Below are positions 1 through 64,000 of a stretch of DNA of 64,000 nucleotides, in pieces (within the stretch, counting starts at the first letter, position 1; each line of letters opens with the position of its first letter). The position numbers and the translations under genes are program-made. The stretch comes from an uncultured Clostridium sp. Its GTDB lineage: Bacteria > Bacillota > Clostridia > TANB77 > CAG-508. The DNA is taken from positions 52,620 to 116,619 of the forward strand of contig CAYJIP010000002.1 in NCBI GenBank assembly GCA_964370265.1. The letters run 5' to 3'. The notes beneath the pieces were generated by a model. The model had not been told where the DNA came from. It saw only the letters and a list, made by a program, of their open reading frames with translations, and made no database searches.

Positions 1-2382
1 TGCTACTGTTATTATATATGTAATTCCATCTACTTTATATAAGTCTCCTGATATAGATAGCTCAGATAATCCTATTAGTATTGATGACATAAACATAATT
101 GCTGGAATCGCTGTTATTGTCGTAATAGCAATTATTTCTCCAATAAACATTTTATAAATATCTATTTTCTTCATACCTATTGCTCTTAATATTCCCACTT
201 CTTTAACTCTTGATAAGAATGATGCTCTTAACATTAAGAATATTTCAATAATTGATATTATAATTATAATTGTTGCTACTAATATATTTGAATTAATCGT
301 ATCTTGTACTTTACTTATATACATCATTTTTGAATTTTCTAAAATATCAACAACATTTATATTGTTTTCTTGAAAATAACTAACCGCTTCTGCCTTATCA
401 TTAGTATACAAGTTAATTTCAGTTGAATTATCTATTAATTTGTATAAAATAGTATTCTCAGTAGTATAATAGTTAGTTGTATTATATTGAGAAGAATAAT
501 ATCCCACTACTATCAATTCATTTCCATTTATAGTCTTATCAATAGTTTTATTTAGCTTAAATTCATCTTCTAAATTTTCATGAACAATAATTTCATAATC
601 CCATTCCGGCATACGACCTTCTTCTAAAACTATATCTTCTGTAATTTCATATATCCCTCTTAGATTATCTGAATTACTACTAGATTGACTGTACATCATT
701 CCATATACATTACTATCAAAAGTTTGACCTTCCATTGAATTATCTAATATTCTCGTAAACTGTGATGAATATGCATAAACACTCGGATTAGATAAATCAG
801 AAATTCCTACTATTACATATTCTAAATCATATCTAGTACTCCCTTCATTATATGGGTCTTTAAAAGATATACTTCTATCTAATAATGCAGATGCATTTTC
901 AAAACCTAAACTTGCTGTTGAACTATAATATGCACTAACCATTCTTTCATAAACCATATTATCAATAACTATTTCATTTTCCGCTTCTGGCATTCTTCCA
1001 TATACCAAATCATCTTTGGTAATGTCGTCTATATTACTAAGAGAAGCCGAAATATTATCATAAGCATCTGATGTTTGATAATAATCATTATATTGAATAA
1101 AGAATGAAATAAGAGAATTTTTAGGTAATATATAATCTATTGAATCTAGATTTAAATAATTCATATAGTTATCTACTGTTGTTTTACCAATAACTTTAAT
1201 GTAATTTGGATTTGTTTGAATATATTCTTCTTCCTTAATCTCAGATATTCCTCTTATATTACTTACAGCATATAGTACAAACATAGCTGAAAAAACAAAA
1301 CCTAATAACATAATTTTTTTAAGTATAGAATAATTTGATACAATCTTAAATCCATTCAATATTAAAGTAAAAGGATTATAAATACTTTTATACTTCATCT
1401 TATATTTAGGATTAATGATATTCTCATAATCAAATTTATATTCATTTTGTTCTTCTTTAGATATTTTCTTATATACATCATCTACTAATTCTATACTAGA
1501 GTTTTGATCAACTACTTCTACCCTATTATATTTAGATTCAATATATATATTCCCATTCTTAACAACTAATTTAATATCTATATCATCCTTATTATCAGAA
1601 TATACAGAAAGATTAATATTATCTTTATTAAATTTTTCTAAATTTTCTAGTTCTTTAAGATATATCTTGTTATCCATTCTATAATCTAATTCATCATTAT
1701 GTTCATTATTTCTATCATCCACAATTTTACCATCAACAACTTCAATAATTCTTGATGCATAAAACTCTGCAATATTTTTTTCATGTGTTACAAGAATAAC
1801 TAATTTATCTTTAGATATCGATTTTAATATATTCATTATCTCTAATGTATTCTTACTATCTAAATTACCAGTAGGTTCATCTGCAATAATTATTTTAGGG
1901 TTTTTAACCAATGCTCTTGCAATAGCTACTCTTTGTTTTTCTCCCCCTGATAACATATTAGCTTTTCTATGTCTATACTTGTATATGCCCAGTACATTTA
2001 AAATATAGTGTACTCTTTTTTCTATTTCCTTCTTATTTTTAACACCTGACATTCTTAATGCTATAGACACATTTTCAAAAACAGTTAAATGATTTAATAA
2101 ATTATAGTTTTGAAATATATAACCTATATTAAGGTTTCTTACCTTATCAATTGTTCCGCTTAATCTTTTATTAATTCTTTTACCATTTACGTATATCTTT
2201 CCGCTACTTAGTTTATCTAAACCACCTATAGCATTTAAGAGTGTAGTTTTTCCAGAACCTGAATTACCTAATATAGAAATCAAGCCTGTATCTCCGAACT
2301 CTAGAGATGTGTTATTTATTACATGATTACTATTTCTTTTGAATCTATTAAAATATTTATTTACTTTTACTAATTTAATCAT
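1..2382 (-). CDS. ABC transporter, fused ATP-binding domain + FtsX/MacB-like permease (C-terminus runs off the window start)
   Basis: Not in the ORF track (edge-truncated). My minus-strand translation from ATG 2382 (GGAGG 7 nt upstream) gives MIKLVKVNKYF..GNSGSGKTTLLN (Walker A), LSGGEKQRVAIARAL (signature) and IIIADEPTGNLD (Walker B), followed by a long extracytoplasmic region and TM segments. Same layout as the upstream gene. Confidence 0.8.
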   Translation of the reverse strand, partial: MIKLVKVNKYFNRFKRNSNHVINNTSLEFGDTGLISILGNSGSGKTTLLNAIGGLDKLSSGKIYVNGKRINKRLSGTIDKVRNLNIGYIFQNYNLLNHLTVFENVSIALRMSGVKNKKEIEKRVHYILNVLGIYKYRHRKANMLSGGEKQRVAIARALVKNPKIIIADEPTGNLDSKNTLEIMNILKSISKDKLVILVTHEKNIAEFYASRIIEVVDGKIVDDRNNEHNDELDYRMDNKIYLKELENLEKFNKDNINLSVYSDNKDDIDIKLVVKNGNIYIESKYNRVEVVDQNSSIELVDDVYKKISKEEQNEYKFDYENIINPKYKMKYKSIYNPFTLILNGFKIVSNYSILKKIMLLGFVFSAMFVLYAVSNIRGISEIKEEEYIQTNPNYIKVIGKTTVDNYMNYLNLDSIDYILPKNSLISFFIQYNDYYQTSDAYDNISASLSNIDDITKDDLVYGRMPEAENEIVIDNMVYERMVSAYYSSTASLGFENASALLDRSISFKDPYNEGSTRYDLEYVIVGISDLSNPSVYAYSSQFTRILDNSMEGQTFDSNVYGMMYSQSSSNSDNLRGIYEITEDIVLEEGRMPEWDYEIIVHENLEDEFKLNKTIDKTINGNELIVVGYYSSQYNTTNYYTTENTILYKLIDNSTEINLYTNDKAEAVSYFQENNINVVDILENSKMMYISKVQDTINSNILVATIIIIISIIEIFLMLRASFLSRVKEVGILRAIGMKKIDIYKMFIGEIIAITTITAIPAIMFMSSILIGLSELSISGDLYKVDGITYIITVA

Positions 2383-2384
2383 AA

Positions 2385-4700
2385 CTACACCTCCTCATTT
2401 CTATGTGTGCTCATTGCCGAATCTTTGAATAACTTTTTCGAATATCTGTTTGATATTAATAAAGATATAGCTATTAACATTAAATATACTAATATCATAT
2501 CTGAAATCTTCAAATACTCTGTATATGAGAAAATTGCTTCATTTATAATCGTTCCATTCATAACTAATATTAAATATGTTAAAATAACTCCATACGCTAA
2601 ATGCATGACTGTCAACAACTCTATATTTAAAAGCATTTTTGCATTTCGTTTAGTAGCACCTAATATTCTTATTGTTGCATAATACACATTTCTTGATTTT
2701 AATATAATTCGTATTACAAAATACGATATAAAGAAAACAACTATTGCTACAATTATCAATATTACTGTTGTTATTGCTCTCATTATTATAGTATATTCCA
2801 TACCACCATTAATCATAGTGTCAAATGGATAAATGTAATCATACCCCATTTTTGTAAGTGAATTTTTAGTTTCTTCTAATAACTCTGTGTCTTTAATATA
2901 TACACTACTTTGATAATTTCCTTTGTTAAATAATGAGTAATATTCTTGAGTATTAATATATATATTATTTACTGTTTCCGCTTCTCCTTGACCAGTATAT
3001 GCATATTTCTCATTCTCTTTTTGCAATTCATCTTCATAACTTAAATCAAGTAATCTAGTCATATTATATTTACTATACGCATTTGATATTGTTACATTCA
3101 AATTGCTTGTATAATACATATTTTCAAGTTTTATATCTATTGGGTATTTTAGAGCATTAGTATATCTTGTTAAATAATGCATTTCATATGGCACATATGC
3201 TTCTCCTGCTGGAACTTTATCACTAGGTATTATTGTAAACTGTCCTCCATTTTGATAGTTCAACTCATTAAAAGTAAATTCTACTGTACTCAAAGAATTA
3301 TTTATCATTTGCCTTATATCATCAGATATTGATTTTTGAACATAAAATTCTTGCATCCCATATTGTATATCATCATATTTAGCAATACCTACTATTTTAA
3401 CTTCAATATCACTACCATAAATCCCAATAGTATTCCCTGTACTTGCTGTCATTACTCTATTAGTTGTATCTAAAACTGATTCTGGTACATCTAAAATGTA
3501 GTCTCCCGAATATACCGATACAACTATTTCATTTTCATTTACAGGCATTCTTCCATATACTAATTCATCTTCTAATAATTCAATGTCTTTAATCACTCCA
3601 TAATATCCCATATATGAACCCAATAGTTGTATTTGAATGTCTGTTAATATGTCATTTTCTACAATATACTCTACATTCTCTAGTTCTTTAAGTTCATTAT
3701 AGTCTTCTTCTACTATTTCGCTATTATCTGATTTTTTTATAACCAATCTCTCTTCACTAGTATCTACAAAGAATCTACTATATCCTAATAAACTTTCTTC
3801 ATATAACTGTTTTTGATATGTAGTATATTCCCCCATAACAGTCATAACTAGAAATGAAAACACTATAAATAATAGGATAAACTTAATTTTTATATTAAAT
3901 GTATTTCTAAAACCTAATCTAAGTTTATTGATTATTCCTATATTTTTCTTTTTATTTTGTGCTTTTGGAATATCTGCTAACCCAAAATGAACTTCTGTTT
4001 GTTCTTCTATTCTTTCTTCTTTTCCTTTAAGTTTTTTATCTTCTATTATTTTACCATCATGCATAACTATCTTTCTTGTTGTATATTTTTCTATTTGCTC
4101 ATAATTATGGCTCACTATCAACACCAACTTATCCTTAGAAACCTTATAAAGCAATTCTAAGACATTTTTAGCTGACTCACTATCCAAATTACCAGTTGGC
4201 TCATCTGCTACGATTATAGGGGTTTCTTTTATTAATGCTCTTGCTATTGCAACCCTTTGTTTTTGACCTCCTGATAATTTTGCTACTTTTGTATTTCTAA
4301 ATTTCAAAAGATCTACTTGTTCTAATACTTTTAATATCTTTTTCTTTACTTTCCTTTTCTTATATCCATTAATCAAAAGTACTAATTCAACATTTTGATA
4401 TACAGTATAGCTATTCACTAAATTAAAATTTTGAAAAATATTACCTATATATTTTTTCCTATATTCTTCAAAATCTTTTTCTGTATAACCTGATGTTTCT
4501 TCTCCATTTAAATACATTTCACCTTCTTCATATGAATCTAGTCCTGAAATAACATTTAATAAAGTAGATTTACCACTTCCTGATTCACCAGTTATGGCTA
4601 CAAATTCGCCCATTTTTAATTTCAAATTAATCCTATTAAATCCACTTGCTACTGCATTTTTCGAATAATAGAATTTTGAAACATCTTTTAATTCTAACAT
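2385..4700 (-). CDS. ABC transporter, fused ATP-binding domain + FtsX/MacB-like permease
   Basis: 771-aa ORF with GESGSGKSTLLN (Walker A), LSGGQKQRVAIARAL and IIVADEPTGNLD. A TM follows at about aa 280 and C-terminal TM helices are present. Its stop lies 2 nt before the next ABC gene start. Confidence 0.9.
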   Translation of the reverse strand: MLELKDVSKFYYSKNAVASGFNRINLKLKMGEFVAITGESGSGKSTLLNVISGLDSYEEGEMYLNGEETSGYTEKDFEEYRKKYIGNIFQNFNLVNSYTVYQNVELVLLINGYKKRKVKKKILKVLEQVDLLKFRNTKVAKLSGGQKQRVAIARALIKETPIIVADEPTGNLDSESAKNVLELLYKVSKDKLVLIVSHNYEQIEKYTTRKIVMHDGKIIEDKKLKGKEERIEEQTEVHFGLADIPKAQNKKKNIGIINKLRLGFRNTFNIKIKFILLFIVFSFLVMTVMGEYTTYQKQLYEESLLGYSRFFVDTSEERLVIKKSDNSEIVEEDYNELKELENVEYIVENDILTDIQIQLLGSYMGYYGVIKDIELLEDELVYGRMPVNENEIVVSVYSGDYILDVPESVLDTTNRVMTASTGNTIGIYGSDIEVKIVGIAKYDDIQYGMQEFYVQKSISDDIRQMINNSLSTVEFTFNELNYQNGGQFTIIPSDKVPAGEAYVPYEMHYLTRYTNALKYPIDIKLENMYYTSNLNVTISNAYSKYNMTRLLDLSYEDELQKENEKYAYTGQGEAETVNNIYINTQEYYSLFNKGNYQSSVYIKDTELLEETKNSLTKMGYDYIYPFDTMINGGMEYTIIMRAITTVILIIVAIVVFFISYFVIRIILKSRNVYYATIRILGATKRNAKMLLNIELLTVMHLAYGVILTYLILVMNGTIINEAIFSYTEYLKISDMILVYLMLIAISLLISNRYSKKLFKDSAMSTHRNEEV

Positions 4701-4901
4701 ATTATTTACTCCCTTCTATTCAAGCATATTTTATCACAAGATTTTTTATTTGCATATTATTTTCATATTAATTATTTATTAATATTTTATTAATATTTAT
4801 AATTATTTATAAGTATTTTAAAACATTTATTTATTAATTTATTTATTACTTTATTTATTTATTAATTAGATATATATTTTAGATATATATTTAAGTATAC
4901 T

Positions 4902-4939
4902 AAAAAGCTTAACCTAATATATAAAAGGTTAAGCTTTTT
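4902..4939 (-). terminator. Rho-independent terminator hairpin
   Basis: aaaagcttaacc / ggttaagctttt 12-bp stem flanked by A/T runs, directly downstream of ORF 4944..5348. Confidence 0.7.
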
Positions 4940-4943
4940 AGTT

Positions 4944-5348
4944 TTATTTTTTGAATATTGACCAATAGATTTCTTCTTGATTTTTCCCCCAACATTTAGA
5001 AAAAATATATTTCCATAATTTTTCTATTAGTTTTTGAATATTTTCTTTTGGTTCATGTTCTTGATTTTCCGCTTCTTTAGTGTCACAATTTGAAATTTCA
5101 TAAATTAATGAAACTAAAAATTCAGCTGGAATGATTTTTTCTTTAATTTCTTCTTTGGTTTTAGATTTAAATGTATTAATTATATAATTTATACATTCAG
5201 TCTTATAATATTCTCGAGAATCAATTTGGTCTCCTGTGATTTCATACATTGCGTAAACCTTTTTATAGTTACAAGCAATATATAAATCACTTACAAATTT
5301 TTGTTCGTCATAACTTAGTTTTTTCTCTTTCATAATTTTCTCCTCCAT
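4944..5348 (-). CDS. hypothetical protein (134 aa)
   Basis: ORF with its own terminator. No motif recognised. Confidence 0.5.
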   Translation of the reverse strand: MEEKIMKEKKLSYDEQKFVSDLYIACNYKKVYAMYEITGDQIDSREYYKTECINYIINTFKSKTKEEIKEKIIPAEFLVSLIYEISNCDTKEAENQEHEPKENIQKLIEKLWKYIFSKCWGKNQEEIYWSIFKK

Positions 5349-5468
5349 GTAGTTACATTTCTTGTTGATTATTTAAAAATCTGATAAATGAGGATTTTAA
5401 ATAAATTTTACTTAGTTATTTTAACATAATTTTAAAATTTGAGCAAATATTAAAATTCAGTAAATATT

Positions 5469-5500
5469 AAAACCCCACTAAACTAGTGAGGTTTTATTTT
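5469..5500 (-). terminator. terminator hairpin
   Basis: aaccccacta / tagtgaggtt stem (1 mismatch) with flanking T/A runs, downstream of ORF 5560..7017. Confidence 0.6.
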
Positions 5501-5559
5501 ATATAATACTATTATAGGTTTTCAATATTAAATTTAATATTGAATATTTCTTTTTCATA

Positions 5560-7017
5560 TCATTCATCCTTTTCCGATGAATCAACTTGATATTTATACA
5601 CTTCTAAACTTCCATTAAGCAATGTATCTAACACTAATAATAAATCTTCTTTTAATTCAGCTAAAATACTATTATTAGATGTTATCCAAACATCATCTTT
5701 TTGACCTTTTTCTTTTGTTATCTTAAAAGAAAAAGATTCTGGTATGCTAAATCTAACTGTTTTACTTCCCAATTCAGAAGGAATAGCTTGTGCACACCAT
5801 TTACCATCTGGTAAATTACATATAGAAAACTTTATTCCTTTTGATTTTGAATTTTTAGATTTAAAAAATATCGGATGCCAATATACAAAACAAGGTACTT
5901 CCATAATTCCATCAACTGATTTTTCTATACCATCTTCAATTTGTGATATCAAATTATATTTAGAAATTGTATGATATAGTTTTCTTATAAATATAGCATT
6001 AACAATTTCTACAACTTCCATATTTTGCTCTTCATCATCAAAATATACTGAATATTTTACAATGTCCCAAATATCAAGTAAATTATGAGGTAACTTTTTA
6101 TATCTTTTAGCAGTTTCTTTTAAATCACATTGATTAAAATATGATGAAATATTTTCATCTACCTTCTCCTTATTTTCAAGACCATCTAAAAAGTTATCAG
6201 ATGCACATTCCCATATTTCTTCAAGTGATAATTCGTTTACATAATTTAGCTTTAGGTAATCCAAATCCACTGTTTCATTCAAAGTAATATTTCCTAACAT
6301 TATTTCTTTTCTAACTTCATCAATTTGCTCTTTTCCATAAAATACATTCATAGCTTCATGTTTTGTCATTATTTCGCCCACAAAACACGCTACAAGTGTT
6401 CTTTTTAAGAATTCAAGCTCTTTATCGATGTTTCTTTGCAAATTTGTACCATTTTGTGCATTATTGATATCATTAATAAAGTAATGCAATACAATTTTTA
6501 ATATCTTGGTTGCTGTTTCATATGCAGATTTAAATAAATCTTCTGGATATGCATCTTCATCAAAATTACAATTAAAATATCTAAAAAATTCTGTCAGCGT
6601 ATCTCTTTTAGCCATCGTTAAAAACTCTGATTCTGGTTCTTCAAATATTTTTTTTGCTGAAATGTTAGAATTCCAGTCTAATATTTGACAAAATTCTAAA
6701 TCGATTTGCTCGAATTTTTTTTGTACATTTACACAAGACATTTTATCTAAAATTTCATGACCAAACATTTTCCATATAGTACTAACTTCTGTGTAGTGTA
6801 CACCATTTTCACGAATATTGCTTTTCTCTGTTTCTTGAATTTGAAGAAGATTAATTTTCCCTTCTAAATCTTCTTCATCTGGTAGGATATATGTTTGATA
6901 AACTGTACAATTTTCCATTGCGAGATCTGCCATTGCTATTGCAAATATATTACTTGCTGTTATATGATTTTTCCGTGCGATGATTGTTGCCTCTTCAATT
7001 CTGTCTGTAATTTTCAT
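5560..7017 (-). CDS. hypothetical protein (about 485 aa); faint MYG1/UPF0160-like C-terminal resemblance only
   Basis: Long ORF. ATG at 7017 lies 8 nt after GGAGG; the track's TTG start at 7023 is less likely. No catalytic motif recognised. Confidence 0.6.
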   Translation of the reverse strand: MKITDRIEEATIIARKNHITASNIFAIAMADLAMENCTVYQTYILPDEEDLEGKINLLQIQETEKSNIRENGVHYTEVSTIWKMFGHEILDKMSCVNVQKKFEQIDLEFCQILDWNSNISAKKIFEEPESEFLTMAKRDTLTEFFRYFNCNFDEDAYPEDLFKSAYETATKILKIVLHYFINDINNAQNGTNLQRNIDKELEFLKRTLVACFVGEIMTKHEAMNVFYGKEQIDEVRKEIMLGNITLNETVDLDYLKLNYVNELSLEEIWECASDNFLDGLENKEKVDENISSYFNQCDLKETAKRYKKLPHNLLDIWDIVKYSVYFDDEEQNMEVVEIVNAIFIRKLYHTISKYNLISQIEDGIEKSVDGIMEVPCFVYWHPIFFKSKNSKSKGIKFSICNLPDGKWCAQAIPSELGSKTVRFSIPESFSFKITKEKGQKDDVWITSNNSILAELKEDLLLVLDTLLNGSLEVYKYQVDSSEKDE

Positions 7018-7241
7018 TACCAAGTCCTCCCTTTTCTTTTGTGTATAATATTATATAAATATTTTTTTATGCTTTATTTTATGCATAAAATATAAAATAT
7101 TTGTAACTATTTTATCACAATTAACATAATTTTACAAGTCTACTGTATTAATGTTGTAATTAATGTAAATTGCAATATAATGGATTTATTTCCAGTTAAT
7201 TTTTATTTAATTTTCACTTAATGTTATTTTTATCACTACAC

Positions 7242-7272
7242 AAAAAAGCAAGTATTTTAAAACTTGCTTTTC
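7242..7272 (-). terminator. terminator hairpin
   Basis: agcaagt / acttgct stem with A-run and T-run, downstream of the MATE gene. Confidence 0.6.
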
Positions 7273-7323
7273 TAATTTTTATTTACTTTTACCTTTATTT
7301 TTATATTTTATCCTTATTTCATT

Positions 7324-9336
7324 TCACTTAACATTTTTTATTACTTCACTAATAATATGTACAGCTTCTTTAATACCTATTTTTGAAACATCTATAACTA
7401 AATTATAGTTTTCAGAATCTGCCCACATCTTATCTGTATAGTACTCGTAATATTCTTTTCTTTTTGCATTTATTTCATTAATATTTTTCTCTATTTGATT
7501 TCTTGATTTAGATTTATCAGATTCTACTTTTTCATAACATCTGTCTATCATATAATCTATATCAGATGAGTAAATATATATTTTAAATGGATTCATTTCT
7601 TGTAATATGTAGTCGGAACATCTTCCTACGAATATCCCTCCATTTTGTTTTGATAATTTTAATATTAGTTCTCTATTTTGTTCAAATACATTCATACTTA
7701 AATCTTCATTAGGATTTGTAAAAGTATTTGCAAATGAGAAATTAAAACTTTTAGAATAATTAGTATCACTAAATTGTTTTAGCATTTCTTCCGATATTCC
7801 ATCTTCTACTAATATATTATTTAATATTTCTTTATCGTAATATGGCATATTTAATTCTTCTGATAATCTTTTAGCAATTTCTCTACCACCACTACCAAAC
7901 TGTCTGTTTACTGTTATTATCGTGTTTTTAGTATCTTTTATATTTTTATTATCTAAACTTTTTTCTTTTTTAATTTCACTATTATTTAAATCATTTTCTA
8001 TAATCTGTTCATCACTTTTACCATACATATATTTCTTTCTGTATTTAACAAAAAAGAATATTGATATAAATAACGCTATAAATTCTGCTATTGGTACTGC
8101 TACCCATACTCCTGTAATTCCGAAATATTTTGGAAGTACTAATATACAAATACTTATTAAACCTACTGTTCTAACAAAAGATATTATTGCTGATATTTTA
8201 CCATTTGAATATGCTGTAAACATTCCAGAGGCAAATACATTTATCCCTATAAATATGAACGAAATAGCGAAAATGCTTAATCCTTCTGTCGCTAAATTAT
8301 ATACATCTGTTCCTACTTCTGTAAAAATGCTTGCTAATGTATTTCTAAACAAGATAGATGCAACTAAACTTATTGCTGACATAATTAATATTATTTTAAT
8401 ACTATTTCTAAATATTTTCTGTAAATTTTCTTTTTGTTTTTGTCCATAAGAAAAACCTATTAAAGGTGCAATACCTATAGCATATCCCATAAATAGGGAA
8501 CTTAATAGGAATTGTATATATAGGATTACTGTTATTGCAGCAACACCTGAATTACCTACTAAAGTTAGCATTGCTTGATTAAATAAAAATGTAGTTACAG
8601 CTGTTGATAAATTTGTAACCATTTCTGACGAACCATTTATTGCCGCTTCTATTAGTGCTTTACCATCAAATTTTGGTTTTACAAAATGTAAAATTCTATT
8701 TTTTCTACCAAGCAAATATATTATCGATACTATAGATGGTATTAAATATGAGCAAGAAGCGGCTATGGCAGAACCTTGTATTCCTAATCCTACGATTTCT
8801 ATTAATACATATCCTAGTACAATTCTACTAACACCTCCAACAACCATTGATATTAAAAACAATGATGATTTTCTTACAGAAGCCATTATACTTAGGAAAA
8901 TAGTTTGTAATATCAATCCTGAGAAGAATATAGATATTGTTTTAACATAATCATATGCATATTGGTATGTTTCTTCATCAACACCTAATGCTCTGATAAT
9001 TGGATCTACAAATACTTGTACTAATATTGTAGCTATAATACCTAATACTATTCCTGTTAATACAAATAGAGTTAAATTTTCCTTTGCTTTTTGATTTTTA
9101 TTTTCTCCTAATAACTTTGAACATATAGCTGTACCTCCAGCACCTAACATTAATCCTATTGCTAATATGAAAGATGTTATTGGTAGTACTAAATTTATTG
9201 CTGATAATGCAGTTTCATTTATATAGTTTGATACAATTATACCATCTGCCATTACATAAATAGCTATAAATATCATTGTAGTCATGCTCGGTATTGTAAA
9301 TTTTAAAATATTTTTCATGTCATATTTTTTAATCAT
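7324..9336 (-). CDS. MATE-family efflux transporter fused to a C-terminal cytidylate-kinase-like (Cytidylate_kin2-type) domain
   Basis: The N-terminal ~450 aa are a polytopic MATE-like membrane domain. The C-terminal ~190 aa begin ITVNRQFGSGGREIAKRLSEELNMPYYDKEIL, the glycine-loop signature of the cytidylate-kinase-like family. Confidence 0.75.
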   Translation of the reverse strand: MIKKYDMKNILKFTIPSMTTMIFIAIYVMADGIIVSNYINETALSAINLVLPITSFILAIGLMLGAGGTAICSKLLGENKNQKAKENLTLFVLTGIVLGIIATILVQVFVDPIIRALGVDEETYQYAYDYVKTISIFFSGLILQTIFLSIMASVRKSSLFLISMVVGGVSRIVLGYVLIEIVGLGIQGSAIAASCSYLIPSIVSIIYLLGRKNRILHFVKPKFDGKALIEAAINGSSEMVTNLSTAVTTFLFNQAMLTLVGNSGVAAITVILYIQFLLSSLFMGYAIGIAPLIGFSYGQKQKENLQKIFRNSIKIILIMSAISLVASILFRNTLASIFTEVGTDVYNLATEGLSIFAISFIFIGINVFASGMFTAYSNGKISAIISFVRTVGLISICILVLPKYFGITGVWVAVPIAEFIALFISIFFFVKYRKKYMYGKSDEQIIENDLNNSEIKKEKSLDNKNIKDTKNTIITVNRQFGSGGREIAKRLSEELNMPYYDKEILNNILVEDGISEEMLKQFSDTNYSKSFNFSFANTFTNPNEDLSMNVFEQNRELILKLSKQNGGIFVGRCSDYILQEMNPFKIYIYSSDIDYMIDRCYEKVESDKSKSRNQIEKNINEINAKRKEYYEYYTDKMWADSENYNLVIDVSKIGIKEAVHIISEVIKNVK

Positions 9337-9532
9337 TTTATTTTCATATGAATATCTAATAAATTAAATATTCATATCCCCCCTTCTTTTATTTCTATTT
9401 TCAACTTTTATTTTTCCTTTACGAATTAAAAACAACTTTGTATAAGTTATATACAAAATTGTTTTAACTTTAATATTTTATCGATTTGTTTATATATATT
9501 TTCTTTTAATTTCTATTTTTATTTTTTATTTT

Positions 9533-10012
9533 TTATTTTTTTTGAAAAGCTTTAGGAAGATCTTCTTCTTTTAACTCTTCTTCATAATCAAAATCTTCTT
9601 CTATTGCATCTATATGTTTACTTATTTTTTTGCTTTTATTTTCAAATTTTTCATCTTCTATATTAGTTTGCTTTTTTCTTTTATATAATATTCTTCCTAA
9701 TATATTTCCTACTAACATTATTCCTGCATATATCCAAACATACATAATTATATCTGGTTCATGATAATATGTAACTGCTGGTATTAATATAACTGTTGAT
9801 AATGTAACATATATTATATTTATTCCATTGATAGCACCGTTTATTAATGCAATTAAAAAGAATAATGCCGGTATTACTGATAACAATAATAATCTTTGTA
9901 ATCCTAAATCTTTAACAAACATTGACACACCATAAAATATTGCTGTTGATATTATAAATGCTGGTAACATGCTTGCTACATATTTTAATACTTTAATAAA
10001 AATTTTATCCAC
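9533..10012 (-). CDS. hypothetical membrane protein with acidic/basic C-terminal tail
   Basis: 159-aa ORF with about 4 predicted TM helices. Confidence 0.5.
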   Translation of the reverse strand: MDKIFIKVLKYVASMLPAFIISTAIFYGVSMFVKDLGLQRLLLLSVIPALFFLIALINGAINGINIIYVTLSTVILIPAVTYYHEPDIIMYVWIYAGIMLVGNILGRILYKRKKQTNIEDEKFENKSKKISKHIDAIEEDFDYEEELKEEDLPKAFQKK

Positions 10013-10281
10013 TATAAAATCCCCCTAATTTTAATTTTATCTTTTTCTATTTTACTTTTTTATATTTTTTTATTTTTTGTCTTCTAATATTTTCTCTTAT
10101 ATTATTTACATCGCCATTATTAATATATTTATAGATTGTACAAGATATACATTAATGGCAATTATTCTTGTTATTTTTCTTATTATAGTTTTTTATTCTT
10201 GATTTATATACTTAATTTTATATAATTAAATTTATTTTTACATACACAAAACCTTAGAACTAGTCTAAGGTTTAAGGTTCA

Positions 10282-10929
10282 TTACATTTCTTCTGTGATA
10301 TTTTTAATTGCTTTTTTTCTTATACGTTGTATTGCATTATCTACAGATTTTACTGGTGAATCTAATTTTTCTGCAATGGCTGTGTAACTATCTCCTCTTA
10401 TGAATCTATCTAATACTTGTTTTTCAAATTTGCTTAAAGATTTATTTACCGCATTTTCTATTTCAACATAATGTTCATGTTTCATTATTGTTTCTAATGG
10501 ATCTTCTGCTGTTTTACTATCAAATGTATCTATTAATTCTGTTCCTTCTTCGTTGTTGTTATCATAAACTGAATTATTTAGCGACAATGATGAGTTCAGT
10601 GGAATATGTTTTTGTCTTGTTGAACTTTTTATCGCTGTTATCAATTGACGTTTTATACACATGTTAGCAAAACTTTTAAATGAATTTTGTTTGTCACCAT
10701 CAAAACATTTAATAGCTTTATATAGTCCAATCATTCCTTCTTGGAAAATATCTTCACGTTCTGCTCCAATCATAAAAAACTTACTTATCTTGTAATTAAC
10801 AGCAGGTCTATATTTTTCAATTAAATATGCTAATGCTTCCTCATCTCCACTTTTGATTAATTTTAATATATCTTCATCTGTGGATTTTGAATATTCATCT
10901 GCAACAAAATATATATTGTCTTTCTGCAT
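10282..10929 (-). CDS. sigH: RNA polymerase sporulation sigma factor SigH
   Basis: FQEGMIGLYKAIKCFDGDKQNSFKSFANMCIKRQLITAIKSSTRQKHIPLNSSLSLN matches the SigH signature region. ATG at 10929 lies 10 nt after GGAGG; the track start at 10974 is unlikely. Confidence 0.85.
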   Translation of the reverse strand: MQKDNIYFVADEYSKSTDEDILKLIKSGDEEALAYLIEKYRPAVNYKISKFFMIGAEREDIFQEGMIGLYKAIKCFDGDKQNSFKSFANMCIKRQLITAIKSSTRQKHIPLNSSLSLNNSVYDNNNEEGTELIDTFDSKTAEDPLETIMKHEHYVEIENAVNKSLSKFEKQVLDRFIRGDSYTAIAEKLDSPVKSVDNAIQRIRKKAIKNITEEM

Positions 10930-11030
10930 AGTATATATTCCTCCTAAAGTTATTACTAGTATTATATACGTCAATCTTAGTCATGTCAACCGTTCTAGTT
11001 GAATTTCCAAATAATTCATAGTGAAATTGA

Positions 11031-12836
11031 TTATAAACTTAATTCTTGCCTAAACATTTGCCAAACATCATCTGATTCCATGTCTTTTTCCCATGCCGCA
11101 ACACCTGCTAGATTTTTCTCATTTATTAAACTAATTTTTGCCTTTAAAGATTCTAAATCTTCAACCCACATTTTTTTTGTATTGTTTCCTTCTGGATATT
11201 CAACATAATATTGTTTTAATTCTTCGTCCCATACTTTTTCAGCATATGACGGTATAAGTGAATCTATATTTTTCATCGTTACCGTACTATTTTTAACAAT
11301 TTCACCTTCTGGTGTTTCTGTCCAAATTCTAGTATAAAACGGTACTGCTAATATCAATTTTTCTGCATCAACACCTTCATTTGTTAAGAATTTATTCACA
11401 CTCAATTCAACCCAGTCATATCCTGCTGTTGTTCCAGCTTTATTACTACTTGCTCCATATTGATCATATGCCATAAATATTAAATAATCTGCTACATCTC
11501 CTAATGTATTTCTATCATAACATAATGACCATTCTGGTGAACCATCTGGTGCTGTAACATCTACTGATAAAACCATTCCGATTTCTTTTATTCTTGGTGT
11601 TAACTCAATTATGAATTTAGAATATAAGTCTTTATCTTCTTCTTTCATATATTCAAAATCTATATTTAATCCGTCTAAGTCATATTTCACGACTGCTTTA
11701 ATTAAATCTTCAATTAAGTTGTCTCTTTTTTCATAACTATTCATTACTTCTGATGTAACTGTTAATCCCGCTTCTGCATTAGATACCATAGGCCATACTT
11801 TATATCCATTATCATGAGCCCATTCTATATAATCTATACCTGCTTGTCCTATGTTCATATCTAAATTCCCATCATCATCTAAATAGAAGAATGATGGTGA
11901 TACTACATTCACACCTTCTATTTCTGTTCCGCTTCTATCTGGTGCCGAACCATATTCAGAAAAATAATCCCAAACTAAATTTATATTACCTTCTATTTGT
12001 TTTTCATCTTCTAGCTCTTCTCTTATTTGAATTGTATTTTCTAACTTACTATTTTTAACATATCCTATTTTTCCATCATCTGTTCTTACTTTTGTATAAC
12101 TTTCTCCTTGTGAAATAATTATTACCATTTCACCTTTATCAATTCTATCTACTGTTTTTGCAATAAAGTTTGTTGATGACTTCACTGCTGTATTTCCAGA
12201 TACTAATGCTTGATTTTGTTCTCTGTCTAAAGAATCTATTGTCATTACCATTGTTTCTTCTAAATATTCTATTTCAATGTTGTATACTTCTTTCATCTCA
12301 GATATAGGAAGATATGTTACATCATCTCTTTTCATGGCAGATGCATATATTTCTTTTGTCGAACCATTTATTTCTATTTCATTTTCTTCAAAACCTATAA
12401 CTGCCACTTTTTTATCATATGTTGTTATGATTTTATTTATATCTTCTTCTAAATATATATGTTTATCAAAAAAATTAGCTATATCTGCTGTTGACAAATA
12501 TATTATATCATCTTCTATTATAATATCATTTTTTAAATTTAATGTTATATTATTATTGTTAATAACTAAATTCGTTGTTGTATTTTTGTCTAATATTATA
12601 TAATCATTTGCAATATATGCTATTATACTTAATATTATTATTCCTAATATTCCAAGTAAGAATACTTTTAATATTATATTTTTCTTTTTATTTTCTTTTT
12701 TATCTTTTTTATCTTTTTTATTTTTTCTTTTTCCTTCTTGCATTCTTTTTCCTGATTTTTTATATTCCATATTATTAATTCTATCTATATCATTTTCTCC
12801 ATTTTGAACATTTTTAAATTCATTCATTTCATCCAT
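11031..12836 (-). CDS. membrane-anchored glycoside hydrolase family 18 protein (YaaH/YdhD-like), with SH3-like domain
   Basis: Lys-rich N-terminus plus TM, an SH3-like segment (GESYTKVRTDDGKIGYVKNSKL) and the GH18 catalytic motif DGLNIDFEYM. Confidence 0.8.
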   Translation of the reverse strand: MDEMNEFKNVQNGENDIDRINNMEYKKSGKRMQEGKRKNKKDKKDKKENKKKNIILKVFLLGILGIIILSIIAYIANDYIILDKNTTTNLVINNNNITLNLKNDIIIEDDIIYLSTADIANFFDKHIYLEEDINKIITTYDKKVAVIGFEENEIEINGSTKEIYASAMKRDDVTYLPISEMKEVYNIEIEYLEETMVMTIDSLDREQNQALVSGNTAVKSSTNFIAKTVDRIDKGEMVIIISQGESYTKVRTDDGKIGYVKNSKLENTIQIREELEDEKQIEGNINLVWDYFSEYGSAPDRSGTEIEGVNVVSPSFFYLDDDGNLDMNIGQAGIDYIEWAHDNGYKVWPMVSNAEAGLTVTSEVMNSYEKRDNLIEDLIKAVVKYDLDGLNIDFEYMKEEDKDLYSKFIIELTPRIKEIGMVLSVDVTAPDGSPEWSLCYDRNTLGDVADYLIFMAYDQYGASSNKAGTTAGYDWVELSVNKFLTNEGVDAEKLILAVPFYTRIWTETPEGEIVKNSTVTMKNIDSLIPSYAEKVWDEELKQYYVEYPEGNNTKKMWVEDLESLKAKISLINEKNLAGVAAWEKDMESDDVWQMFRQELSL

Positions 12837-12968
12837 TGTTTTTTCTCCTTTTTTAGTTATGTGACTACTATATCATATTTAATTATTTATTTAAACACTT
12901 TAATATCATTTTTTGACTTTTTTTATATTTTATGATAATAATTATTAAAACAAATTTGGGAGGTTTTT

Positions 12969-13448
12969 ATGAGTAATAGAATTAGTAAAATAAACTACTA
13001 TTTAGACATAGCTGAAACTGTTTCTCAAAGAGGTACATGTCTTAGAAATAATTATGGTAGTGTTATTGTTAAAAATGACGAAATAATCTCAACAGGATAT
13101 ACTGGTGCTCCTCGTGGTAGAAAAAATTGTACAGATATTAATGAATGTGCTAGAAAAAAACATAATACTGCTAGTGGTACAGGATATGAAGTATGTCGTT
13201 CTGTTCATTCCGAACAAAATGCGATAATAAGTGCACCAAGATCTCAAATGTTAGATTCTACACTATATTTAGTAGGTGTTAATAAAAGAACTGGAGAATA
13301 TGTAGCAGACAATGAACCATGCACCCTTTGTAAAAGAATGATTATAAATGCTGGTATCAAAAATGTAATAATGCGAGATACTAAAACAGAATATAGAACT
13401 GTTGATATAAATGAATGGATAGAACAAGATGACACTTTTTACTTTTAG
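12969..13448 (+). CDS. comEB: dCMP deaminase (ComEB family)
   Basis: Zinc-binding motifs HSEQNAI and PCTLCKRMI. SD GGGAGG upstream. Confidence 0.85.
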   Translation: MSNRISKINYYLDIAETVSQRGTCLRNNYGSVIVKNDEIISTGYTGAPRGRKNCTDINECARKKHNTASGTGYEVCRSVHSEQNAIISAPRSQMLDSTLYLVGVNKRTGEYVADNEPCTLCKRMIINAGIKNVIMRDTKTEYRTVDINEWIEQDDTFYF

Positions 13449-13493
13449 TATTATCTAATTTAATCTTTATATTACTTATACATAACAAAATTA

Positions 13494-13547
13494 AATAGAC
13501 TATATAGAAGCGGTTTAATATAAATCCTCTTTTCTATATGGTCTATT
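13494..13547. terminator. bidirectional terminator between convergent genes
   Basis: aatagactatatagaa / ttctatatggtctatt 16-bp stem (one G-T). Confidence 0.55.
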
Positions 13548-13562
13548 CTTTTATTTTTCTAA

Positions 13563-14285
13563 TTATCTTTTTAACTTTAACAATTCTTCTTTTTGCTCTT
13601 TTGTTATTCTAAATGATTCTCTAGCTTTTTGTAATGACTTATTATATGTAAAGTCATCTAACGTACAAGCTGGACTTTTTAAATACTTGATTGTAATATC
13701 ATAGAACTTTGTTAAACATGATGCTATACACCATGCAATAGCCATTTGAATATAGTATTTATCTGTTTGTATTGAATTTAAAATACTTAAATTTTGCTCA
13801 ATGTGTTTTTCATCTATATAATGTGCTATTCTCATAACAATACCAAACCTAACTTCATATTCATAATCTGATTCAACACAATTATTAATGTATTCCCACA
13901 TTTCTACAGGATGTTTTTTAGAAATCTTCAAACTTGTACAAAAAGAATCACAAACTGCCCAATTATCTATTTTAGGAATAAAGTCATTACAATATTTAAT
14001 AATTTCAGTAATTCCTTTTCCTTTGCAACTACCTATTAATATTCCGTGTAACATTGTTTCTTCAAAATATTGGTCATCTATTTCTTTTAATATATCATCT
14101 ATCTCATATTTCTTTAATATATTTTTAGCATATTCTCGTATAACAGGTATTCGTATACCTATCATTTCTCTTTTAGAATCTGGACACAAATTCTTATTAA
14201 ACTCCATATATTTTAAATCTTGTAATTTTAATAAATCACTTTTGATTTCATCTTTAATTTCATTTTCAATTATTCCTTTACACAT
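13563..14285 (-). CDS. DNA alkylation repair protein (AlkD-like HEAT-repeat family)
   Basis: Pattern LQDLKYMEFNKNLCPDSKREMIGIRIPVIREYAK ... IDNWAVCDSFC ... VRFGIVM is typical of the DNA_alkylation family. Confidence 0.65.
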   Translation of the reverse strand: MCKGIIENEIKDEIKSDLLKLQDLKYMEFNKNLCPDSKREMIGIRIPVIREYAKNILKKYEIDDILKEIDDQYFEETMLHGILIGSCKGKGITEIIKYCNDFIPKIDNWAVCDSFCTSLKISKKHPVEMWEYINNCVESDYEYEVRFGIVMRIAHYIDEKHIEQNLSILNSIQTDKYYIQMAIAWCIASCLTKFYDITIKYLKSPACTLDDFTYNKSLQKARESFRITKEQKEELLKLKR

Positions 14286-14538
14286 AGTTTTTCTCCTATT
14301 TCCAACTAACTAAAAAATATATTAATCTATATTTCTTTTCACATGATATTATATATTTTTCTTCTTTGTCAATATATAAAAAAAATATATATATAATATA
14401 TTTATAAGGAAAACATCTACAAACAATATACATATATAAGGAAAATACATATAACATTCTAATCTAATACACTCTAAAATATTTGTAAATTACTACTTTT
14501 TAATGTATACTATATGTATTGATTAAAACGAGGTGTTT

Positions 14539-15591
14539 ATGGAAAAATATTTAAATACAATAAATAATTATACCGATAATGATTTAAAATATATATCTAA
14601 TGAAATTAAAAATGGAAAATTAGCAATAATTCCTACAGATACGGTTTATGGTATTGCATGTAATGCATTAAATGAAGATTCAGTTAAAAAAGTATTTGAT
14701 ATAAAAAATAGGAGTTTATCTAACCCTATTAATTTACTTGTTTCTGATATTGATATGATTAAAAAAATAACTAAAAATATTTCTGATATTGAATATATGT
14801 TATTACAAGCTTTTTTACCAGGACCTTTTACCCTTATATTAGAAAAATCAGATATTATCCCTAATATAGTGACTGCTAATTCTAAATATGTTGGAATTAG
14901 AATTGCAGATAATGTTATTACAAATAAATTAATTGAATATGCAGGTGTTCCTTTTGCTGTTCCTAGTGCTAATTTATCTGGGAAATTAAGTGCAACTAAT
15001 GTTGAAGACATTTTATCTGATTTTGATAATATGATAGATTATATAATTGATAATGGTTCTAGTAAAATTGGTCTTGAATCAACTATTGTTAAAGTAATAG
15101 ATAATATCCCTCATATTTTACGATTAGGAGCTATAACAGAAGCGGAAATATCAGCAATTACTAATACAGTTGTTGTAGAAACTAATTCATCTCCTAGTTC
15201 TAATTTAAAGCATTATGAAATTAATACACCTTGTTTTGTATATTTTAGCGAAGAGAATGAAAAAATGATTAATTCTATTATTGAAAAATCACAACATTAT
15301 GAAAATATTACAATTATTTGTTGTATAGAAAATATGAATATGTATGAAAAGCTATTCAAACAATTAAACACTATGCACCAATATCCTAAATACAAATATA
15401 TACTTATTCCTTATGGTTCAAATATGGATATGTATTCAATATCTAAAAACTTATTTCATTCTATTAGTATTGCTGATAAGAATAACAGTGATATTCTATT
15501 AATTGAAGGTGTTTCGAGAAGCGGAATTGGTGAAACTATTATGAATAGGTTATTACAAACTTGCAATAATAACTATTTTCATATACAATAA
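14539..15591 (+). CDS. tsaC: L-threonylcarbamoyladenylate synthase (Sua5/YwlC type, with C-terminal Sua5 domain)
   Basis: IIPTDTVYGIACNA, AVPSANLSGK and ESTIVKV motifs. ATG at 14539 lies 5 nt after GAGG. Confidence 0.85.
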   Translation: MEKYLNTINNYTDNDLKYISNEIKNGKLAIIPTDTVYGIACNALNEDSVKKVFDIKNRSLSNPINLLVSDIDMIKKITKNISDIEYMLLQAFLPGPFTLILEKSDIIPNIVTANSKYVGIRIADNVITNKLIEYAGVPFAVPSANLSGKLSATNVEDILSDFDNMIDYIIDNGSSKIGLESTIVKVIDNIPHILRLGAITEAEISAITNTVVVETNSSPSSNLKHYEINTPCFVYFSEENEKMINSIIEKSQHYENITIICCIENMNMYEKLFKQLNTMHQYPKYKYILIPYGSNMDMYSISKNLFHSISIADKNNSDILLIEGVSRSGIGETIMNRLLQTCNNNYFHIQ

Positions 15592-15618
15592 AAAATATAT
15601 AAAAAAGGAGTTATTTAA

Positions 15619-16071
15619 ATGAACACAAAATTAATAGCAAAAAACAGTACAGCTTATCATAATTATACTATAGAAAATAAGATGGAAGTTGGAATTGTTT
15701 TATCTGGTACAGAAATAAAATCATTAAGAGCTGGAAAAGTAAATTTTAAAGACTCTTATGCATATATTAAAGATGGAGAAATATATATATGTGGAATGCA
15801 TATTAGTCCATATGAATTTGGGAATATATTTAACAAAGACCCTCTACGTGATAGAAAACTATTATTACACAAACAAGAGATTTTTAAATTAATAGGACTT
15901 ACTCAACAAAAAGGATACAGCCTAATTCCTATTAGCATCTATTTCAAAGGTTCTTTAGTGAAAATAGATCTTGGTATTGGTAAAGGTAAAAAACTTTATG
16001 ATAAACGTAATGACATTGCTAAAAAAGATGCACAAAGAACTATTCAAATACATTTAAAGAATAACAGATAA
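15619..16071 (+). CDS. smpB: SsrA-binding protein SmpB
   Basis: NKSAYHNY-like start, [21 protein letters not shown]. Confidence 0.9.
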
Positions 16072-16117
16072 GCAAAAAAAGAATTTTAACTAAAAAAACA
16101 TATTAACTAGAAAAAGT

Positions 16118-16164
16118 AAATAACCAAATAAAATAAGCATTATGCCTGTTTTATTTGGTTATTT
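16118..16164. terminator. bidirectional terminator (smpB / DGR cassette)
   Basis: aaataaccaaataaaa / ttttatttggttattt 16-bp perfect stem. Confidence 0.7.
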
Positions 16165-16187
16165 CTACTTTTATTGAATTATTTTCT

Positions 16188-16430
16188 CTAAATTATTTCA
16201 ATTATTTCTATTTCCATATTACTATCTATTTTTCCATATATACAAATATAGGTATTTTTCTTAAAATACCTATAACAAAAATCAGATATACCATTAATAG
16301 AATATACAAAAACTATTCCATTTTCTAATTCTACCTTGAATTTACATTTAGAATATGTTTTGGATTTATTAATAACAAACCTGTATTCAATATCACTCAC
16401 TATTTTTCCTGTTAAAAATACACTATTCAT
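16188..16430 (-). CDS. small OB-fold, SSB-like protein (80 aa), last gene of the DGR cassette
   Basis: MNSVFLTGKIVSDIEYRF...CKFKVELENG..VFVYSINGISDFCYRYFKKNTYICIYGKI follows the SSB/OB N-terminal pattern (MNxVxLxGxlxxDxExR ... KKGxxvxvxG). ATG at 16430 lies 5 nt after AGAGG. The track's longer ORF (to 16592) has no SD. Confidence 0.55.
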   Translation of the reverse strand: MNSVFLTGKIVSDIEYRFVINKSKTYSKCKFKVELENGIVFVYSINGISDFCYRYFKKNTYICIYGKIDSNMEIEIIEII

Positions 16431-16624
16431 TTTAACCTCTACATTAATTAATATATTTATATTTGTAATATATTCATTTTCAATACAAGAATATATATTT
16501 CTTTTATTTACTAACATATATATTACTGATTCATTTTTACCACTTAAGGATGGAATAAATCTCTTTAATACTAATATTATCACTGTATACATTCCTTAAA
16601 ATGTATAATCTCGATTCATATTAG
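16431..16624 (-). other. non-coding region immediately 3-prime of the TR (candidate DGR RNA spacer/priming region)
   Basis: 194 nt between the TR 3-prime end and the SD-supported start of the OB-fold ORF. Assigned by analogy with the Bordetella DGR, where the region 3-prime of the TR primes cDNA synthesis. Confidence 0.3.
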
Positions 16625-16756
16625 AGTACAGACCTAAAACCTATATTGCCATTAGTATTAGTGGGATTGTTGTTGTTTCTGTATGACGCTGGATTGTTCG
16701 AACCATTGTTGTTGTAATTACCTCCACGATTAACCGCTGGATTGTTAGTGTTAGAG
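16625..16756 (-). repeat. DGR template repeat (TR)
   Basis: Gap-free 132-bp alignment to 18865..18996 (offset 2240). All 16 mismatches have T on the plus strand (A on the coding strand) in this copy. It is non-coding; read in the VR frame it is Asn(AAY)-rich. Confidence 0.95.
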
Positions 16757-16801
16757 CTTTTGATTTATCCCAAAGTAAATTAATTTATACAAACTGTATA
16801 T

Positions 16802-17827
16802 TTACATATAAAACATAGTGTTTTCCAGATTCCAAGTATCTGCTATTTTCATATACCCTAAATGTCCTGCTAAATACTTTCTTGCTTCATAACAACTTAT
16901 TTCTCCATTTTTAACTTTCATTTTTAGTTTCTTAATCTTTTTCTTTAACTTTCGTTTCCCTTTATCTCTAATCTTAAGCCTATACTCATTTATTTTGTAT
17001 CCACAAAAATTAACTCCTTGTTTTCCTTTAAATATTTGTGTCTTACTATTTAACCTCAAACCTAATTTTATATCTAAAAACTCTGTTATTTTATTTAAAA
17101 TATCTTTTGCTTGTTGTTTTGTTTTTACAATTAAAACACTATCATCCATGTATCTAGCATAATACTTGATCTTTAATTCTTCTTTAATATATTTATCTAT
17201 TTCGTTTAAATATATATTAGCAAATATTTGAGATGTATAGTTACCTATTTCAATCCCAACTTCTTTTTTTTGTATATACAATATTTGCTTTATTAACCAC
17301 ATTACTTTTTTGTCTTTTATTTTTCTTTCTAATATTTTTATTAATATTTCCTTATTTATACTATCAAAATATTTAGCTACATCCATTTTTAATATATAGT
17401 ATTCTCCATATATGTTTTTAGCTTTTTTCATCATTTTTTGTACATATTCACAAGAACTATGCATTCCTTTGTTATTAATACATGCAAATGATGAATATAT
17501 AAACTTAGGAAAATATATTGGTTTTAATATATTATCTACTAACCATCTTTGTACTATTCTATCAATATATTTTGCTTTCTCTATTTTCCTTACTTTAGGT
17601 TCTGAAATATAGAATGTTGTATATGTACCATGACAATAACTCATATCAGATAATTTTTCATATAGCCATAATATATATTCCTCTTGCTTTAAATTAAATA
17701 AGATAATATCTTTCCTATATCCTTTTCCTTTTTTACTATCATTATGTGCTTTTATTAAAAGATCATATGTTAAAACTTTATCATAAACATTTTTAATTGT
17801 TTTTGCCATAAAATTTAACCATTCCAC
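16802..17827 (-). CDS. DGR reverse transcriptase
   Basis: Carries the RT motifs, including IGNYTSQIFANIYL ([I/L]GxxxSQ, the DGR hallmark) and the YMDD box (ARYMDDSVLIV). Alternative start ATG at 17809. Overlaps the avd stop. Confidence 0.95.
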   Translation of the reverse strand: MEWLNFMAKTIKNVYDKVLTYDLLIKAHNDSKKGKGYRKDIILFNLKQEEYILWLYEKLSDMSYCHGTYTTFYISEPKVRKIEKAKYIDRIVQRWLVDNILKPIYFPKFIYSSFACINNKGMHSSCEYVQKMMKKAKNIYGEYYILKMDVAKYFDSINKEILIKILERKIKDKKVMWLIKQILYIQKKEVGIEIGNYTSQIFANIYLNEIDKYIKEELKIKYYARYMDDSVLIVKTKQQAKDILNKITEFLDIKLGLRLNSKTQIFKGKQGVNFCGYKINEYRLKIRDKGKRKLKKKIKKLKMKVKNGEISCYEARKYLAGHLGYMKIADTWNLENTMFYM

Positions 17828-18158
17828 CTAATATTTTACCTATTTCATAAATTAATCCAATAGAAACATTAAATTTCTTTTCATCTATCCATTTATTCTT
17901 TTTCATTATCCTTAAATAAATTCTTTGTACATTTAATTTACTATCAATCCTGTTTAATATTTCTAAAACAAATATATTATCTTTTTTATTAATTTTTTCT
18001 AAATACAAAACATATTCTAACATTTCATACATGGATTTTTTAAAACTATTTCCAATACTAAATTTTTCTGTTCTAGGTAATTTAATTATACATTCAATCA
18101 TATACTCTATATATTTTTCACATTTAGGTATTAATTGTAATCTTTCACTTGTTTTCAT
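17793..18158 (-). CDS. avd: DGR accessory variability determinant (Avd, four-helix-bundle family)
   Basis: 121 aa, basic, helical. PRTEKFSIGNSFKKSMYEMLEYVLY ... IGKILGGMVKF matches the Avd / 23S-rRNA-IVS-protein pattern. Overlaps both neighbouring ORFs (coupled operon). Confidence 0.85.
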   Translation of the reverse strand: MKTSERLQLIPKCEKYIEYMIECIIKLPRTEKFSIGNSFKKSMYEMLEYVLYLEKINKKDNIFVLEILNRIDSKLNVQRIYLRIMKKNKWIDEKKFNVSIGLIYEIGKILGGMVKFYGKNN

Positions 18159-18591
18159 TTTCTAGTTCTTCTTTCAATTCATCTTGTTCCCACAATTTGC
18201 CTAAAGCTTCTAAATATTTTGTTTTTTCATATATAGCTTTAGATTTACATTCCATACAATTAATATTATTTGCAGAACTTTCAATTCTTTTCCCATCTTC
18301 CTTTTCACAAATTAAATTTAATTCTTCTTTTTCTGATATATATTTATATACAATATATGAATAATCTTTTTCATTTAACATGTCTATATATTTATCTAAA
18401 GATTTAATTGGAAATCCTACTTTACATACTCCTTTAGACATACAACTTAGTTTTAATCCTATAGCTTTATTTAATTCTATTGCATCTTTATGTGTAGCAA
18501 TATAGAAAATTCCTATTCCAACTAATACTATTTTACCTTCTTGTCTATCTTGTAATAATTCCATCATTCCTGTTAATGTCATCCCACACAT
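18145..18591 (-). CDS. MutS domain-I-like small protein (DGR accessory ORF)
   Basis: GMMELLQDRQEGKIVLVGIGIFYIATHKDAIELNKAIGLKLS..CKVGFPIKSLDKYIDMLNEKDYSYIVY aligns by eye with the MutS N-terminus in this window ([74 protein letters not shown]). SD AAAGGTGGA upstream. Confidence 0.65.
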   Translation of the reverse strand: MCGMTLTGMMELLQDRQEGKIVLVGIGIFYIATHKDAIELNKAIGLKLSCMSKGVCKVGFPIKSLDKYIDMLNEKDYSYIVYKYISEKEELNLICEKEDGKRIESSANNINCMECKSKAIYEKTKYLEALGKLWEQDELKEELENENK

Positions 18592-18615
18592 CCACCTTTC
18601 GTATTTGCTTTATAT

Positions 18616-18707
18616 GGGCACCATAAGGCTTAGAAACGGCTAATGGCGCCACACCAGTGACGCCACACCAGTGGCGAAAATTGCTTTCTGGCAAAATTTC
18701 ATTTTGC
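18616..18707 (-). other. GC-rich structured element (tandem 14-bp repeat / multiple hairpins) in the target-accessory intergenic region
   Basis: 14-bp direct repeat gcgccacaccagtg/acgccacaccagtg (18646..18673). Hairpins cgccac-acca-gtggcg (18661..18676) and gcaaaat-ttc-attttgc (18691..18707). 8-bp stem 18617-24/18643-50 whose single non-Watson-Crick pair is G-U only in the minus-strand RNA. Confidence 0.45.
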
Positions 18708-18857
18708 TAAAAACCAATTTTCGAACCACTTTGTGTTTATTTAATTTTAACCTTTTTACACATGATTTAGTATTTAAAATTTCTTTATTAAAATTCAAAT
18801 TTAATATAAACTCTAATTTAAGCTTTGATATAATCACGGTTATAGCTATCAGTACTA

Positions 18858-20210
18858 CTAATAAAGTACAGACCTAAAACCTATAACGCCATCAGTATTA
18901 GTGGGATAGTCGTTGTAGCTGTATGACGCTGGATGGACCGAACCATTGCTGTCGTAATCACCTCCACGATTAACCGCTGGAAAGTTAGTGCTAGAGTTTG
19001 TTTCTAATGTCCATTCCCATACATTTCCTGCTATGTCATTTATATTTAATATTTCCGAATTTCCTACTTCTCCTGCTGTTCCTATTCCACTTAATGTATC
19101 ATTAGAAGCAGTTCCTGTATAATTCCCTATAGTTGTACTATCGTTATTTAATGTTGCTACAGGTATGCTTCCTCTAATTTCCATAAATTTAAGTATTAAA
19201 TCCCATTGGAATCCAAACATTAAACTTCCTGTTGTTCCTTCTAAATTCATACTTTCTGCTTTAGTTTGAGAATTTTCTTTATTTATATTAATATATATCG
19301 TAGCTCCATATCCTGATACAGGTGTATTTGCAACTCCAGCTACTGTTGCATTTCCAACTTCATATCTTGATACCCAGAATCCTTCTTTTTCATATATACT
19401 TTTTAATACTGCATTTTTTTGTGTATTATATGTGTCTTCACTTGTAAATACTCCTGAATTAGCTCTATATTCATCTGAATACGTATAATTTCCATATTTC
19501 GGTGTCTTATATTCTGATGTATAGCTATTTATATTTTCCTCTATTTTTGTATAATCAGTTGATGATGTTACTCCTGAATTAATACTATCTTGTGGTACTT
19601 CTACCCATACCCATTCATTGTTATTTTTATTTGTATCAACCATTACTAAACCTTCATTTACACTATCTTCTGTTTCTTCTGTTGATACTTTACCACCTTC
19701 TGGTATTAATACTGTTTTTCCATCTGGATCAGTATATTCTTCTCCACCTGCTCCTGCTACATCACCTTTTGCTAATCCTTCTGTATCAGTTCCTGTTCCT
19801 CCTGAACTTGTTTCTCCAGGTTTTTTAACTTCTACTTCATATCCATTCATTTCTACTTTTATTGGATATTGAGTGTCTAATATATCTGTTGTTGTACTTG
19901 GTATATCTGAACCATCTGCTCCTGTTATTTTTGTTGCTCCTTCTTTAAATAGTTCTTCTACCATTGTTTTTTCATTTACTTTTCCTGTATTGTCATAACT
20001 TCCTAATATTGCTAATGTTACTTTTTCTTCTGCTTCTGCTCTTGCTGTTTCTTCTCCTGCTTTTGTTGCTTGAGTTAATATTCCATTTTCTCCTGTTAAC
20101 ATTGCTATTGATACTCCTGCTAATATTAGAAGTACAATTATTGTTATTACTAAGCTTATTAATGTAATACCTTTAGTTTGTTTTAAACTTATTTTTGTTT
20201 TTTCTTTCAT
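18858..20210 (-). CDS. DGR variable (target) protein: prepilin-like N-terminal TM segment + FGE/sulfatase-modifying-factor-like C-type lectin domain
   Basis: N-terminus MKEKTKISLKQTKGITLISLVITIIVLLILAGVSI (pilin-like). C-terminal motifs GFWVSRYEVG, FGFQWDLILKFM, AGNVWEWT, NRGGDY, IGFRSVLY. The VR occupies the last ~44 codons. Confidence 0.9.
   Translation of the reverse strand: MKEKTKISLKQTKGITLISLVITIIVLLILAGVSIAMLTGENGILTQATKAGEETARAEAEEKVTLAILGSYDNTGKVNEKTMVEELFKEGATKITGADGSDIPSTTTDILDTQYPIKVEMNGYEVEVKKPGETSSGGTGTDTEGLAKGDVAGAGGEEYTDPDGKTVLIPEGGKVSTEETEDSVNEGLVMVDTNKNNNEWVWVEVPQDSINSGVTSSTDYTKIEENINSYTSEYKTPKYGNYTYSDEYRANSGVFTSEDTYNTQKNAVLKSIYEKEGFWVSRYEVGNATVAGVANTPVSGYGATIYININKENSQTKAESMNLEGTTGSLMFGFQWDLILKFMEIRGSIPVATLNNDSTTIGNYTGTASNDTLSGIGTAGEVGNSEILNINDIAGNVWEWTLETNSSTNFPAVNRGGDYDSNGSVHPASYSYNDYPTNTDGVIGFRSVLY
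18865..18996 (-). repeat. DGR variable repeat (VR)
   Basis: See TR. Lies inside the 3-prime end of ORF 18858..20210. 16 substitutions relative to the TR, all at TR adenines, changing 13 residues. Confidence 0.95.
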
Positions 20211-20398
20211 TCTTATTTTCCTTTCTTTCGTATTTTTTGTTTTGTCTTTCTCTTTTTGTTTGATTTTTTGTTTTTACTTTGTTGTCTTTATTCTTACTCG
20301 TTTTGATAAATATATATTAATCACATCTTAATATTATATATTTTCTCTAAAGATATTAATTTTTCAATGTTCATTACATATATTTATCTCACACAAGT

Positions 20399-20427
20399 AT
20401 TATATCTCTAATATTTTTCAATTACAA
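20399..20427 (-). promoter_or_regulatory. candidate sigma-A promoter for the DGR target gene
   Basis: Minus strand TTGTAA - 17 nt - TATAAT, about 190 nt upstream of ATG 20210. Chance matches are common in AT-rich DNA. Confidence 0.3.
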
Positions 20428-20474
20428 TATTTTATATTATTTTTTTGATAATTTTTAATATATTTTTCACATTG

Positions 20475-20512
20475 AAAAAAGTAGATAGTTTTTATACTTA
20501 TCTACTCTTTTT
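20475..20512 (-). terminator. terminator hairpin downstream of 20517..21113
   Basis: agtagata / tatctact stem flanked by A- and T-runs. Confidence 0.6.
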
Positions 20513-20516
20513 GTTT

Positions 20517-21113
20517 TTAGTTATATACCACTCTATTTTCATTTGCTTCTATTTCTGTTACTTCAATTATCTCTATTACTGGATAATCTGCTACACCTTC
20601 TTGTTTCTTTATACGAATTGTTCCTTTTATTTTTAACCATACATCATTTTCATATTGTAAAATATTTTCTCCATCTGCTGATACAGCTTCAAACCCAACA
20701 ACATATGCGTCATACCCACAACAATAGTATTCTCTTCCTACAACAGTACTATTTGTTGGTGCATGGTTATATACAAAACCTTCATATTCTATTGTTTTCC
20801 CTTCATATTCTGCACAATTCAAATATATATCGTTTAATTCTGTCATAAACCATTGTTCATTTATTTCTATATAATCTCCTGTATTATCTAGTGTTACTGA
20901 TTCTAATTCTTCTAGTTTAGGTTGACTTGTTTCTTCATTATCATTAACAGAAAATGCACCATTAACTATATTTTCTTCTACATTTTGAGCAGTTACTATT
21001 TTTTGTATTTCTTCTAAGTTTGATATATTTTTATTTAATACCAAAATTCCTGTTACAATTAAAGTTAGAATTGCTATTAACAGTATTATGAATAAAATTT
21101 TCTTGTTTGCCAT
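20517..21113 (-). CDS. DUF1980/TIGR03943-like membrane-anchored protein (metal-transport associated)
   Basis: N-terminal TM. C-terminal pattern YEGKTIEYEGFVY...REYYCCGYDAYVVGF...WLKIKGTI resembles the DUF1980 C-terminal domain (CC..DA motif). Last gene of the znu operon. Confidence 0.55.
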   Translation of the reverse strand: MANKKILFIILLIAILTLIVTGILVLNKNISNLEEIQKIVTAQNVEENIVNGAFSVNDNEETSQPKLEELESVTLDNTGDYIEINEQWFMTELNDIYLNCAEYEGKTIEYEGFVYNHAPTNSTVVGREYYCCGYDAYVVGFEAVSADGENILQYENDVWLKIKGTIRIKKQEGVADYPVIEIIEVTEIEANENRVVYN

Positions 21114-21127
21114 TTTACCTCTTTCGA

Positions 21128-21949
21128 CTATTCATTAATTATTTTATCTAATAGAGTAAATATTATAAATAGTATTAAATTTACAATTACAATCATTGAT
21201 CCAGTGCTTATACCAAATATATATGATAAAAGAACTCCTGTAAAAAATGATAATACACTAATTATTACTGAACTCAATATTACTTTTCTAAAGGTTTTAA
21301 ATAACCTCATAGAAGTAAGTGCTGGGAATATTATGATACTACTAATTAATAGTGTTCCCATCATTCTCATTCCAACAACTATTGTTACAGCTGTTAAAAC
21401 TGCAAGTAAAGTTGTGTATCTACTAGTTTTTAATCCGCTTGCTCTTCCAAAATCTTCATCAAATGTTATTATAAATATTTTCCTATAATATATTATAAAT
21501 AAAAGTACAACTACTATACTTACACCTACACTTAAATATACATCTGCTGCTGTCATTGCTAATATACTACCAAACATAAAATTACAAATGTCTGTATTTA
21601 AGCCTGTGGTTAAGTCTGTTATCATAACACCTATTGCAAGTGCTGAACTTGATATTAATGCAATACTACTATCTGCTTTCATTTTTTTGCTGTTTCCTAC
21701 TTTTAAAAGAACTATTGCTGTTATTATAACACCTGGTATTGATATGTATAATGGTGAGGCAAATCCAAATACTGTAGAAACAGTTAATATTGCAAATCCC
21801 ACATGTGATAATCCATCTCCAAGCATACTATATCTTTTTAGTACTAAGCTTACACCTAGTAGAGCTGCACAGATACTAACAAGTACTCCTACTATTATTG
21901 CTCTTTGCATAAATGTATGTTCCATCATATCTACGATTATTTCTAACAT
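21128..21949 (-). CDS. znuB: metal (zinc) ABC transporter permease, ABC-3 family
   Basis: 273-aa polytopic protein of ZnuB/MntB type. Overlaps the ATPase gene stop. Confidence 0.85.
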   Translation of the reverse strand: MLEIIVDMMEHTFMQRAIIVGVLVSICAALLGVSLVLKRYSMLGDGLSHVGFAILTVSTVFGFASPLYISIPGVIITAIVLLKVGNSKKMKADSSIALISSSALAIGVMITDLTTGLNTDICNFMFGSILAMTAADVYLSVGVSIVVVLLFIIYYRKIFIITFDEDFGRASGLKTSRYTTLLAVLTAVTIVVGMRMMGTLLISSIIIFPALTSMRLFKTFRKVILSSVIISVLSFFTGVLLSYIFGISTGSMIVIVNLILFIIFTLLDKIINE

Positions 21950-22629
21950 TATTTAGCACCTCCTAAATATGCTTCTGGTGTACCATTATATTTAATTGTA
22001 CCTTCTTGTAATTCAACTACTTTATCTGCACATTTTAAACTTCTATCTATATCATGTGATATCATAATTATTGTACAATTAAAGTCTTTTTTTAATTTTT
22101 CTAATAGTTCATATATCTGTATTGATATTTTTTGATCTAAACCATTTGTTGGTTCATCTAATATTAATACTTTACTATCTGCACATAATGCTCTTGCTAT
22201 TAAAACTCTTTGCTGTTGTCCTCCTGATAATTCTGCAAAAGATTTATGTCTTATATCATATATTTCTAAATCCTTCATTATTTTAGTTGCATGTTCTTTA
22301 TCTTGTTTTTTATAAAAAATTTTGTTTAAACTTTTTGCTATTGCTCCTGATAATACAACTTCTTTAACAGATGCTGGAAAATCTGATTGTATATTCATTC
22401 TTTGTGGTAAATATCCAACTCTTTCACTTATTTTTATCTCACCACAATATCCTTTTATTAATCCTAAAACACATTTAATCAATGTGCTTTTTCCTGATCC
22501 ATTAGCACCTATTATACAAGTAAATTTACCTTCTTCGATTTCTAAATTTATATTTTTTAATGTATCATGTCTGTTTATATATCCAAATGATACATCTTTT
22601 ATCTCTATTATATTTATATTCATATTCAT
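21949..22629 (-). CDS. znuC: metal (zinc) ABC transporter ATP-binding protein
   Basis: GANGSGKSTL, LSGGQQQRVLIARAL, LILDEPTNGLD. Confidence 0.9.
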   Translation of the reverse strand: MNMNINIIEIKDVSFGYINRHDTLKNINLEIEEGKFTCIIGANGSGKSTLIKCVLGLIKGYCGEIKISERVGYLPQRMNIQSDFPASVKEVVLSGAIAKSLNKIFYKKQDKEHATKIMKDLEIYDIRHKSFAELSGGQQQRVLIARALCADSKVLILDEPTNGLDQKISIQIYELLEKLKKDFNCTIIMISHDIDRSLKCADKVVELQEGTIKYNGTPEAYLGGAK

Positions 22630-22657
22630 TCAATCTCTTTCTAATACCTTTTATTCA

Positions 22658-23659
22658 CTATTTAAGTGCTTTTTCTAATACAGATATATTTTTTTGCATT
22701 AAACTTACCCATGTTTCTCCATTTTCAAAATTATCTTTTGTTAGATTGTGTAATGTTTGTAATTGTATTGCTTCACTTCCATTATTAGCTTCTTCTACAA
22801 TTAAATTTGCAATTCTTCCATCATTCATTTCAGTATATATTACCACTGGTATATTTTCATTTTTCACAACATCAACTAAGTATTCTATTGTTTTACTACT
22901 TGGTTCTGTTTCTGTACTACACCCTTGAAAAGCTGCTGATACATCTAAGTCATAATATTCTATAAAATACTGCATTGGCATTTTATCTCCAAATACTAAT
23001 TTATTTCTTGTTTTTGTATCTAAAACCTCTTTTATTTGGTTATCAACTTCTTTTATTTGATTTATATATTCTTCTGCATTTGCTTTATATTTTTCCGAAT
23101 TTTCTGTATCAATACTTGATAATTGTTTTTCTAATTCTTGTACCATCAATATTGCATTTTCTGGTGATGTCCAGATATGTGAATCAAAAGAAAACTCTTC
23201 GTGTACATGTTCTTCTTCGTCATGATTGTGTTCTTCTTCGTCATGAGCATGTCCATGTTCTGCACCTTCAATTTCAATTTCTTCTTGTAATGTTATTGCA
23301 TTTGAAATTTGTACTATTTTTTGTTCTGGTTTTTCTAAAGTTTCTACAATTTTATCTGACCATTGTTCTAAATCTCCACCTATATATACAAACATATCTG
23401 AATCCTGCATTGCTATCATATCTTGTGGTGTTGGATCATATGTGTGACTATCTTTACCTGGACCTAATATAAAATTCAATTCAACACTATCTGTGTCTTT
23501 TGTAATTGCTCTTAAAAAATCATAACTTGCAAAATTACTTACAACAACATTTATTTTACCATTATCTTGATTTTTATTTACGTTTAAATTTAGAGCTATA
23601 ACTGTTACTATTCCTATTATTATAGCTGCTAATAAGATTATTAAAAATACTTTTTTCAT
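22658..23659 (-). CDS. znuA: zinc ABC transporter substrate-binding protein with His/acidic-rich loop
   Basis: Cluster-9 SBP layout with the loop AEHGHAHDEEEHNHDEEEHVHEE typical of ZnuA. N-terminal TM/signal. Confidence 0.85.
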   Translation of the reverse strand: MKKVFLIILLAAIIIGIVTVIALNLNVNKNQDNGKINVVVSNFASYDFLRAITKDTDSVELNFILGPGKDSHTYDPTPQDMIAMQDSDMFVYIGGDLEQWSDKIVETLEKPEQKIVQISNAITLQEEIEIEGAEHGHAHDEEEHNHDEEEHVHEEFSFDSHIWTSPENAILMVQELEKQLSSIDTENSEKYKANAEEYINQIKEVDNQIKEVLDTKTRNKLVFGDKMPMQYFIEYYDLDVSAAFQGCSTETEPSSKTIEYLVDVVKNENIPVVIYTEMNDGRIANLIVEEANNGSEAIQLQTLHNLTKDNFENGETWVSLMQKNISVLEKALK

Positions 23660-23682
23660 TTTTCACCTTTTCTTTCTTATTT

Positions 23683-24084
23683 TTATTCGCATTCTTTACA
23701 TTTACCAAAAAATACTATTCTTTGACCATTCACTTTAAAATTCAAGTCTTTTTCAATATCTTTGTTAATTTTTGATATTTCTTTATTTTCATAATGTTCT
23801 AATTTATTACATTCTTCACATATTAAGTGATAATGGTGTTCCTCAGAACATTTATCAGTTTTCTCGTTAAACTGATAGCAAAACCCTTGTGTATTTTCTA
23901 ATGGTTGTTTTATTATTTCACCTGTTTCAACTAGTTGATTTATTATTCTATATATAGTTGTTAAACCTATATCATCATTTATTCCATTTTTAATATCTTG
24001 AATTGATAAATGAATATTCGGATTATTCCTTAAAAATTCAATTATCATTTTCTTTTGTTTGGTATTTCGGGTTGCTTTTTTCAT
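23683..24084 (-). CDS. zur: Fur-family transcriptional repressor, probable Zur
   Basis: Winged-helix N-terminus, HHYHLICEECNK and GKCKECE (two CxxC). First gene of the znu operon. Confidence 0.8.
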   Translation of the reverse strand: MKKATRNTKQKKMIIEFLRNNPNIHLSIQDIKNGINDDIGLTTIYRIINQLVETGEIIKQPLENTQGFCYQFNEKTDKCSEEHHYHLICEECNKLEHYENKEISKINKDIEKDLNFKVNGQRIVFFGKCKECE

Positions 24085-24110
24085 TTGTCTCCTTCCTCCT
24101 TATTTTTTCT

Positions 24111-24131
24111 TATTGAAAATCATTTCCAATA
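24111..24131. promoter_or_regulatory. Fur/Zur-box-like palindrome upstream of zur-znu operon
   Basis: TATTGAAAAT-C-ATTTCCAATA, a 9/10 inverted repeat 27 nt upstream of the zur ATG. Confidence 0.5.
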
Positions 24132-24182
24132 TTATCATAAGATAAAACATATTACAAGATTTTTTAATAAAAGATTTGTAAA

Positions 24183-24224
24183 AGTAGAGAGGGAAATATT
24201 AATAATACTTCCCTCTCTACTTTT
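24183..24224. terminator. terminator hairpin downstream of rdgB
   Basis: agtagagaggga / tccctctctact 12-bp perfect stem plus T-run. Confidence 0.75.
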
Positions 24225-24242
24225 AGTTTAATTATTATGGTT

Positions 24243-24833
24243 CTAAAACAATTTTAATAGCTCTTTAATTGCAAGACCTCTATGTGATGTTGCTTCTTTT
24301 TGTTCTGCTGTCATTTCAGCATTTGTAATTCCTAAAACAGGGTTTAAGAATATAGGGTCAAACGCAAAACCGTTTGTTCCTTTTGGTTCTACAATTGTAC
24401 CGAATACATTTTTTTCAATAATAGCTGTGTCACCATTTTCAAAAATAGCTGAAATACAACAAACAAAACGAGCAGTGTCAATACCAGCTTTTTTTACATT
24501 TTCATTTACTAATTTGAAACGTTCTTCAATTGGTAATTCTTTTTTGTACCTAGCAGTATATAACCCTAATTCGTTTGGCATTGCATCTACAATAAGTCCT
24601 GAATCATCAGCAATAACTATTACATTGTTTTTACACTCAGAATGTAATGCTTTTGCTTTTAACATAGAATTTTCAATAAACGTTGTTCCTGTTTCTTCTA
24701 CATCAAAATCATATCCTAAATACTCTTTTGCACTTTTAACAATATATCCTTTTGGACTTAATTGTCTTGAAATCTCCTCAACTTTATGTGCATTTGCTGT
24801 TGCTAATACTATGATTCTTGGTTCTTTTTGCAT
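24243..24833 (-). CDS. rdgB: XTP/dITP diphosphatase (RdgB/HAM1 family)
   Basis: ATANAHKVEE, GTNGFAFDPIF, SHRGLA motifs. Confidence 0.85.
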   Translation of the reverse strand: MQKEPRIIVLATANAHKVEEISRQLSPKGYIVKSAKEYLGYDFDVEETGTTFIENSMLKAKALHSECKNNVIVIADDSGLIVDAMPNELGLYTARYKKELPIEERFKLVNENVKKAGIDTARFVCCISAIFENGDTAIIEKNVFGTIVEPKGTNGFAFDPIFLNPVLGITNAEMTAEQKEATSHRGLAIKELLKLF

Positions 24834-24969
24834 AATAATTCTCCTTTAGTTAATATTAAAAATTTTTTATATTATTTTGCGCTGTATTTATATATATTAA
24901 CATCTTAGTTAAGTTTTGTCAAATAAATATATCTCTATACTTATGTATTTATTATTCTTTCTCTGTATA

Positions 24970-25785
24970 TTAATTCTTGAAATAATTTTTCAACCACATT
25001 TCTACGCCTTTTTCATCATTAGAGCTTGTAACCGAGTCTGAATTTAATTTAATATCTTCTATAGCATTTCCCATTGCAACACCTATTCCAGTGTTTTGAA
25101 TCATTTCTAAATCATTTATAGAATCTCCAAATGAAATACTATTTTTTTCTGGGATATCATGTATTTTTGAGACTTCTGAAATAATTGCATATTTATCTAT
25201 ATTATTTTTTCTAATTTCTATCCAAGATACATGACTGTTTGAATCTTTCATAATATACATATTATATCCTTCAAGTTTATTATTTTCATTAAAGTATTTA
25301 ACTGTTTCATCATATGATTTTAAAACGACAGACATATGAATAATATCTATTTTTTCTTCTAATAATTCTTCTATATCATTATATCTAATTACATTTTTCA
25401 CACCATGTGGTGATGAATTTAACATTTTATCATAACTATATATTGATTTATCTGTTGCTATATTTAATGATTTTATATCATATTTTTTTGTTTTATAAAA
25501 TATATCTTTAACTATATCATATGAAAATTCAGCATATATTTTATTTTTATCTTTTTTAACATCATATAGTAGTCCACCTGCATTGCATGCAACATAATCT
25601 ATATAATCTAATTTACCTAAAACATCTATTGCAGCAGCATAATATCTACCTGTGTTTATCATAATAATATGACCTTGTTTTCTTAATTTTCTAAAATATT
25701 CTTTTGTACTTTCTGGAACTATTTTTTCTTCATTTAATAAAGTTCCATCTAAATCTATTGATATTATTTTTTTATCTATATTCAT
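24970..25785 (-). CDS. Cof-type HAD-IIB phosphatase (copy 1)
   Basis: IDLDGTLL (motif I), INTGR, GDSINDLEM (motif IV region). Confidence 0.85.
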   Translation of the reverse strand: MNIDKKIISIDLDGTLLNEEKIVPESTKEYFRKLRKQGHIIMINTGRYYAAAIDVLGKLDYIDYVACNAGGLLYDVKKDKNKIYAEFSYDIVKDIFYKTKKYDIKSLNIATDKSIYSYDKMLNSSPHGVKNVIRYNDIEELLEEKIDIIHMSVVLKSYDETVKYFNENNKLEGYNMYIMKDSNSHVSWIEIRKNNIDKYAIISEVSKIHDIPEKNSISFGDSINDLEMIQNTGIGVAMGNAIEDIKLNSDSVTSSNDEKGVEMWLKNYFKN

Positions 25786-25882
25786 TTCTTTTCTCCTTTA
25801 TTGCTTCATTTGTCATAATCATGGTAAGTCTATCATATATTACTAAGAAAATATATTCTAGTATTATATTTTATTATATCTC

Positions 25883-26698
25883 TTAATTCTTAAAATAATT
25901 TCTCAACCATACTTCTACACCTTTTTCATTATTAGATATTGTAATCGAATTTGCATTCTGTTTTATTTCTTCTACAGCATTTCCCATAGCAACACCTATT
26001 CCAGCATTTTGAATCATTTCTAAATCATTTATAGAATCACCAAATGAGATGGTATTTTTTTCTGATATATCATGTACTCTTGAAATTTTTGAAATAATTG
26101 AATATTTATCTATATTATTTTTTCTAATTTCTATCCAACATTCATCATTATTTGACTCTTTCATAATATACATATTATATCCTTCAAGGTTATTATTTTC
26201 ATTAAGATATTTAACAGTATCATTATATGTATTTAAATTTATGTACATATGAGTTACACATATTTTGTTTTCTAATAATTTTTCTATAGTATTATATCTT
26301 ATTGTATTCTCTCTACATTCTGTTAGCAATTTGAACATTTTATCATATGTATATATTGATTTATCTGTTGCTATATTTAATGATTTTATATTATATTTTT
26401 GTGTTCTATGGAATATTTCTTTAACTATATCATATGAAAATTCGGAATATATTTCAGTTTTTTGTTTTTTAACATCATAAATTAATCCACCAGCACTACA
26501 TGCGACATAATCTATATAATCTAATTTACCTAAAACATCCATTGCAACAGCATAATATCTACCTGTATTTATTATGATTATATGACCTTGTTTTCTTAAT
26601 TCTCTAAAATATTCTTTTGTGCTTTCTGGAACTGTTTTTTCTTCATTTAATAGCGTACCATCTAAATCGATCGATATTATTTTTTTATCTAATTTCAT
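25883..26698 (-). CDS. Cof-type HAD-IIB phosphatase (copy 2, tandem paralog)
   Basis: Same length (271 aa) and same motifs as copy 1. Roughly 75-85% identical to it by eye. Confidence 0.85.
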   Translation of the reverse strand: MKLDKKIISIDLDGTLLNEEKTVPESTKEYFRELRKQGHIIIINTGRYYAVAMDVLGKLDYIDYVACSAGGLIYDVKKQKTEIYSEFSYDIVKEIFHRTQKYNIKSLNIATDKSIYTYDKMFKLLTECRENTIRYNTIEKLLENKICVTHMYINLNTYNDTVKYLNENNNLEGYNMYIMKESNNDECWIEIRKNNIDKYSIISKISRVHDISEKNTISFGDSINDLEMIQNAGIGVAMGNAVEEIKQNANSITISNNEKGVEVWLRNYFKN

Positions 26699-26897
26699 CC
26701 TGTTCTCCTTTTATTATATCACTTGTGACAATTACGATAAGTTTATCATACGTTACTGAAAAAGTATACTATTCTATAACATAAAATAAGAATCTATCAT
26801 AATATACTGAATTAAAAGTTAAATACTTTTCAATTCAATAAATCATATCAGATTCTTATTTTTATTTAGTAATTTATTTTATATTACATTTTCTAAT

Positions 26898-27830
<933 letters not shown>

Positions 27831-27944
27831 TTATACCTCCATATTGTATTTAGTTTAATTAGAATTTAAATTTATTTTTGTACATTCCTTTAAATTCAAA
27901 GTCATTATATCACTATGCATTTAGTGTTTCAAGCAAAAAATATA

Positions 27945-27983
27945 AAAACTTATAATATTGTTTAAATGAATATTATAAGTTTT
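27945..27983. terminator. bidirectional terminator hairpin
   Basis: aaaacttataatatt / aatattataagtttt 15-bp perfect stem. Confidence 0.65.
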
Positions 27984-28028
27984 ATATTATGTTTTTATTT
28001 CTAAATTTAAATAACTTGTTTTTTCTTC

Positions 28029-28193
28029 TTATTCTAAACCTTTATAACTTAAACACATTGACTCTTCTGGTTTCTTAGCATCAAACATACTTGATGAAGA
28101 GATATTAATAGCAGTTAAATTACACATCATACATTTTTCATTATGATGAACACATGTTGCAACATCGCAATTAATTATTTTATTATCTTCCAT
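28029..28193 (-). CDS. DUF1540-like small cysteine-rich protein (54 aa), absent from the ORF track
   Basis: My translation: MEDNKIINCDVATCVHHNEKCMMCNLTAINISSSSMFDAKKPEESMCLSYKGLE. SD AGGAAGG lies 8-9 nt upstream. The C-x4-C ... C-x2-C layout resembles DUF1540. Confidence 0.6.
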   Translation of the reverse strand: MEDNKIINCDVATCVHHNEKCMMCNLTAINISSSSMFDAKKPEESMCLSYKGLE

Positions 28194-28460
28194 AATATTA
28201 CCTTCCTTTTAAATCATTATATTTATATTATGAATTTTAGTCTTAAAATTATTCTTTTTTATTATATTATTTAAAATTTTTCTTTTGATATTAAAATATC
28301 AACACTAATTAAATATTATTATTACTGATATTTACTCTTTTTATGTTATTTTATTTTTATTTACTTTAAAATATATATGTTATTATTTTTTTAAATACTA
28401 ATTATTTTTAAATTTGTATATACTTCTAATTATTAATTATTATTTATTATTTATTATTTA

Positions 28461-29324
28461 TTATTTATTATTTCTTATTTCTAGTATCTCTTGTTTTGAT
28501 AAAGTTGTAATCTCTGAAATTTGTTCAATACTCATATTGTTTTTTAGCAGCTTTTCTGCAATTATTACTTTTCCTTGTTGAATTCCTTCTTCTCTTCCTT
28601 CTTCTAATCCTCTATCATAATTATTTTTCATTGCATCATTATATTTTCTTTTATCATCTTCTTCTCTTTCTATATATTCTAATATATCTTCATCTTCTAC
28701 TAATTTTTCTACTTCTTTATATAATTTTACAATATTATTATTTATCCCCATAACTTCTCCCATTTCTTTCATATCTTCACATAGTATTGCTATTAACCAT
28801 TGTACTAGTTTTTCATTTAAATTATGTTTTACTTTTTTGAATTTTGGTAATTCTATTAAAAACATTTTCATTTTTGTATTCAAATTTTGCACTTCATGAA
28901 CAACTCCATTTTTATCTACTTTTTCTATTTTATAGTTTGTTTCTGATATGTAGTTATATTCATCTATGAATAACTCAAAATCTAAAATTCCTATTACTAT
29001 TACATTCTTAGCTTTACTATAGTCTTCTCCTGCTTTCATACTTTCTGTATATATTTTAGATTGGTAAAACAAAAATCTTTCTATCGTATTATGCTCATTT
29101 GTTACTTGCATCTCTATATTTATTTTTGTTCCATCTTCTAATTCTGTTAATATATCTAATATTCCAAATTTAGAATCTTTTCTATATTTTTCTAATGTAA
29201 AATCTTTACTTAATATTTTTATATCTTTTATTTCATATTTTGTTATTGATTTTAATAAATCTATTAATGGTTCTTTATTTTTAGAAAATACTAACTTAAA
29301 TATGAAATCTCTTTTTAGTGTCAC
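28461..29324 (-). CDS. Rpn-family recombination-promoting nuclease / PD-(D/E)XK putative transposase
   Basis: FIFKLVFSKNKEPLIDLLKSI ... GILDILTELEDGTKINIEMQ (PD-(D/E)XK core). Start uncertain: the GTG at 29324 has no SD, and a strong GGAGG lies 36 nt upstream, followed by an in-frame ATA. Confidence 0.7.
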   Translation of the reverse strand: MTLKRDFIFKLVFSKNKEPLIDLLKSITKYEIKDIKILSKDFTLEKYRKDSKFGILDILTELEDGTKINIEMQVTNEHNTIERFLFYQSKIYTESMKAGEDYSKAKNVIVIGILDFELFIDEYNYISETNYKIEKVDKNGVVHEVQNLNTKMKMFLIELPKFKKVKHNLNEKLVQWLIAILCEDMKEMGEVMGINNNIVKLYKEVEKLVEDEDILEYIEREEDDKRKYNDAMKNNYDRGLEEGREEGIQQGKVIIAEKLLKNNMSIEQISEITTLSKQEILEIRNNK

Positions 29325-29821
29325 TTTATTATTTATGAATTTTTCTATATCTATATTTTACCTCCTGATGATAACATAAAAACGAGTAAATTTCAACTTA
29401 TATATTAAATATTGTCTAGTTTAAACTTATATATTTTATCTTTTTTCTTATGTTCAGTCCTTGGTATTTAATTTTGATTTTTATTATGATTTCGAATTAA
29501 ATTATATTTTTATTTTGAATTGTTTTTCGTAATTTAAAATAATTACTGATTTAAAATTGTTTGAATTAAATTTTATGATTATTTGAATTAAATCTTAAAA
29601 TTAATTGAATTAATTAACTAGGTAAATTAAAATATTTTAATTTTTTAATATTATTAACATAGTTATATTTTAAAGTAATCACATTATATATTCATTTTTA
29701 ATGTATGTCTATAGTTTTACTATTTTATGCAACATTCATCTCCAACTTCTATATTTTTATTATATAACAGCATAAAAAAATGAAGACATTAATATATCTT
29801 CACTTTTCTAATACTTTCATT

Positions 29822-30100
29822 TTAATTGTTTAATATATGTATGATTACAAAAATAGAAAGCGGTATTGAAATACTACAAAAATCTTTAAGGCATTCTTCA
29901 ATATATATGCCTTTTTTAATAATATTACCTTTTACAACTGACAAAATAATTGTTCCTATATTTAATAATATCATTAAAATCATTGTACTATTATATTCCC
30001 GAAACATACTGAATATAGAAGATATCATTAATCCTTCCATACATAATAATTTAATAACACTACCTATTATAGCTTTCTTTTTCTTCGATTTCTCATTCAT
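29822..30100 (-). CDS. hypothetical small membrane protein
   Basis: 92 aa, 3 hydrophobic segments. A terminator-like hairpin lies at about 29776..29808. Confidence 0.4.
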   Translation of the reverse strand: MNEKSKKKKAIIGSVIKLLCMEGLMISSIFSMFREYNSTMILMILLNIGTIILSVVKGNIIKKGIYIEECLKDFCSISIPLSIFVIIHILNN

Positions 30101-30231
30101 TATACATTCCTCCTAAAATAAAATTAATTCTAGGAGTGTTAACTCTACTAGAATCTTAGTAAAGTTATATACTCATTTACATGACTATAATTATATCACT
30201 TCTTTTACTTTATGTCAACTTCGCCTATATT

Positions 30232-30888
30232 CTATATTTCTTTAAAATTCAAATACCAACTAATACCTTTATTGTTTTCTTTCATATACTCTAATCTTTG
30301 CTCTAATTCTTGATATGTTTTAGGAGGAGGTATAATTCCTGGTTGCCCACTCATCCAATTAGCTGGCATTAATAATTTTTCTTGTTCAGAAGTTTGTAAT
30401 GCTTTTAATGTTCTTAATATTTCTGGAATAAATCTACCTATATTCATTGGATAACTTAATATCACTCTAACAATCCCATTAGGATCTATTATATATACAT
30501 TTCTAACTGTTTCATAATTGCTAATATCTTTTGAAATCATTCCATATTTCCTTGCTAATATTCCATTTTTATCTTCTATTATTGGGAAAGGTATTTTAAT
30601 TCCTGTTTTTAAAAACATATCATATACCCACGCTAAATGAGAACTATTACTATCTACACTTAAACCCAATAATTCTGCATTTAATTCTTTAAAAAAATCA
30701 TATGCATTAGCAAATGCTATCATTTCTGTTGTACATACTGAGGTAAAATCTGCTGGATGTGAGAATAATATTAACCATTTACCTTCATAATCATTTAATT
30801 TAACTTCTCCCATTGTTGTCATTATACAAAAATCTGGTGCTTTTTCACCTATTTTAAGATTCTTATTTTCCAATAATTCATAATCCAT
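30232..30888 (-). CDS. peroxiredoxin (Prx6/1-Cys-like subfamily)
   Basis: FSHPADFTSVCTTE active-site motif; AWVYD; 218 aa. Confidence 0.85.
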   Translation of the reverse strand: MDYELLENKNLKIGEKAPDFCIMTTMGEVKLNDYEGKWLILFSHPADFTSVCTTEMIAFANAYDFFKELNAELLGLSVDSNSSHLAWVYDMFLKTGIKIPFPIIEDKNGILARKYGMISKDISNYETVRNVYIIDPNGIVRVILSYPMNIGRFIPEILRTLKALQTSEQEKLLMPANWMSGQPGIIPPPKTYQELEQRLEYMKENNKGISWYLNFKEI

Positions 30889-31065
30889 AAATATACTCCT
30901 CTTTAATTAATTTGTATATTCTATGTGTATATATTTATTTGGTACATATTTACATATATAATTCTTAAAATAACTAAAACTATCTTGTTATTCTTATAAA
31001 ATTTATAGAATATTCAAATTATATATTGTATTTACAAAAATATCACTAAAAAGGAAAAATATTTT

Positions 31066-32265
31066 TTAATATTCACATTCTAAATTTATTTTAATTAACT
31101 CCCCTTTGTATACAATACTTAGTATTAACTCTTCTGAAATATCATATTTAGTTAAATCAAATGTTTGCCAATAAGTAATTACTCCTGTCATATAATCATC
31201 TGCATATCCACTATCTTCGCTACTACTATTAGTTGGAAAATATTTTTCACCTTCACTTGTTTCAATATATACATCTTCACCAAATAACTGCAAATTGCTT
31301 AAATCCCCTTTTTCGAATTCTTCTTTTAGAACTTCTAATTTTTCTGATATTTTATTATTAATGATTTCTGGTGTATCATTTTCTTCGTAAATCACATCTT
31401 CTTTAATTTCAAGCTCTACTCTCATGTTAGTATCATTTAAAGTCGCTTTAGTTATTACTAACTTTTCATTCGTACTATCTACAACTTTATATTCAACACT
31501 TTCTCTATTATAAAATTTTTCTGGTAAATCTACCATTATATCCCATTCACCTTTAATTGATTCTAAACTTTCTATAAATATTTCTTCGAAAGAAATATTT
31601 ATAGATTTACTTAGAGGGAAATTTTCTGCTGTTAAGTTGTATACTAATTCTATTTCATTAGAGTTTATTTGTTTTGTTTTTATATAATAGTTTATACCTG
31701 GATTTATATAATTTTCATCAAATGTCTCATTATATTTATAGTCCAAACTATTATTTCTAATAAATTCGTTAAATGTTTTTTCATCTTCACAATATAAAAT
31801 TCGATTTTCATTGTCTACTATTATTAAATTAGACAACATTAATTTTTCAATTTTTTGTATATCCAAATCAGCGGGTAATTTAAGATTGATACTAAAACTC
31901 AAATTATTATCTGTCATTAATATGTTATTTAACTTAACATCAACTCCAGCCGAATGAACATAATCCATTTTTGATGTTTCTATATAACCATTTTCAATGG
32001 CTATATCCATACCTTTATTATTGTTGAAAAATTTATTAACTCTGTCAGAAATGTTTGTTGCAAATACCACACTTGTTGACAAACTAACTACTATTAATCC
32101 AGCAGCTATATTTCGTTTAAGTACATTATTTTTCCTTTTTTTCACACTAGTTAAATCTACATTTCGTATTGTTTCTTTTATATATAAAGGAGTGTCTTTT
32201 TCATGTTTTTTCATAGATTCTTTCAATACTTTTTCAAATTCTTTCATATCTTTTTTCCTCCTCAA
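31066..32265 (-). CDS. anti-sigma factor-like membrane protein (DUF4179-like extracytoplasmic domain)
   Basis: Short cytoplasmic N-terminus, one TM (IAAGLIVVSLSTSVVFA) and a large outer domain. Overlaps the stop of the ECF sigma gene. The true start may be ATG 32247. Confidence 0.6.
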   Translation of the reverse strand: MRRKKDMKEFEKVLKESMKKHEKDTPLYIKETIRNVDLTSVKKRKNNVLKRNIAAGLIVVSLSTSVVFATNISDRVNKFFNNNKGMDIAIENGYIETSKMDYVHSAGVDVKLNNILMTDNNLSFSINLKLPADLDIQKIEKLMLSNLIIVDNENRILYCEDEKTFNEFIRNNSLDYKYNETFDENYINPGINYYIKTKQINSNEIELVYNLTAENFPLSKSINISFEEIFIESLESIKGEWDIMVDLPEKFYNRESVEYKVVDSTNEKLVITKATLNDTNMRVELEIKEDVIYEENDTPEIINNKISEKLEVLKEEFEKGDLSNLQLFGEDVYIETSEGEKYFPTNSSSEDSGYADDYMTGVITYWQTFDLTKYDISEELILSIVYKGELIKINLECEY

Positions 32266-32773
32266 ATTTTTTTCTCAATTTTTGTATCGCTCTACTTAGC
32301 CTACTTTTAGCAGTATTTATATTTATTTTTAAAATTTCTGAAATTTGTTTGTTTGTAAATCCGCTTTCATAATGTAATAATATTATGAGTTTGTCATCGA
32401 ATTCCAATTCTTCTATAATATCATATACATTTAATTTATCTATTAAGTTTGAGATATGAATATTTTGATCTGATATTTCAAAAGATTCACTTATATTTAC
32501 TATTTTAATTTGTCTTTTTGCCTGCTCTTTATAAATTTTATTACACTCATTTATATAAATCCTTATTACCCATGTCTTGAAATATTTATTATTCTTCAAT
32601 TTTTTAATATTTTTATATGTATAAATCATAGTGTTTTGTATTGCATCTTTAATATCTTCTTCTTCCTTTAATCGTAAGTTACCGATTCTATATAAATCCT
32701 TTTCTAAAGTTTCTACAAGTTCCCTAAATGCGAATTCATCACCTTTTTTAGCTTTTTTTACCAATTCTTCCAT
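32234..32773 (-). CDS. ECF-type sigma-70 family RNA polymerase sigma factor
   Basis: Region 2 (DAIQNTMIYTYKNIKKLKNNKYFKTWVIRIYINE) and region 4 HTH (NKQISEILKININTAKSRLSRAIQKLR). Confidence 0.8.
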   Translation of the reverse strand: MEELVKKAKKGDEFAFRELVETLEKDLYRIGNLRLKEEEDIKDAIQNTMIYTYKNIKKLKNNKYFKTWVIRIYINECNKIYKEQAKRQIKIVNISESFEISDQNIHISNLIDKLNVYDIIEELEFDDKLIILLHYESGFTNKQISEILKININTAKSRLSRAIQKLRKKFEEEKRYERI

Positions 32774-33152
32774 TATTACTCCTTTCTTCTATACTATATA
32801 TAAGTAGTTTAGCTACTTACATATTTTAGATTGTATACTTATTAGATATTATTCTATCTCTCTTTGGGTGCATCAGAAGATAAAATTATATTGCTTCATA
32901 CAATTTATTATTATCAAAACTACTGTTTTTAATATTTTTATCAGTTCTTTAATCTTCTCATTTTTAATCATATATACTTTGTCAAAATATTTTATTTGTC
33001 ATCTTACAATGTATACTTCTATACATTTAATATATATTCACTTCCAATACCACAACTTGACATAACATGCTATCTTACTATATAATACTTGAGAGGACAT
33101 TTTGAAAGTGATAAGAAACAGAATATTGACAGACTTTAAAGGAGACAAAACT

Positions 33153-33503
33153 ATGACTAACATTTTAATTTTAGCACAAAATCTTATTGATATCTTAGCA
33201 CAAATTCTTATTGAAGATGACTTATATGAAAATGATTTTAGCTATAAGCTAGATATCGAAAGTCCAGACATTGATAACAATCTTAATGACTTTTTTGATA
33301 TATTCCATAATATATCAAACCTTTCTAATGATTTTTCTGACTGTGATGATCTAATTGAATTATTAGAACCTAATTCAGACATGTTATCAGCTGTTTATTC
33401 TTCTATAACTGAAGACGAATCTATCATATGGGATGAATATTTAGAACAAGATAAAATTAAACTTTTAACATCTAAATTAGAAATATTAATTGAATTATTA
33501 TAA
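33153..33503 (+). CDS. hypothetical acidic protein (116 aa)
   Basis: ATG at 33153 lies 7 nt after AAAGGAG. A terminator hairpin follows at 33537..33567. Confidence 0.45.
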   Translation: MTNILILAQNLIDILAQILIEDDLYENDFSYKLDIESPDIDNNLNDFFDIFHNISNLSNDFSDCDDLIELLEPNSDMLSAVYSSITEDESIIWDEYLEQDKIKLLTSKLEILIELL

Positions 33504-33536
33504 TTTTATCGGTCCTTCAAAAACTCTTATCACAAT

Positions 33537-33567
33537 AAAAAGCTTACATATTGTAAGCTTTTTTTAT
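33537..33567 (+). terminator. terminator hairpin
   Basis: aagcttaca-tat-tgtaagctt plus T-run. Confidence 0.7.
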
Positions 33568-33657
33568 TTTCTCATTTTTTATTTTTAATTTTTTATTTTT
33601 AACTCTATAATAAATATTAGAATTGAACTTTAATATTTATTTTATCCTTATCTATAT

Positions 33658-34740
33658 CTATTTTCCTATCTGTTCTTCTATGTATTTAACTCCATCATTA
33701 TATTCTTTGTAAGTTTTTTCATTCTCCTCTATCAACTCATCATTAATCATATATTTTTCTTTTAATTCTAATATTCGTTTTACAGATTTATTTATTTTGT
33801 ATTCTTTAATCTTATTTTTTTCAATTTCTCTGTATATTTTACTAAATATTTTATCCTTATTTTTACTTTTAAATAAAACTATGTCATTTCCGGATTTTAA
33901 TGCTTTCAAAATCGGTTTGTATGAACCATATCTTAATGATATAGCTTTCATTCTTAAATCATCTGTTATAATTATTCCTTTAAACCTAAATTTTCCCCTT
34001 AAATATGTACATATGATTTTTTTTGAAAAAGACGTTGGATTTATTTTATCCATTTTTAATATTTTTATATGACTCGCTAAAATAACATCTGCTCCGTTAT
34101 GTATCAATTCTTTAAATGGATACATATCTTCATTTTCTAATTCACTTAAGTTTTTATTCGTAATTGATATCATCACATGTGTATCTCTTTTTGTCACACC
34201 ATGACCTGGAAAGTGCTTTATTACAGGTACGACTTCATTTTCCACGTGTTTTTCTATATATAGTTTTCCTGCTTTAACTATTTTTTCTCTATTCTCACTT
34301 ATACATCTGTCTCCAATTGCATGTTTTTCACGAAATCTTTTTATATCTAATGATGGAGCAAAATTCATATTTATCCCTGTATTTTTTAAAACTTGTGACG
34401 TTATTTCGCTTGATTTTCCTATTAGCTTATAGTCTTTTTGAGCTATTGAATATGGTGAAGGCATCTTTAAAAATTCTTTAGGTAATCTATTAACTCTTCC
34501 GCCTTCTTGGTCTATTGCAATTAAAAGTGGTATTTTATTTACACTATTTAATTTTTTAATATAATTTATTAATTCTATCATTTCTGAATAATTATTATAG
34601 TTTTTCCTATAAATCATTATTCCTCCAACTTTATATTTTAAAATCAAGTCTTCAACAACTGATATAGGTCCATTTTTATTAATTCCAACTAAAATCATTT
34701 GCCCTATTTTTTCTTCCAAACTAAGATTATTAATATTCAT
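33658..34740 (-). CDS. nagZ: beta-N-acetylhexosaminidase (GH3, NagZ-like)
   Basis: IDQEGGRVNRL, KHFPGHG, ITDDL motifs. Confidence 0.8.
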   Translation of the reverse strand: MNINNLSLEEKIGQMILVGINKNGPISVVEDLILKYKVGGIMIYRKNYNNYSEMIELINYIKKLNSVNKIPLLIAIDQEGGRVNRLPKEFLKMPSPYSIAQKDYKLIGKSSEITSQVLKNTGINMNFAPSLDIKRFREKHAIGDRCISENREKIVKAGKLYIEKHVENEVVPVIKHFPGHGVTKRDTHVMISITNKNLSELENEDMYPFKELIHNGADVILASHIKILKMDKINPTSFSKKIICTYLRGKFRFKGIIITDDLRMKAISLRYGSYKPILKALKSGNDIVLFKSKNKDKIFSKIYREIEKNKIKEYKINKSVKRILELKEKYMINDELIEENEKTYKEYNDGVKYIEEQIGK

Positions 34741-34873
34741 ACTACTACCTGCACTTCTACATTTTTTCTTCTTTTAAATATTATATCTCTTTATATTTTT
34801 TAATTCAATAGATTTTTAAGTTAATTTATGGTATACTTTCCCTATTAAAATTTAATTATAAAGGAGAAACTTT

Positions 34874-36661
34874 ATGGCCTTTGACGGTATAGTAACAAAA
34901 GCAATAGCAACTGAACTCCAAGGACTTTCAGGTGCAAGAATAGATAAGATATTACATCCTATTAGAAATTCCGTTATGCTCGGTTTTTATACAAATAGAA
35001 CTAATCACTTACTTAATATTTGTATAGATTCTAGTAATTATAGAATGACATTAACAAAATACCCTAAACCTAATCCAAAAGTTGCGACCAACTTTTGTAT
35101 GATTTTAAGAAAACATCTTTTAGGTTTATTTTTAAAAAATGTTATAACAACTAATCTAGAAAGAATTATTACTTTAGAGTTTGAAGGATTAAATGATATT
35201 GATGATGTAATATCTAAAAAATTAGTTATTGAATTAATGGGAAAACATTGTAATATTATACTTCTAGATGATAATAGCATAATCATTGATAGTCTTAGAC
35301 ATATTTTAGGTGATGAAAATACAAGAAGTATTTTACCTCATCATAAATATATTACACCTAAAAGTGATAAATTATATATTCTTGATTTTTCAATAGATGA
35401 AAATATAGAGAAAATACAAAATAATTTTACAAATACTTTATCTGAAACAATTTGTACTATTTATACGGGATTATCTAAATCTTTTGTTGATTCTATTGTT
35501 TCAGATTTAAATATTTATATTAATGATAATTCTTCTCAGTCAATACAAAAATTATTAACTAAAATTATTGAACTAATTTCTAAAACAGATGGTAGCTCTT
35601 TAGCTATAAGACCAGTTTATATAAATGATTTTCCTAAAGATTTCATCTTATGTGATAATAGTCTAAATAAGGAATTTGAATCTAATCAATTTTTAATTAA
35701 TTATGCTTTAGATGAGTTATATAATAAAAAGGAAAATTCTGAAACTTTTAGAAACAAAAAAAACAACTTAACTAAAACAATATCTGACATACATAAAAAA
35801 ATATTAAAAAAATTAAAAAATATGGATGAAAAATTAAAATCTTGTGAAAATATGGATCAATATATGCTGTATGGTGAATTACTAACTGCTAATTTGTATT
35901 CTATAAAAAATATTTCATATAATCTATCAGAAATAACAGTTTTTAATTACTATACTAATTCAGATATTATTATTCCTTTAGATAAAAAATATTCACCTAC
36001 GTTTAATACTAAATTATATTACAAAAAATATAACAAATTAAAAAACACCTTAGAAATTGTTACTAAACAAAAAATCGAAGCACATGAAGAATTAAAATAC
36101 ATTGAGAGTATCATGTTTGCATTAGAAGGTTCACATACTATTGAAGATATTACTGATATTTCTGATGAAATTACTGAAAATATTACTATTAAAGAAAAAA
36201 TAAATATTCAAAATAATGCTAAAAATTTAAGTAAAAAACAAAATAACAAGCAAAATAAAAATGTTAAATCAAATACTGTTAAAAAATCTACTTCTAGCAC
36301 AAAAAATTCTTTGAATTTTAACCCTATCAAATATGTAATAGATAACTATACTCTTTTGGTTGGTAGAAATAATAAAGAAAATGATTATTTAACTTTAAAG
36401 TATGCTCAAAAAAGTGATATTTGGTTTCACACAAAAGATATTCACGGAAGTCACTGCATTTTAAGTTTAGCAGATAAAAATACTATACCTTCTGATGAAA
36501 TATTATTAAAATGTGCTGAAATCGCTGCAAAACATAGTAAAGCTAAGGATTCTTCTAATGTACCTATCGATTATTGCGAAGTGAAATTTGTGAAAAAACC
36601 CAATAACTCAAAACCTGGCATGGTTATTTATACAAATAATAAAACATTATATGTTTTATAG
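34874..36661 (+). CDS. rqcH: ribosome quality-control protein RqcH (NFACT / FbpA family)
   Basis: MAFDGIVTKAIATEL N-terminus. C-terminal NFACT-R motif DIWFHTKDIHGSHCIL. Confidence 0.85.
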   Translation: MAFDGIVTKAIATELQGLSGARIDKILHPIRNSVMLGFYTNRTNHLLNICIDSSNYRMTLTKYPKPNPKVATNFCMILRKHLLGLFLKNVITTNLERIITLEFEGLNDIDDVISKKLVIELMGKHCNIILLDDNSIIIDSLRHILGDENTRSILPHHKYITPKSDKLYILDFSIDENIEKIQNNFTNTLSETICTIYTGLSKSFVDSIVSDLNIYINDNSSQSIQKLLTKIIELISKTDGSSLAIRPVYINDFPKDFILCDNSLNKEFESNQFLINYALDELYNKKENSETFRNKKNNLTKTISDIHKKILKKLKNMDEKLKSCENMDQYMLYGELLTANLYSIKNISYNLSEITVFNYYTNSDIIIPLDKKYSPTFNTKLYYKKYNKLKNTLEIVTKQKIEAHEELKYIESIMFALEGSHTIEDITDISDEITENITIKEKINIQNNAKNLSKKQNNKQNKNVKSNTVKKSTSSTKNSLNFNPIKYVIDNYTLLVGRNNKENDYLTLKYAQKSDIWFHTKDIHGSHCILSLADKNTIPSDEILLKCAEIAAKHSKAKDSSNVPIDYCEVKFVKKPNNSKPGMVIYTNNKTLYVL

Positions 36662-36699
36662 AGTAATTATATGTTTTGTAATAATCATATTTTAGAATC

Positions 36700-36740
36700 A
36701 AAAAAGACAAAATTATTATTTCTAATATTTTGTCTTTTTT
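36700..36740. terminator. terminator hairpin
   Basis: aaaagacaaaat / attttgtctttt 12-bp stem plus T-run. Confidence 0.7.
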
Positions 36741-36816
36741 CGTTTTATTTTTATTCAATTTTACAATTCTATTTATACTTTAGTTTTATTTTAGCATTAG
36801 TTTTTTATATTCTATT

Positions 36817-37287
36817 TTAGAAGAATATTATTAATCTAATAGCTACTCCTAAAATAACTTCTGGTGTGACTAATTCTGCTATTACGTCTTCTATCTCTTT
36901 TACATCTGGTCGCTCTGAAACAATTTCTATTTTATATCCTTCTACATCATGTACATTGAAAAAGAATTCAAACATATTCGAATCATTTTGAGGTAAATCC
37001 GCTATTTTTAGATATTTTACACCTAATATATTATCTCTTTCTGAATATAACTCTATTTTTAAGTATTGTTCTGAATTATTTGATATTAATTCTTCAGATA
37101 AAAAACCTCTTATTCTTCCATTTATACTTGTAGCTTCTGCTTGAAATATTTCTATTTCTTGCGATACTTCTATTTCTTCAATTTTATTATATGCTGAATT
37201 CAAACTAACATTAATTAAAAAATTAGAAAATATATAAAATAACGCTATCCATAATATATATTTTGTTATTTGTTTTAATCTATCCAT
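36817..37287 (-). CDS. hypothetical bitopic membrane protein (paralog A)
   Basis: 156 aa with N- and C-terminal TM. Paralog of 37776..38243 (MDRLKQITKYILWI.. vs MDRMKQLIKYVLWI..). Confidence 0.55.
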   Translation of the reverse strand: MDRLKQITKYILWIALFYIFSNFLINVSLNSAYNKIEEIEVSQEIEIFQAEATSINGRIRGFLSEELISNNSEQYLKIELYSERDNILGVKYLKIADLPQNDSNMFEFFFNVHDVEGYKIEIVSERPDVKEIEDVIAELVTPEVILGVAIRLIIFF

Positions 37288-37422
37288 TTATTCTCCTATA
37301 ACAATTTTTTCTCTACTCTATATATTACCATATTTTATACTTGATGTCAAACAAAGAGCCCTCAAAAACTTGAGGACTCTTTGTTTTTTAGATCAATTCA
37401 CATTTCTACTCATTTTATATTT

Positions 37423-37674
37423 TTAATCTAAGTGATTTTGCAAATTTTCATGTTTTTCATATATTTTCGCAACAACGATTGCTAAATATTCTGTACCTTT
37501 TATACATGAAAATGTATAAGTATTTTCATCTTTTTTTTGAACATTTTGTGGTTTTACAATAAACCCTAAAACCTCTTCTTCACCTTCTCTTGGAAAACTT
37601 GCTACTATTGAACAATTTTCTTGTGGTACTTCTGCTACTTTAATTTTTACCATCTGTCTTTCCTCCGTTGTCAT
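37423..37674 (-). CDS. hypothetical small protein (83 aa)
   Basis: ORF between the two paralogs. A terminator-like hairpin lies at about 37349..37388. Confidence 0.4.
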   Translation of the reverse strand: MTTEERQMVKIKVAEVPQENCSIVASFPREGEEEVLGFIVKPQNVQKKDENTYTFSCIKGTEYLAIVVAKIYEKHENLQNHLD

Positions 37675-37775
37675 AGACTTTACAAAGTCGTTTTTTTATT
37701 ATAGCATTTGCTATTAAACGGATTATATCACATTTACACATACATAGCAATTACAAAAATTGAATTTCACTTTAA

Positions 37776-38243
37776 TTATGCCCAAAATATTAGCATTACA
37801 ACTATTGTTCCAAATATTATTTGTGATTGAGTTAATTCCGTTGATAATAATGTAATTGGTTCCGCTTCTGGCTTTGTATCAACTATTTCCATTTTGTAAC
37901 TTTCTACATTATCTACATCAAACAATATTTCAAATGCTTCTGTTTCTTCTATATATCCTAGCTCAACATATGTTGTACCTAACAAAATATCTCTTTCTGA
38001 ATATAATTCTGTTTTTAAATATTTACCCGATATTTCGTCTGTTTCTTCTGATAGTATTACACCTCTTATTCTCCCATTTATTTTTGTAGATTCTGCTTGA
38101 TATACGTCTATTTGATAATTTTTATCTAATCTTTGCATACCATTATATGATGAATTTAAACTTACATTTATTAAAAAATTTGAAAGTATAAAAAATCCAA
38201 TTATCCATAATACATATTTTATTAGTTGTTTCATTCTATCCAT
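37776..38243 (-). CDS. hypothetical bitopic membrane protein (paralog B)
   Basis: 155 aa with the same architecture as 36817..37287. Confidence 0.55.
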   Translation of the reverse strand: MDRMKQLIKYVLWIIGFFILSNFLINVSLNSSYNGMQRLDKNYQIDVYQAESTKINGRIRGVILSEETDEISGKYLKTELYSERDILLGTTYVELGYIEETEAFEILFDVDNVESYKMEIVDTKPEAEPITLLSTELTQSQIIFGTIVVMLIFWA

Positions 38244-38298
38244 AGCTTTTCTCCTTATCTTAATTACTCTTAAATAATATCATCTATTAAGAATTATG

Positions 38299-41200
38299 TC
38301 AATCTACTAAAATTAATTCTTTATTTAAATATGTAGAATATATTACCTTTTTAAATACCTTTTTATCTAAAGCTTCTTCTAAAGCTTTTTCATAAAAGTC
38401 TAATTGAACTTTATATTTTTTAATAAACTCTTCTTCTTTTCCACTTGGGATATAATCTGTTTTGTAATCCACAAGTACTATATTATCGTTTTTATCTATA
38501 TAATATAAGTCGATAATACCTTGAACTAATATTTCTTCTTCTACCTCTTCTTCATAAATCTCTCTAGCTGGTACATTAATATAGAATGGTTTTTCTTGAT
38601 ATATTTTTTTAGCTAGTTTCATATCATTCCATAAATCAGACTTTGTAAAACTTAATATTTTTTCAATATCTATATTTTCAGCTTCTTTTTCTGTTAAAAT
38701 ATTTTTCCATACTAAGTCATTAATCATATTTTCTAAAACACTCTTATTATATTGTATCTTAACATCTAATTTCTGCATACATAAATGAATTAGTGTACCT
38801 TTTTGTGCCCCCGATAATTTTTCATTTTTAGAATTTTTAATAAAGTCTGGCATATTAAATATATTTTTATAATTTTTAATATTCGTTTCTTCTTTAATTT
38901 CTGTATTATTTTCATTACTTTTATTATGAATATCTTTATTTATTCTTTTTTCTATGCTCTTTTCATTAGCTAATTCTTTTAGTTTAGTAACAGACGATTT
39001 AGTTGGTATTGTTGTTGCTAAAATATTTGCATACTTTTTATTAACTGTTTTAGCAATTTCAGATAAAATATTCTTATCTATATGTACCTTATCCATTTCT
39101 TCTATTAAATTACAATCCTCTTTCTTAACATCTGCTTTGAATTCTTTTTTAATTTCATTCACATCATATATGTTATATCTTGTATATTCATCCATAATAT
39201 TTTTATCATACATATATACAAGGATAATCCAGTCTAAATAGCTTTTGAATTTTTTAGTAAATATTGGATTTATTTTATCATGTTCTTTATCATAAATTTC
39301 TTTTTGAGCTTCTAATTTTTCCATTTTTTTATGATAGTCTTTTACTATTCCTGTTACTATTAATTTTTCTTTCGCTCTTGTTAATGCCACATACAAAACT
39401 CTCATTTCTTCGGAAATAGTTTCTACTTTTACCTGATTTTTTATTGCAGCTTTTGTAACTGTGTCGTATTGAATACTCATATCATAATCAATATACTTAA
39501 CTCCTAATCCCATCTTTTGATGTAATACAATATTATCCGTTAAATCCATAAAATTAAATTGTTTTGCAGTGTTTGATAAAAACACTAATGGAAATTCTAA
39601 TCCTTTACTCTTATGAATACTCATTATTCTAACGACATCTTCATTTTCTCCAATTATCTTAGCAGCTTCCATGTCTCCACTAGATTTTTTTAATCTTTCT
39701 AAAAATCTAATAAAATTATATAACCCCTTAAATGTTGCACTTTCAAACTTTCTTGCTTTTTCAAATAACATTTTTAAATTTGCTTGTCTTAAAATTCCAT
39801 TTGGCATTAAACTCACATAATTATAGTATCCTGTGTCAGAATAGATTTTCCATATAAATTCATCAAGTGCTAAATATTCTTGTTCGTTTCTCCACATTTC
39901 TAAATTATTTAAAAATTCAGTTACTTTTTTTCCTACACTACCTGTTACTTCTTCACTTGCTTTTTTCATACAAGTATAAAAATTAGAATATCTATCTACT
40001 AATCTAATTTCCATCAAATCATTATCTGTGAAATTACCTATATTTGATCTTAATACAGCTACTAATGGTATATCTTGCATAGGATTATCTATCACTTTTA
40101 ATAGGCTTATTATTGTTTCTATTTCTATACTTTCTAAATATACTTGTGAACTATCTGAAAAAACTGGTATTCCTGCTTTGATTAATTCTTGTTCAAAAAC
40201 TGGTGCTGGTAGTGATGTTGCTCTTAATAGAATTACTATATCTTTGTATTTTATATCTCTATAACAATTTTTTCTTTTATCCCATACTTGATATTTAGTA
40301 TCTATAAATTCTTTTATTCTATTAGCTACATATTTCGCTTCTATTTCTATATTTTCTAATCTTTCAAATTCTGTATTAGATTCTATATTAAAGTTTTTGC
40401 TATCTTCTTCGTCTTGGATTCCTTGCTCTATTTTTTCATTATCTGATGAACTAATATTTAATATATCAATCTCAATATCTTGATTTTGATCTATCATTTC
40501 ATAATTTGCTCCTAAATTCAGATATTCTTCTTCTACATAATCTATATCTCCTAATACATTACTCATAATGTTTTGAAATATAACATTTGTAAAGTCTAAT
40601 ACATTTTTCTTGCTCCTAAAATTCTTGAATAACTGTATCTTTAAATTATCTTTTTCTGTTAAATTTTCTTTTTTCATATATGTATGGTATTTATCTAAAA
40701 ATAACTCAGGCATTGCTTGTCTAAATTTATATATACTTTGTTTAACATCACCTACCATAAATATATTATTTTTCTTTGAAACAGATGTTAGTATATATTC
40801 TTGTACTAAGTTACTATCTTGATATTCATCTATTGCTATTTCACTAAATTTTTCTTGGTATCTTTTTGCAATATCTGTATATATAATTTCTCCTGTTTCT
40901 TCATCTAATCTTATTAATAATTTTAAAGCAAAATGTTCTACATCGTGAAAATCAACCATATTTCTTTGCCTTTTTTTCGTAGAAAATTTAGCTTTAAATT
41001 CTACTACCATAGCTTCTAGCTTCTTTAAAATTTCATACATATCTAATATATCTTGATTTGCTTGTTTAGATCCTGTTGTGAATATTTTTTTAGTGCTTGC
41101 TTTTAGTTTGTCTTTAATATTATCACGTGCTGTTTTTGCATATTCCTTTAAATCTGATTCTATTTTTTTTCGAGGCCATGTCGCAAATACAAAATTATTT

Positions 41201-42027
41201 AATTTTTCTACTGTATTGTCCCAATTATCAATAGTTTCTTTTACTGACATTAATTTTCTAATATCATCTGTTATGGTTTGTTGGAATTTATCTAATTCAG
41301 GATCAAATGCTAGTTCTTTTTCGACTTTCTGCAATATTTTAATATAATCTACTAATTCTTCTTCTAAATCACTTAATAAATTCTCACCCCATATTGTAGT
41401 GCTGAAGTCTGCTTCTATTTTTTCTTCTAGATTAAATAATTCAATTTTTTCTTTCAACCATTTTTCTGGAAATGGATCACTTTGAATATATGTATATACC
41501 TTTAAAATTAAATCTTTTAATGGTGCATCATCTTTATATGATGTATATGTTGTTAAAAGCTTTTGAAAATCTTGATCATTTTTTTCATACTTTTCTTCAA
41601 ATATCTCTTCTATTATTTCTTGTTTTAATAAATCGATTTCGATTTTATCTCCTATTTTAAAATTAGGAGATATATTGTCTAATTCAAAGAAATTGTTTTT
41701 AACTACTTCAAGACAAAAAGAATCTATTGTACATATACTTGATTTATTTAATAACGTTATCTGTTTTTGTAGATTTTCATCATCTGGATTTTCTTCTAAT
41801 TTTGAATAGATTGCTTCTAATACTCTTTCTCTCATCTCTGAAGCTGCAGCATTTGTAAATGTAACAACTAATAGGGTGTCAATATCTACACCATCATTTA
41901 CAATTTTATTTATTATTCTTTCAACTAATACTGCCGTTTTACCACTACCAGCTGCAGCTGCAACTAATATGTTTTGACCTTTTTCATATATAGCTTGTTG
42001 TTGTTCTTTTGTCCATTTTACTCCCAT
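38299..42027 (-). CDS. addA: ATP-dependent helicase/nuclease subunit A (AddA, UvrD-like helicase + RecB-type nuclease)
   Basis: AAAGSGKTAVLVERI (Walker A), DEYQDSN, C-terminal nuclease motif GIIDLYYIDKNDNIVLVDYKTDY. Confidence 0.9.
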   Translation of the reverse strand: MGVKWTKEQQQAIYEKGQNILVAAAAGSGKTAVLVERIINKIVNDGVDIDTLLVVTFTNAAASEMRERVLEAIYSKLEENPDDENLQKQITLLNKSSICTIDSFCLEVVKNNFFELDNISPNFKIGDKIEIDLLKQEIIEEIFEEKYEKNDQDFQKLLTTYTSYKDDAPLKDLILKVYTYIQSDPFPEKWLKEKIELFNLEEKIEADFSTTIWGENLLSDLEEELVDYIKILQKVEKELAFDPELDKFQQTITDDIRKLMSVKETIDNWDNTVEKLNNFVFATWPRKKIESDLKEYAKTARDNIKDKLKASTKKIFTTGSKQANQDILDMYEILKKLEAMVVEFKAKFSTKKRQRNMVDFHDVEHFALKLLIRLDEETGEIIYTDIAKRYQEKFSEIAIDEYQDSNLVQEYILTSVSKKNNIFMVGDVKQSIYKFRQAMPELFLDKYHTYMKKENLTEKDNLKIQLFKNFRSKKNVLDFTNVIFQNIMSNVLGDIDYVEEEYLNLGANYEMIDQNQDIEIDILNISSSDNEKIEQGIQDEEDSKNFNIESNTEFERLENIEIEAKYVANRIKEFIDTKYQVWDKRKNCYRDIKYKDIVILLRATSLPAPVFEQELIKAGIPVFSDSSQVYLESIEIETIISLLKVIDNPMQDIPLVAVLRSNIGNFTDNDLMEIRLVDRYSNFYTCMKKASEEVTGSVGKKVTEFLNNLEMWRNEQEYLALDEFIWKIYSDTGYYNYVSLMPNGILRQANLKMLFEKARKFESATFKGLYNFIRFLERLKKSSGDMEAAKIIGENEDVVRIMSIHKSKGLEFPLVFLSNTAKQFNFMDLTDNIVLHQKMGLGVKYIDYDMSIQYDTVTKAAIKNQVKVETISEEMRVLYVALTRAKEKLIVTGIVKDYHKKMEKLEAQKEIYDKEHDKINPIFTKKFKSYLDWIILVYMYDKNIMDEYTRYNIYDVNEIKKEFKADVKKEDCNLIEEMDKVHIDKNILSEIAKTVNKKYANILATTIPTKSSVTKLKELANEKSIEKRINKDIHNKSNENNTEIKEETNIKNYKNIFNMPDFIKNSKNEKLSGAQKGTLIHLCMQKLDVKIQYNKSVLENMINDLVWKNILTEKEAENIDIEKILSFTKSDLWNDMKLAKKIYQEKPFYINVPAREIYEEEVEEEILVQGIIDLYYIDKNDNIVLVDYKTDYIPSGKEEEFIKKYKVQLDFYEKALEEALDKKVFKKVIYSTYLNKELILVD

Positions 42028-42094
42028 TGTTTCTCCCTTGTCTCTCTATTTATTAATTTCCTTTATTTTATCATACAGAATTGGATATATCAAT

Positions 42095-42127
42095 AAAAAT
42101 AGACTTGTATAATACAAGTCTATTTTT
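42095..42127 (-). terminator. terminator hairpin between DUF898-like gene and addA
   Basis: aaaaatagacttgta / tacaagtctattttt 15-bp perfect stem. Confidence 0.7.
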
Positions 42128-42149
42128 CATACCTTACTCTCGAAAGTTT

Positions 42150-42455
42150 TTATTCAAAAACTGTGTTTTCTGCTTTCCAATTTTCTATTTTTATGAAAAC
42201 CCAAAAACCATAAATACCTAATGTTATTATAGTTAGAATACACCATTTTATCCAATTTAGGAATAAACTCCCACCTGTTCCGATGAATTTCAATCTTCTA
42301 CCTTGAACTACAGTATGCTCTATTTTCCATCTATATAGCATACACATAGCCCAAGGATATGCTAAACCAAATGTTATCGTAGTAAGTACTGTTGCCAGCA
42401 TCCACCACCATAAATAACTTAATAATCCGCCATCAAAATATGATCTATTTTCCAT
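42150..42455 (-). CDS. DUF898/YjgN-like small membrane protein
   Basis: Pattern TITFGLAYPWAMCMLYRWKIEHTVVQGRRLKFIGTG...TIITLGIYGFW resembles one DUF898 repeat. Confidence 0.5.
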   Translation of the reverse strand: MENRSYFDGGLLSYLWWWMLATVLTTITFGLAYPWAMCMLYRWKIEHTVVQGRRLKFIGTGGSLFLNWIKWCILTIITLGIYGFWVFIKIENWKAENTVFE

Positions 42456-42647
42456 AATATCTCCTTTCAGATATGTAGTTTAAAGAAATTTATTGTAATT
42501 TCTTTAATAATGTTTTGTTATCACATTATATCATATTTTCTGAAATAAAATATATTTTTTCCTAAAATAACTAAAATGACTTAATTAATATAATATATAA
42601 TTATGCAAAATTATTTTAAACATATCTATTTATAACTATTCTATTGC

Positions 42648-43145
42648 TTATACTACACCATTCAATATTTCAATAATTTTATATTTATCACTTTTAATTG
42701 TTTTGTAAATTTCTATCAATATATCATTATTTGTTAATTCAATTAGTTCTTCATACTTTTGTATTCTATTTGTTTCAAATTCAATATTATATTTGATTAT
42801 TTCTCTTAAATCATGATTTTGATATACCAAATTTTCTTCATGAACCTTTTCAGCATACTCATTTATCAATTTGTCTGTACCACCAAGCTTAATTGTTATT
42901 TCATTCAACACTTTAATATGTTCTATGTTCTTTTTGATTATATTTTCAAGTATATTAGTCATTTCTTGACTTCTAACAAATAGTTCTTTTTGATATATGA
43001 ATTGATTAGACGAAATATATTCTTCTAAAATATATTTATCAATAATCTCCATATATTTTTTATGCTTTGGTATTTTAGGAACATTTTGAATTCGACTCTC
43101 TCTTAAGTCATCAATTAATTTTAATATTTCACTATATTTAAGCAT
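42648..43145 (-). CDS. hypothetical helical protein (165 aa)
   Basis: ORF only. Possibly ferritin-like four-helix, not supported by metal-ligand motifs. Confidence 0.4.
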   Translation of the reverse strand: MLKYSEILKLIDDLRESRIQNVPKIPKHKKYMEIIDKYILEEYISSNQFIYQKELFVRSQEMTNILENIIKKNIEHIKVLNEITIKLGGTDKLINEYAEKVHEENLVYQNHDLREIIKYNIEFETNRIQKYEELIELTNNDILIEIYKTIKSDKYKIIEILNGVV

Positions 43146-43235
43146 ATAATCACCTCAAAATATTTTATGTCAAAAAATATTTCGAGGTGATTATTTTTAT
43201 TTTTATTTTTATTTTTTATTCTTTATTCTTTTTTG

Positions 43236-45848
43236 TTACTGCATTTTCTCTTTTATTCTTGATAGTGTATTTAATGCATCTATTGGTGTTAATTCATTTA
43301 AATTTATTTTATCAATTTCATGTGCTATTTCTGCTAATTTATAGTTAAACATATCAAATTGACCTTCAACTTGTTTCTTAGTTTCTTTTTCAATTTTTTT
43401 ATCAGACATAATACTTTTCTTTTCTAATTTTTTCAATATTTCATTTGCTTTTTGTGTTACAACTTTTGGAACCCCAGCTAGACGTGCTACATGTATTCCA
43501 TAACTATCATCAGTTCCACCTCTTACTATTTTACGTAAAAATATTATATCTTCTCCTTTTTCTTTAACTGCTACTGAATAATTTTTAACACCTTCTAGTT
43601 TATCTTCTAATTCAACCAATTCATGATAATGTGTTGCAAATAATGTTTTGGCACCACATTTTTCTGAATCTGCAATAAATTCTGCTACTGCCCATGCTAT
43701 AGATAATCCATCATATGTAGATGTTCCTCTACCTATTTCATCTAGGATTACAAGGCTTTTATTTGTTGCTTCATTTAATATTGTTGCAACCTCCATCATT
43801 TCAACCATAAAAGTACTTTGTCCTTGACTTAAGTCATCTGATGCACCTACTCTTGTAAAGATTTTATCTACAATTCCTATATCCGCTTTATTAGCTGGCA
43901 CGAATGAACCTATTTGAGCCATTAAATTAATTAATGCAACTTGTCTCATATATGTTGATTTACCTGCCATATTTGGCCCTGTTATTATTGACAACCTATT
44001 ATCATCTCTATCTAAATATGTATCATTGTCAACAAATTGCCCTATTCCTATTATTTTTTCAATAACTGGATGTCTTCCACCTTCTATATTCAATACTCCT
44101 GATGTATTAATATTAGGCATACAATAGTTTAAATCTTCTGCTACTATTGCAAATGATGTTAATACATCAAGTGTAGAAATAGCTTCTGCTGTTTTTTGTA
44201 ATCTTCTAATATTTTTAGCAATTTCTAATCTTATTTGATTAAAAGCTTCATATTCCAATACAACAACTTTTTCTTCTGCTCCTAATATTTGTTCTTCAAA
44301 ATTTTTCAATTCTTCTGTTATATATCTTTCACAATTTGCTAATGTCTGTTTTCTAATAAATCTATCTGGAACTTCACTTAAAAACGATTTTGTAACTTCA
44401 AAATAGTAACCAAATATTTTATTAAATCCAATTTTAAGATTTTTAATACCTGTTTTTTCTTTTTCTTCTGCTTCTAAATTTATTAACCAATTCTTTCCTT
44501 CTGTCCCTGCCAATTTTAATTTATCTATTTCTGCGTCAAAACCAAGTTTTATAATGCCTCCATCTTTAATTGTTATTGGTGGTTCTTCTACTATTGCTTT
44601 ATCTATTATTTTTTCTAAATCTTGAAGATCTTCTAACTCTTCATTTAATTTTTTTATTAATTCAGAATTACAATTAGATATTTCTATTTTCAATTCAGGT
44701 AATCGTTGAAGTGAATTTTTAAGTGTTATCATATCTCTTGCATTACAATTTCCATATGTCATTTTCGCTGCCAATCGTTCGATATCATATACTTTTTTTA
44801 GATTTTCTATAATATCGCCTCTAAGCATAATATTATCTTTTAATTCTTGTACCGATTCTAATCTTCTACTTATTTCTAAAGCATCAATTAATGGATCATT
44901 TATCCATCTTCTTAATTGTCTAGCCCCCATCGATGTAGATGTTTTATCTAATACCCACAAAAGAGTTCCTTTTTTAGATTTATCTTTCATTCTTTCTGTT
45001 AATTCAAGATTTCTTCTAGCATTTATATCTAAAGCCATATATTTTGATATTTGATATATATTAATTTTATTTATATGTTCCAAACTAGTTTTTTGAGTTT
45101 GAGCTATGTATTCTGTTAAAGCATTAATTGAACTCACATATATAGCATCTTCATTTATTTTCTCTATTTCAGTATTATTCGGACCATATATTGTATATTT
45201 ATTTAATAAGTTTTCAGCATCATTTGTGAAGAATTTGTCATTAAATCGTGTAATATATGACTCGAATCTCTCTTTAATTTTAGCTATCTCATCACTACAA
45301 TCGTACATCATTGAATTTACTATTAATTCTGACGGAGTAAATCTTGCTATCTCATCAAGTAATAATGGAAAATTATGTGTTCCTCTTATTTCAGATGAAT
45401 AAAATTCACCTGTTGAAATATCACATACACTTATTCCAAAATATATACCTGTTTTATATATTGACATTATATAATTATTTCTTTTTTCTTCAAGCATATT
45501 GCTTTCAACTATTGTTCCTGGTGTTACTACTCTGACAACACCTCTTTCAACAATACCTTTTGTTTCTTTAGGGTCTGATAATTGCTCACATATTGCGACT
45601 TTAAATCCTTTTTCAATTAGTCTTGCTATATATGTTTCTGCTGAATGATGCGGAACTCCAGCCATTGGTGCTTTCTCCTCAGCTCCACAAGCTTTTCCTG
45701 TTAATGTTAATTCTAATTCTCGTGATACTGTTATTGCATCATCAAAAAACATTTCATAAAAATCGCCTAATCTATAGAATAGGATACAATCTTTATATTC
45801 TTCTTTTGTTTCAAGATATTTTTGCATCATAGGTGAATATTGTGTCAC
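43236..45848 (-). CDS. mutS: DNA mismatch repair protein MutS
   Basis: GDFYEMFFDDA (domain I), GPNMAGKSTYMRQ (Walker A), DEIGRGTSTYDG. Confidence 0.95.
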   Translation of the reverse strand: MTQYSPMMQKYLETKEEYKDCILFYRLGDFYEMFFDDAITVSRELELTLTGKACGAEEKAPMAGVPHHSAETYIARLIEKGFKVAICEQLSDPKETKGIVERGVVRVVTPGTIVESNMLEEKRNNYIMSIYKTGIYFGISVCDISTGEFYSSEIRGTHNFPLLLDEIARFTPSELIVNSMMYDCSDEIAKIKERFESYITRFNDKFFTNDAENLLNKYTIYGPNNTEIEKINEDAIYVSSINALTEYIAQTQKTSLEHINKINIYQISKYMALDINARRNLELTERMKDKSKKGTLLWVLDKTSTSMGARQLRRWINDPLIDALEISRRLESVQELKDNIMLRGDIIENLKKVYDIERLAAKMTYGNCNARDMITLKNSLQRLPELKIEISNCNSELIKKLNEELEDLQDLEKIIDKAIVEEPPITIKDGGIIKLGFDAEIDKLKLAGTEGKNWLINLEAEEKEKTGIKNLKIGFNKIFGYYFEVTKSFLSEVPDRFIRKQTLANCERYITEELKNFEEQILGAEEKVVVLEYEAFNQIRLEIAKNIRRLQKTAEAISTLDVLTSFAIVAEDLNYCMPNINTSGVLNIEGGRHPVIEKIIGIGQFVDNDTYLDRDDNRLSIITGPNMAGKSTYMRQVALINLMAQIGSFVPANKADIGIVDKIFTRVGASDDLSQGQSTFMVEMMEVATILNEATNKSLVILDEIGRGTSTYDGLSIAWAVAEFIADSEKCGAKTLFATHYHELVELEDKLEGVKNYSVAVKEKGEDIIFLRKIVRGGTDDSYGIHVARLAGVPKVVTQKANEILKKLEKKSIMSDKKIEKETKKQVEGQFDMFNYKLAEIAHEIDKINLNELTPIDALNTLSRIKEKMQ

Positions 45849-46094
45849 TCTTTTTCCTCCTCAATTTTAATTTTTTTATTTATTTTCTTATTAATTTTAT
45901 CTTTAAATTATTTGTAGATTATATGACATTTTTAGTATTTTTTCAATCTTTTTCAGCATTTTTAAACTTTTTTCAATATATATTAAAAGAATTAAACCCA
46001 CCTTTTAGATTTATATCTATTAAGTAGGTTTAATTCTTATTTTTTATGGTTTTTTTATATTTTTTTATAGTTCATTTATAGTTCTTACATGAAT

Positions 46095-46796
46095 TTATAT
46101 ACTTTGATTTACTATTTCTAATATTTTTTCTTTATATATGTTTACATCTTCTAAATTATATTTAGGTAATATATATTTTTCTTTTATTCCATCCTCATTA
46201 ACTTCAAACTCAATTTTTATCATTGCATCTATATCTTCATTTGTTATCAACTTAGAATTTCGTGTGTTTTTAAAATACATAATTCTTCTAAATACTTTTT
46301 CTACACTTTCATTTAATAATTCGCTTCTATGTTTTATGACATATTCGAATAGATTTGTTATATTGTTATCGATTTTAATTGCAAATTCAGATGTTACAGC
46401 TGCAAATACTTCTAAATCAATTTGGTTAACACTAAATATTTTAGGGTTTTTCTTTATTAATTTATTTGTATAATTTGGATTCATAAAATAGTATCCATCT
46501 AATTTTTCACACATATATTTAATCTTTTTTTCTAAATCTAATGTTACAAGCTTTTTATTTTTTTGAATCATTTCTAAAACATCTTCTTTTAAAATAACCT
46601 CATCATCTTCTTTTAAAGTTGCATTTCTTGTTTGAAAAAATTTAAGCATTTCTGTAAGATTTTTTATATATACATTTTTATCAATATCATGTCCTTTTGA
46701 TGTTATATTATAATATATATTTATAAGATCTTTTACATCTATTCCTAATTTCACTAAAACAACTACATTATCATGATTTATATCATTCATATCCAT
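46095..46796 (-). CDS. hypothetical protein (233 aa)
   Basis: ORF between miaB and mutS. No recognised motif. Confidence 0.45.
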   Translation of the reverse strand: MDMNDINHDNVVVLVKLGIDVKDLINIYYNITSKGHDIDKNVYIKNLTEMLKFFQTRNATLKEDDEVILKEDVLEMIQKNKKLVTLDLEKKIKYMCEKLDGYYFMNPNYTNKLIKKNPKIFSVNQIDLEVFAAVTSEFAIKIDNNITNLFEYVIKHRSELLNESVEKVFRRIMYFKNTRNSKLITNEDIDAMIKIEFEVNEDGIKEKYILPKYNLEDVNIYKEKILEIVNQSI

Positions 46797-46898
46797 AATT
46801 ACCTCTTTCTTATCTTTTGTATAAAGATATATTTATTTTATATTATCTTGTATATTTCATATTAACATATTTTATATTACTTTATAATCTATTTCATC

Positions 46899-48314
46899 TT
46901 ATTTAGCTAAATTTCCTTTTAAAAACCATAAATGTTCTGAAATAATATCTAATTCTACCATTGTTCCTATTAAACTCTTATCACCTTCAAATATGGCAAT
47001 TTTATTCGCATCTGTTCTTCCAGATAACATTTCTTCATTATTTTTACTTGTACCTTCAACTAATATTTTTTGTTTTGTTCCAACATATTTTTTATTATTT
47101 TCAGATATTTGTGAATCCACTAATTTTTTCAATTTATTAAATCGTATATGTTTATTCTCATCTGGTACTTGATTTTCCATTTTATCTGCTGGTGTTCCTA
47201 TTCTTCTTGAATAAATAAACATATATACTTGTTCAAATTTAACTTTTTCTATAACATCTAATGTATCTTCAAATTCTTCATCAGTTTCACCTGGGAATCC
47301 TACAATTATATCTGTTGATAATGCTAAATTTGGTATTTGTTTTTTCATTTTTTCTACTAAATCTAAAAATTGCTCTTTAGTATACTTTCTATTCATTTCT
47401 TTTAATACTTTTGTATTACCTGATTGTATTGGTAAATGTATTGATTTTGAAACTCTATCACATGTTGCAATTGCCTCAATAACATCATCTGTAAAATCTT
47501 TAGGATGAGGAGATACGAACTTAATTCTTTCAATACCATTTATCTTATTTACTTCTTTTAATAGTGTCGCAAATGAATTGATTCCATTGTATTCTTCAAA
47601 CTCTACACCTTTTTCTCTTTCAACTCTTAAATATGAATTTACATTTTGACCTAATAGTGCTATTTCTTTATATCCTTGTTTTGCAAGTTCTTGAACTTCT
47701 AATATTATATCTTTAGGTAATCTACTTCTTTCTCTACCTCTTACATATGGTACTATACAATATGTACAGAAGTTATTACATCCATTCATTATACTTACAG
47801 ATGCTTTTATAGTTGAATTTCTCTTAATTGGTAATCCTTCATAAATTTCTCCATCTATATCTATAACATCTTCTAGTCTTTTCTTGTTATTTAATACATT
47901 TAATAAATTTTCTGGGAATTTATGTAATGTGTGTGTTCCAAATATTATATCTACAAAAGGATAGCTTTCTTTAATTTTAGTTGTAATATGTTTTTCTTGC
48001 ATCATACAACCACCTATAGCTACTGTTGTTCCTCTTTGGATTTTTAAATTTTTCAATTCGCCTAGTTTACCAAATAATCTTTCTTCTGCATTTTCTCTTA
48101 CACAACAAGTATTGAAAATTGCTAAATCTGATTCTTTTGTATCTTCTGTATATATATATCCCATTTCGTCTAACATTCCAGCTAATTTTTCAGAATCATT
48201 TTCATTTAATTGACATCCCATTGTATGAATACTATACTTTAATTTTTTATTTTGTTTTTCGTTTATTTCTTTTACTTCTTTACAGTAATTTTTTTGAATT
48301 TCTATTTTGTTCAT
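46899..48314 (-). CDS. miaB: tRNA-2-methylthio-N6-dimethylallyladenosine synthase MiaB
   Basis: MGCQLNENDSE, radical-SAM GCNNFCTYCIVPYVRG, C-terminal TRAM. Confidence 0.9.
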   Translation of the reverse strand: MNKIEIQKNYCKEVKEINEKQNKKLKYSIHTMGCQLNENDSEKLAGMLDEMGYIYTEDTKESDLAIFNTCCVRENAEERLFGKLGELKNLKIQRGTTVAIGGCMMQEKHITTKIKESYPFVDIIFGTHTLHKFPENLLNVLNNKKRLEDVIDIDGEIYEGLPIKRNSTIKASVSIMNGCNNFCTYCIVPYVRGRERSRLPKDIILEVQELAKQGYKEIALLGQNVNSYLRVEREKGVEFEEYNGINSFATLLKEVNKINGIERIKFVSPHPKDFTDDVIEAIATCDRVSKSIHLPIQSGNTKVLKEMNRKYTKEQFLDLVEKMKKQIPNLALSTDIIVGFPGETDEEFEDTLDVIEKVKFEQVYMFIYSRRIGTPADKMENQVPDENKHIRFNKLKKLVDSQISENNKKYVGTKQKILVEGTSKNNEEMLSGRTDANKIAIFEGDKSLIGTMVELDIISEHLWFLKGNLAK

Positions 48315-48406
48315 TAATTTATTTGATTATCCTTTCATTTCCTTGATATTTTCAAGCAATTCTATTTTAATACATTTCTACATATTTTGCAACTCTATAC
48401 TCTCAT

Positions 48407-48432
48407 AAAAAAAAGAGTAGTCTTGCTACTCT
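48407..48432 (-). terminator. rpmE terminator
   Basis: agagtag / ctactct stem followed by an 8-T run on the minus strand. Confidence 0.65.
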
Positions 48433-48437
48433 AATTA

Positions 48438-48638
48438 TTATTTCATTCCATATTTTTGTCTAAATTTATCTGCTCTTCCACCTACAGTATCTTGTCTTAA
48501 GTTTCCTGTCCAGTATGGATGACATTTAGAACATACGTCTACTTTTAAATCTTTTTTTGTTGAACCAGCTTCTATTATGTTTCCACATGCACATGTAATT
48601 GAAGTTGCGTTATAATTTGGATGTAATCCTTCTTTCAT
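48438..48638 (-). CDS. rpmE: 50S ribosomal protein L31 (Zn-binding type A)
   Basis: MKEGLHPNY..., CxC and CSKCHPYWTG motifs. Confidence 0.95.
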   Translation of the reverse strand: MKEGLHPNYNATSITCACGNIIEAGSTKKDLKVDVCSKCHPYWTGNLRQDTVGGRADKFRQKYGMK

Positions 48639-48782
48639 CTATGTTCACCTCTTTCTCTTCTCAAAATAATTTGACTGTTTATTATGATAACACATTTTAT
48701 ATTTTTTTTCAAGCTTTATCGCATATTTTTCAAATTAACATCAAAAAAACTATCAATTTAATATTAAATTGAATATTTTTAG

Positions 48783-48956
48783 TTAATTAGTATTAACTTC
48801 TTCTGTATTAGTATCTTGTTGTTCATACATATATGTTGCTGACTGTATCATTTCACTATCAAGTGAAAGTTTATTTACTAATTTATACATAATATTAAAA
48901 ATACACGCTATTATTAATATTAACATCCCTATTTTCTTCCAATATTTTGCTAACAT
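48783..48956 (-). CDS. hypothetical small membrane protein (57 aa), not in the ORF track
   Basis: My translation: MLAKYWKKIGMLILIIACIFNIMYKLVNKLSLDSEMIQSATYMYEQQDTNTEEVNTN. SD AAGGAG lies 6 nt upstream. Confidence 0.4.
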   Translation of the reverse strand: MLAKYWKKIGMLILIIACIFNIMYKLVNKLSLDSEMIQSATYMYEQQDTNTEEVNTN

Positions 48957-49100
48957 TTATTTCTCCTTAAAAAATATTACAAATATATTATACTTATTTT
49001 ATATTAACTTGTCAATATTTTAAATATTGATTTAAACATATATATAATTTGTTTATAATATTTTTATCATTTTACATCCATACTATCCAGAGGTGATTTT

Positions 49101-49793
49101 ATGAAAAATAATTTTAAATCAATAATTATATTTACTTGTATATTGCTAATTTTAATTTTTTCCGGAATACTATTTTTCTTAAACTATATAAATACAAATA
49201 ATACGAAAGATATTCAAAATACTAGTGTTCAAGATGAGTACAGCATTTCTCATAATTCTAATAATGAAGATACTATCTCATCAGAAGAAAATACTACTGA
49301 TTTTGAAAAAACAAATATCAATCTTGATATAGAATCTGAAACTACTCTTGCGTCTTTTTCTACAACAATTCATAATAAGGAACCAGGAAGACAAAACAAT
49401 ATTCAAATAGTTATAAACACATTTAATAATTATATAATAAAATCAGGAGAAATATTTTCTTTCACTAATATTAATGGCCCTGCAACTTCAGAAAAAGGTT
49501 ATCAAGAATCTGACATATTTGATGAGAATGGAAATAAGGCTCGTGGGCTTGGTGGAGGTATTTGTCAAGTAAGTACCACAATTTATAATGCTGCTTTACA
49601 AATACCTGGTTTAGAAATTGTTGAAAGACATCCACACAGTAGTGATGTACCATATATTGAAAAAGGTTATGATGCAGCAGTTGCCTATGGTTCTATGGAC
49701 TTGAAATTTAAAAATAATACTAATTCTGATATACGTTTATCTATTAATTCTACCGAAAGCGAAATAACTGTTTCCTTAATATCATTAAATTAA
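49101..49793 (+). CDS. VanW-family protein
   Basis: N-terminal TM; GGGICQVSTTIYNAA and PYIEKGYDAAVAY motifs. Confidence 0.8.
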   Translation: MKNNFKSIIIFTCILLILIFSGILFFLNYINTNNTKDIQNTSVQDEYSISHNSNNEDTISSEENTTDFEKTNINLDIESETTLASFSTTIHNKEPGRQNNIQIVINTFNNYIIKSGEIFSFTNINGPATSEKGYQESDIFDENGNKARGLGGGICQVSTTIYNAALQIPGLEIVERHPHSSDVPYIEKGYDAAVAYGSMDLKFKNNTNSDIRLSINSTESEITVSLISLN

Positions 49794-49876
49794 TATTTAT
49801 TTTTTATTTATTTTACCTTCTTTGTTCTTTTTTGTATATTCCAGAATATATTTTAGTATTAATTGGAGGTAAATCG

Positions 49877-51121
49877 ATGACTATAAGTTTATATAAAAAA
49901 ATATTCAAATTTTTAATTATTTGTACACTATTTATATTATTATTTCTATCTATCCCTATATCAATATATGCTGAAGATACTGCTTATGTATGGTCTAATT
50001 TTGGTGAATCTATTCCAACTTCAACAACAGCAAGTGTGTCTGATAACTTTCTAGGATTAGAATCTGGCTCTGCAATATTAATTGAACAGACAACTGGACA
50101 AATACTTTATTCACACAATTCTCATGAAAAATTAAGACCTGCTTCTGTTACTAAAATTATGACTATATTATTAATCATGGAAGCTATTGATAACGGTCAA
50201 ATTTCACTAACTGATGAAGTTCCATGTAGTGATAACGCATCATCGATGGGTGGATCTCAAATTTGGTTAGAGCCCGGTGAAACTTTGACAGTTGATGAAA
50301 TGTTAAAATCAATATGTGTCTCATCTGCTAACGATTGTTCCGTTGCAATGGCTGAATATATTGCTGGTTCTGAAGAAGCTTTTGTAGCTTTAATGAATAA
50401 ACGAGCAGAAGAATTAAATATGAATAATACTACATTCAAAAACTGTCATGGACTTGATGAAGATGGCCATGTTACTACAGCATACGATATTTCTCTTATG
50501 TCTCAAGAATTATTAAATAACCATCCTAGTATAACTAATTATTCAACTATTTGGATGGATTCTCTGAGAGATGGAACTTCTGAACTTCTAAATACTAATA
50601 AATTAATAAATTCATATAGTGGAATTACTGGTTTGAAAACAGGATCAACTAGCCTTGCATTATATAATTTATCTGCCAGTGCTTCACGAGAAGGTTTTTC
50701 TCTTATTGCTGTTATAATGAAAGGACCTACTTCAGCAATTAGATTTAGTGAAGCTCAAAAGTTACTAGATTATGGTTTTAATACATATTCATTCAATTCA
50801 TTTGGAAATAAAGATGAAATTATTGGAAATTTACCTGTTCACAAAGGGATAAGTGATTCTGTTGAAATTGTTCTTGAAAACAATTTAAGTTCTGTATTCA
50901 AAAAAGGAGAAGAATCTAAAGTAGAACAAATAATAACTATTCCAGACACTTTAGAAGCACCTATTTTAGAAGGTGAAAAAATCGGAGAAATTTCCTATAC
51001 TTTAGATGGTTCAATTATATGTAATGTGAATTTAATAGCAAATAACAGTATTGAAAAAAGATCTCTACTTAATACTTTTTCTATACTCTTTAAAAACTGG
51101 TTTACACTTTCTAAATTTTAA
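49877..51121 (+). CDS. D-alanyl-D-alanine carboxypeptidase (S11, PBP5/6-like)
   Basis: SVTK (SxxK), SAN (SxN), KTGST (KTG). ATG at 49877 lies 7 nt after GGAGG. Confidence 0.85.
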   Translation: MTISLYKKIFKFLIICTLFILLFLSIPISIYAEDTAYVWSNFGESIPTSTTASVSDNFLGLESGSAILIEQTTGQILYSHNSHEKLRPASVTKIMTILLIMEAIDNGQISLTDEVPCSDNASSMGGSQIWLEPGETLTVDEMLKSICVSSANDCSVAMAEYIAGSEEAFVALMNKRAEELNMNNTTFKNCHGLDEDGHVTTAYDISLMSQELLNNHPSITNYSTIWMDSLRDGTSELLNTNKLINSYSGITGLKTGSTSLALYNLSASASREGFSLIAVIMKGPTSAIRFSEAQKLLDYGFNTYSFNSFGNKDEIIGNLPVHKGISDSVEIVLENNLSSVFKKGEESKVEQIITIPDTLEAPILEGEKIGEISYTLDGSIICNVNLIANNSIEKRSLLNTFSILFKNWFTLSKF

Positions 51122-51137
51122 AACGCTAATAAAAATT

Positions 51138-51166
51138 AAAACTACTAATTTTAAATTAGTAGTTTT
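51138..51166 (+). terminator. terminator of the carboxypeptidase gene
   Basis: aaaactactaatt / aattagtagtttt 13-bp perfect stem. Its T-tail is the IS insertion site. Confidence 0.7.
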
Positions 51167-51169
51167 ATT

Positions 51170-51646
51170 GACTCTATAATAGATGTTGGGGTAAGACTTC
51201 AACATTTATTTTTTTACAAAAAAATAATGCATTTATTTAAAAAACCTGATAGAATTTAAAGCGTCAAAACCAAATCCAAGGAGGTATTTAAATAAATGCA
51301 AAGTACTATTATTAAAAATTTATTAAATTTTAAAGAGGTTTTAGTAAAAAAAAGTAAAAAACAATGAAAATTCTATTAGTTTTGAAATAGAATTACCTGC
51401 AAAAGAACATTTTTGTCCTTGTTGTAGCCACAAAACTAAAAAAATTAAAGATTACAGAATACAACACCTTAAAAATATTCCTTTACAATTAAAACCTACT
51501 ACACTTATACTAAAAAAACGTTTCTTTTATTAAACATGCTTTAAATTTATATATTTCGCGTATTTTAAATATTTATATTAAAAATGATAAAAAAGAAGAG
51601 GCAGAAAACTTTTAACGTTTTCCACCCCAACTATTGACTTTGAGCC
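51170..51646 (+). mobile_element. internally deleted ISL3-family element (MITE-like remnant) with frameshifted/truncated transposase N-terminus
   Basis: Flanked by the 8-bp direct repeat GTTTTATT (51162-69 and 51647-54). Imperfect terminal IRs (left gactctataatagatgttggggt; right reverse complement ggctcaaagtcaatagttggggt). Internal SD+ATG at 51296 reads MQSTIIKNLLNFKEV.., then after a frameshift ..ISFEIELPAKEHFCPCCSHKTKKIKDYRIQHLKNIPLQLKPTTLILKKR (zf-ISL3-like). Confidence 0.75.
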
Positions 51647-51679
51647 GTTTTATTATATATTTTATTATTTTCCTTTATC

Positions 51680-53077
51680 CTATAATTCATTAAATGTTTT
51701 AGTGTTTACACTATTACCATTTTCTCCTTCGATTCTTGAATTTGATAAATTTTTCCTTCTTTGAAATAGTGAATCATTTCTTGAAATATTTTGAATTTCT
51801 GATTTAGTTTCTTTTTCATATGTATGTCTTGCGCTTGAATTACGATACTTTGAATATATCAGAGCATAATATATCGGTCCAGCTAAAAATCCTAGATATT
51901 CTAATCCATCAAAATCCAAAATCAATGCACATATTATACCTAATAATTCGACTATACATGATATACCAAATAACTTAGGTTTATGAATAGGAACACTCCC
52001 CATAGTTTCTTTTGTTCTAGCATTTACAGATACATAGTGTAATTGTTTTTTTGTTGATGAAACTTCTTGATAACTATATAACCAAACTGGTAAATATGCT
52101 GAAATCCATTTTTGTCCTTTTATACCAATTGCTTCTTTTTTCCAAGAAACACCTCTATTATATTTTGTCAAGTCACTATTTATTGCATGTCTTGCAATAT
52201 CTCTTGTTTGAGCATTAACTAATTTAGATAATTCATCTATATTTGTATCTCTTTTTTCAGATGTATATCCTTTTATATAATTCGCATCCCATTTCACACT
52301 ATTTTCAATGTCGAATGGCATTATTGAATTTATAATATTTGTTGTTTTAACGCTATCTTTATAGTTTAGTTTATCTTTATTTGACTCAACAGTTAGATTA
52401 TCTATATGAATATCAAATTCTCTTTCAACATTATAGCAATCTGCATCATAATATCTTACATAATTATCTCCACGTTTCACTCTGTATGTTCTTGTTTGTA
52501 CTTCTGCATGTCCTTCTAATTTAGCATGTGCATTTACGTCAACAACATAATATGGAAAATATACTCCCTTTATATTTTCTGTAGTAAATTCTTGCTTGAA
52601 TTTCGGATGCGCATAAAATTTTCTTCTACCAACAAAATCTTCTATCATTTGACGTGCGTCAGATTTTTCTGTTCTAAATGGTAATACATAATCTGGTACA
52701 GCACCGTTTGGTATTTGCTCATTTATTGATAATGTATTTCGACACCAATGACATCTTGCTTGTGTTACTTCATTTGTATCAATAACAACTTCTGCTCCAC
52801 AACTAGTACATTTTAATGTCAGCATATCTTTTTCATCTGCAATAATATTTTTAGTTCCTGATCCTATTGTTAAACCTTCTAATTCAGAAACATTCCCAAC
52901 AAGTCCATCTACAACTTCTGGTTTAAATCTATGTCTACAAAAGTTACATACTAACATTCCTGTTTTAGGATCTAAAGTTATATCTGTAGCTCCACATTTA
53001 GGACATTTAGATTGTCCCATACCTTTTCCGCTATTTGTATCAACGATTTTTATTTCTTCATCATTAACAATATTCAT
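51680..53077 (-). CDS. double zinc-ribbon membrane protein (YdjG-like)
   Basis: CPKCGA..CNFCRH and CTSCGA..CHWCRN zinc ribbons, with C-terminal TM helices. ATG at 53077 lies 1 nt after the upstream stop (coupled). The track start at 53116 is unlikely. Confidence 0.55.
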   Translation of the reverse strand: MNIVNDEEIKIVDTNSGKGMGQSKCPKCGATDITLDPKTGMLVCNFCRHRFKPEVVDGLVGNVSELEGLTIGSGTKNIIADEKDMLTLKCTSCGAEVVIDTNEVTQARCHWCRNTLSINEQIPNGAVPDYVLPFRTEKSDARQMIEDFVGRRKFYAHPKFKQEFTTENIKGVYFPYYVVDVNAHAKLEGHAEVQTRTYRVKRGDNYVRYYDADCYNVEREFDIHIDNLTVESNKDKLNYKDSVKTTNIINSIMPFDIENSVKWDANYIKGYTSEKRDTNIDELSKLVNAQTRDIARHAINSDLTKYNRGVSWKKEAIGIKGQKWISAYLPVWLYSYQEVSSTKKQLHYVSVNARTKETMGSVPIHKPKLFGISCIVELLGIICALILDFDGLEYLGFLAGPIYYALIYSKYRNSSARHTYEKETKSEIQNISRNDSLFQRRKNLSNSRIEGENGNSVNTKTFNEL

Positions 53078-53078
53078 A

Positions 53079-54263
53079 TTATATTTTCCCCAATATTTCG
53101 TTTTTTGTTTTGTCATAATCTTCTTGTGTTATTAATCCTTTATCAAGTAAAGCTTTTAATTTTTCTAATTTTACCATTGGATCATCTTGTTGTGATGCTT
53201 GTGGTTGTTGCTGTGCCGGTTGTTGCACTGGTTGTTGAAATGCTCCCATTGCTCCACCTGTGGCATTCATTCCCATTCCCATGAATCCCATTCCCATAGC
53301 TCCTCCACTATTTGGATTGCTTCCTGCTGCTTCAAACCCTCTAGCTACTGATTGTTGCATAAATGAATTTCCTCTTGCTCCCATTAATGAATCTGCTTTT
53401 CTAACATCTTCCAATGTTTTCAGTGTCAATTCATCATATTCAATTGCAGCTATTGCAACTCTTTCAATAACTAAACCTCTGTCTGTTTTCCAGTTAAATA
53501 CTTGTTCAACTTCTTCAGACAAAATTCTTGCTATTCCAACTTGATCAGTTTGCATTTTTTCTATACTTGTTCCTTCTGGAGATTCACTACTAAATCTTGT
53601 AAAAGCTGCTGGCAGAGCTGTTAAAAATTCTGTAAATATTTGCTCTCCTGATGGATTATTCATATCTCCAAAATCAAATACTTTATTAGCTAATAAATAA
53701 TTTGCAGGTACAAATTGTTTAACAAATAATATAGGATCTATTATTCTTAAGCTGTATATTCCTCTTGCCATAGCTGCTGCTTTTGTATTTAAATATTTAT
53801 CAAACCAATTTATTGGTGATGGTGTTCCAAATTTATTGTTTGGTATTTCTTTCATATTAACATATATCACTTGTTGATTTGCTGCTGGTTGTCCACCAGT
53901 CTTAAATCTTTCCCAAGTTTGTTGTATAACAGTTGTAAATATATTGTCTCCACCAAAGAATGACTTTGAATTAACATCATCACTTGAATAAGTATATCCA
54001 CCTGGTTCCATAATACATCCTGTTATTCCTCCATCTTGCATCGTAATCAATGCTGTCCCTTCTGGTACTAATATTTTACTCCCATTTGATATAACTGCTG
54101 TTGAACCTTTTGTGTTCTCTCCTCTTCCTGAATTTTGTCCAACTGCGACTCCTGGAAAAACTGCTACAGTACTAGTTATTCCAGATACTGGCATAATATA
54201 ATCTTTCCACTGGTCTGCAAAAGTTGCTCCTAATGAATCTGTAAATGCTTTAATAAATCCCAT
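53079..54263 (-). CDS. SPFH-like 'virion core protein' family protein (YdjI-like) with Gln/Pro-rich linker and C-terminal SHOCT domain
   Basis: MGFIKAFTDSLGATFADQWKDYI N-terminus. C-terminus DDPMVKLEKLKALLDKGLITQEDYDKTKNEILGKI (SHOCT pattern). ATG at 54263 lies after AAGAGG. Confidence 0.6.
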   Translation of the reverse strand: MGFIKAFTDSLGATFADQWKDYIMPVSGITSTVAVFPGVAVGQNSGRGENTKGSTAVISNGSKILVPEGTALITMQDGGITGCIMEPGGYTYSSDDVNSKSFFGGDNIFTTVIQQTWERFKTGGQPAANQQVIYVNMKEIPNNKFGTPSPINWFDKYLNTKAAAMARGIYSLRIIDPILFVKQFVPANYLLANKVFDFGDMNNPSGEQIFTEFLTALPAAFTRFSSESPEGTSIEKMQTDQVGIARILSEEVEQVFNWKTDRGLVIERVAIAAIEYDELTLKTLEDVRKADSLMGARGNSFMQQSVARGFEAAGSNPNSGGAMGMGFMGMGMNATGGAMGAFQQPVQQPAQQQPQASQQDDPMVKLEKLKALLDKGLITQEDYDKTKNEILGKI

Positions 54264-54502
54264 AATTTTTACCTCTTTCTTTGTTATATTTAAAATATTT
54301 TGTATTCTAAATATAATATAACACACTTATATTTTATTGTAAATATTTTTAATAATAGTATTTTTGTTAGTTTTTGTTAATAAAAGTTAACAGAGTAATA
54401 CACTATGTATTACTCTGTTTTTTAATATTTTATTATCTTTTAATTGTATTTTAATTATATTTTAATTATATTTTTTGTTACTTGATGATTTAAATTATTT
54501 GA

Positions 54503-55867
54503 TTAATATAAAACTACTCTAAATCCAACATCTTCTAAATATGATGTTGTTGAATGAATTCTTCTTGTTGCCACAGACCCTTGTGATTGTGTACCATTCA
54601 TTCCTGAAAGTAAATAATTTCCGCCTCTACTAACAATAGGATATTGAGAAGATGCATTACTATTTTCTAATGTGAATTCATAAGCATTTCCTGCTAAATC
54701 ATATATATTTAGTATTTCATTTGTCACATTATTCCCTGTAATTGTAGCTCCTGTAGTTAATAAGAATGCTGCATTTTGTGCTTTAGTTACACTACTTTCC
54801 ACAGTTAAATATTGTGGCATTCTTCCTGCTATATATTCTTGATATTTTCCACTTGTTAACTGATAACTTGTATTTCTGTGATTCCCTATATTCGTACTAT
54901 TAATTAATAGTGTACTTTCTTCCACATCACCTGAAATTTGCATAAATTTCAATATTAAATCCCATTGAAATCCGAACATTAGTGATGAATTATATTCTTC
55001 ATTGCTCAATGTTTTTGCAGCAGTAGTTGCTTGTCCTATTGTAACATAGTTATATACAAACTTATCTTTTTGTACTACCATTGTCGATATTTGGTTAGTG
55101 CTAGAACTAGAGTAATCTCTTTGTATTGTTTCACTTATACCTGATTCATATCTACCAACCCAAAATCCATTATATTCATATATACTTTCAAGTATAGCAT
55201 CTTTAACATCAGAATTTTCCGGATCTGTGTGTACCTCTTTTTTATATGCTGATACATATCTATTTATATCTTCTTCTATCTTATCGTGGTCACTTATTTT
55301 TGTATCTTCACTAAATTCTTCTTCTGGCATAGGAATCCATACAAATTCGTTCCCGTCTAGCGTCATTACTAAACCTTCTTCTATTTCATCTTCATCTGTA
55401 TTTGGTGATAAAATGGCTCCATCTGGTAAAAACACATCTGGATAAATAGCTGTTGTTCCCATACTATCTGGTTTTTCAACTTCTATATCATATCCATCTA
55501 CTGTTACTGTTATTGGATAATCATTATCCGGCAAGTCTAAAGTCCCTTCTGGTACATTACCTGTTTCTAATCCAGTTATTTTTTCTGATATTTTCCAAAG
55601 TTCTTCTAATAACTTTGATTCTACTAAATCTCCTGAATTATTATGACTTCCTAATATTGCAACTTTAACTTTTTCTTCTGCTGCTGCTTTTTTTGATTCA
55701 GATGATGAATCTTCTGCTTGATTTAATATTCCATTATCTCCTGTTAATAAACCTATTGATACCCCTGCTAGTATTAGAAGTACTATTATTGTTATAACAA
55801 GTGATATAAGCGTTATCCCCTTATTTTTGTTCATTTTTTGTCTTTCTTTTAAAGTTTCTTTTCTCAT
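54503..55867 (-). CDS. pilin-like N-terminus + FGE/C-type-lectin-like protein, paralog of the DGR target (no match to this TR)
   Basis: KGITLISLVITIIVLLILAGVSIGLLTGDNGIL, GFWVGRYESG, SLMFGFQWDLILKFM, AGNAYEFT and VGFRVVLY all parallel ORF 18858..20210. Confidence 0.85.
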   Translation of the reverse strand: MRKETLKERQKMNKNKGITLISLVITIIVLLILAGVSIGLLTGDNGILNQAEDSSSESKKAAAEEKVKVAILGSHNNSGDLVESKLLEELWKISEKITGLETGNVPEGTLDLPDNDYPITVTVDGYDIEVEKPDSMGTTAIYPDVFLPDGAILSPNTDEDEIEEGLVMTLDGNEFVWIPMPEEEFSEDTKISDHDKIEEDINRYVSAYKKEVHTDPENSDVKDAILESIYEYNGFWVGRYESGISETIQRDYSSSSTNQISTMVVQKDKFVYNYVTIGQATTAAKTLSNEEYNSSLMFGFQWDLILKFMQISGDVEESTLLINSTNIGNHRNTSYQLTSGKYQEYIAGRMPQYLTVESSVTKAQNAAFLLTTGATITGNNVTNEILNIYDLAGNAYEFTLENSNASSQYPIVSRGGNYLLSGMNGTQSQGSVATRRIHSTTSYLEDVGFRVVLY

Positions 55868-56040
55868 ATTTTCCCTTTCTTTTGTGTTTATATTTAGCTT
55901 AGCGTCCTAACTGCGTTCGTATTATAACTTCTTATAAAAAATTTTTCAATACTATTTTAAAAATTATTTATTTTTTTATTTTTACTTGTTATTTAATTAT
56001 TTTTTAATATTATTTACTCCTTTTGTAATTTTTATTCAAT

Positions 56041-56069
56041 AAAAAAAGATAGAATTATCTATCTTTTTT
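56041..56069 (-). terminator. terminator hairpin
   Basis: aaagataga-atta-tctatcttt with flanking A/T runs. Confidence 0.65.
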
Positions 56070-56073
56070 CTAC

Positions 56074-56496
56074 CTAATTATCTGTTTTGTTTTTGTAGTT
56101 TTCTGCTATTATTTTAGCAGAGTGCATAAATGCATATGTGCTATGCAATAAACTTGGGATTTCTCTTGCTTTTTCTTGAATTTCCTTTGGAACCACTAAT
56201 TTTGGTATAAGTTTACTTTCATCATAATATTCTTTGAAAAATCTAGTATTAACACAAGCTGTTATTACATTAGTTGTTTGAGTTTCCCAATTATTATTCT
56301 TATAAACTAATATTTCATATGTTCTTGTGTCTTCATTTAAAAACATTTCATACTTTTTTTCAAACCCTGCTTTTTCCCAGTCCCAGTTCTCCATATTATC
56401 ATCTTGCTGTTTCATGATTCTGCCATATACTTCCAAAAAACGTACTTCTAAATTAGGTATTTTTTCAAAAGGGTTCTCTTTTTGTAAATCTTTCAT
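56074..56496 (-). CDS. hypothetical protein (140 aa)
   Basis: ORF with a terminator. No motif recognised. Confidence 0.45.
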   Translation of the reverse strand: MKDLQKENPFEKIPNLEVRFLEVYGRIMKQQDDNMENWDWEKAGFEKKYEMFLNEDTRTYEILVYKNNNWETQTTNVITACVNTRFFKEYYDESKLIPKLVVPKEIQEKAREIPSLLHSTYAFMHSAKIIAENYKNKTDN

Positions 56497-56605
56497 GTTG
56501 TTTTCCTCTTTCTTAAATAAAATTTTATGTTTATATTATACCACATTATGTCAATTTGTACAAATCCCATCATTCTTACTTTGCATTCATCAGCTAAACT
56601 AATAT

Positions 56606-57196
56606 TTATTCATCTTCTAGAATTTCATTATATTCAAACTCATAAGTCGTATCTCTAATATCATTATTATTTTTGTTATTTATATCTTCACTTATTTTTT
56701 TCTTTATATTATTTTTTTCTTGTTCCATTTTATCAATTTTACTCATAATGTTTTCTCTTTTATCTCTTATTTTTTTTGTTTTATTTTCTTTCTGCTCTGA
56801 ATTAAATATTTTTGTTGCTTTATCAACTAAATCTGGTAAAAAATCTATTAATTTATCTACAGATGATGTGTGATTTACAGGCATCAATTTTACATTATCT
56901 GGCTGAATTACTAAAAATGCTATAGGATTTACAGACGCGCCTGCTCCCGATCCTCCGCCAAATGGTAATCTATATTCAATTGCTTCTTCTGTTTCCTTTT
57001 TCCTGTATCCTTCTATTGCTTCTCCTTGGAATTCACTTCCACCAGAAGCAAATCCAAAAGACACTTTAGATATTGGTATGATAACAGTGCTATTTGACGT
57101 TTCAATAGGATCTCCTATTATTGTATTAACATCAATCATATCTTTTATGCTACTCATGGCTGTATGCATAAGACCTTCTATTGGATGTTCTTTCAT
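56606..57196 (-). CDS. ytfJ: GerW-family sporulation protein YtfJ
   Basis: MKEHPIEGLMHTAMSSIKDMIDVNTIIGDPIET and PFGGGSGAGASVNPIAFLVI closely follow the YtfJ pattern. Confidence 0.85.
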   Translation of the reverse strand: MKEHPIEGLMHTAMSSIKDMIDVNTIIGDPIETSNSTVIIPISKVSFGFASGGSEFQGEAIEGYRKKETEEAIEYRLPFGGGSGAGASVNPIAFLVIQPDNVKLMPVNHTSSVDKLIDFLPDLVDKATKIFNSEQKENKTKKIRDKRENIMSKIDKMEQEKNNIKKKISEDINNKNNNDIRDTTYEFEYNEILEDE

Positions 57197-57947
57197 ATTT
57201 TTTCACTCCTTTTTTATTTTTAAACATATTAATAATATGTATTATTTCTTTTATCCTTATACTTATTACTCCTGATAAATCTAAATTAAATATATTCTGA
57301 TTTAGATACTTTGGTTCAACTAAAAATTCTGATTTATTAACTTCTTTAATATATTTTTTGTAATATATTGATAAAATTGTTGATATAATAACAATAATGT
57401 ATGATGTATTGATAGGATTTTTAGTTCCACACTGAATATTAATATTTAATTTATTTACAGATTCATTTAATATATTTAAAATATATATCTTTTTTTTGAT
57501 GTCACCAAATATAATTTGAGAAAATTGTTCTATGTCAAAACTGTGTATATTTTTTAGTTGTTTTATTTCTTTTAATTTATGATTTATTTCGTTAGTTACT
57601 TTATTATTTATTTTTTTCATAATCATATTTTCAAGTTTATTAACTTTTTTCTTATTTTTTATTAATTTTTTTTGATTTTTTTCTAACTCAATTTTATATT
57701 TAAAAACTGGTATTTTTTTTAATATCAAAACCTTTATATTTATATAATATCTATATTGTATCTTCCTACTATCACATATTTTAAATTCTATTTTTTTTAA
57801 TTCTACATTAATTAAAGAATTATATACAACTAAAATACCTATTAATATAGCTATAATTATAAGTATTATACCAAAAAGAAAAACCAATATTCTCACCTCC
57901 TTTAGAGGATTTATATTAGTTTTTCCATATTTTTCATATTTATACAA
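57150..57947 (-). CDS. DUF2953-like (YtfI-like) membrane-anchored sporulation-associated protein
   Basis: N-terminal TM, Lys-rich, located upstream of ytfJ as in the ytfI-ytfJ arrangement. 47-nt overlap with ytfJ. Confidence 0.5.
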   Translation of the reverse strand: MYKYEKYGKTNINPLKEVRILVFLFGIILIIIAILIGILVVYNSLINVELKKIEFKICDSRKIQYRYYINIKVLILKKIPVFKYKIELEKNQKKLIKNKKKVNKLENMIMKKINNKVTNEINHKLKEIKQLKNIHSFDIEQFSQIIFGDIKKKIYILNILNESVNKLNINIQCGTKNPINTSYIIVIISTILSIYYKKYIKEVNKSEFLVEPKYLNQNIFNLDLSGVISIRIKEIIHIINMFKNKKGVKKYERTSNRRSYAYSHE

Positions 57948-58016
57948 TTAATTTTATATTATTATTTCTTTATTGTAATTATTCACACAAATTTTTTGTT
58001 ATTTTTTTGTTCTTCT

Positions 58017-58772
58017 TTATGAATTTTTCTTGTTATTTTTTTCTACTTTTATATCTCCAAATAATATATCTTGTGATGTCTGAACCTTATTTCTTCTAGA
58101 TAGTTCTAACAATCCTGAAAAAGCTGTAACAACTTCTTTTTTATCTTTTTCAGTTATTGAAAACACCCTATTAAATATAAATCTTTTCTCTTTTAGAAGT
58201 ATTTTTATCATTTCTTTGACTTTTCCAGATACAGTATAATGTTCAACAAGTGCTATTTTTTCAATATTTTTTGCATTTTTATTTAATCTCACACTGCTTT
58301 TTTCCAATATATTCTTATACATATTTGGTATGATTTCTCTATCATAATCTTTTTCTAACTTTTGTTTTGGGAATATAATTTGTTCTTGTGTTTTATATGT
58401 TCTTTTAGAAAAAATCAAATATTCTTCTTTTAATTTTTTACTTATTTCTTTGAATTTTTTATATTCAATAATTCTTCTAATCAATTCTTCTTCTGTTACG
58501 TCTTCTTCTTCATTTTCTTGTTTTGGTAATAATTTTTTTGATTTTAATAATAATAGTGTAGATGCCATTAATATAAATTCACTCTTAATCTCTAAATTAC
58601 TATCTTCTAATTCATTAATATATAATATATATTGATCTGTTATATCACTTAAATTTATTTTATGTATATCCATTTTATTTTTATCTATTAAGTGTCCAAG
58701 TAGATCTAAAGGACCTTCAAATTCTTCTGTTTTAATTGCATATTTAGATGTTTCTAAAGTTAATATAGCCAT
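58017..58772 (-). CDS. scpA: segregation and condensation protein A
   Basis: FEGPLDLLGHLIDKNKMDIHKINLSDITDQYI. Confidence 0.85.
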   Translation of the reverse strand: MAILTLETSKYAIKTEEFEGPLDLLGHLIDKNKMDIHKINLSDITDQYILYINELEDSNLEIKSEFILMASTLLLLKSKKLLPKQENEEEDVTEEELIRRIIEYKKFKEISKKLKEEYLIFSKRTYKTQEQIIFPKQKLEKDYDREIIPNMYKNILEKSSVRLNKNAKNIEKIALVEHYTVSGKVKEMIKILLKEKRFIFNRVFSITEKDKKEVVTAFSGLLELSRRNKVQTSQDILFGDIKVEKNNKKNS

Positions 58773-58789
58773 TTTATCATTCCAATCTC

Positions 58790-59236
58790 TTATTCATTTT
58801 CTATCACTTTTTGTATATTTTCATTCCTATATCCTTTTTTTAGTAAAAATTGTATTATTTCATCTTTTTCTAATGATATAGATTTTTTATAATATATATT
58901 TTGTGCTGATTTTATTTCATATTCTTCAAGTTCTTCTTTGTTATTATATATATAGTCTTCTATTATGTTTTTATTTAATCCTTTTGTTAACAATTTATAT
59001 CTTACCTCTTTTAAAGATAAATTATTTAATATTTTAAAATTATTAATAGCTTTTTCTACATATTGATTATCATTTATGTATTCTGCTTCAATTAAATAAT
59101 TGATTATATCTTCTAACATATTTTCTTCTATAATCGTTTTAAATTTATTTCTAATTTCATATTCTGTTCTTTTTTTATATAAGACAAATTTCATTACTTT
59201 TATTTTATATCTTTCAAATTCTTCATTTGTATACAT
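58790..59236 (-). CDS. recX: RecX-family regulatory protein
   Basis: Repeated three-helix modules (EYEIRNKF..., YINDNQYVEKAI, LLTKGLNKNIIEDYI, LLKKGYRNENI). Confidence 0.7.
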   Translation of the reverse strand: MYTNEEFERYKIKVMKFVLYKKRTEYEIRNKFKTIIEENMLEDIINYLIEAEYINDNQYVEKAINNFKILNNLSLKEVRYKLLTKGLNKNIIEDYIYNNKEELEEYEIKSAQNIYYKKSISLEKDEIIQFLLKKGYRNENIQKVIENE

Positions 59237-59363
59237 CTAAATACATATTCTCCTTTATTTTCAAAGATTTATACAATTATAATATATGAGATATGCATTT
59301 ATGTCAAGAAATATATTTTTTTCTTTATTATATAAAAATAGAGGGTAATACCCTCTATTAGTT

Positions 59364-60038
59364 CTAGTCTACATGTATTTCAAATGGAAATACATATTTG
59401 TTTTCAGTCGAATTTAGAAATTTCTTTGATTTTTTCCTCATATTTTTAAGGATTACTAAATCATTAAGTCTCAATATTTTTTCAAAAAGTTTCGGACTAC
59501 TTTTTATAACTCTTCCAAAGTTTAGTCCTAAAAATATATCCAAAAAATAATTTATTTCCTTTATTTTTTGTTTCTTATTTTTTTCACCTATCGCTCTTCT
59601 AGTTATAACTAAGTTTGCCTTCCCTGTAAAATATTGATTATTCTGATTCTCCTCATCGAAATTTTTTTCTTCTATGAGTTGCAAACCAAATCCCAAAGAA
59701 CTTATTGCTCGTTCTTTTTCTATATTGTTAATATAGATTTCAACCATCGTAATTAGGATCTCTTCCAAATTTAAAATAGTGTCAAATGAAGTCATATTGT
59801 CTATTTTCAGATACATAGCATCTGGCATATATACATACCACTCACAACTTGGATTATTGTCTCCATTATTCAATGGTCTAAACTTAATGAAATTAGATTT
59901 ACTTATCTCATATTTTTTCCGATTTTCGCTTGATGGGATTCTTCCTGTTATCTTTTTTTCATAAAATATCTCTTGTTCAAGAGCTATTTTTTTTCCAATG
60001 TAGTCTTTTCTTCTCTTTTCAAAAAATCCCATCTTCAT
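59364..60038 (-). CDS. hypothetical protein (224 aa)
   Basis: ORF only. Confidence 0.45.
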   Translation of the reverse strand: MKMGFFEKRRKDYIGKKIALEQEIFYEKKITGRIPSSENRKKYEISKSNFIKFRPLNNGDNNPSCEWYVYMPDAMYLKIDNMTSFDTILNLEEILITMVEIYINNIEKERAISSLGFGLQLIEEKNFDEENQNNQYFTGKANLVITRRAIGEKNKKQKIKEINYFLDIFLGLNFGRVIKSSPKLFEKILRLNDLVILKNMRKKSKKFLNSTENKYVFPFEIHVD

Positions 60039-60225
60039 GTCTCTGTCTCCTTCTAGAAATTAAATTTATTTGCACTATTTATTTTATCATGTTTTTCTTG
60101 AAAAATCAAGATATGCGTCTTTTCTTGGAAATCCATGTTCATCCTTCCATTTTTTTACTTTTTGTGATATAATTATAATGTTAAATTTCATGTGCCAATA
60201 TAACTTTATATTAAGGAGATTCATT

Positions 60226-60618
60226 ATGATCAAACAACACTATTATCCATTTCTGGTGATGCAACCCGATAATACTCCATTAGGTTTTATTTCAAATTGC
60301 TGTACTCTAGGAAATAATGACTTTAATTCACTTAATTCGACTATTTTTATAACAAAAGTAGTTGAGTATAACAGAAAGTCCCGCTCATATATTATTTTGG
60401 ATAAACCATCAAATTGCACATTGTTAAAACAAACTATTTTTAATAATCTACAAGATTGTCAAACTGAATGTTTAAGGCTAAATATTCCAATTTTCAATAA
60501 TATTTATGCTTTTGAAAGTCTTTTTAAAGAAAATCTTGTTTCATTACAATCACTAGAAGGATTATTACTAAAAAGCCATTTAACAAATAAGTTATATTGC
60601 ATGAAAAAAGCTGATTAA
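60226..60618 (+). CDS. hypothetical Cys-containing protein (130 aa)
   Basis: ATG at 60226 lies 7 nt after AAGGAG. The track's upstream extension has no SD. A terminator lies at 60605..60629. Confidence 0.45.
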   Translation: MIKQHYYPFLVMQPDNTPLGFISNCCTLGNNDFNSLNSTIFITKVVEYNRKSRSYIILDKPSNCTLLKQTIFNNLQDCQTECLRLNIPIFNNIYAFESLFKENLVSLQSLEGLLLKSHLTNKLYCMKKAD

Positions 60619-60629
60619 TTCAGCTTTTT
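60605..60629. terminator. bidirectional terminator (convergent with recA)
   Basis: aaaaagctga-ttaat-tcagcttttt. Confidence 0.65.
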
Positions 60630-60644
60630 CTTATTTTAATTATT

Positions 60645-61697
60645 TTATTCTTCAATATCCTCATCTTCATCGTCTGGTAATTCTTCACCTAAACTCTGTT
60701 CAAAAGCTTTTTTGAAATTTGCTCTTACTTTTTCTTCTATACTGTCTAATATTTCTTTATTTTCTCTTAAATATCTTTTAACATTTTCTCTTCCTTGTCC
60801 AATTCTATCTCCATCATAACTAAACCAAGAACCGGCTTTTTCTACTATTTCTAAGTTAACAGCCATATCTAATATATTACCTTCTTTAGAAATACCTTTT
60901 CCATACACAACATCAAATTCTGCTTCTCTAAATGGTGGTGCAACTTTATTTTTAATAACTTTTACACGAACTCTATTACCACTTACTTCTCCATCTTGTT
61001 TTATATTTTCAATTTTTCTAATATCCATTCTTACAGAAGCATAAAATTTTAACGCTCTACCTCCTGTTGTAGTTTCAGGATTCCCAAACATAACTCCAAT
61101 TTTTTCTCTTAATTGATTTATAAAAATTATTACTGTCTTTGTTTTGTTTAGTGCTCCTGCTAATTTTCTTAAAGCTTGTGACATTAATCTAGCTTGAAGT
61201 CCCATATGAGAATCACCCATATCACCATCAATTTCTGCTTTTGGTACTAATGCTGCTACAGAGTCAACTACTATTACATCTAAAGCTCCACTTCTAACTA
61301 AACTCTCTGTTATTTCTAAAGCTTGTTCTCCTGTATCTGGTTGTGACACTATTAAATTTTCTATGTCAACACCTAATTTTCTAGCATATACCGGATCTAA
61401 TGCGTGCTCTGCATCTATAAACGCTGCATCTCCACCCATCTTTTGTGCTTCTGCTACTATATGAAGTGCTAAAGTAGTTTTACCAGAAGATTCCGGACCA
61501 TATACCTCTATAATTCTTCCTCTAGGTACTCCACCTATACCTAAAGCTATATCTAAACTCAAAGCTCCTGTCGGAATTGCTTCTATTTCCATTGCTTTAA
61601 AATTTCCTAATTTCATTACTGAACCTTTTCCAAATTGTTTTTCAATTTGACCCATTGCCATTTCTAGTGCTTTTCTTTTTTCTGCGTTATCGCTCAT
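60645..61697 (-). CDS. recA: recombinase RecA
   Basis: [12 protein letters not shown] (Walker A), [21 protein letters not shown] at 61697 lies 6 nt after AAGGAGGA. Confidence 0.95.
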
Positions 61698-61787
61698 TTT
61701 ATCCTCCTTATTTTTACTGAACTTTTGTTTGATATTCTTATTATATACCAAATATTTGTTTTGTCAATACAAATTCAAAAATATTTT

Positions 61788-63377
61788 TTATTTATACCAT
61801 GTTTCTATTCCATAAAATTGATAGTACCAGTTTCCATATATATTTCCTGATAATTCACTATTATATGCAACTGTTTGCTTATTATTATATAGGCTTATAT
61901 ATGGTATTTCAGACTTATATGTATCATATAATGTTTTATATCTTTCTAATAAAATTTGTTCATCACTTGTATTTTTTACTTCTTTTAACATATTTAAAAT
62001 TTGTTCATTATAGTAATTAGCATAATTATTTTCACCAAAAAATGATTCTAAACTTGGTGTTTGTGACATAATCATTGTAGCTAAACATATATCATAACTT
62101 TTTGCTTCTATTGCTTTCGAATAATCTTCATCACCAGCATATAATATATTTATTCTTATCCCTTGATTTTCCAATTGTGTTTTAATATTTTCAGCTACTG
62201 CAACTTTCGTTGCATCACTCGCTTTTATCAATAAATTCAATTCCAAATATTTAGTCGTATAATTTTCTGTTTTTTGCCACTTTGAATTTTTATATACCCA
62301 GCCATCTTCTAATAAAACTGATTTTGCTTGATTCAAATTATACTTACTACCTGAATCTTGCTCTTTTATTATCCAATTATTATTATCTAGAGGAAAGTCA
62401 CTTTGTATAACTGTGTTGGCTAATACATTGTTAACTATGCTATTTATATCGATAGAGTATATTATCGCTTCTCTTACAGCCTGATTTGACAGTATTTGAT
62501 TTTCATTATTTAATATTAAAAAAGTATGTTCTCTACCTGATGATATTTTTTCATTATACCCCAATTCTCCTATATATTCTTTAACATTTATATTTGATGT
62601 ATTTATCATATCTATGTTTCCTAATTTAAAACTGTTATATACTTCATCAATAGTTGAATATAAGTTTATATTGATTTTATTTATTTTTAACTCAGTTTCT
62701 TTATTCCACCAATTAGTATTTTTTTCTAAAGTTAGATATGTTTGTTCGACTAAAGAAATTTTATACATCCCTGTACCTATTGGAGCAGAATTTTTGGAAG
62801 TAGTCAAAAAGTCTTCACCTGAATAATATTCTTTAGATAATATCGGAAAAGTTAAATAATATTCAAAAAATGGAACTTCATTTTTCAGATTGATTTTTAT
62901 TGAATAATCATCTATAATCTCAACACTTGAAACTTCCTCTACATTATATGAATATGAAGTTGAGTATTGTTTTAACATATCTATTGTAAATTTAACGTCA
63001 TATGCTGTGAATTTTTTTCCGTTTGACCACTTAACATTCTCTTTTAAATATATGATATACGACGTATCTGATTGTTTTGCCCATTCAGTAGCAAGAACTC
63101 CCTCTGCTTTATATTCTTCATTCAACATTATTAATGGTTCATATATTAATTTAGAAACATCATGTACATTTTTATTATTACTGATTAATGGATTAATTGT
63201 ATCCAGACCTGCAATACCTATTTTAATCTCTGTTATTTGATTTTGTTCATTTGTCTTAGCTATATATTCTTCTTCTCGTTGCTTTACTTCTTCATTTTGT
63301 TTAATAACAAAAAAAGTTATTATTCCAAGAATTATAATAAAAAATATAAATAGCAATTTGGCTTTTCCTGATTTCAT
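61788..63377 (-). CDS. ABC transporter substrate-binding protein, family 5 (peptide/nickel type)
   Basis: N-terminal TM/signal. 529 aa with an OppA/DppA-like layout (LDTINPL..., WSNGKKFTAYDVKFT). Confidence 0.7.
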   Translation of the reverse strand: MKSGKAKLLFIFFIIILGIITFFVIKQNEEVKQREEEYIAKTNEQNQITEIKIGIAGLDTINPLISNNKNVHDVSKLIYEPLIMLNEEYKAEGVLATEWAKQSDTSYIIYLKENVKWSNGKKFTAYDVKFTIDMLKQYSTSYSYNVEEVSSVEIIDDYSIKINLKNEVPFFEYYLTFPILSKEYYSGEDFLTTSKNSAPIGTGMYKISLVEQTYLTLEKNTNWWNKETELKINKININLYSTIDEVYNSFKLGNIDMINTSNINVKEYIGELGYNEKISSGREHTFLILNNENQILSNQAVREAIIYSIDINSIVNNVLANTVIQSDFPLDNNNWIIKEQDSGSKYNLNQAKSVLLEDGWVYKNSKWQKTENYTTKYLELNLLIKASDATKVAVAENIKTQLENQGIRINILYAGDEDYSKAIEAKSYDICLATMIMSQTPSLESFFGENNYANYYNEQILNMLKEVKNTSDEQILLERYKTLYDTYKSEIPYISLYNNKQTVAYNSELSGNIYGNWYYQFYGIETWYK

Positions 63378-63513
63378 TTATACCTCTTTTTCATCTTTTA
63401 TTTTAGTCTTTAACTTTTGTTTTCTTTTTCGTATTGATTTTATTTTTATTTTAATGGTAAATTTAGTGTATAATATTTGAATTAAAAAATCAAGCAACTT
63501 TGTTTTTTTAACA

Positions 63514-63545
63514 AAAAAACTATACAATTAATTGTATAGTTTTTA
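63514..63545 (-). terminator. spoVS terminator
   Basis: Perfect palindrome ctatacaatt/aattgtatag with A- and T-runs. Confidence 0.7.
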
Positions 63546-63556
63546 ACTTTATATAA

Positions 63557-63820
63557 TTAAGCTCTTGATTCAACAATTAATTTTATACCAGTTCTGTCTT
63601 CACCTTCTACTTCAACTTCTGCAAATGCTGGTATACATACTAAGTCAACTCCTGCTGGTGCAACGAATCCTCTAGCAATAGCTACTGCTTTAACAGCTTG
63701 ATTTAAAGCTCCTGCTCCTATTGCCTGCATTTCTGCTTTCTTTGTTTCTTTTACCATCCCTGCTATAGCTCCTGCTACTGAATTTGGGTTTGATTTTGAT
63801 GAAATTTTTAAAATTTCCAT
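63557..63820 (-). CDS. spoVS: stage V sporulation protein S
   Basis: MEILKISSKSNPNSVAGAIAGMVKE...; 87 aa. Confidence 0.9.
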   Translation of the reverse strand: MEILKISSKSNPNSVAGAIAGMVKETKKAEMQAIGAGALNQAVKAVAIARGFVAPAGVDLVCIPAFAEVEVEGEDRTGIKLIVESRA

Positions 63821-64000
63821 TTTCTTTTGCCTCCTATAATTTATTTGTTGTTACAACTTGTACTCTCTCATCTTACATTATTTGGAAATTATTGTAAAGG
63901 CTTTTGACTGGTTTTTTTATTTATTTCATCGCAATTTCAACGTTTTTTCGACATTTATTTTAAATTAACTCTTTTTATATCTATTACTTTATTTGTTGTA

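Follow-up and report, generated by a model that had tools for sequence, protein, structure and literature searches.

A probable complete diversity-generating retroelement in a gut Clostridia chromosome, with an RT-14 RNA and a small SSB-like gene

The minus strand of positions 16118-20427 most probably carries a complete chromosomal diversity-generating retroelement (DGR) of a low-GC (25%) gut Clostridia bacterium, a reading given a probability of roughly 0.88. Positions are those of the window, the whole stretch of 64,000 nucleotides analysed. Along this strand a target gene with a variable repeat (VR) at its 3' end is followed by a leader, a MutS-like accessory gene (msl), the accessory variability determinant gene (avd), a reverse transcriptase (RT) gene, the template repeat (TR), an RT-14 RNA and a small SSB-like gene. 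Apart from the leader and the RT-14 RNA, this order, with the TR downstream of the RT, had been given in a first-pass annotation, and every element named there was confirmed; all five ORFs of the cassette are intact. DGRs are a well-studied class, very common in gut bacteria. Neither the avd-RT-TR order nor the MutS-like accessory gene is new, both being known from architectures B2 and D of Wu et al. 2018 (PMC5758913).

20399..20427, minus strand: promoter-like site TTGTAA-17-TATAAT upstream of the target gene (consensus scan alone, 10/12 matches)
18858..20210, minus strand: target (variable-protein) gene, 450 aa, from ORF, Pfam, AF2 model and Foldseek
18865..18996, minus strand: variable repeat (VR)
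S407, F410, D418, D420, S421, V425, H426, S431, Y432, D434, Y435, D440, V442: variable residues of the VR
18844..18869, minus strand: VR 3' boundary region, short inverted repeats and a conserved motif
18647..18674, minus strand: tandem repeats of 14 nt that can form hairpins, in the intergenic leader between VR and msl
18145..18582, minus strand: msl, MutS-like accessory gene
17793..18158, minus strand: avd, accessory variability determinant
16802..17827, minus strand: DGR reverse transcriptase, motifs IGNYTSQ and YMDD
GTG at 17827 or ATG at 17809, minus strand: candidate RT start codons
16625..16756, minus strand: template repeat (TR), non-coding
16188..16430, minus strand: small SSB-like OB-fold gene, 80 aa (MNSVFLTGKIV...), candidate DGR accessory gene
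16118..16164, no strand assigned: AT-rich 23-nt inverted repeat between convergent smpB and the cassette, 91% complementary

The TR/VR pair and the target protein

The two segments read in the first-pass annotation as a TR/VR pair gave an exact computed alignment of 132 nt (16625-16756 and 18865-18996), free of gaps at an offset of 2240, with 16 mismatches at the same 16 positions listed before. At all 16 the 16.6-kb copy has T on the plus strand (A on the coding minus strand) and the 18.9-kb copy has A, C or G, the coding-strand spectrum from TR to VR being 8 A>G, 6 A>T and 2 A>C. Comparable substitution at non-adenine template positions was looked for in the alignment, and 0 such differences were found over 132 nt. 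The earlier estimate of about 49 template adenines agrees with the minus-strand TR composition of 49 A, 32 T, 30 C and 21 G, and the chance of 16/16 mismatches falling on A is 2.1e-8 (hypergeometric) or 1.3e-7 (binomial). An independent repeat search returned the pair 16619-16759 / 18859-18999 (87%), and no direct repeat of the region is larger; no further VR emerged when the whole window was scanned with masked adenines. As had been proposed, the VR forms the last 44 codons of ORF 18858..20210 and the TR is non-coding, with no ORF of at least 50 aa overlapping it; both translations were also correct, as was the figure of 13 residues changed between them. Read in the VR frame, the TR has 43 codons, 17 of them AAY, and codon positions 1-2 hold 42 of its 49 adenines.

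Profile and model evidence supports a placement of the VR in a predicted C-terminal C-type-lectin/FGE fold of the target, as in DGR variable proteins. Residues 387-447 match Pfam FGE-sulfatase at E 3e-4 (20.9 bits, under the 23.3 cutoff), and the AF2 model (pLDDT 85), which has a long helix at residues 4-39, gave TaqVP (5vf4) as the first of its best Foldseek matches, together with FGE enzymes, TvpA (2y3c) and Mtd (1yu*). The target shares with TaqVP, TvpA and Mtd this fold and the variable residues in a C-terminal segment, but sequence identity is 9-18% and the long hydrophobic N-terminal helix followed by a distinct middle domain sets it apart from them. The N-terminus is a pilin-like hydrophobic helix (KG followed by ITLISLVITIIVLLILAGVSI). 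A pilin-like N-terminal segment with a grafted C-terminal binding module is also the design of modular type IV pilins such as Streptococcus sanguinis PilB (PMC8179133), and target homologues carry the source names 'type II secretion system protein' or 'FGE.../PilE', a further likeness to modular type IV pilins of monoderm bacteria. Unlike these pilins, the target has an atypical class III signal motif, in which Ser takes the place of Glu at position +5, and its N_methyl match is weak (12.9 bits, cutoff 21.2). Because this signal is under the Pfam threshold and no pilus assembly genes were seen adjoining the target, neither its identity as a pilin nor its membership in the modular type IV pilins is established.

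At the VR 3' boundary, inverted repeats GTACT (18869-18865) and AGTAC (18856-18852) straddle the target stop codon, and the motif GTAGnACTGAnnnCT (18858-18844) is kept across a 55-locus alignment. Of 50 loci, 23 have a VR-end stem of at least 5 bp, where shuffles would give 9.4. The repeats may, tentatively, be a counterpart of the hairpin/cruciform after the BPP-1 VR and hint at an IMH-like element with a hairpin. Unlike in BPP-1, no clear (GC)14 IMH and no GC-rich 8-bp cruciform is present here.

Proteins and leader of the cassette

The RT, assigned to the DGR type beforehand on IGNYTSQ and YMDD, matches Pfam RVT_1 at 9.5e-19 and has BPP-1 bRT as its closest solved structure (PDB 8ub7, full length, 5.9e-42), with IGNYTSQ aligned opposite IGSLTSQ and YMDD opposite YMDD. 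The group II RT GsI-IIC matched at 3.8e-22, and no solved retron RT (Ec83, Ec78) did better than 8.6e-6, leaving bRT the sole full-length structure match, 20 orders of magnitude ahead of group II RTs. A motif regex scan of the window left 16802..17827 as its single DGR RT candidate; one [ILV]GxxxSQ match near position 507 was rejected, being without a YxDD motif. Similar RTs in public phage records are annotated 'retron-type'. The Avd-like ORF proved to be avd, with a Pfam bAvd match of 2.1e-17 (64 bits, over the cutoff of 40) and an NCBIfam DivGenRetAVD match of 4.5e-19 (68.7 bits, under the curated cutoff of 80), and avd was found in 79/80 related loci.

The proposal of a MutS-like ORF was upheld by a Pfam MutS_I match (1.6e-6) and by a family profile that aligns with Taq MutS residues 22-97 (domain I). 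The protein retains the MutS mismatch-wedge Phe (GIFY) but not the Glu, and has four conserved Cys. The mechanical ORF begins at 18591; the true start is likely the second ATG at 18582, and in the 65 of 80 related loci in which msl is conserved, alignments begin at residue 4. In the leader between VR and msl, the tandem repeats CCACTGGTGTGGCG and then TCACTGGTGTGGCG are kept in 19 aligned loci with compensatory stem changes (CCAC/GTGG, CCCC/GGGG, TCCC/GGGA), the loop being the same in both copies within any one locus. They match no Rfam family and may be regulatory; a U-run follows them in most relatives and is absent from the window's leader.

For the OB-fold ORF the first-pass annotation was right about the fold, which is SSB-like, but not about the length, which is 80 aa (16188-16430) and not 134 aa (16188-16592). 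The conserved protein starts at ATG 16430, homologue alignments begin at residue 1, and the supposed N-terminus of the longer ORF is the RT-14 RNA. Pfam SSB matched 39/50 family members (best 5e-7) and tRNA_anti-codon OB 19/50, and the best PDB matches of the family profile were SSBs (E 0.02). A homologue lies on the same strand directly after RT-14 in 54/75 loci, and two independently chosen homologues directly follow MutS_I-bAvd-RVT_1. The DGR literature searched holds no mention of an SSB-like gene in DGRs. The inverted repeat at 16118..16164 drew no call from a strict terminator scan and is likely the shared transcription end of smpB and the cassette.

The RT-14 RNA and the duplex around the TR

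RT-14 is one of the motifs RT-1 to RT-19 of Weinberg et al. 2017, where its function was left open (retron or DGR) and RT-10 was the only motif given to a DGR. The window holds a full-length member with the following elements.

16488..16626, minus strand: RT-14 RNA (Rfam RF02921), adjoining the TR, 92.2 bits against a gathering score of 48.1
16624-16618 paired with 16577-16571, minus strand: RT-14 helix P1
16607-16586, minus strand: RT-14 9-bp stem with UAAG tetraloop
16561-16551, minus strand: RT-14 linker, the 3' arm of the bracketing duplex
3' part of 16488..16626, minus strand: RT-14 long 3' hairpin
16762..16772, minus strand: 5' arm of the bracketing duplex, UGGGAUAAAUC, a long-range RNA duplex around the TR

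A profile match lies downstream of the RT in 74/78 loci, and in 15/15 related loci the start of RT-14 precedes the end of TR/VR homology by 1-5 nt; RT-14 here always abuts a TR. The hairpins show compensatory changes among relatives. An 11-bp duplex (16772-16762 / 16561-16551) brackets the TR, with compensatory changes at 7/11 pairs among 42 relatives and 99.6% of cells paired, a level reached by 0/500 shuffles, with slid controls at 45-65%. It was recovered by RNAduplex in nearly all loci and is present in the single-sequence MFE and centroid folds of the window; the linker that the Rfam model holds to be 'single-stranded' pairs with sequence upstream of the TR, outside that model. As in the BPP-1 DGR, the TR is followed directly on its 3' side by a structured RNA that has a stem-loop and tetraloop, and TR-upstream and TR-downstream sequences pair. 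The RT-14 hairpins and the bracketing duplex match these DGR RNA elements (Handa et al., 10.1101/2023.10.23.563531), and by this analogy RT-14 is interpreted as a DGR spacer (Sp) RNA.

Related loci, alternative explanations and proposed mechanism

Related loci number 298 in Clostridia MAGs; the order target-msl-avd-RT-TR-RNA was seen in most of those examined, and TR/VR pairs were found in 54/80. Pooled with the window's pair, mismatches by TR base were A 1096, C 65, T 26 and G 8; the pool includes 58 C>T cases, most at the fixed TR/VR boundary. Near-identical cassettes in different MAGs have the same TR within each pair, and their VR differences fall at TR adenines in 23/23 (L001/L003) and 25/26 cases (L070/L076), the VR difference rate being 17-18% against 2-4% elsewhere in the cassette. 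Within the family, the VR variation among close relatives that the first-pass annotation asked for is thus present. The genome collections searched hold no near-identical copy of the window's own locus, so present-day activity is inferred from its intactness and its relatives.

With no VR variation on record for it, the locus might be an intact but now silent or fossil DGR, its VR diversified once and since fixed, its cassette repressed or decaying. The leader, which departs from most relatives just past the tandem hairpins, and the tight control of some characterised Bacteroides DGRs (10.1101/2024.11.15.621889) would fit this. It is nevertheless judged rather unlikely: the five ORFs are intact, the TR retains its adenines and AAY codons, the window keeps 11/11 bracketing-duplex pairs and the RT-14 helices unbroken, recent A-specific turnover is evident among relatives, and the lack of any non-adenine difference over 132 nt argues against long neutral decay. 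A plain segmental duplication of a gene's 3' end near an unrelated retron or group II intron RT, with adenine mismatches by chance, could draw on sub-threshold NCBIfam matches to group II (125 bits, cutoff 300) and retron models and on the 'retron-type' labels of similar phage RTs, but is refuted by the adenine-only mismatches (chance about 2e-8), the bRT match and the recurrence of the same arrangement and adenine bias in 54 related loci. An Avd is present besides, and the Rfam search gave no RNA family of group II introns or retrons.

Many gut DGRs are phage-carried (Roux et al., 10.1101/2020.04.01.020958), and one relative lies on an IMG/VR contig. That a prophage-borne element here diversifies a phage receptor-binding protein, as in BPP-1, and not a cellular surface protein is nonetheless very improbable, given housekeeping flanks (Sua5, SmpB, ZnuABC, Fur, Ham1) in which no phage genes were found, the near-absence of the lineage from viral collections (298 relatives in bacterial genome contigs against 1 in viral contigs), best isolate-phage matches at most 36% identical, and a target whose N-terminal anchor is pilin-like and which has a static paralogue at another chromosomal site.

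The complete chromosomal DGR favoured here resembles the BPP-1 prototype (mtd-avd-TR-brt) in a full-length homologous RT with IGxxxSQ and YMDD, an Avd, adenine-specific TR/VR differences and a VR at the 3' end of a C-type-lectin-fold gene. It differs in having TR and RNA downstream of the RT and not between avd and RT, RT-14 in place of RT-10, extra msl and SSB-like genes, a chromosomal and not a phage location, and a pilin-like cell-surface target where BPP-1 has a tail-fibre tip. With the MSL-containing DGRs (Architecture D of Wu et al. 2018, the Legionella pneumophila DGR and the Bacteroides Bfr/Bth/Bun DGRs) it shares a small MutS-domain-I-like gene with avd, without an HRDC gene, and a cellular surface or adhesin protein as target. 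Unlike them it has a Clostridia host, a conserved SSB-like gene, an MSL with four conserved Cys and a type IV pilin-like target, not a type V pilin or lipoprotein.

In the proposed mechanism the TR would be transcribed with its flanks, and a site 3-4 nt upstream of it pairs with the RT-14 linker in the 11-bp duplex and loops the TR, as covariation shows. RT-14, whose helix P1 begins exactly at the end of TR/VR identity, presents its 9-bp tetraloop hairpin directly 3' of the TR, a hairpin of the Avd-binding kind in the Bordetella phage element; its roles are proposed by analogy with bRT-Avd/Sp RNA, in which the spacer cis-primes cDNA synthesis. RT-Avd would then copy the TR to cDNA with misincorporation opposite adenines, consistent with the 16/16 footprint, and the cDNA would replace the VR. 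MSL, with its Phe wedge kept, may act on the mismatch-rich cDNA:VR heteroduplex, and the SSB-like protein may coat single-stranded cDNA.

What is new, as far as the literature searched goes, is the link of DGRs to the conserved RT-14 RNA and to the small SSB-like gene. The DGR itself is a known RT system that rewrites the tip of one gene, here that of a pilin-like surface protein. Up to about 25 codons of the C-type-lectin ligand-binding face would be recoded, and with the lectin domain carried on such a surface protein, its binding specificity would shift.

Gene content and repeat pair of the cassette

The first-pass annotation, made from the sequence alone, had described a complete diversity-generating retroelement (DGR) in this region. 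The element is a genuine DGR, possessing a reverse transcriptase (RT), Avd, a template repeat (TR) and variable repeat (VR) whose differences are confined to adenines, a VR at the 3' end of its target gene and a structured RNA 3' of the TR. The genes of the cassette and its nearest neighbour are:

15619-16071, plus strand: smpB; the DGR cassette ends convergently just downstream
16188-16430, minus strand: ORF80, an 80-aa gene whose homologues align from the Met at 16430
16802-17827, minus strand: RT gene (Pfam RVT_1; IGNYTSQ and YMDD motifs)
17793-18158, minus strand: avd (Pfam bAvd)
18145-18591, minus strand (mechanical ORF; 18145-18582 from the likely start): msl, encoding a MutS-like protein, MSL (Pfam MutS_I)
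18858-20210, minus strand: target gene, 450 aa, with the VR at its 3' end

Computed alignment confirmed the ungapped 132-nt pair formed by the TR (16625-16756) and the VR (18865-18996) at an offset of 2240 nt, and this pair also came out of an independent repeat search as the region's largest direct repeat. The 16 mismatches fell at exactly the positions previously counted by hand, each time with a plus-strand T in the 16.6-kb copy, corresponding to A on the coding (minus) strand. The minus-strand TR has 49 adenines among its 132 bases; mismatches between the TR and VR of the window occurred at template adenines in 16/16 cases and at 0/83 non-adenine positions, and the probability of all 16 falling on adenine by chance is ~2e-8 (hypergeometric). 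The VR forms codons 406-449 of the 450-aa target ORF. The two peptide translations first reported for the repeats, and the 13 residues that change between them, were correct. Read in the VR frame, 17/43 TR codons are AAY and 42/49 adenines occupy codon positions 1 or 2. The TR itself starts 46 nt past the stop codon of the RT and is non-coding as proposed, with no overlapping ORF of at least 50 aa. An adenine-masked scan of the whole window, with a paralogous gene at 54503-55867 checked specifically, found no further VR for this TR.

The RTs of DGRs are recognized by a motif 4 of the form [ILV]GxxxSQ and a YxDD catalytic motif. In the window RT, IGNYTSQ lies opposite IGSLTSQ and YMDD opposite YMDD of bRT, the enzyme of the Bordetella phage prototype (BPP-1). 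When all solved structures were searched, bRT was also the best match (8ub7, E 5.9e-42), aligning end to end over residues 7-336, and by sequence comparison the RT is of the DGR type. A retron or group II intron reading was rejected; the same search gave 3.8e-22 for group II intron RTs and 8.6e-6 or weaker for retron RTs (Ec83, Ec78), against 5.9e-42 for bRT. No second RT was found in the window. The Avd-like ORF matched Pfam bAvd above its cutoff (2.1e-17) and NCBIfam DivGenRetAVD with an E-value of 4.5e-19, but with 68.7 bits against a model cutoff of 80; Avd is found in ~74% of DGRs. A prophage reading was rejected on other grounds. The cassette is flanked by housekeeping genes, smpB and Sua5 at one end and, at the other, a DUF1980/ZnuBCA/Fur cluster; the DGR RTs of isolate phages are distant, at 36% identity or less; and a single relative came from the IMG/VR viral collection, against 298 from bacterial genomes. 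The element is a cellular, chromosomal DGR. None of the window's flanking genes is common to the related loci. Although smpB is present, no tmRNA gene was found within the 64 kb (ARAGORN, Rfam), nor were tRNA or rRNA genes.

The 298 RT relatives were found by scanning one genome per species, and 80 were kept. These are 58-69% identical and all derive from gut or animal-associated metagenome-assembled genomes (MAGs) of uncultured Clostridia/Bacillota, several of which hold two or three cassettes, for example loci L003, L027 and L043 in one chicken-gut MAG. Of the 80 loci, 79 encode Avd, 65 encode MSL and 56 carry a target homologue. Self-comparison gave a TR/VR pair in 54 of the 80. When the mismatches of these 54 loci and the window pair were pooled by TR base, 1096 lay at A, 65 at C, 26 at T and 8 at G; C>T made up 58 cases, most at a fixed boundary. 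One locus, L065, has a single TR (7024-7160) that matches two VRs, 5031-5167 and 8941-9074, one on each side of the cassette, and so diversifies two target genes. Five loci (L041, L053, L060, L071 and L078) have their MutS-like gene on the opposite strand, downstream of the cassette, and 4/5 were without a detectable ORF80 homologue; these five may be a separate sub-lineage.

The collections searched held no near-identical genome or contig for the window's locus, and exact-sequence look-ups returned no other contig with an identical RT (two alternative starts) or Avd. Of two metagenome scans with adenine-masked TR/VR patterns, one returned nothing and the other three chance matches in an unrelated gene. 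The closest available substitute for a same-locus test of VR variation was therefore a comparison of two pairs of related loci. L001 and L003, from different MAGs, have cassettes 99.2% identical and identical TRs, and their VR differences lie opposite TR adenines in 23/23 cases; L070 and L076 also have identical TRs, with VR differences at TR adenines in 25/26. In these pairs 17-18% of VR positions differed, compared with 2-4% elsewhere in the cassette. P0105, a 90% cluster of target homologues with 47 members, represents a static, DGR-less paralogue with substitutions dispersed along the protein, and serves only as a negative control for VR variation. We infer that the window's own DGR is active at present.

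RT-14 RNA and sequences flanking the repeats

Four RNA or regulatory features accompany the repeats:

16488-16626, minus strand: RT-14 RNA (Rfam RF02921), 92.2 bits against a gathering threshold of 48.1
16772-16762 and 16561-16551, minus strand: arms of an 11-bp duplex bracketing the TR, with covariation
18647-18674, minus strand: tandem 14-nt repeats, CCACTGGTGTGGCG then TCACTGGTGTGGCG, in the VR-msl intergenic leader, also present in L001-L063
18844-18858, minus strand: VR-end motif GTAGnACTGAnnnCT, conserved in 50 or more loci, 3-12 nt past the target stop codon

RT-14 was placed by Weinberg et al. 2017 among the orphan 'RT' motifs, of which only RT-10 was tied to a DGR, as the BPP-1 spacer, the others being left open. 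The window RNA is full length (model positions 1-144/144) and its 5' end overlaps the 3' end of the TR by two bases. A profile match just downstream of the RT was present in 74/78 related loci with enough sequence, and in 15/15 loci run through Rfam, TR/VR homology ended 1-5 nt past the start of RT-14. Two loci, L032 (TR 402-535, RT-14 529-691, RT 1053-2063) and L073 (TR 790-919, RT-14 909-1034, RT 1152-2153), carry both TR and RT-14 upstream of the RT, so the TR-RNA module has moved as a unit within the lineage.

RNAalifold analysis of 52 sequences supported two RT-14 hairpins, each with many compensatory changes: one immediately 3' of the TR, with a 9-bp stem and a tetraloop (UAAG or UACG), and a long one at the 3' end. 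Additionally, the sequence (A)GGGAUAAAUC, whose end lies 3-4 nt upstream of the TR, pairs in nearly every locus with the conserved RT-14 linker GAUUUAUUCC(U), forming the bracketing duplex. In an alignment of 42 distinct sequences, anchored on sequence similarity and not on complementarity, 99.6% of cells were standard pairs and 7/11 pairs had changed on both sides. None of 500 shuffles reached any observed measure, and sliding the partner by 1-3 columns reduced pairing to 45-65%. The window duplex holds one compensatory variant, U:A against A:U in most loci, and was also recovered in the single-sequence MFE and centroid folds of the window.

This arrangement resembles that described by Handa et al. 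(10.1101/2023.10.23.563531), who reported, for the solved bRT-Avd-RNA complex and for 207 other DGRs, a stem-loop that binds Avd immediately 3' of the TR, the stem most often of 9 bp with a tetraloop cap, and a duplex formed by sequences upstream and downstream of the TR. The RT-14 DGR and BPP-1 share an RNA architecture of stem-loop and TR-flank pairing, and the RNAs are unrelated in sequence; RT-14 occupies the spacer (Sp) RNA position of the DGR. Helix P1 of RT-14 (16624-16618 with 16577-16571) begins exactly where TR/VR identity ends. Because the first templated base in BPP-1 lies immediately 5' of the TR:Sp duplex, P1 may, by analogy, be the template:primer duplex.

At the other repeat, the boundary difference between TR (...ACU/CUAAU) and VR (...ACT/TTAT), examined as an IMH/IMH* check, is fixed in all loci, and the last ~17 nt are relatively GC-rich. 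Part of GTAGnACTGAnnnCT can pair with the last VR bases (GTACT/AGTAC in the window), and a VR-end stem of at least 5 bp was present in 23/50 loci against 9.4 expected. No (GC)14 element or GC-rich 8-bp stem was found at the VR end. These features hint faintly at an IMH-like region and hairpin next to the VR, as in BPP-1. In the leader, the tandem repeats are conserved across the aligned loci and each has the potential to fold into a hairpin of 4-5 bp, with stems that are compensatory between loci (CCAC/GTGG, CCCC/GGGG, TCCC/GGGA) and loops that are identical within each locus. Most relatives, though not the window, have a U-run and a long U/A-flanked hairpin after these repeats. An Rfam search of the leader gave nothing credible even at permissive thresholds, and a strict scan of the region found no terminators. 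The repeats could be an attenuator or protein-binding site controlling the msl-avd-RT operon.

Accessory and candidate accessory proteins

The MutS-like ORF of the first-pass annotation was upheld by a match to MutS domain I above the Pfam threshold (MutS_I, 1.6e-6, 28.8 bits against a cutoff of 20.6), the protein being 145-148 aa. Wu et al. 2018 (PMC5758913) defined MSL as a 112-283-aa homologue of MutS domain I from DGRs with avd and without HRDC, and their catalogue already covers the pairing of MSL with avd and the avd-RT-TR order (architectures D and B2). The window cassette fits this definition, with avd adjoining msl and no HRDC match in Pfam. A profile of 44 family members aligned to residues 22-97 of Thermus MutS, and the family keeps the mismatch-wedge Phe of GDFYE (G24 and F26 invariant) with the Glu replaced by a hydrophobic residue. 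Four cysteines that MutS is without (C47, C53, C109 and C112) are invariant or nearly so, a pattern that suggests a putative metal site. In Bacteroides, msl-bearing DGRs diversify pilus tips, and retrohoming rose 5- to 10-fold when the host mutS was deleted; in light of that effect, it is plausible that MSL acts on the mismatched heteroduplex.

Downstream of the RNA, an 'OB-fold ORF' had been annotated at 16188-16592. The gene and its weak OB/SSB-like character were retained, whereas its length of 134 aa was not, the real gene encoding 80 aa. The longer ORF was over-extended, given that its first 54 codons sit on the RT-14 RNA and that homologues in relatives start at the internal Met 16430, which is preceded by a GAGG ribosome-binding site. 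Among 75 loci with enough sequence, 54 have an ORF80 homologue in the same orientation, at a median distance of 63 nt past RT-14. With the 80-aa protein as query, a word-indexed homology search recovered nothing beyond the gene in the window itself; an exhaustive HMMER search gave a family of 108 representative clusters, most of 72-120 aa. Three clusters were picked without reference to an RT, and in both of those with upstream contig the gene came directly after MutS_I-bAvd-RVT_1, at a gap of 500-670 nt from RVT_1 that fits a TR and RT-14.

Matches to single-stranded DNA-binding (SSB) proteins were weak. ORF80 reached 16.4 bits against Pfam SSB (PF00436; cutoff 26), and weak SSB matches were returned by 39/50 family members (best 5e-7), with tRNA_anti-codon OB matches in 19/50. 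SSBs were also the best PDB matches of the family profile (top 7r4w, E 0.02), and a single-sequence AF2 model was unreliable (pLDDT 42). From these resemblances, the ORF80 protein would bind ssDNA. Full-text searches returned no paper tying an SSB/OB-fold gene to DGRs, and the unnamed 'potential accessory genes' of Wu et al. lay outside the comparison; ORF80 is therefore described only as a candidate DGR accessory gene.

Pilin-like targets and significance of the lineage

An FGE-sulfatase match spans the VR region of the target, below the Pfam threshold. An AlphaFold model built with 70 homologues (pLDDT 85) had the DGR variable protein TaqVP as its best PDB structural match, followed by FGE enzymes, TvpA and Mtd, and this predicted structure supports an FGE/CLec fold for the C-terminal domain that carries the VR. 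The N-terminus, KG/ITLISLVITIIVLLILAGVSI, is similar to a class III (prepilin) signal and is predicted to be helical over a long stretch. The criterion for type IV pilins and pseudopilins was a class III signal peptide, G/[FMILV]-T-L-x-E, with a hydrophobic helix after it (Pfam N_methyl, TIGR02532); the target reads KG/ITLIS, with Ser at +5 where pilins have Glu5, and scored 12.9 bits against N_methyl (cutoff 21.2). Its homologues are named 'type II secretion system protein' or 'FGE/PilE' by their sources. The target is accordingly termed pilin-like and was not filed as a pilin. G-type pilin domains have been noted earlier as rare DGR targets.

The window holds one paralogue of the target:

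54503-55867, minus strand: target paralogue, 454 aa, FGE/CLec fold, pilin-like

At 38% identity, it shares with the DGR target both the N-terminal KGITLISLVITIIVLLILAGVSI and a ...GFRVVLY end, and it scored 18.4 bits against N_methyl, likewise below the cutoff. Its DNA does not resemble the TR, and its neighbourhood contains neither an RT nor Avd nor RT-14; it looks like a static copy of the diversified gene.

As a standard DGR, the element leaves knowledge of the class unchanged. Beyond the literature searched are three points: RT-14 is assignable to a DGR lineage, the Rfam model is without the covarying arm upstream of the TR, and the SSB-like gene recurs with the cassette. A broader reading, to which we give a probability of roughly one in three, is that this Clostridia lineage represents an undescribed DGR sub-architecture, bringing its own cDNA kit of SSB-like and MutS-domain-I proteins in addition to RT and Avd, using an RT-14 scaffold to loop the TR, and varying the tips of type IV-pilin-like adhesins in gut commensals. 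In such a system the SSB-like OB-fold protein would handle single-stranded cDNA, the MutS-domain-I protein would handle mismatched heteroduplex, and RT-14 together with the arm upstream of the TR would close the TR into a loop.

These results allow the orphan Rfam family RT-14 to be interpreted as the spacer RNA of one DGR lineage, and its model should gain the arm upstream of the TR, since covariation pairs that arm with the RT-14 linker. The RT-14 DGR supplies a second case, unrelated in sequence, of the RNA architecture known from the solved Bordetella phage element. As a recurrent, oriented neighbour of the cassette, the SSB-like gene is a candidate accessory factor acting on the cDNA, whose fate is poorly understood, and if both small proteins act in cDNA integration, the lineage would provide a compact, genetically separable system for the unresolved step of retrohoming. 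Pilin-like targets with a lectin-fold tip in abundant uncultured gut Clostridia, parallel to the type V pilus tips of Bacteroides, point to programmed variation of adhesion in Gram-positive commensals.

Follow-up and report, generated by a model that had tools for sequence, protein, structure and literature searches.

Within the 64,000-nt stretch of DNA analyzed here (the window), the minus strand carries a DGR cassette that runs from a target gene with its VR, through a 266-nt spacer, to msl, avd, the RT gene, the TR, an RT-14 RNA and a gene for a mini-SSB (Table 1). Comparison of the TR with the VR revealed 19 differences, of which 17 fall at TR adenines (15 of 15 in the core), with most located at codon positions 1 and 2. 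The C-terminus of the target protein gave a weak FGE-sulfatase/C-type-lectin-like match. The window's Avd scored 68.7 bits against the DivGenRetAVD model, which is under the 80-bit cut-off of that model, and HRDC found no match in the four main cassette proteins that were scanned (Msl, Avd, RT and target). At the 3' side of the TR, the RT-14 RNA probably serves as a structured spacer within the RNA of the DGR; it occurs at the equivalent place in five of the eight relatives scanned, and locus L080 gave one weak opposite-strand match. Pfam searches with the window's mini-SSB alone returned nothing at E≤0.001, and the protein was recognized only via its relatives.

Table 1. Features of the DGR cassette, of the msl ORF and of the host mutS gene, with positions in the window.
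Feature	Position	Strand	Basis or remark
DGR target gene, 450 aa	18858..20210	minus	hydrophobic pilin-like N-terminus; VR-bearing C-terminus
VR, 3' end of target gene	18859..18999	minus	TR/VR comparison
Tandem pair of identical GC-rich hairpin units (CACTGGTGTGGCG twice)	18644..18676	minus	between target gene and msl
msl ORF, stand-alone MutS-domain-I-like DGR accessory protein	18145..18591	minus	148 aa from first ATG
MutS_I-like core, residues 13-91	18319..18555	minus	Pfam PF01624, AF2 pLDDT, Foldseek
G27-x-F29-Y30-I31 motif, equivalent of MutS G-D-F-Y-E	18499..18513	minus	hhalign, family conservation
Cys50-x5-Cys56 loop, then near-invariant K57-V-G-F-P	18424..18444	minus	codons checked, family conservation
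Cys112-x2-Cys115, C-terminal extension	18247..18258	minus	family conservation; low AF2 pLDDT there
avd, bAvd-like, 121 aa, pI 9.6	17793..18158	minus	bAvd match; overlaps msl end by 14 nt
DGR RT, 341 aa	16802..17827	minus	RVT_1 match, IGNYTSQ and YMDD; overlaps avd
TR, downstream of RT	16619..16759	minus	TR/VR comparison
Rfam RT-14 RNA (RF02921), immediately 3' of TR	16488..16626	minus	92.2 bits, gathering score 48.1
Mini OB-fold/SSB-like gene, 80 aa	16188..16430	minus	last gene of this cassette type, conserved
Full-length host MutS, domains I-V	43236..45848	minus	25 kb from msl

Housekeeping genes flank the cassette, namely smpB, sua5 and those for a zinc ABC transporter and a Fur-family regulator. 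Sequence relatives of this Msl clade were found neither in a scan of viral_contigs nor in a tblastn search of phage records. Together these results indicate a chromosomal, cellular DGR, which resides in a genome with a G+C content of 25%.

An earlier note on this DNA had described a 14-nt overlap between the small ORF and the start of avd, and the coordinates confirm it: the msl stop codon (TGA, 18147..18145) lies inside the avd ORF, whose ATG occupies 18158-18156, generating an overlap of exactly 14 nt (ATGAAAACAAGTGA), and an overlap of these two ORFs is also seen in 43 of 55 related loci. The gene is cotranscribed with avd and RT, such that one transcript makes Msl, Avd and RT, and its translation is probably coupled to that of avd. 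A Shine-Dalgarno sequence (AAAGGTGG) directly touches the first msl ATG, and the ATG of Met4 (18582) sits 9 nt past the end of that sequence. Given this spacing, a recorded gene call of 145 aa, and the fact that the msl relatives all begin at a methionine equivalent to Met4 (MGFSKM...), the real start is probably this second ATG, producing a 145-aa protein.

Msl and the N-terminal domain of MutS

Msl scored 28.8 bits with the Pfam model MutS_I (PF01624), for which the gathering score is 20.6 (E = 1.6e-6 over residues 13-91), and the same model matches 18 of 19 family members (best E 1.7e-9). An AF2 model, resting on a 19-sequence alignment, reached pLDDT values of 88-96 over about residues 11-100 and fell below 50 over residues 106-122. 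When this model was compared to the PDB using Foldseek, the best 50 matches were exclusively to MutS/MSH proteins and to their N-terminal domain I, with a best E of 3e-6 and an rmsd of approximately 2 Å over 84-106 columns. Alignment of Msl to the window's own full-length MutS using hhalign placed G27-I-F29-Y30-I31 on the G-D-F-Y-E of MutS, with F29 on the Phe and I31 on the Glu. Both parts of the earlier note's reading, a MutS homologue reduced to domain I and the register of its by-eye alignment to the window's MutS, are thus reproduced by profile, structure and alignment searches.

The homology is remote, and it is accordingly established by profile and fold rather than by any sequence pair. 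BLASTP of Msl against the window's MutS alone was not significant (E 0.3) and aligned the two in the wrong register, phmmer against PDB sequences retrieved MutS only at E 1.2, the narrow Msl family profile A2 returned nothing from the PDB at E≤0.01, and NCBIfam gave only MutS equivalog matches, all of them sub-threshold. The connector, core and clamp domains (II-IV) and the MutS_V ATPase domain gave no match in Msl, for which MutS_I is the sole Pfam domain in 148 aa, in agreement with the earlier description of an ORF that has no ATPase or clamp domains. We conclude that the ORF almost certainly encodes an MSL accessory protein of a chromosomal DGR, in which domain I stands alone, extended by a short tail that bears Cys residues and by a C-terminal helix.

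Conservation, linkage and selection in the Msl family

A word-indexed search retrieved 33 Msl relatives with 42-56% identity, all of 87-200 aa, and an exhaustive profile search retrieved, at E≤1e-3, 665 clusters (50% identity), 223 of them with E≤1e-10. The best 150 of these 665 clusters all measure 64-269 aa. Because these best clusters are all small proteins, Msl is a dedicated small-protein family and not a collection of MutS fragments. Low-scoring genome matches were also considered as full-length MutS, and this was ruled out, as all are small ORFs of 105-230 aa or in-frame fusions to RT fragments.

We then surveyed the genomic context of msl in one genome per species, which yielded 80 loci, every one of them in a MAG of gut-type Clostridia or Bacilli (human, chicken and rabbit). 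With HMMs made from the window's proteins, intact msl-avd-RT on one strand was present in 51 of the 80 loci, and a DGR RT lay within the fetched flanks of 71; the remaining loci are mostly deletion derivatives or decayed copies, or end at a contig edge. The order msl-avd-RT-SSB was found in all six contigs carrying one relative (L001-L006), and several MAGs contain two msl copies. The position beside a DGR RT, on which the earlier note had staked its proposal, is therefore conserved in related genomes, where msl is linked to both avd and RT.

Conservation counts over 84 near-full-length relatives identified a small set of near-invariant residues in Msl, comprising G27 (82/84), F29 (83/84), A37 (81/84), K57 (82/84), G59 (79/84) and P61 (79/84). 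At the position of the MutS Glu, the commonest residues are Ile (46), Val (20) and Thr (6). Judged from these alignments, the stacking Phe is the best-kept functional residue of Msl and the mismatch-contacting Glu of MutS is systematically gone, such that the retained Phe and the Glu-to-Ile replacement noticed earlier in the window's ORF appear both in the hhalign alignment and in the family as a whole.

Four cysteines are also widely kept (C50 in 82, C56 in 82, C112 in 72 and C115 in 75 of the 84 relatives). The first two belong to the Cx5C-K-V-G-F-P loop, which is shorter than the MutS loop in its place, and the last two belong to the tail. Together, C50, C56, C112 and C115 form a candidate four-Cys metal (Zn) site that possibly ties the tail to the core. 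A second Msl clade (L065-L086, MSKLY…GIFFI…KCGFP) is more MutS-like and also lies upstream of avd-RT; its members keep the Phe and lack the Glu, and they also lack all four cysteines and have a different helical tail. In the aligned sequences, the Cys quartet is thus a clade-specific feature of Msl.

Rough Nei-Gojobori estimates gave a dN/dS of approximately 0.42 for msl, compared to 0.26 for avd and 0.17 for RT, and relatives share approximately 45% identity with the window's Msl, 63% with its Avd and 67% with its RT. Purifying selection acts on Msl, though less strongly than on the other two proteins. These conservation data contradict the idea that the ORF is a functionless decaying fragment of a mutS duplicate or a chance ORF of an AT-rich genome. 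Spurious ORFs are common at 25% G+C and decay is visible in many related DGR copies; however, the family comprises hundreds of clusters of the same size in which G27, F29, C50, C56, K57, G59 and P61 are near-invariant, its dN/dS lies below 1, the place of msl upstream of avd is fixed, and the tail and Cys motif are specific to the family and do not occur in MutS. We regard the chance that the ORF is such a remnant as negligible.

Possible roles of Msl in retrohoming

In MutS, the Glu of the Phe-x-Glu motif contacts the mismatched base and authorizes repair. As Msl has kept the wedge and lost every signaling part, the most economical model is that Msl is an ATPase-less mismatch cap that may shield the cDNA/VR heteroduplex from host MutS, although we hold this mechanism only tentatively, at somewhat below even odds. 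In this model, the RT would copy the TR into adenine-mutagenized cDNA, which would pair with the VR to form a mismatch-dense heteroduplex, and the Phe wedge of Msl (G-x-F-Y) would insert at the distorted sites. Lacking the connector, the clamp, the ABC-ATPase and the repair-authorizing Glu, Msl would be unable to signal to MutL, and its presence on the lesion would keep host MutS from reverting the VR, allowing more retrohoming events to survive. The earlier note had suggested protection or channeling of such intermediates as a plausible role. The model takes in DNA binding by an isolated domain I and competition with MutS, both of which, like the Zn site, we infer. As a whole, MSL identity together with the cap mechanism provides the best explanation of the locus, with a probability of roughly 0.45.

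In a Bacteroides DGR that lacks Msl, retrohoming rose 5-10-fold once host mutS was deleted, with no change in the mutation pattern, from which the authors infer all-or-nothing repair of the heteroduplex (10.1101/2024.11.15.621889). Engineered DGRs and retron recombineering likewise benefit from MutL-E32K or from mutS deletion, and in E. coli, retrohoming is dependent on the direction of replication and ExoI inhibits it. Among the structures in the Foldseek listing, PDB entries 1wbb, 1wbd and 1wb9 represent E. coli MutS E38A/Q/T, still on a G.T mismatch.

Several observations count against the cap model. The window's Msl is acidic, with a pI of 5.2 and a net charge of -4.4 compared to a family mean pI of 8.55 ± 1.0, and Msl evolves faster than Avd and RT. 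It is also present in only 16 of 372 surveyed DGRs, so that most do without it, and retrohoming of the Bordetella phage has been reported as MutS-independent in work cited in PMC5758913. MutS was without effect in an E. coli repair assay, the 18-nt insertion of which is not a MutS substrate.

Also counting against the cap model, the Msl-bearing Bacteroides DGRs Bfr, Bth and Bun show low activity, whereas Bov and Bfi, which have no Msl, show constitutive activity (10.1101/2024.11.15.621889). This pattern would fit an opposite role in which Msl is a brake, with mismatch binding lowering retrohoming or biasing which events survive. However, the authors tie the low activity of the Msl-bearing elements to the transcript levels of avd, TR and rt, the sample consists of five elements only, and it is less parsimonious for a brake to share a coupled operon with the machinery that it restrains. 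A brake therefore seems improbable to us.

Instead of acting on the DNA/DNA heteroduplex at the VR, Msl could be a subunit of the RT-Avd-RNA particle that acts during cDNA synthesis. By binding to the primer terminus or to the mispaired TR-RNA/cDNA hybrid, it would make adenine misincorporations tolerable and extendable, or would let the completed cDNA be passed on. The probable translational coupling of msl to avd and their strict co-occurrence agree with membership in such a particle, and the MutS_I motif in the C-terminal extensions of three DGR RTs provides a Rosetta-stone hint of physical association; in addition, the RT-14 RNA and the mini-SSB of the cassette probably act on RNA/cDNA. 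We nonetheless consider a particle subunit unlikely, as Msl is absent from most DGRs, Bordetella bRT-Avd is said to carry out adenine mutagenesis in vitro alone, and the Phe wedge of MutS works on B-form DNA duplexes and not on A-form RNA/DNA hybrids.

The region between the VR and msl bears on a further alternative, in which Msl is not a mismatch reader at all and instead is a structure-specific DNA binder for target recognition or cDNA integration, with a hairpin, cruciform, D-loop or branched intermediate close to the VR as its ligand. Loss of the E38-type Glu of MutS should lower mismatch specificity, which favors this possibility. So does a tandem GC-rich hairpin with compensatory stem changes, which occurs in the window and, in a comparison confined to loci outside the second Msl clade, in 42 of 79 related loci, at a distance of 50-130 nt upstream of msl. 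However, a T-run follows the hairpin in most loci, making it resemble an ordinary intrinsic terminator, and the MutS relatives that bind junctions (MutS2 and MSH4/5) are those without domain I. A scan of the target-msl gap in the window for promoter and terminator consensus sequences found no site. We see no more than an outside chance that Msl acts in this manner.

The mismatch cap thus remains our preferred reading, and it invites a more specific version that we regard as doubtful, in which a metal-stapled (Cx5C…CxxC) Msl cap would be a retroelement-encoded inhibitor of host mismatch repair that works alongside a cDNA-protecting mini-SSB. If this were true, the DGR would carry natural 'anti-MMR plus ssDNA-handling' helpers like those that engineers add to recombineering, and Msl would give genetics direct access to the step of mutagenic retrohoming at which cDNA is integrated. 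Replacement of the VR by cDNA and the escape of the mismatched intermediate from repair constitute the main open step in DGR biology. Since host MutS lowers retrohoming 5-10-fold in one Bacteroides DGR, the obvious candidate for a counter-measure is a MutS domain I that the retroelement itself encodes. The window offers a clean and well-populated entry point for a first functional study of Msl. It contains a clean, intact example of msl whose host genome encodes full-length MutS as well, its relatives define invariant residues worth mutating (F29, K57 and the Cys quartet), and it adds two conserved parts to the cassette, the mini-SSB and the RT-14 RNA.

Comparison with published MSL proteins and other known systems

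MSL was named as one of four classes of DGR accessory protein in a survey that found it in 16 of 372 DGRs, with sizes of 112-283 aa, in every case alongside avd and in none with HRDC ('Architecture D'), and in one case in a Legionella DGR (PMC5758913; Wu et al., 2017). A review lists the class again (PMC8632793), and the class has been cited as the ground for adding a dominant-negative MutL to an engineered DGR, and Msl is present in the Bacteroides DGRs Bfr, Bth and Bun (10.1101/2024.11.15.621889). The MutS-like accessory class that the earlier note attributed to large DGR surveys is therefore real. That note also knew of no functional characterization, in agreement with our literature searches: a search for a functional study of Msl found only the survey, one review and passing mentions, and searches on 'MutS domain I' with DGR and on RT-14 returned nothing beyond these. 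Matched by description alone, the window's ORF corresponds to published MSL in size, MutS homology, DGR context and co-occurrence with avd; the class itself is already published, and the ORF is a further member of it.

Compared to published MSL proteins, the window's Msl shares small size (145-148 aa), homology to MutS and residence in a DGR cassette with avd and without HRDC. In contrast, its clade adds the Cx5C…CxxC quartet and the C-terminal helix, and the protein is acidic (pI 5.2), compared to a near-neutral survey value of 7.2 ± 1.7, a trait that describes the class without defining it. Set against published MSL cassettes, the cassette in the window has the order target-msl-avd-RT-TR, followed by the RT-14 RNA and the mini-SSB gene.

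Msl has in common with MutS domain I its fold (rmsd of approximately 2 Å), the G-x-F-Y register with the stacking Phe, and, downstream, a G-[FV]-P motif and hydrophobic strands. It differs from MutS in having no domains II-V, and hence no ATPase, clamp, dimerization or MutL activation, in carrying Ile, Val or Thr for the Glu of Phe-x-Glu, and in the long loop before P-M-A-G-V-P, which is cut down to C-x5-C-K-V-G-F-P.

The same domain also occurs with the same machinery in the three DGR RTs in which a MutS_I motif was described (PMC5758913), where it lies in a C-terminal extension of the RT, whereas Msl is encoded by its own ORF upstream of avd. If the shield model holds, Msl would be a natural counterpart of engineered MMR suppression by mutS deletion or MutL E32K, a likeness that is conditional on the model and in which both the protein and the point of attack differ. 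Finally, Msl shares its fold and size class with predicted stand-alone MutS_I proteins of gut phages and giant viruses in BFVD, where structure matches include Siphoviridae sp. ctZro7 (153 aa), Myoviridae sp. ctPuP5 (84 aa), Myoviridae sp. ctsK93 (74 aa) and Klosneuvirus (135 aa).

Msl relatives: a second clade and an acidic outlier

A second clade of Msl, the MutS-like accessory protein, comprises loci L065-L086, with proteins of 123-145 aa that follow the pattern MSKLY…GIFFI…KCGFP…SLEKY and have an N-terminus that resembles MutS more closely. In this clade the Phe of the MutS Phe-x-Glu motif is kept, the Glu is absent, and none of the four cysteines of the window Msl clade (C50, C56, C112 and C115) is present (0/4); the genes precede avd and an RT gene whose product is longer, at about 370-390 aa. 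With a pI of 5.2 and a net charge of about -4, the window Msl is an acidic outlier to a mean pI of 8.55 +/- 1.0 across 84 relatives, and this acidity fits poorly with simple DNA binding.

Coordinates of DGR-associated features in the window and in related loci (positions within each locus)
Feature	Location	Strand	Detail
msl	window 18145-18591	-	
msl, second clade (examples)	L068 5959-6387; L074 2069-2497; L080 5959-6381		
Tandem GC-rich hairpin pair	window 18644-18676	-	
RT-14 RNA	window 16488-16626	-	Rfam RF02921; 92 bits
RT-14 RNA	L008 3581-3731; L013 3552-3704; L016 3578-3739; L026 8014-8161; L053 7919-8056		Rfam RF02921; 73-114 bits
mini-SSB	window 16188-16430	-	OB-fold/SSB-like; 80 aa
mini-SSB	L001 2989-3237; L008 3792-4040; L013 3767-4018		
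Split DGR RT gene	L028 2934-5813; L030 6798-9680; L055 914-3796		
Target-protein paralogue	window 54506-55852	-	38% identity, full length

Decayed cassettes and a target paralogue

Deletions have stripped many related cassettes of avd and of all or part of the RT; these derivatives retain the target gene, the 5' portion of msl and the mini-SSB gene. Five of the loci carry in-frame fusions of msl to RT fragments (L018, L034, L042, L057 and L058), four have an msl fragment directly before the SSB-like gene (L041, L046, L049 and L063), and several MAGs hold one intact and one decayed copy of the cassette. At the three loci with a split DGR RT, an insert divides the gene into parts coding for about 231 aa and 117 aa; the insert carries a 414-aa RT-like ORF and looks like a group II intron. 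Elsewhere in the window, the target-protein paralogue contains no VR matching the TR and apparently belongs to the target's surface-protein family without being diversified.

A tandem hairpin between target gene and msl

A tandem hairpin precedes msl by 50-130 nt in the window, and 42 of 79 related loci have one in the equivalent place. It is made of two identical GC-rich units of 12-17 nt, each with a 4-6-bp stem and a 4-nt loop. Stem sequence varies among loci (CCAC/GTGG, CCCC/GGGG, TCACC/GGTGA, CTTCC/GGAAG and others), and the two units of any one locus change together. In the relatives TTTTTTGTGC usually comes after the pair, an arrangement that looks like a terminator; the window copy is without a T-run, and the entire 266-nt target-msl spacer there has a folding z of -4.2. 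The element could be an attenuator placed between the target gene and the machinery, or could serve as a target-recognition hairpin or cruciform.

The 3' end of the cassette

This cassette type ends with the mini-SSB as its final gene, 3' of the TR and the RT-14 RNA, and the gene is present at about 50 loci beyond those tabulated; the second Msl clade lacks it, and we found no description of an SSB-like DGR accessory gene in the literature. Its product lacks a C-terminal tail, and 8 of 13 members match PF00436 (SSB) weakly (best E 7.5e-8). A longer, 134-aa ORF call runs into the RT-14 RNA, and its start is probably not the genuine one. The RT-14 RNA lies directly 3' of the TR; in this avd-RT-TR architecture it presumably forms the structured spacer of the DGR RNA from which cDNA synthesis is primed.

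Follow-up and report, generated by a model that had tools for sequence, protein, structure and literature searches.

The locus analysed here raises the question of what a diversity-generating retroelement (DGR) varies in the chromosome of a gut bacterium, and in particular of how the varied protein is held at the cell surface. Within the window, by which we mean the whole 64-kb stretch of DNA under study, an initial annotation had identified an ORF of 450 codons (18858..20210, minus strand) as the DGR target. It had proposed that its product combines a prepilin-like N-terminus with an FGE/C-type-lectin fold, and that it is displayed on, or anchored like, a pilin. Translation of the ORF gives exactly the 450 residues quoted at that time, which comprise a pilin-like N-module, a disordered linker and a C-type-lectin/FGE-fold domain. 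Below we consider in turn the retroelement, the domain that it varies, the module that carries this domain and the ways in which the whole could be displayed.

The DGR cassette and its template

The cassette lies entirely on the minus strand, in the order target, MutS-like gene (MSL), Avd, reverse transcriptase (RT), template repeat (TR) and then an Rfam RT-14 RNA. It constitutes a complete, apparently functional chromosomal DGR in gut Clostridia, and the element itself is of the textbook type. The 341-aa RT (16802..17827; RVT_1, E = 9.5e-19) has a YMDD motif at residue 226 and the sequence IGNYTSQ at residue 194, an instance of the DGR-type [LIV]GxxxSQ motif which places it in the DGR clade. 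Any one of Avd, HRDC or MSL is the accessory protein by which a DGR is recognised, and here both Avd (121 aa; 17793..18158; Pfam bAvd, E = 2.1e-17; NCBIfam DivGenRetAVD, E = 4.5e-19) and MSL are present. The latter is a small MutS domain I-like protein of 148 aa (18145..18591; Pfam MutS_I, E = 1.6e-6, 28.8 bits against a cut-off of 20.6). It belongs to a known class of DGR accessory genes which co-occur with avd (Wu et al. 2018, PMC5758913), and the cassette resembles the MSL-containing DGRs of Architecture D in that study, having the small MutS domain I-like gene together with avd and no HRDC gene. Compared with that architecture, the order here is target, MSL, avd, RT, TR, with the RT-14 RNA abutting the TR. 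Recent duplication of the host MutS was considered as the origin of the MSL gene and rejected, as the latter is not a copy of it.

The non-coding TR (16619..16759, minus strand) lies downstream of the RT and contains 17 AAY codons in the frame of the variable repeat (VR). Its last bases form the start of the structured RNA RT-14 (Rfam RF02921; 16488..16626, minus strand), which matches the model over its full length (92.2 bits; gathering score 48.1). It is probably the 3' element of the DGR RNA that is needed for cDNA priming, as judged from the TR-Sp RNA of Bordetella; a search of the searchable literature returned no link between RT-14 and DGRs.

The VR (18859..18999, minus strand) covers codons 405-450 of the 450, at the 3' end of the target gene. 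Over these last 141 nt of the gene it is 87% identical to the TR (16619-16759), and within a 132-nt core all 16 mismatches fall on TR adenines, with none at any other base. As the TR core is 37% A, the chance of such an outcome is about 1.3e-7, which supports the assignment of the protein as a DGR target. The 3' end of the VR is a 21-nt stretch identical to the TR, which is IMH-like and reaches the last codons. In total 13 codons are changed (407, 410, 418, 420, 421, 425, 426, 431, 432, 434, 435, 440 and 442; positions 18885-18992), all of them in the final 44 aa, as initially described, and at 12 of these 13 sites the TR codon is AAY. The same positions stand out in the family: among 46 relatives, entropy averages 2.9 bits in the VR columns compared with 1.45 in neighbouring columns, residues N, Y, S, D and G dominate there, and the most variable columns of all are the 17 AAY codons of the TR. 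For the putative clustering of the 13 residues at the protein surface, this hypervariability provides indirect support. One of the changes concerns Arg431, a family-invariant residue (44 of 46 relatives) which is now Ser through a single A-to-C change, so the present VR allele may be impaired.

The diversified lectin-fold domain

The C-type-lectin/FGE-sulfatase-fold domain spans aa ~150-450 (18861..19763, minus strand). With the AlphaFold (AF2) model of the target (pLDDT 84.9) as query, Foldseek against pdb returned, among others, EgtB, TaqVP (5vf4), PvdO, FGE, pFGE, TvpA (2y3c) and Mtd (1yu*) at probabilities of 0.84-1.0. This agrees with the fold first proposed, that of TvpA-like variable proteins, and the FGE-type motifs that had been quoted from the C-terminal half are all there. 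The corresponding Pfam profile gave a more mixed picture: FGE-sulfatase (PF03781) does match the target at E = 3e-4, but only over residues 387-447 and at 20.9 bits, under the gathering score of 23.3. Of the relatives, 22 of 46 match it at E <= 0.1, with a best value of 7.4e-7.

The VR thus closes an ORF whose product ends in a variation-tolerant fold (CLec by Foldseek), and the diversified codons are located in the C-terminal strands and loops of this fold. The same arrangement is found in TvpA of Treponema denticola, TaqVP of Thermus aquaticus and Mtd of a Bordetella phage, in which a CLec/FGE-type fold likewise ends in the VR, the TR codons are AAY-rich and the role is surface or extracellular ligand binding, the last of these being a prediction for our target. 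Foldseek probabilities are 1.0 for TaqVP, 0.84 for TvpA and ~1.0 for Mtd, at a sequence identity of only 12-16%. Unlike TvpA, which is a lipoprotein, and Mtd, which forms the tip of a phage tail fibre, the target has a pilin-type helix and a stalk module of ~120 aa with alpha/beta structure.

The pilin-like N-module and its family

The N-module (aa 1-132; 19815..20210, minus strand) is a conserved carrier module. In AF2 models it consists of a helix (13-39), a kink at TGENG, a second helix (44-69), a short helix and three beta-strands. Its first 39 residues (20094..20210, minus strand) make up the prepilin-like signal: a short basic leader of 13 aa ending in Lys-Gly (MKEKTKISLKQTK-G) runs up to the Gly, as in class III signals, and is followed by a 24-residue hydrophobic helix. 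This string had been read correctly, including the Ser, not Glu, at position +5 after the Gly. A hydrophobic stretch of 24 residues exceeds the length of a Sec h-region. The N-terminus departs from the PROSITE pattern PS00409 only at the Glu and agrees with it at the other 20 of 21 positions. All 46 aligned relatives have Gly-1 and Thr+2 and 45 have Leu+3, while position +5 is occupied by Ala (34), Ser (10) or Thr (2) and never by Glu. The same holds for 74 family N-termini from the window and 81 related loci (Ala 65, Ser 8, Thr 1, Glu 0), a count that excludes a ninth 'S' regex match in an unrelated ORF. The N-terminal sequence is near-invariant even between paralogs with an identity of only ~38-58% elsewhere. 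Such extreme conservation of the helix is unusual for a passive anchor and argues for a specific partner, be it a peptidase, a platform protein or neighbouring subunits.

Profile and structure searches with this module were less decisive. The two models expected to recognise a prepilin fail on the target: Pfam N_methyl (PF07963) reaches E = 0.088 and 12.9 bits against a cut-off of 21.2, and TIGR02532 yields no match at E <= 0.1. On the other hand, N_methyl matches 35 of the 46 relatives at E <= 0.1 (best 3.3e-4), and the best PDB profile matches of the N-module are pilin N-termini (Geobacter pilin, MshA and PilA; E = 0.0017-0.078). An hhalign comparison with E. coli pilins and pseudopilins covered no more than the first 34 columns (P = 0.0034, probability 9.5%), and Foldseek of the isolated N-module against pdb found no pilin, with a best E of 0.55. 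In a pilin fold a long alpha1 is packed on an antiparallel sheet; the AF2 models show the long kinked helix, the short helix and the three strands listed above. The prepilin-like resemblance is real but weak and atypical: the proposed N-terminus stands on the PROSITE pattern and its invariant Gly and Thr, but it lacks Glu5, an above-threshold N_methyl score and a pilin match by Foldseek.

The target has more than 6,200 homologs and belongs to a very large, multi-copy, chromosomal family found in uncultured gut Clostridia. With the N-module as profile, 30,712 cluster representatives (50% identity) were collected at E <= 0.001. The module also occurs joined to other C-terminal modules and stand-alone, in complete genes of 125-145 aa; those stand-alone modules that were fetched likewise carry Ala at +5. 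Relatives are tagged 'type II secretion system protein' or PilE in the source databases. The lectin domain, in turn, is also found behind other, non-pilin N-terminal hydrophobic signals.

Diversification itself appears to be rare in this family. The window holds a non-diversified paralog (54503-55867) with no adjacent intact DGR, and no intact DGR was found, in searches for RT and Avd, beside any of 107 family genes in 80 reference loci; diversification is therefore the exception in present-day genomes. What these loci do contain are remnants in three genomes, namely an MSL pseudogene (L052), an MSL fragment at a contig end (L040) and an RT fragment (L009), which would point to an ancestral linkage. 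We considered whether contig breaks downstream of family genes could hide further DGRs, but of the 17 genes among the 107 that lie <=1.5 kb from a contig end, L040 alone has an MSL fragment there. In a test of targeting in trans, the last 170 nt of 109 family genes were compared with each other and with the TR, and only the window's own VR matches it. The family-wide hypervariability at AAY positions nevertheless suggests that DGRs shaped the whole family, though most copies now have no adjacent element. The paralog, the size of the family, the MSL gene and the RT-14 RNA beside the TR had all gone unmentioned in the initial annotation.

Display of the diversified domain

A pilus would require machinery, and the absence of pilus assembly genes from the window, already reported, was upheld: phmmer with E. 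coli HofB, HofC, GspE, GspF and GspO found nothing in the 64 kb, and a Pfam scan of 10 otherwise unidentified window ORFs returned no pilus assembly gene. Homologs of the T2SSE ATPase, the platform protein and the A24 peptidase are missing from the window and from 81 related loci (1.27 Mb in total), where family genes are scattered, have no conserved neighbours and are unlinked to pilus machinery. At least one family-bearing genome does encode a Tad-like type IV filament cluster, next to a family gene. This cluster resembled the machinery sought but was rejected: a strain whose platform protein is identical has no family gene at this site, the pseudopilins of the cluster carry a different N-terminus (MENASKALIIAG), and the window and related loci hold no homologs of it. 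The adjacency is the only one seen, is not conserved between strains and has IS fragments alongside.

We consider it rather unlikely that the target is a genuine modular type IV pilin, in which case cleavage by a prepilin peptidase after Gly14 would let the N-module enter a T4P or Com-like filament. The absence of Glu5 would then place it at the extreme tip, the position of GspK or S. sanguinis PilA, with the DGR-varied lectin shown as a variable tip adhesin. The near-complete PROSITE match, the invariant residues around the cleavage site, the pilins among PDB sequence matches, the N_methyl hits in relatives, the database labels, the pilin-sized stand-alone modules and the existence of a Tad-like cluster all speak for such a role, and so does the conservation of the helix, since it argues for a specific partner. 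The overall plan, a short pilin-like N-module, a linker and a grafted adhesive or lectin module, is that of modular type IV pilins such as S. sanguinis PilB and PilC (Raynaud 2021, PMC8179133; Shahin 2023, PMC9934059), and the combination of N_methyl with a SUMF/FGE-sulfatase domain is catalogued for 8 proteins among modular pilins (Raynaud 2021, Dataset S1). However, PilB and PilC have the canonical Glu5, are encoded in pilus operons and are experimentally pilus-associated, whereas the target lacks Glu5, is unlinked to pilus genes and has a DGR-diversified module. Absence of Glu5 is a known mark of tip-capping subunits (PMC9934059), and the class III-like signal without Glu5 is shared with T2SS GspK and S. 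sanguinis PilA. Yet these are single dedicated operon subunits, while here we face a Glu5-less superfamily with tens of thousands of cluster representatives, pilin-sized ones included. As Glu5 is missing from all 74 family N-termini and from the stand-alone modules fetched, a logic of tip subunits alone does not explain the family. The Foldseek and hhalign results, the unconserved Tad-like adjacency and the fusion of the lectin domain to non-pilin N-termini count against a pilin as well. Somewhat more tentative still is the idea that the near-invariant, Glu5-less 'KGITLI(A/S)LVITIIVLLILAG' N-module marks a pilin-like system for display or filament formation in uncultured gut Clostridia that has so far escaped characterisation, to which the window's DGR would supply a hypervariable lectin head.

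Other explanations concern the element and the lectin domain. The DGR could be a decaying relic whose TR/VR differences record past diversification and which no longer mobilises. Decay is evident in relatives, where the truncated MSL of L052 is directly followed by housekeeping genes and L009 retains an RT fragment, and the current VR has lost its conserved Arg431. Still, we deem this improbable here: all four ORFs are intact, the RT keeps its catalytic motifs, the TR retains its 17 AAY codons beside a full-model RT-14 RNA, and the 132-nt core has not accumulated a single non-A mismatch, although activity is judged from one VR allele. Far less credible is a prophage cassette with the target as a phage receptor-binding protein. 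The RT does share 33-36% identity over 94-97% of its length with phage RTs (96 matching records, including Bordetella phage), and many gut DGRs are phage-borne (PMC8144416), but the cassette is flanked by housekeeping genes (smpB, a Sua5-like gene, a zinc ABC transporter, a Fur-family regulator and an RdgB-like gene) and the family has multiple chromosomal copies. Nor did tblastn of the target match any of 50,697 phage records, and a phage origin for it was rejected. A tmRNA integration site beside smpB was considered too, and neither ARAGORN nor Rfam detected a tmRNA. We give least credence of all to a formylglycine-generating or related sulfoxide-synthase-type enzyme in place of a binding module, as might be read from the weak FGE-sulfatase match and from FGE and EgtB being among the top Foldseek matches. 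FGE catalysis requires two active-site cysteines, and the target has no cysteine at all; because of this, its sequence marks it as a binder and not an FGE enzyme. Moreover, the Pfam match is confined to the C-terminal 60 residues and stays under the gathering score, and the hypervariable residues sit where TvpA, Mtd and TaqVP form their ligand-binding surface.

We consider it reasonably probable, then, that a complete DGR recodes a non-enzymatic ligand-binding lectin which is exported and held in the membrane by a pilin-like helix, tethered and not polymerised. The TR and adjoining RT-14 RNA would be part of one transcript, copied by the RT with the help of Avd and the small MutS-like protein. 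Adenines would be copied unfaithfully during reverse transcription of the TR, and the resulting cDNA would replace the last ~140 nt of the target gene. In this way up to 17 Asn (AAY) codons and a few others could be recoded on the C-terminal strands and loops of the lectin fold, giving >=10^20 possible proteins. The exported target would be held at the cytoplasmic membrane by its N-terminal hydrophobic helix, which may derive from or mimic a type IV pilin class III signal, with a small alpha/beta stalk module and a flexible linker carrying the lectin domain on the outside, where it could act as a variable adhesin or receptor of the gut Clostridia cell. We thus lean towards a tethered, pilin-like anchored display over a classical pilus subunit. 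With regard to the alternative first put forward, 'anchored like' a pilin is a reasonable description, whereas display 'on a pilin' is conjectural.

DGR targets are of general interest as they reveal which surface interactions a microbe must re-tune fast, and few uncharacterised families of surface proteins in low-GC uncultured gut Clostridia are as large as the one described here. Membrane-tethered lectin-fold proteins are an already-known kind of DGR target, of which ours would be a further member; most cellular targets are binding proteins with an N-terminal membrane anchor (Roux 2021, PMC8144416). If the N-module is only an anchor, the locus adds one further case to this 'membrane-tethered CLec' class. 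If, however, the N-module were processed and polymerised, gut Firmicutes would possess DGR-tunable filament-tip adhesins, in parallel to the type V pilus adhesins of Bacteroides. There, too, gut-bacterial DGRs vary adhesive components of surface appendages (bioRxiv 10.1101/2024.11.15.621889), in a system that differs in its pilus type (type V), in its phylum (Bacteroidota) and in its anchoring and assembly. The family would then lend itself naturally to testing how type IV filaments assemble when Glu5 is absent and, should the pilin-like display system prove true, the target would be the first DGR-diversified type IV-filament-like adhesin, with an assembly chemistry independent of Glu5.

The diversity-generating cassette

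The window, with a G+C content of 25%, contains a compact minus-strand cassette (20210 to 16488) that is a textbook diversity-generating retroelement (DGR), and all sequence-level features tested for DGR membership were found. The target gene (18858-20210, -), encoding the same 450-aa protein quoted in the initial annotation, is followed after 266 nt by a small MutS-like accessory gene (MSL; 18145-18591, -; 148 aa; Pfam MutS domain I E = 1.6e-6, over the gathering score), by Avd (17793-18158, -; 121 aa; bAvd E = 2.1e-17; NCBIfam DivGenRetAVD E = 4.5e-19) and by a reverse transcriptase (RT; 16802-17827, -; 341 aa; RVT_1 E = 9.5e-19). The RT carries YMDD and IGNYTSQ, the latter typical of DGRs, and is matched by 96 phage records, Bordetella phage included, with 33-36% identity to phage RTs across 94-97% of its length. 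A 141-nt repeat 3' of the RT (16619-16759, -) shares 87% identity with the final 141 nt of the target ORF (18859-18999, -). The initial observation thus holds in every detail, with the ORF, the repeat pair and the DGR genes all recovered. The MSL accessory class has already been described (Wu et al. 2018, PMC5758913), and our cassette is of the same type as the MSL-containing DGRs reported there. Where MutS has its mismatch-binding GDFYE, the MSL protein has a G-x-F-Y motif (GIFYIA) in which Ile replaces Glu; its BLAST similarity to the host MutS encoded in the same window (43236-45848, -) is not significant.

Within the 132-nt core of the repeats, 16/16 differences fall on adenines of the RT-proximal copy (chance about 1.3e-7, given 37% A), which is why we take that copy as the template repeat (TR) and the gene end as the variable repeat (VR). 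As initially annotated, 13 residues near the C-terminus are varied: the changed codons lie between 407 and 442 of 450, and 12/13 are AAY in TR. The whole TR holds 17 AAY codons, from which at least 15^17 (about 10^20) proteins are possible. Among 46 aligned relatives, entropy averages 2.9 bits in VR-changed columns and 1.45 in neighbouring ones; the residues of the former are mostly N, Y, S, D and G, and the most variable columns of the family are the same sites as these 17 codons. Judged from the alignment, this looks like a tolerated, exposed, DGR-shaped surface. At codon 431 (18883-18885), TR has AGA (Arg) and the current VR has AGC (Ser); Arg431 is kept in 44/46 relatives. The change is a by-product of adenine mutagenesis at the third codon position that removed a conserved scaffold residue, and the present allele may be a weaker one.

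A full-length match to the RT-14 RNA (Rfam RF02921; 16488-16626, -; 92 bits versus a gathering score of 48) starts at 16626, overlapping the final bases of TR. This curated RT-associated RNA motif is here evidently part of the DGR RNA and, taking the Bordetella TR-spacer RNA as a guide, we infer that it would form the structured 3' part; in the literature searched, no paper connecting RT-14 with DGRs was found. Just 3' of it lies a small ORF (16188-16429, -; about 80 aa from an internal ATG at 16429, MNSVFLTGKIV...) with a faint SSB/OB-fold match (Pfam SSB E = 0.048), which may be another accessory of the DGR or have nothing to do with it. A longer, 134-aa version overlaps the RT-14 RNA, and the 5' end of that call is probably spurious.

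Other features of the window deserve mention. Between the target and MSL, in surroundings of 25% GC, a locally GC-rich stretch (18645-18723) contains two tandem copies of CACTGGTGTGGCG in direct orientation as well as an inverted repeat of 23 nt (18675-18697 / 18701-18723, 87% complementary); it may serve as a terminator or promoter, or be an element related to the DGR. The DGR is immediately adjoined by smpB (15619-16071, +), and neither ARAGORN nor Rfam found a tmRNA gene in the 64-kb window. Tandem paralogs occur at 24970-25785 and 25883-26698 (-; HAD-type hydrolase-like by sequence; 300-nt repeat, 87% identical) and at 36817-37287 and 37776-38243 (-; small membrane proteins of 155-156 aa; 119-nt repeat, 79% identical). 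The sole mobile-element-like gene noticed is a PD-(D/E)XK nuclease family transposase-like gene (28461-29324, -; Pfam PDDEXK_2 E = 1.4e-34).

Lectin fold and N-terminus of the target

With 46 homologs as input, AlphaFold2 gave a model of mean pLDDT 84.9. Helices are predicted at residues 13-39 and 44-69, on either side of a kink (TGENG), and the chain continues as a small alpha/beta unit that ends at residue 128. A disordered linker (133-143) leads to a well-predicted domain at about 150-450, in which the 13 changed codons map to C-terminal strands and loops (pLDDT 88-94). Foldseek against the PDB returned solely FGE/C-type-lectin-fold proteins, among them TaqVP (5vf4, probability 1.0), TvpA (2y3c, 0.84) and Mtd (1yu*, ~1.0), the three classical variable proteins of DGRs. 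The fold first proposed from sequence is thereby supported, with Pfam FGE-sulfatase slightly under threshold on the target (20.9 versus 23.3 bits) and matching 22/46 relatives at E <= 0.1. The target contains no cysteine and is therefore no FGE-type enzyme; its C-terminal domain would be a non-enzymatic binding module.

The prepilin-like character initially assigned to the N-terminus stands in part. Segment KGITLISLVITIIVLLILAGV satisfies PROSITE PS00409 at 20/21 positions, the sole failure being Glu5, and a profile of the N-module (aa 1-132) first matches pilin N-termini in the PDB (Geobacter pilin, E = 0.0017; MshA; PilA), in a register aligned with KGFTLIE. Gly-1, Thr+2 and Ile+4 are invariant, and the helix is nearly invariant across paralogs otherwise about 38-58% identical, which would be unusual for a passive anchor. 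Across the relatives, Pfam N_methyl reaches E <= 0.1 in 35/46, none strong (best E = 3.3e-4). On the other hand, none of the 74 family N-termini examined has Glu at position +5, which is occupied by A, S or T throughout, N_methyl stays under threshold on the target, and TIGR02532 does not match it. An hhalign comparison with E. coli pilins and pseudopilins aligned only 34 columns at a probability of 9.5%, and Foldseek with a separate N-module model (pLDDT 76) found no pilin. The target lacks Glu5, an HMM match above threshold and gene linkage, all expected of a type IV pilin; it should not be classed as one, although it may work like one.

Family, module exchange and DGR association

More than 6,200 homologs were detected, and the source labels of some read 'type II secretion system protein' or 'FGE.../PilE'. 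In a reference set with one genome per species, relatives are encoded at 478 loci; almost all belong to uncultured gut Clostridia, whose genomes often carry several copies, with tandem arrays of as many as five. The window itself holds a second member (54503-55867, -; 454 aa, 38% identity to the target) with an identical N-terminal helix and, compared with the target, an insertion in the C-terminal region; it has neither a VR/TR match nor a nearby DGR. A search with an N-module-only profile yielded 30,712 cluster representatives (E <= 0.001), among them complete stand-alone genes of 125-145 aa, and the N-module is also found joined to unrelated C-terminal modules. The lectin domain, in turn, also sits behind other N-terminal hydrophobic signals in related loci (L030, L050, L051, L058, L062, L071, L042, L057), for example ...ERGAITALVLASFLL... 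and MRRANNKIIGGIVLLAI..., the latter similar to signals of the SipW-dependent/TasA type; this pattern points to swapping of export or anchor modules. Both parts are therefore exchangeable.

No intact DGR lies beside any of the 107 family genes surveyed at 80 reference loci. Remnants were found directly 3' of 3/107, in three other species: a truncated MSL pseudogene followed by housekeeping genes (L052 11558-11920), an MSL fragment at a contig end (L040 4609-4755) and an RT fragment (L009 11508-11693). The association is therefore recurrent and usually lost; it is probably ancestral, and the window is a rare intact example. The TR of the window has no match among the other family genes compared.

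Filament systems and competing readings

Homologs of HofB/GspE, HofC/GspF and GspO are absent from the window, as the initial annotation had stated for pilus assembly genes, and from 1.27 Mb of related loci. Gene neighbourhoods of family genes are not conserved. One homolog (P0023/P0026) adjoins a Tad-like type IV filament cluster of a human-gut Clostridia species (L091 5471-17206; also L088-L090 1-6580), which comprises a CpaB-like gene, two TadZ-like genes, a 648-aa ATPase (weak T2SSE match only), a 692-aa membrane protein present on more than 100 contigs, a 539-aa protein and five or six small proteins (pseudopilins) with a 'MENASKALIIAG'-type N-terminus; almost none has a Pfam or NCBIfam match. 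In another strain, the family gene and IS fragments are absent from the same site, and no counterpart of the cluster occurs near the family members of the window. At least one species with the family therefore possesses a type IV filament system, which does not imply that the family uses it.

The main rival to a tethered surface protein is that the target is a genuine modular type IV pilin located at the tip of a filament. Tip subunits, GspK and S. sanguinis PilA for example, characteristically lack Glu5 (PMC9934059), and eight modular pilins combining N_methyl with an FGE domain have been catalogued (PMC8179133 Dataset S1). However, Glu5 is absent across the superfamily sampled, pilin-sized members too, and the family is unlinked to pilus machinery, so we consider this reading unlikely, if still of some weight. 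That the DGR is a relic appears distinctly less probable. A prophage receptor-binding protein, for which there is no phage match and around which the flanks are housekeeping genes, is very improbable, and an enzymatic C-terminal domain in a cysteine-free protein has almost no probability at all.

Our target belongs to the same class as the N-terminally membrane-anchored, C-type-lectin-fold cellular DGR targets (Roux 2021, PMC8144416). We found no paper combining 'diversity-generating retroelement' and 'prepilin' in the literature searched; one paper mentions, in passing only, a pilin domain of the GspG type in DGR targets (PMC11661182). A pilin-like display system that lacks Glu5 and has heads tuned by DGRs is conceivable, if doubtful. 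On balance we favour, with some reservation, an active DGR that would diversify the face with which a non-enzymatic lectin-fold protein binds its ligand, the protein being exported and tethered through a pilin-derived N-terminal helix, so that the target would act as a variable adhesin or receptor at the cell surface. For the family as a whole, the N-module and the lectin domain are exchangeable parts of what would be a surface-display repertoire.
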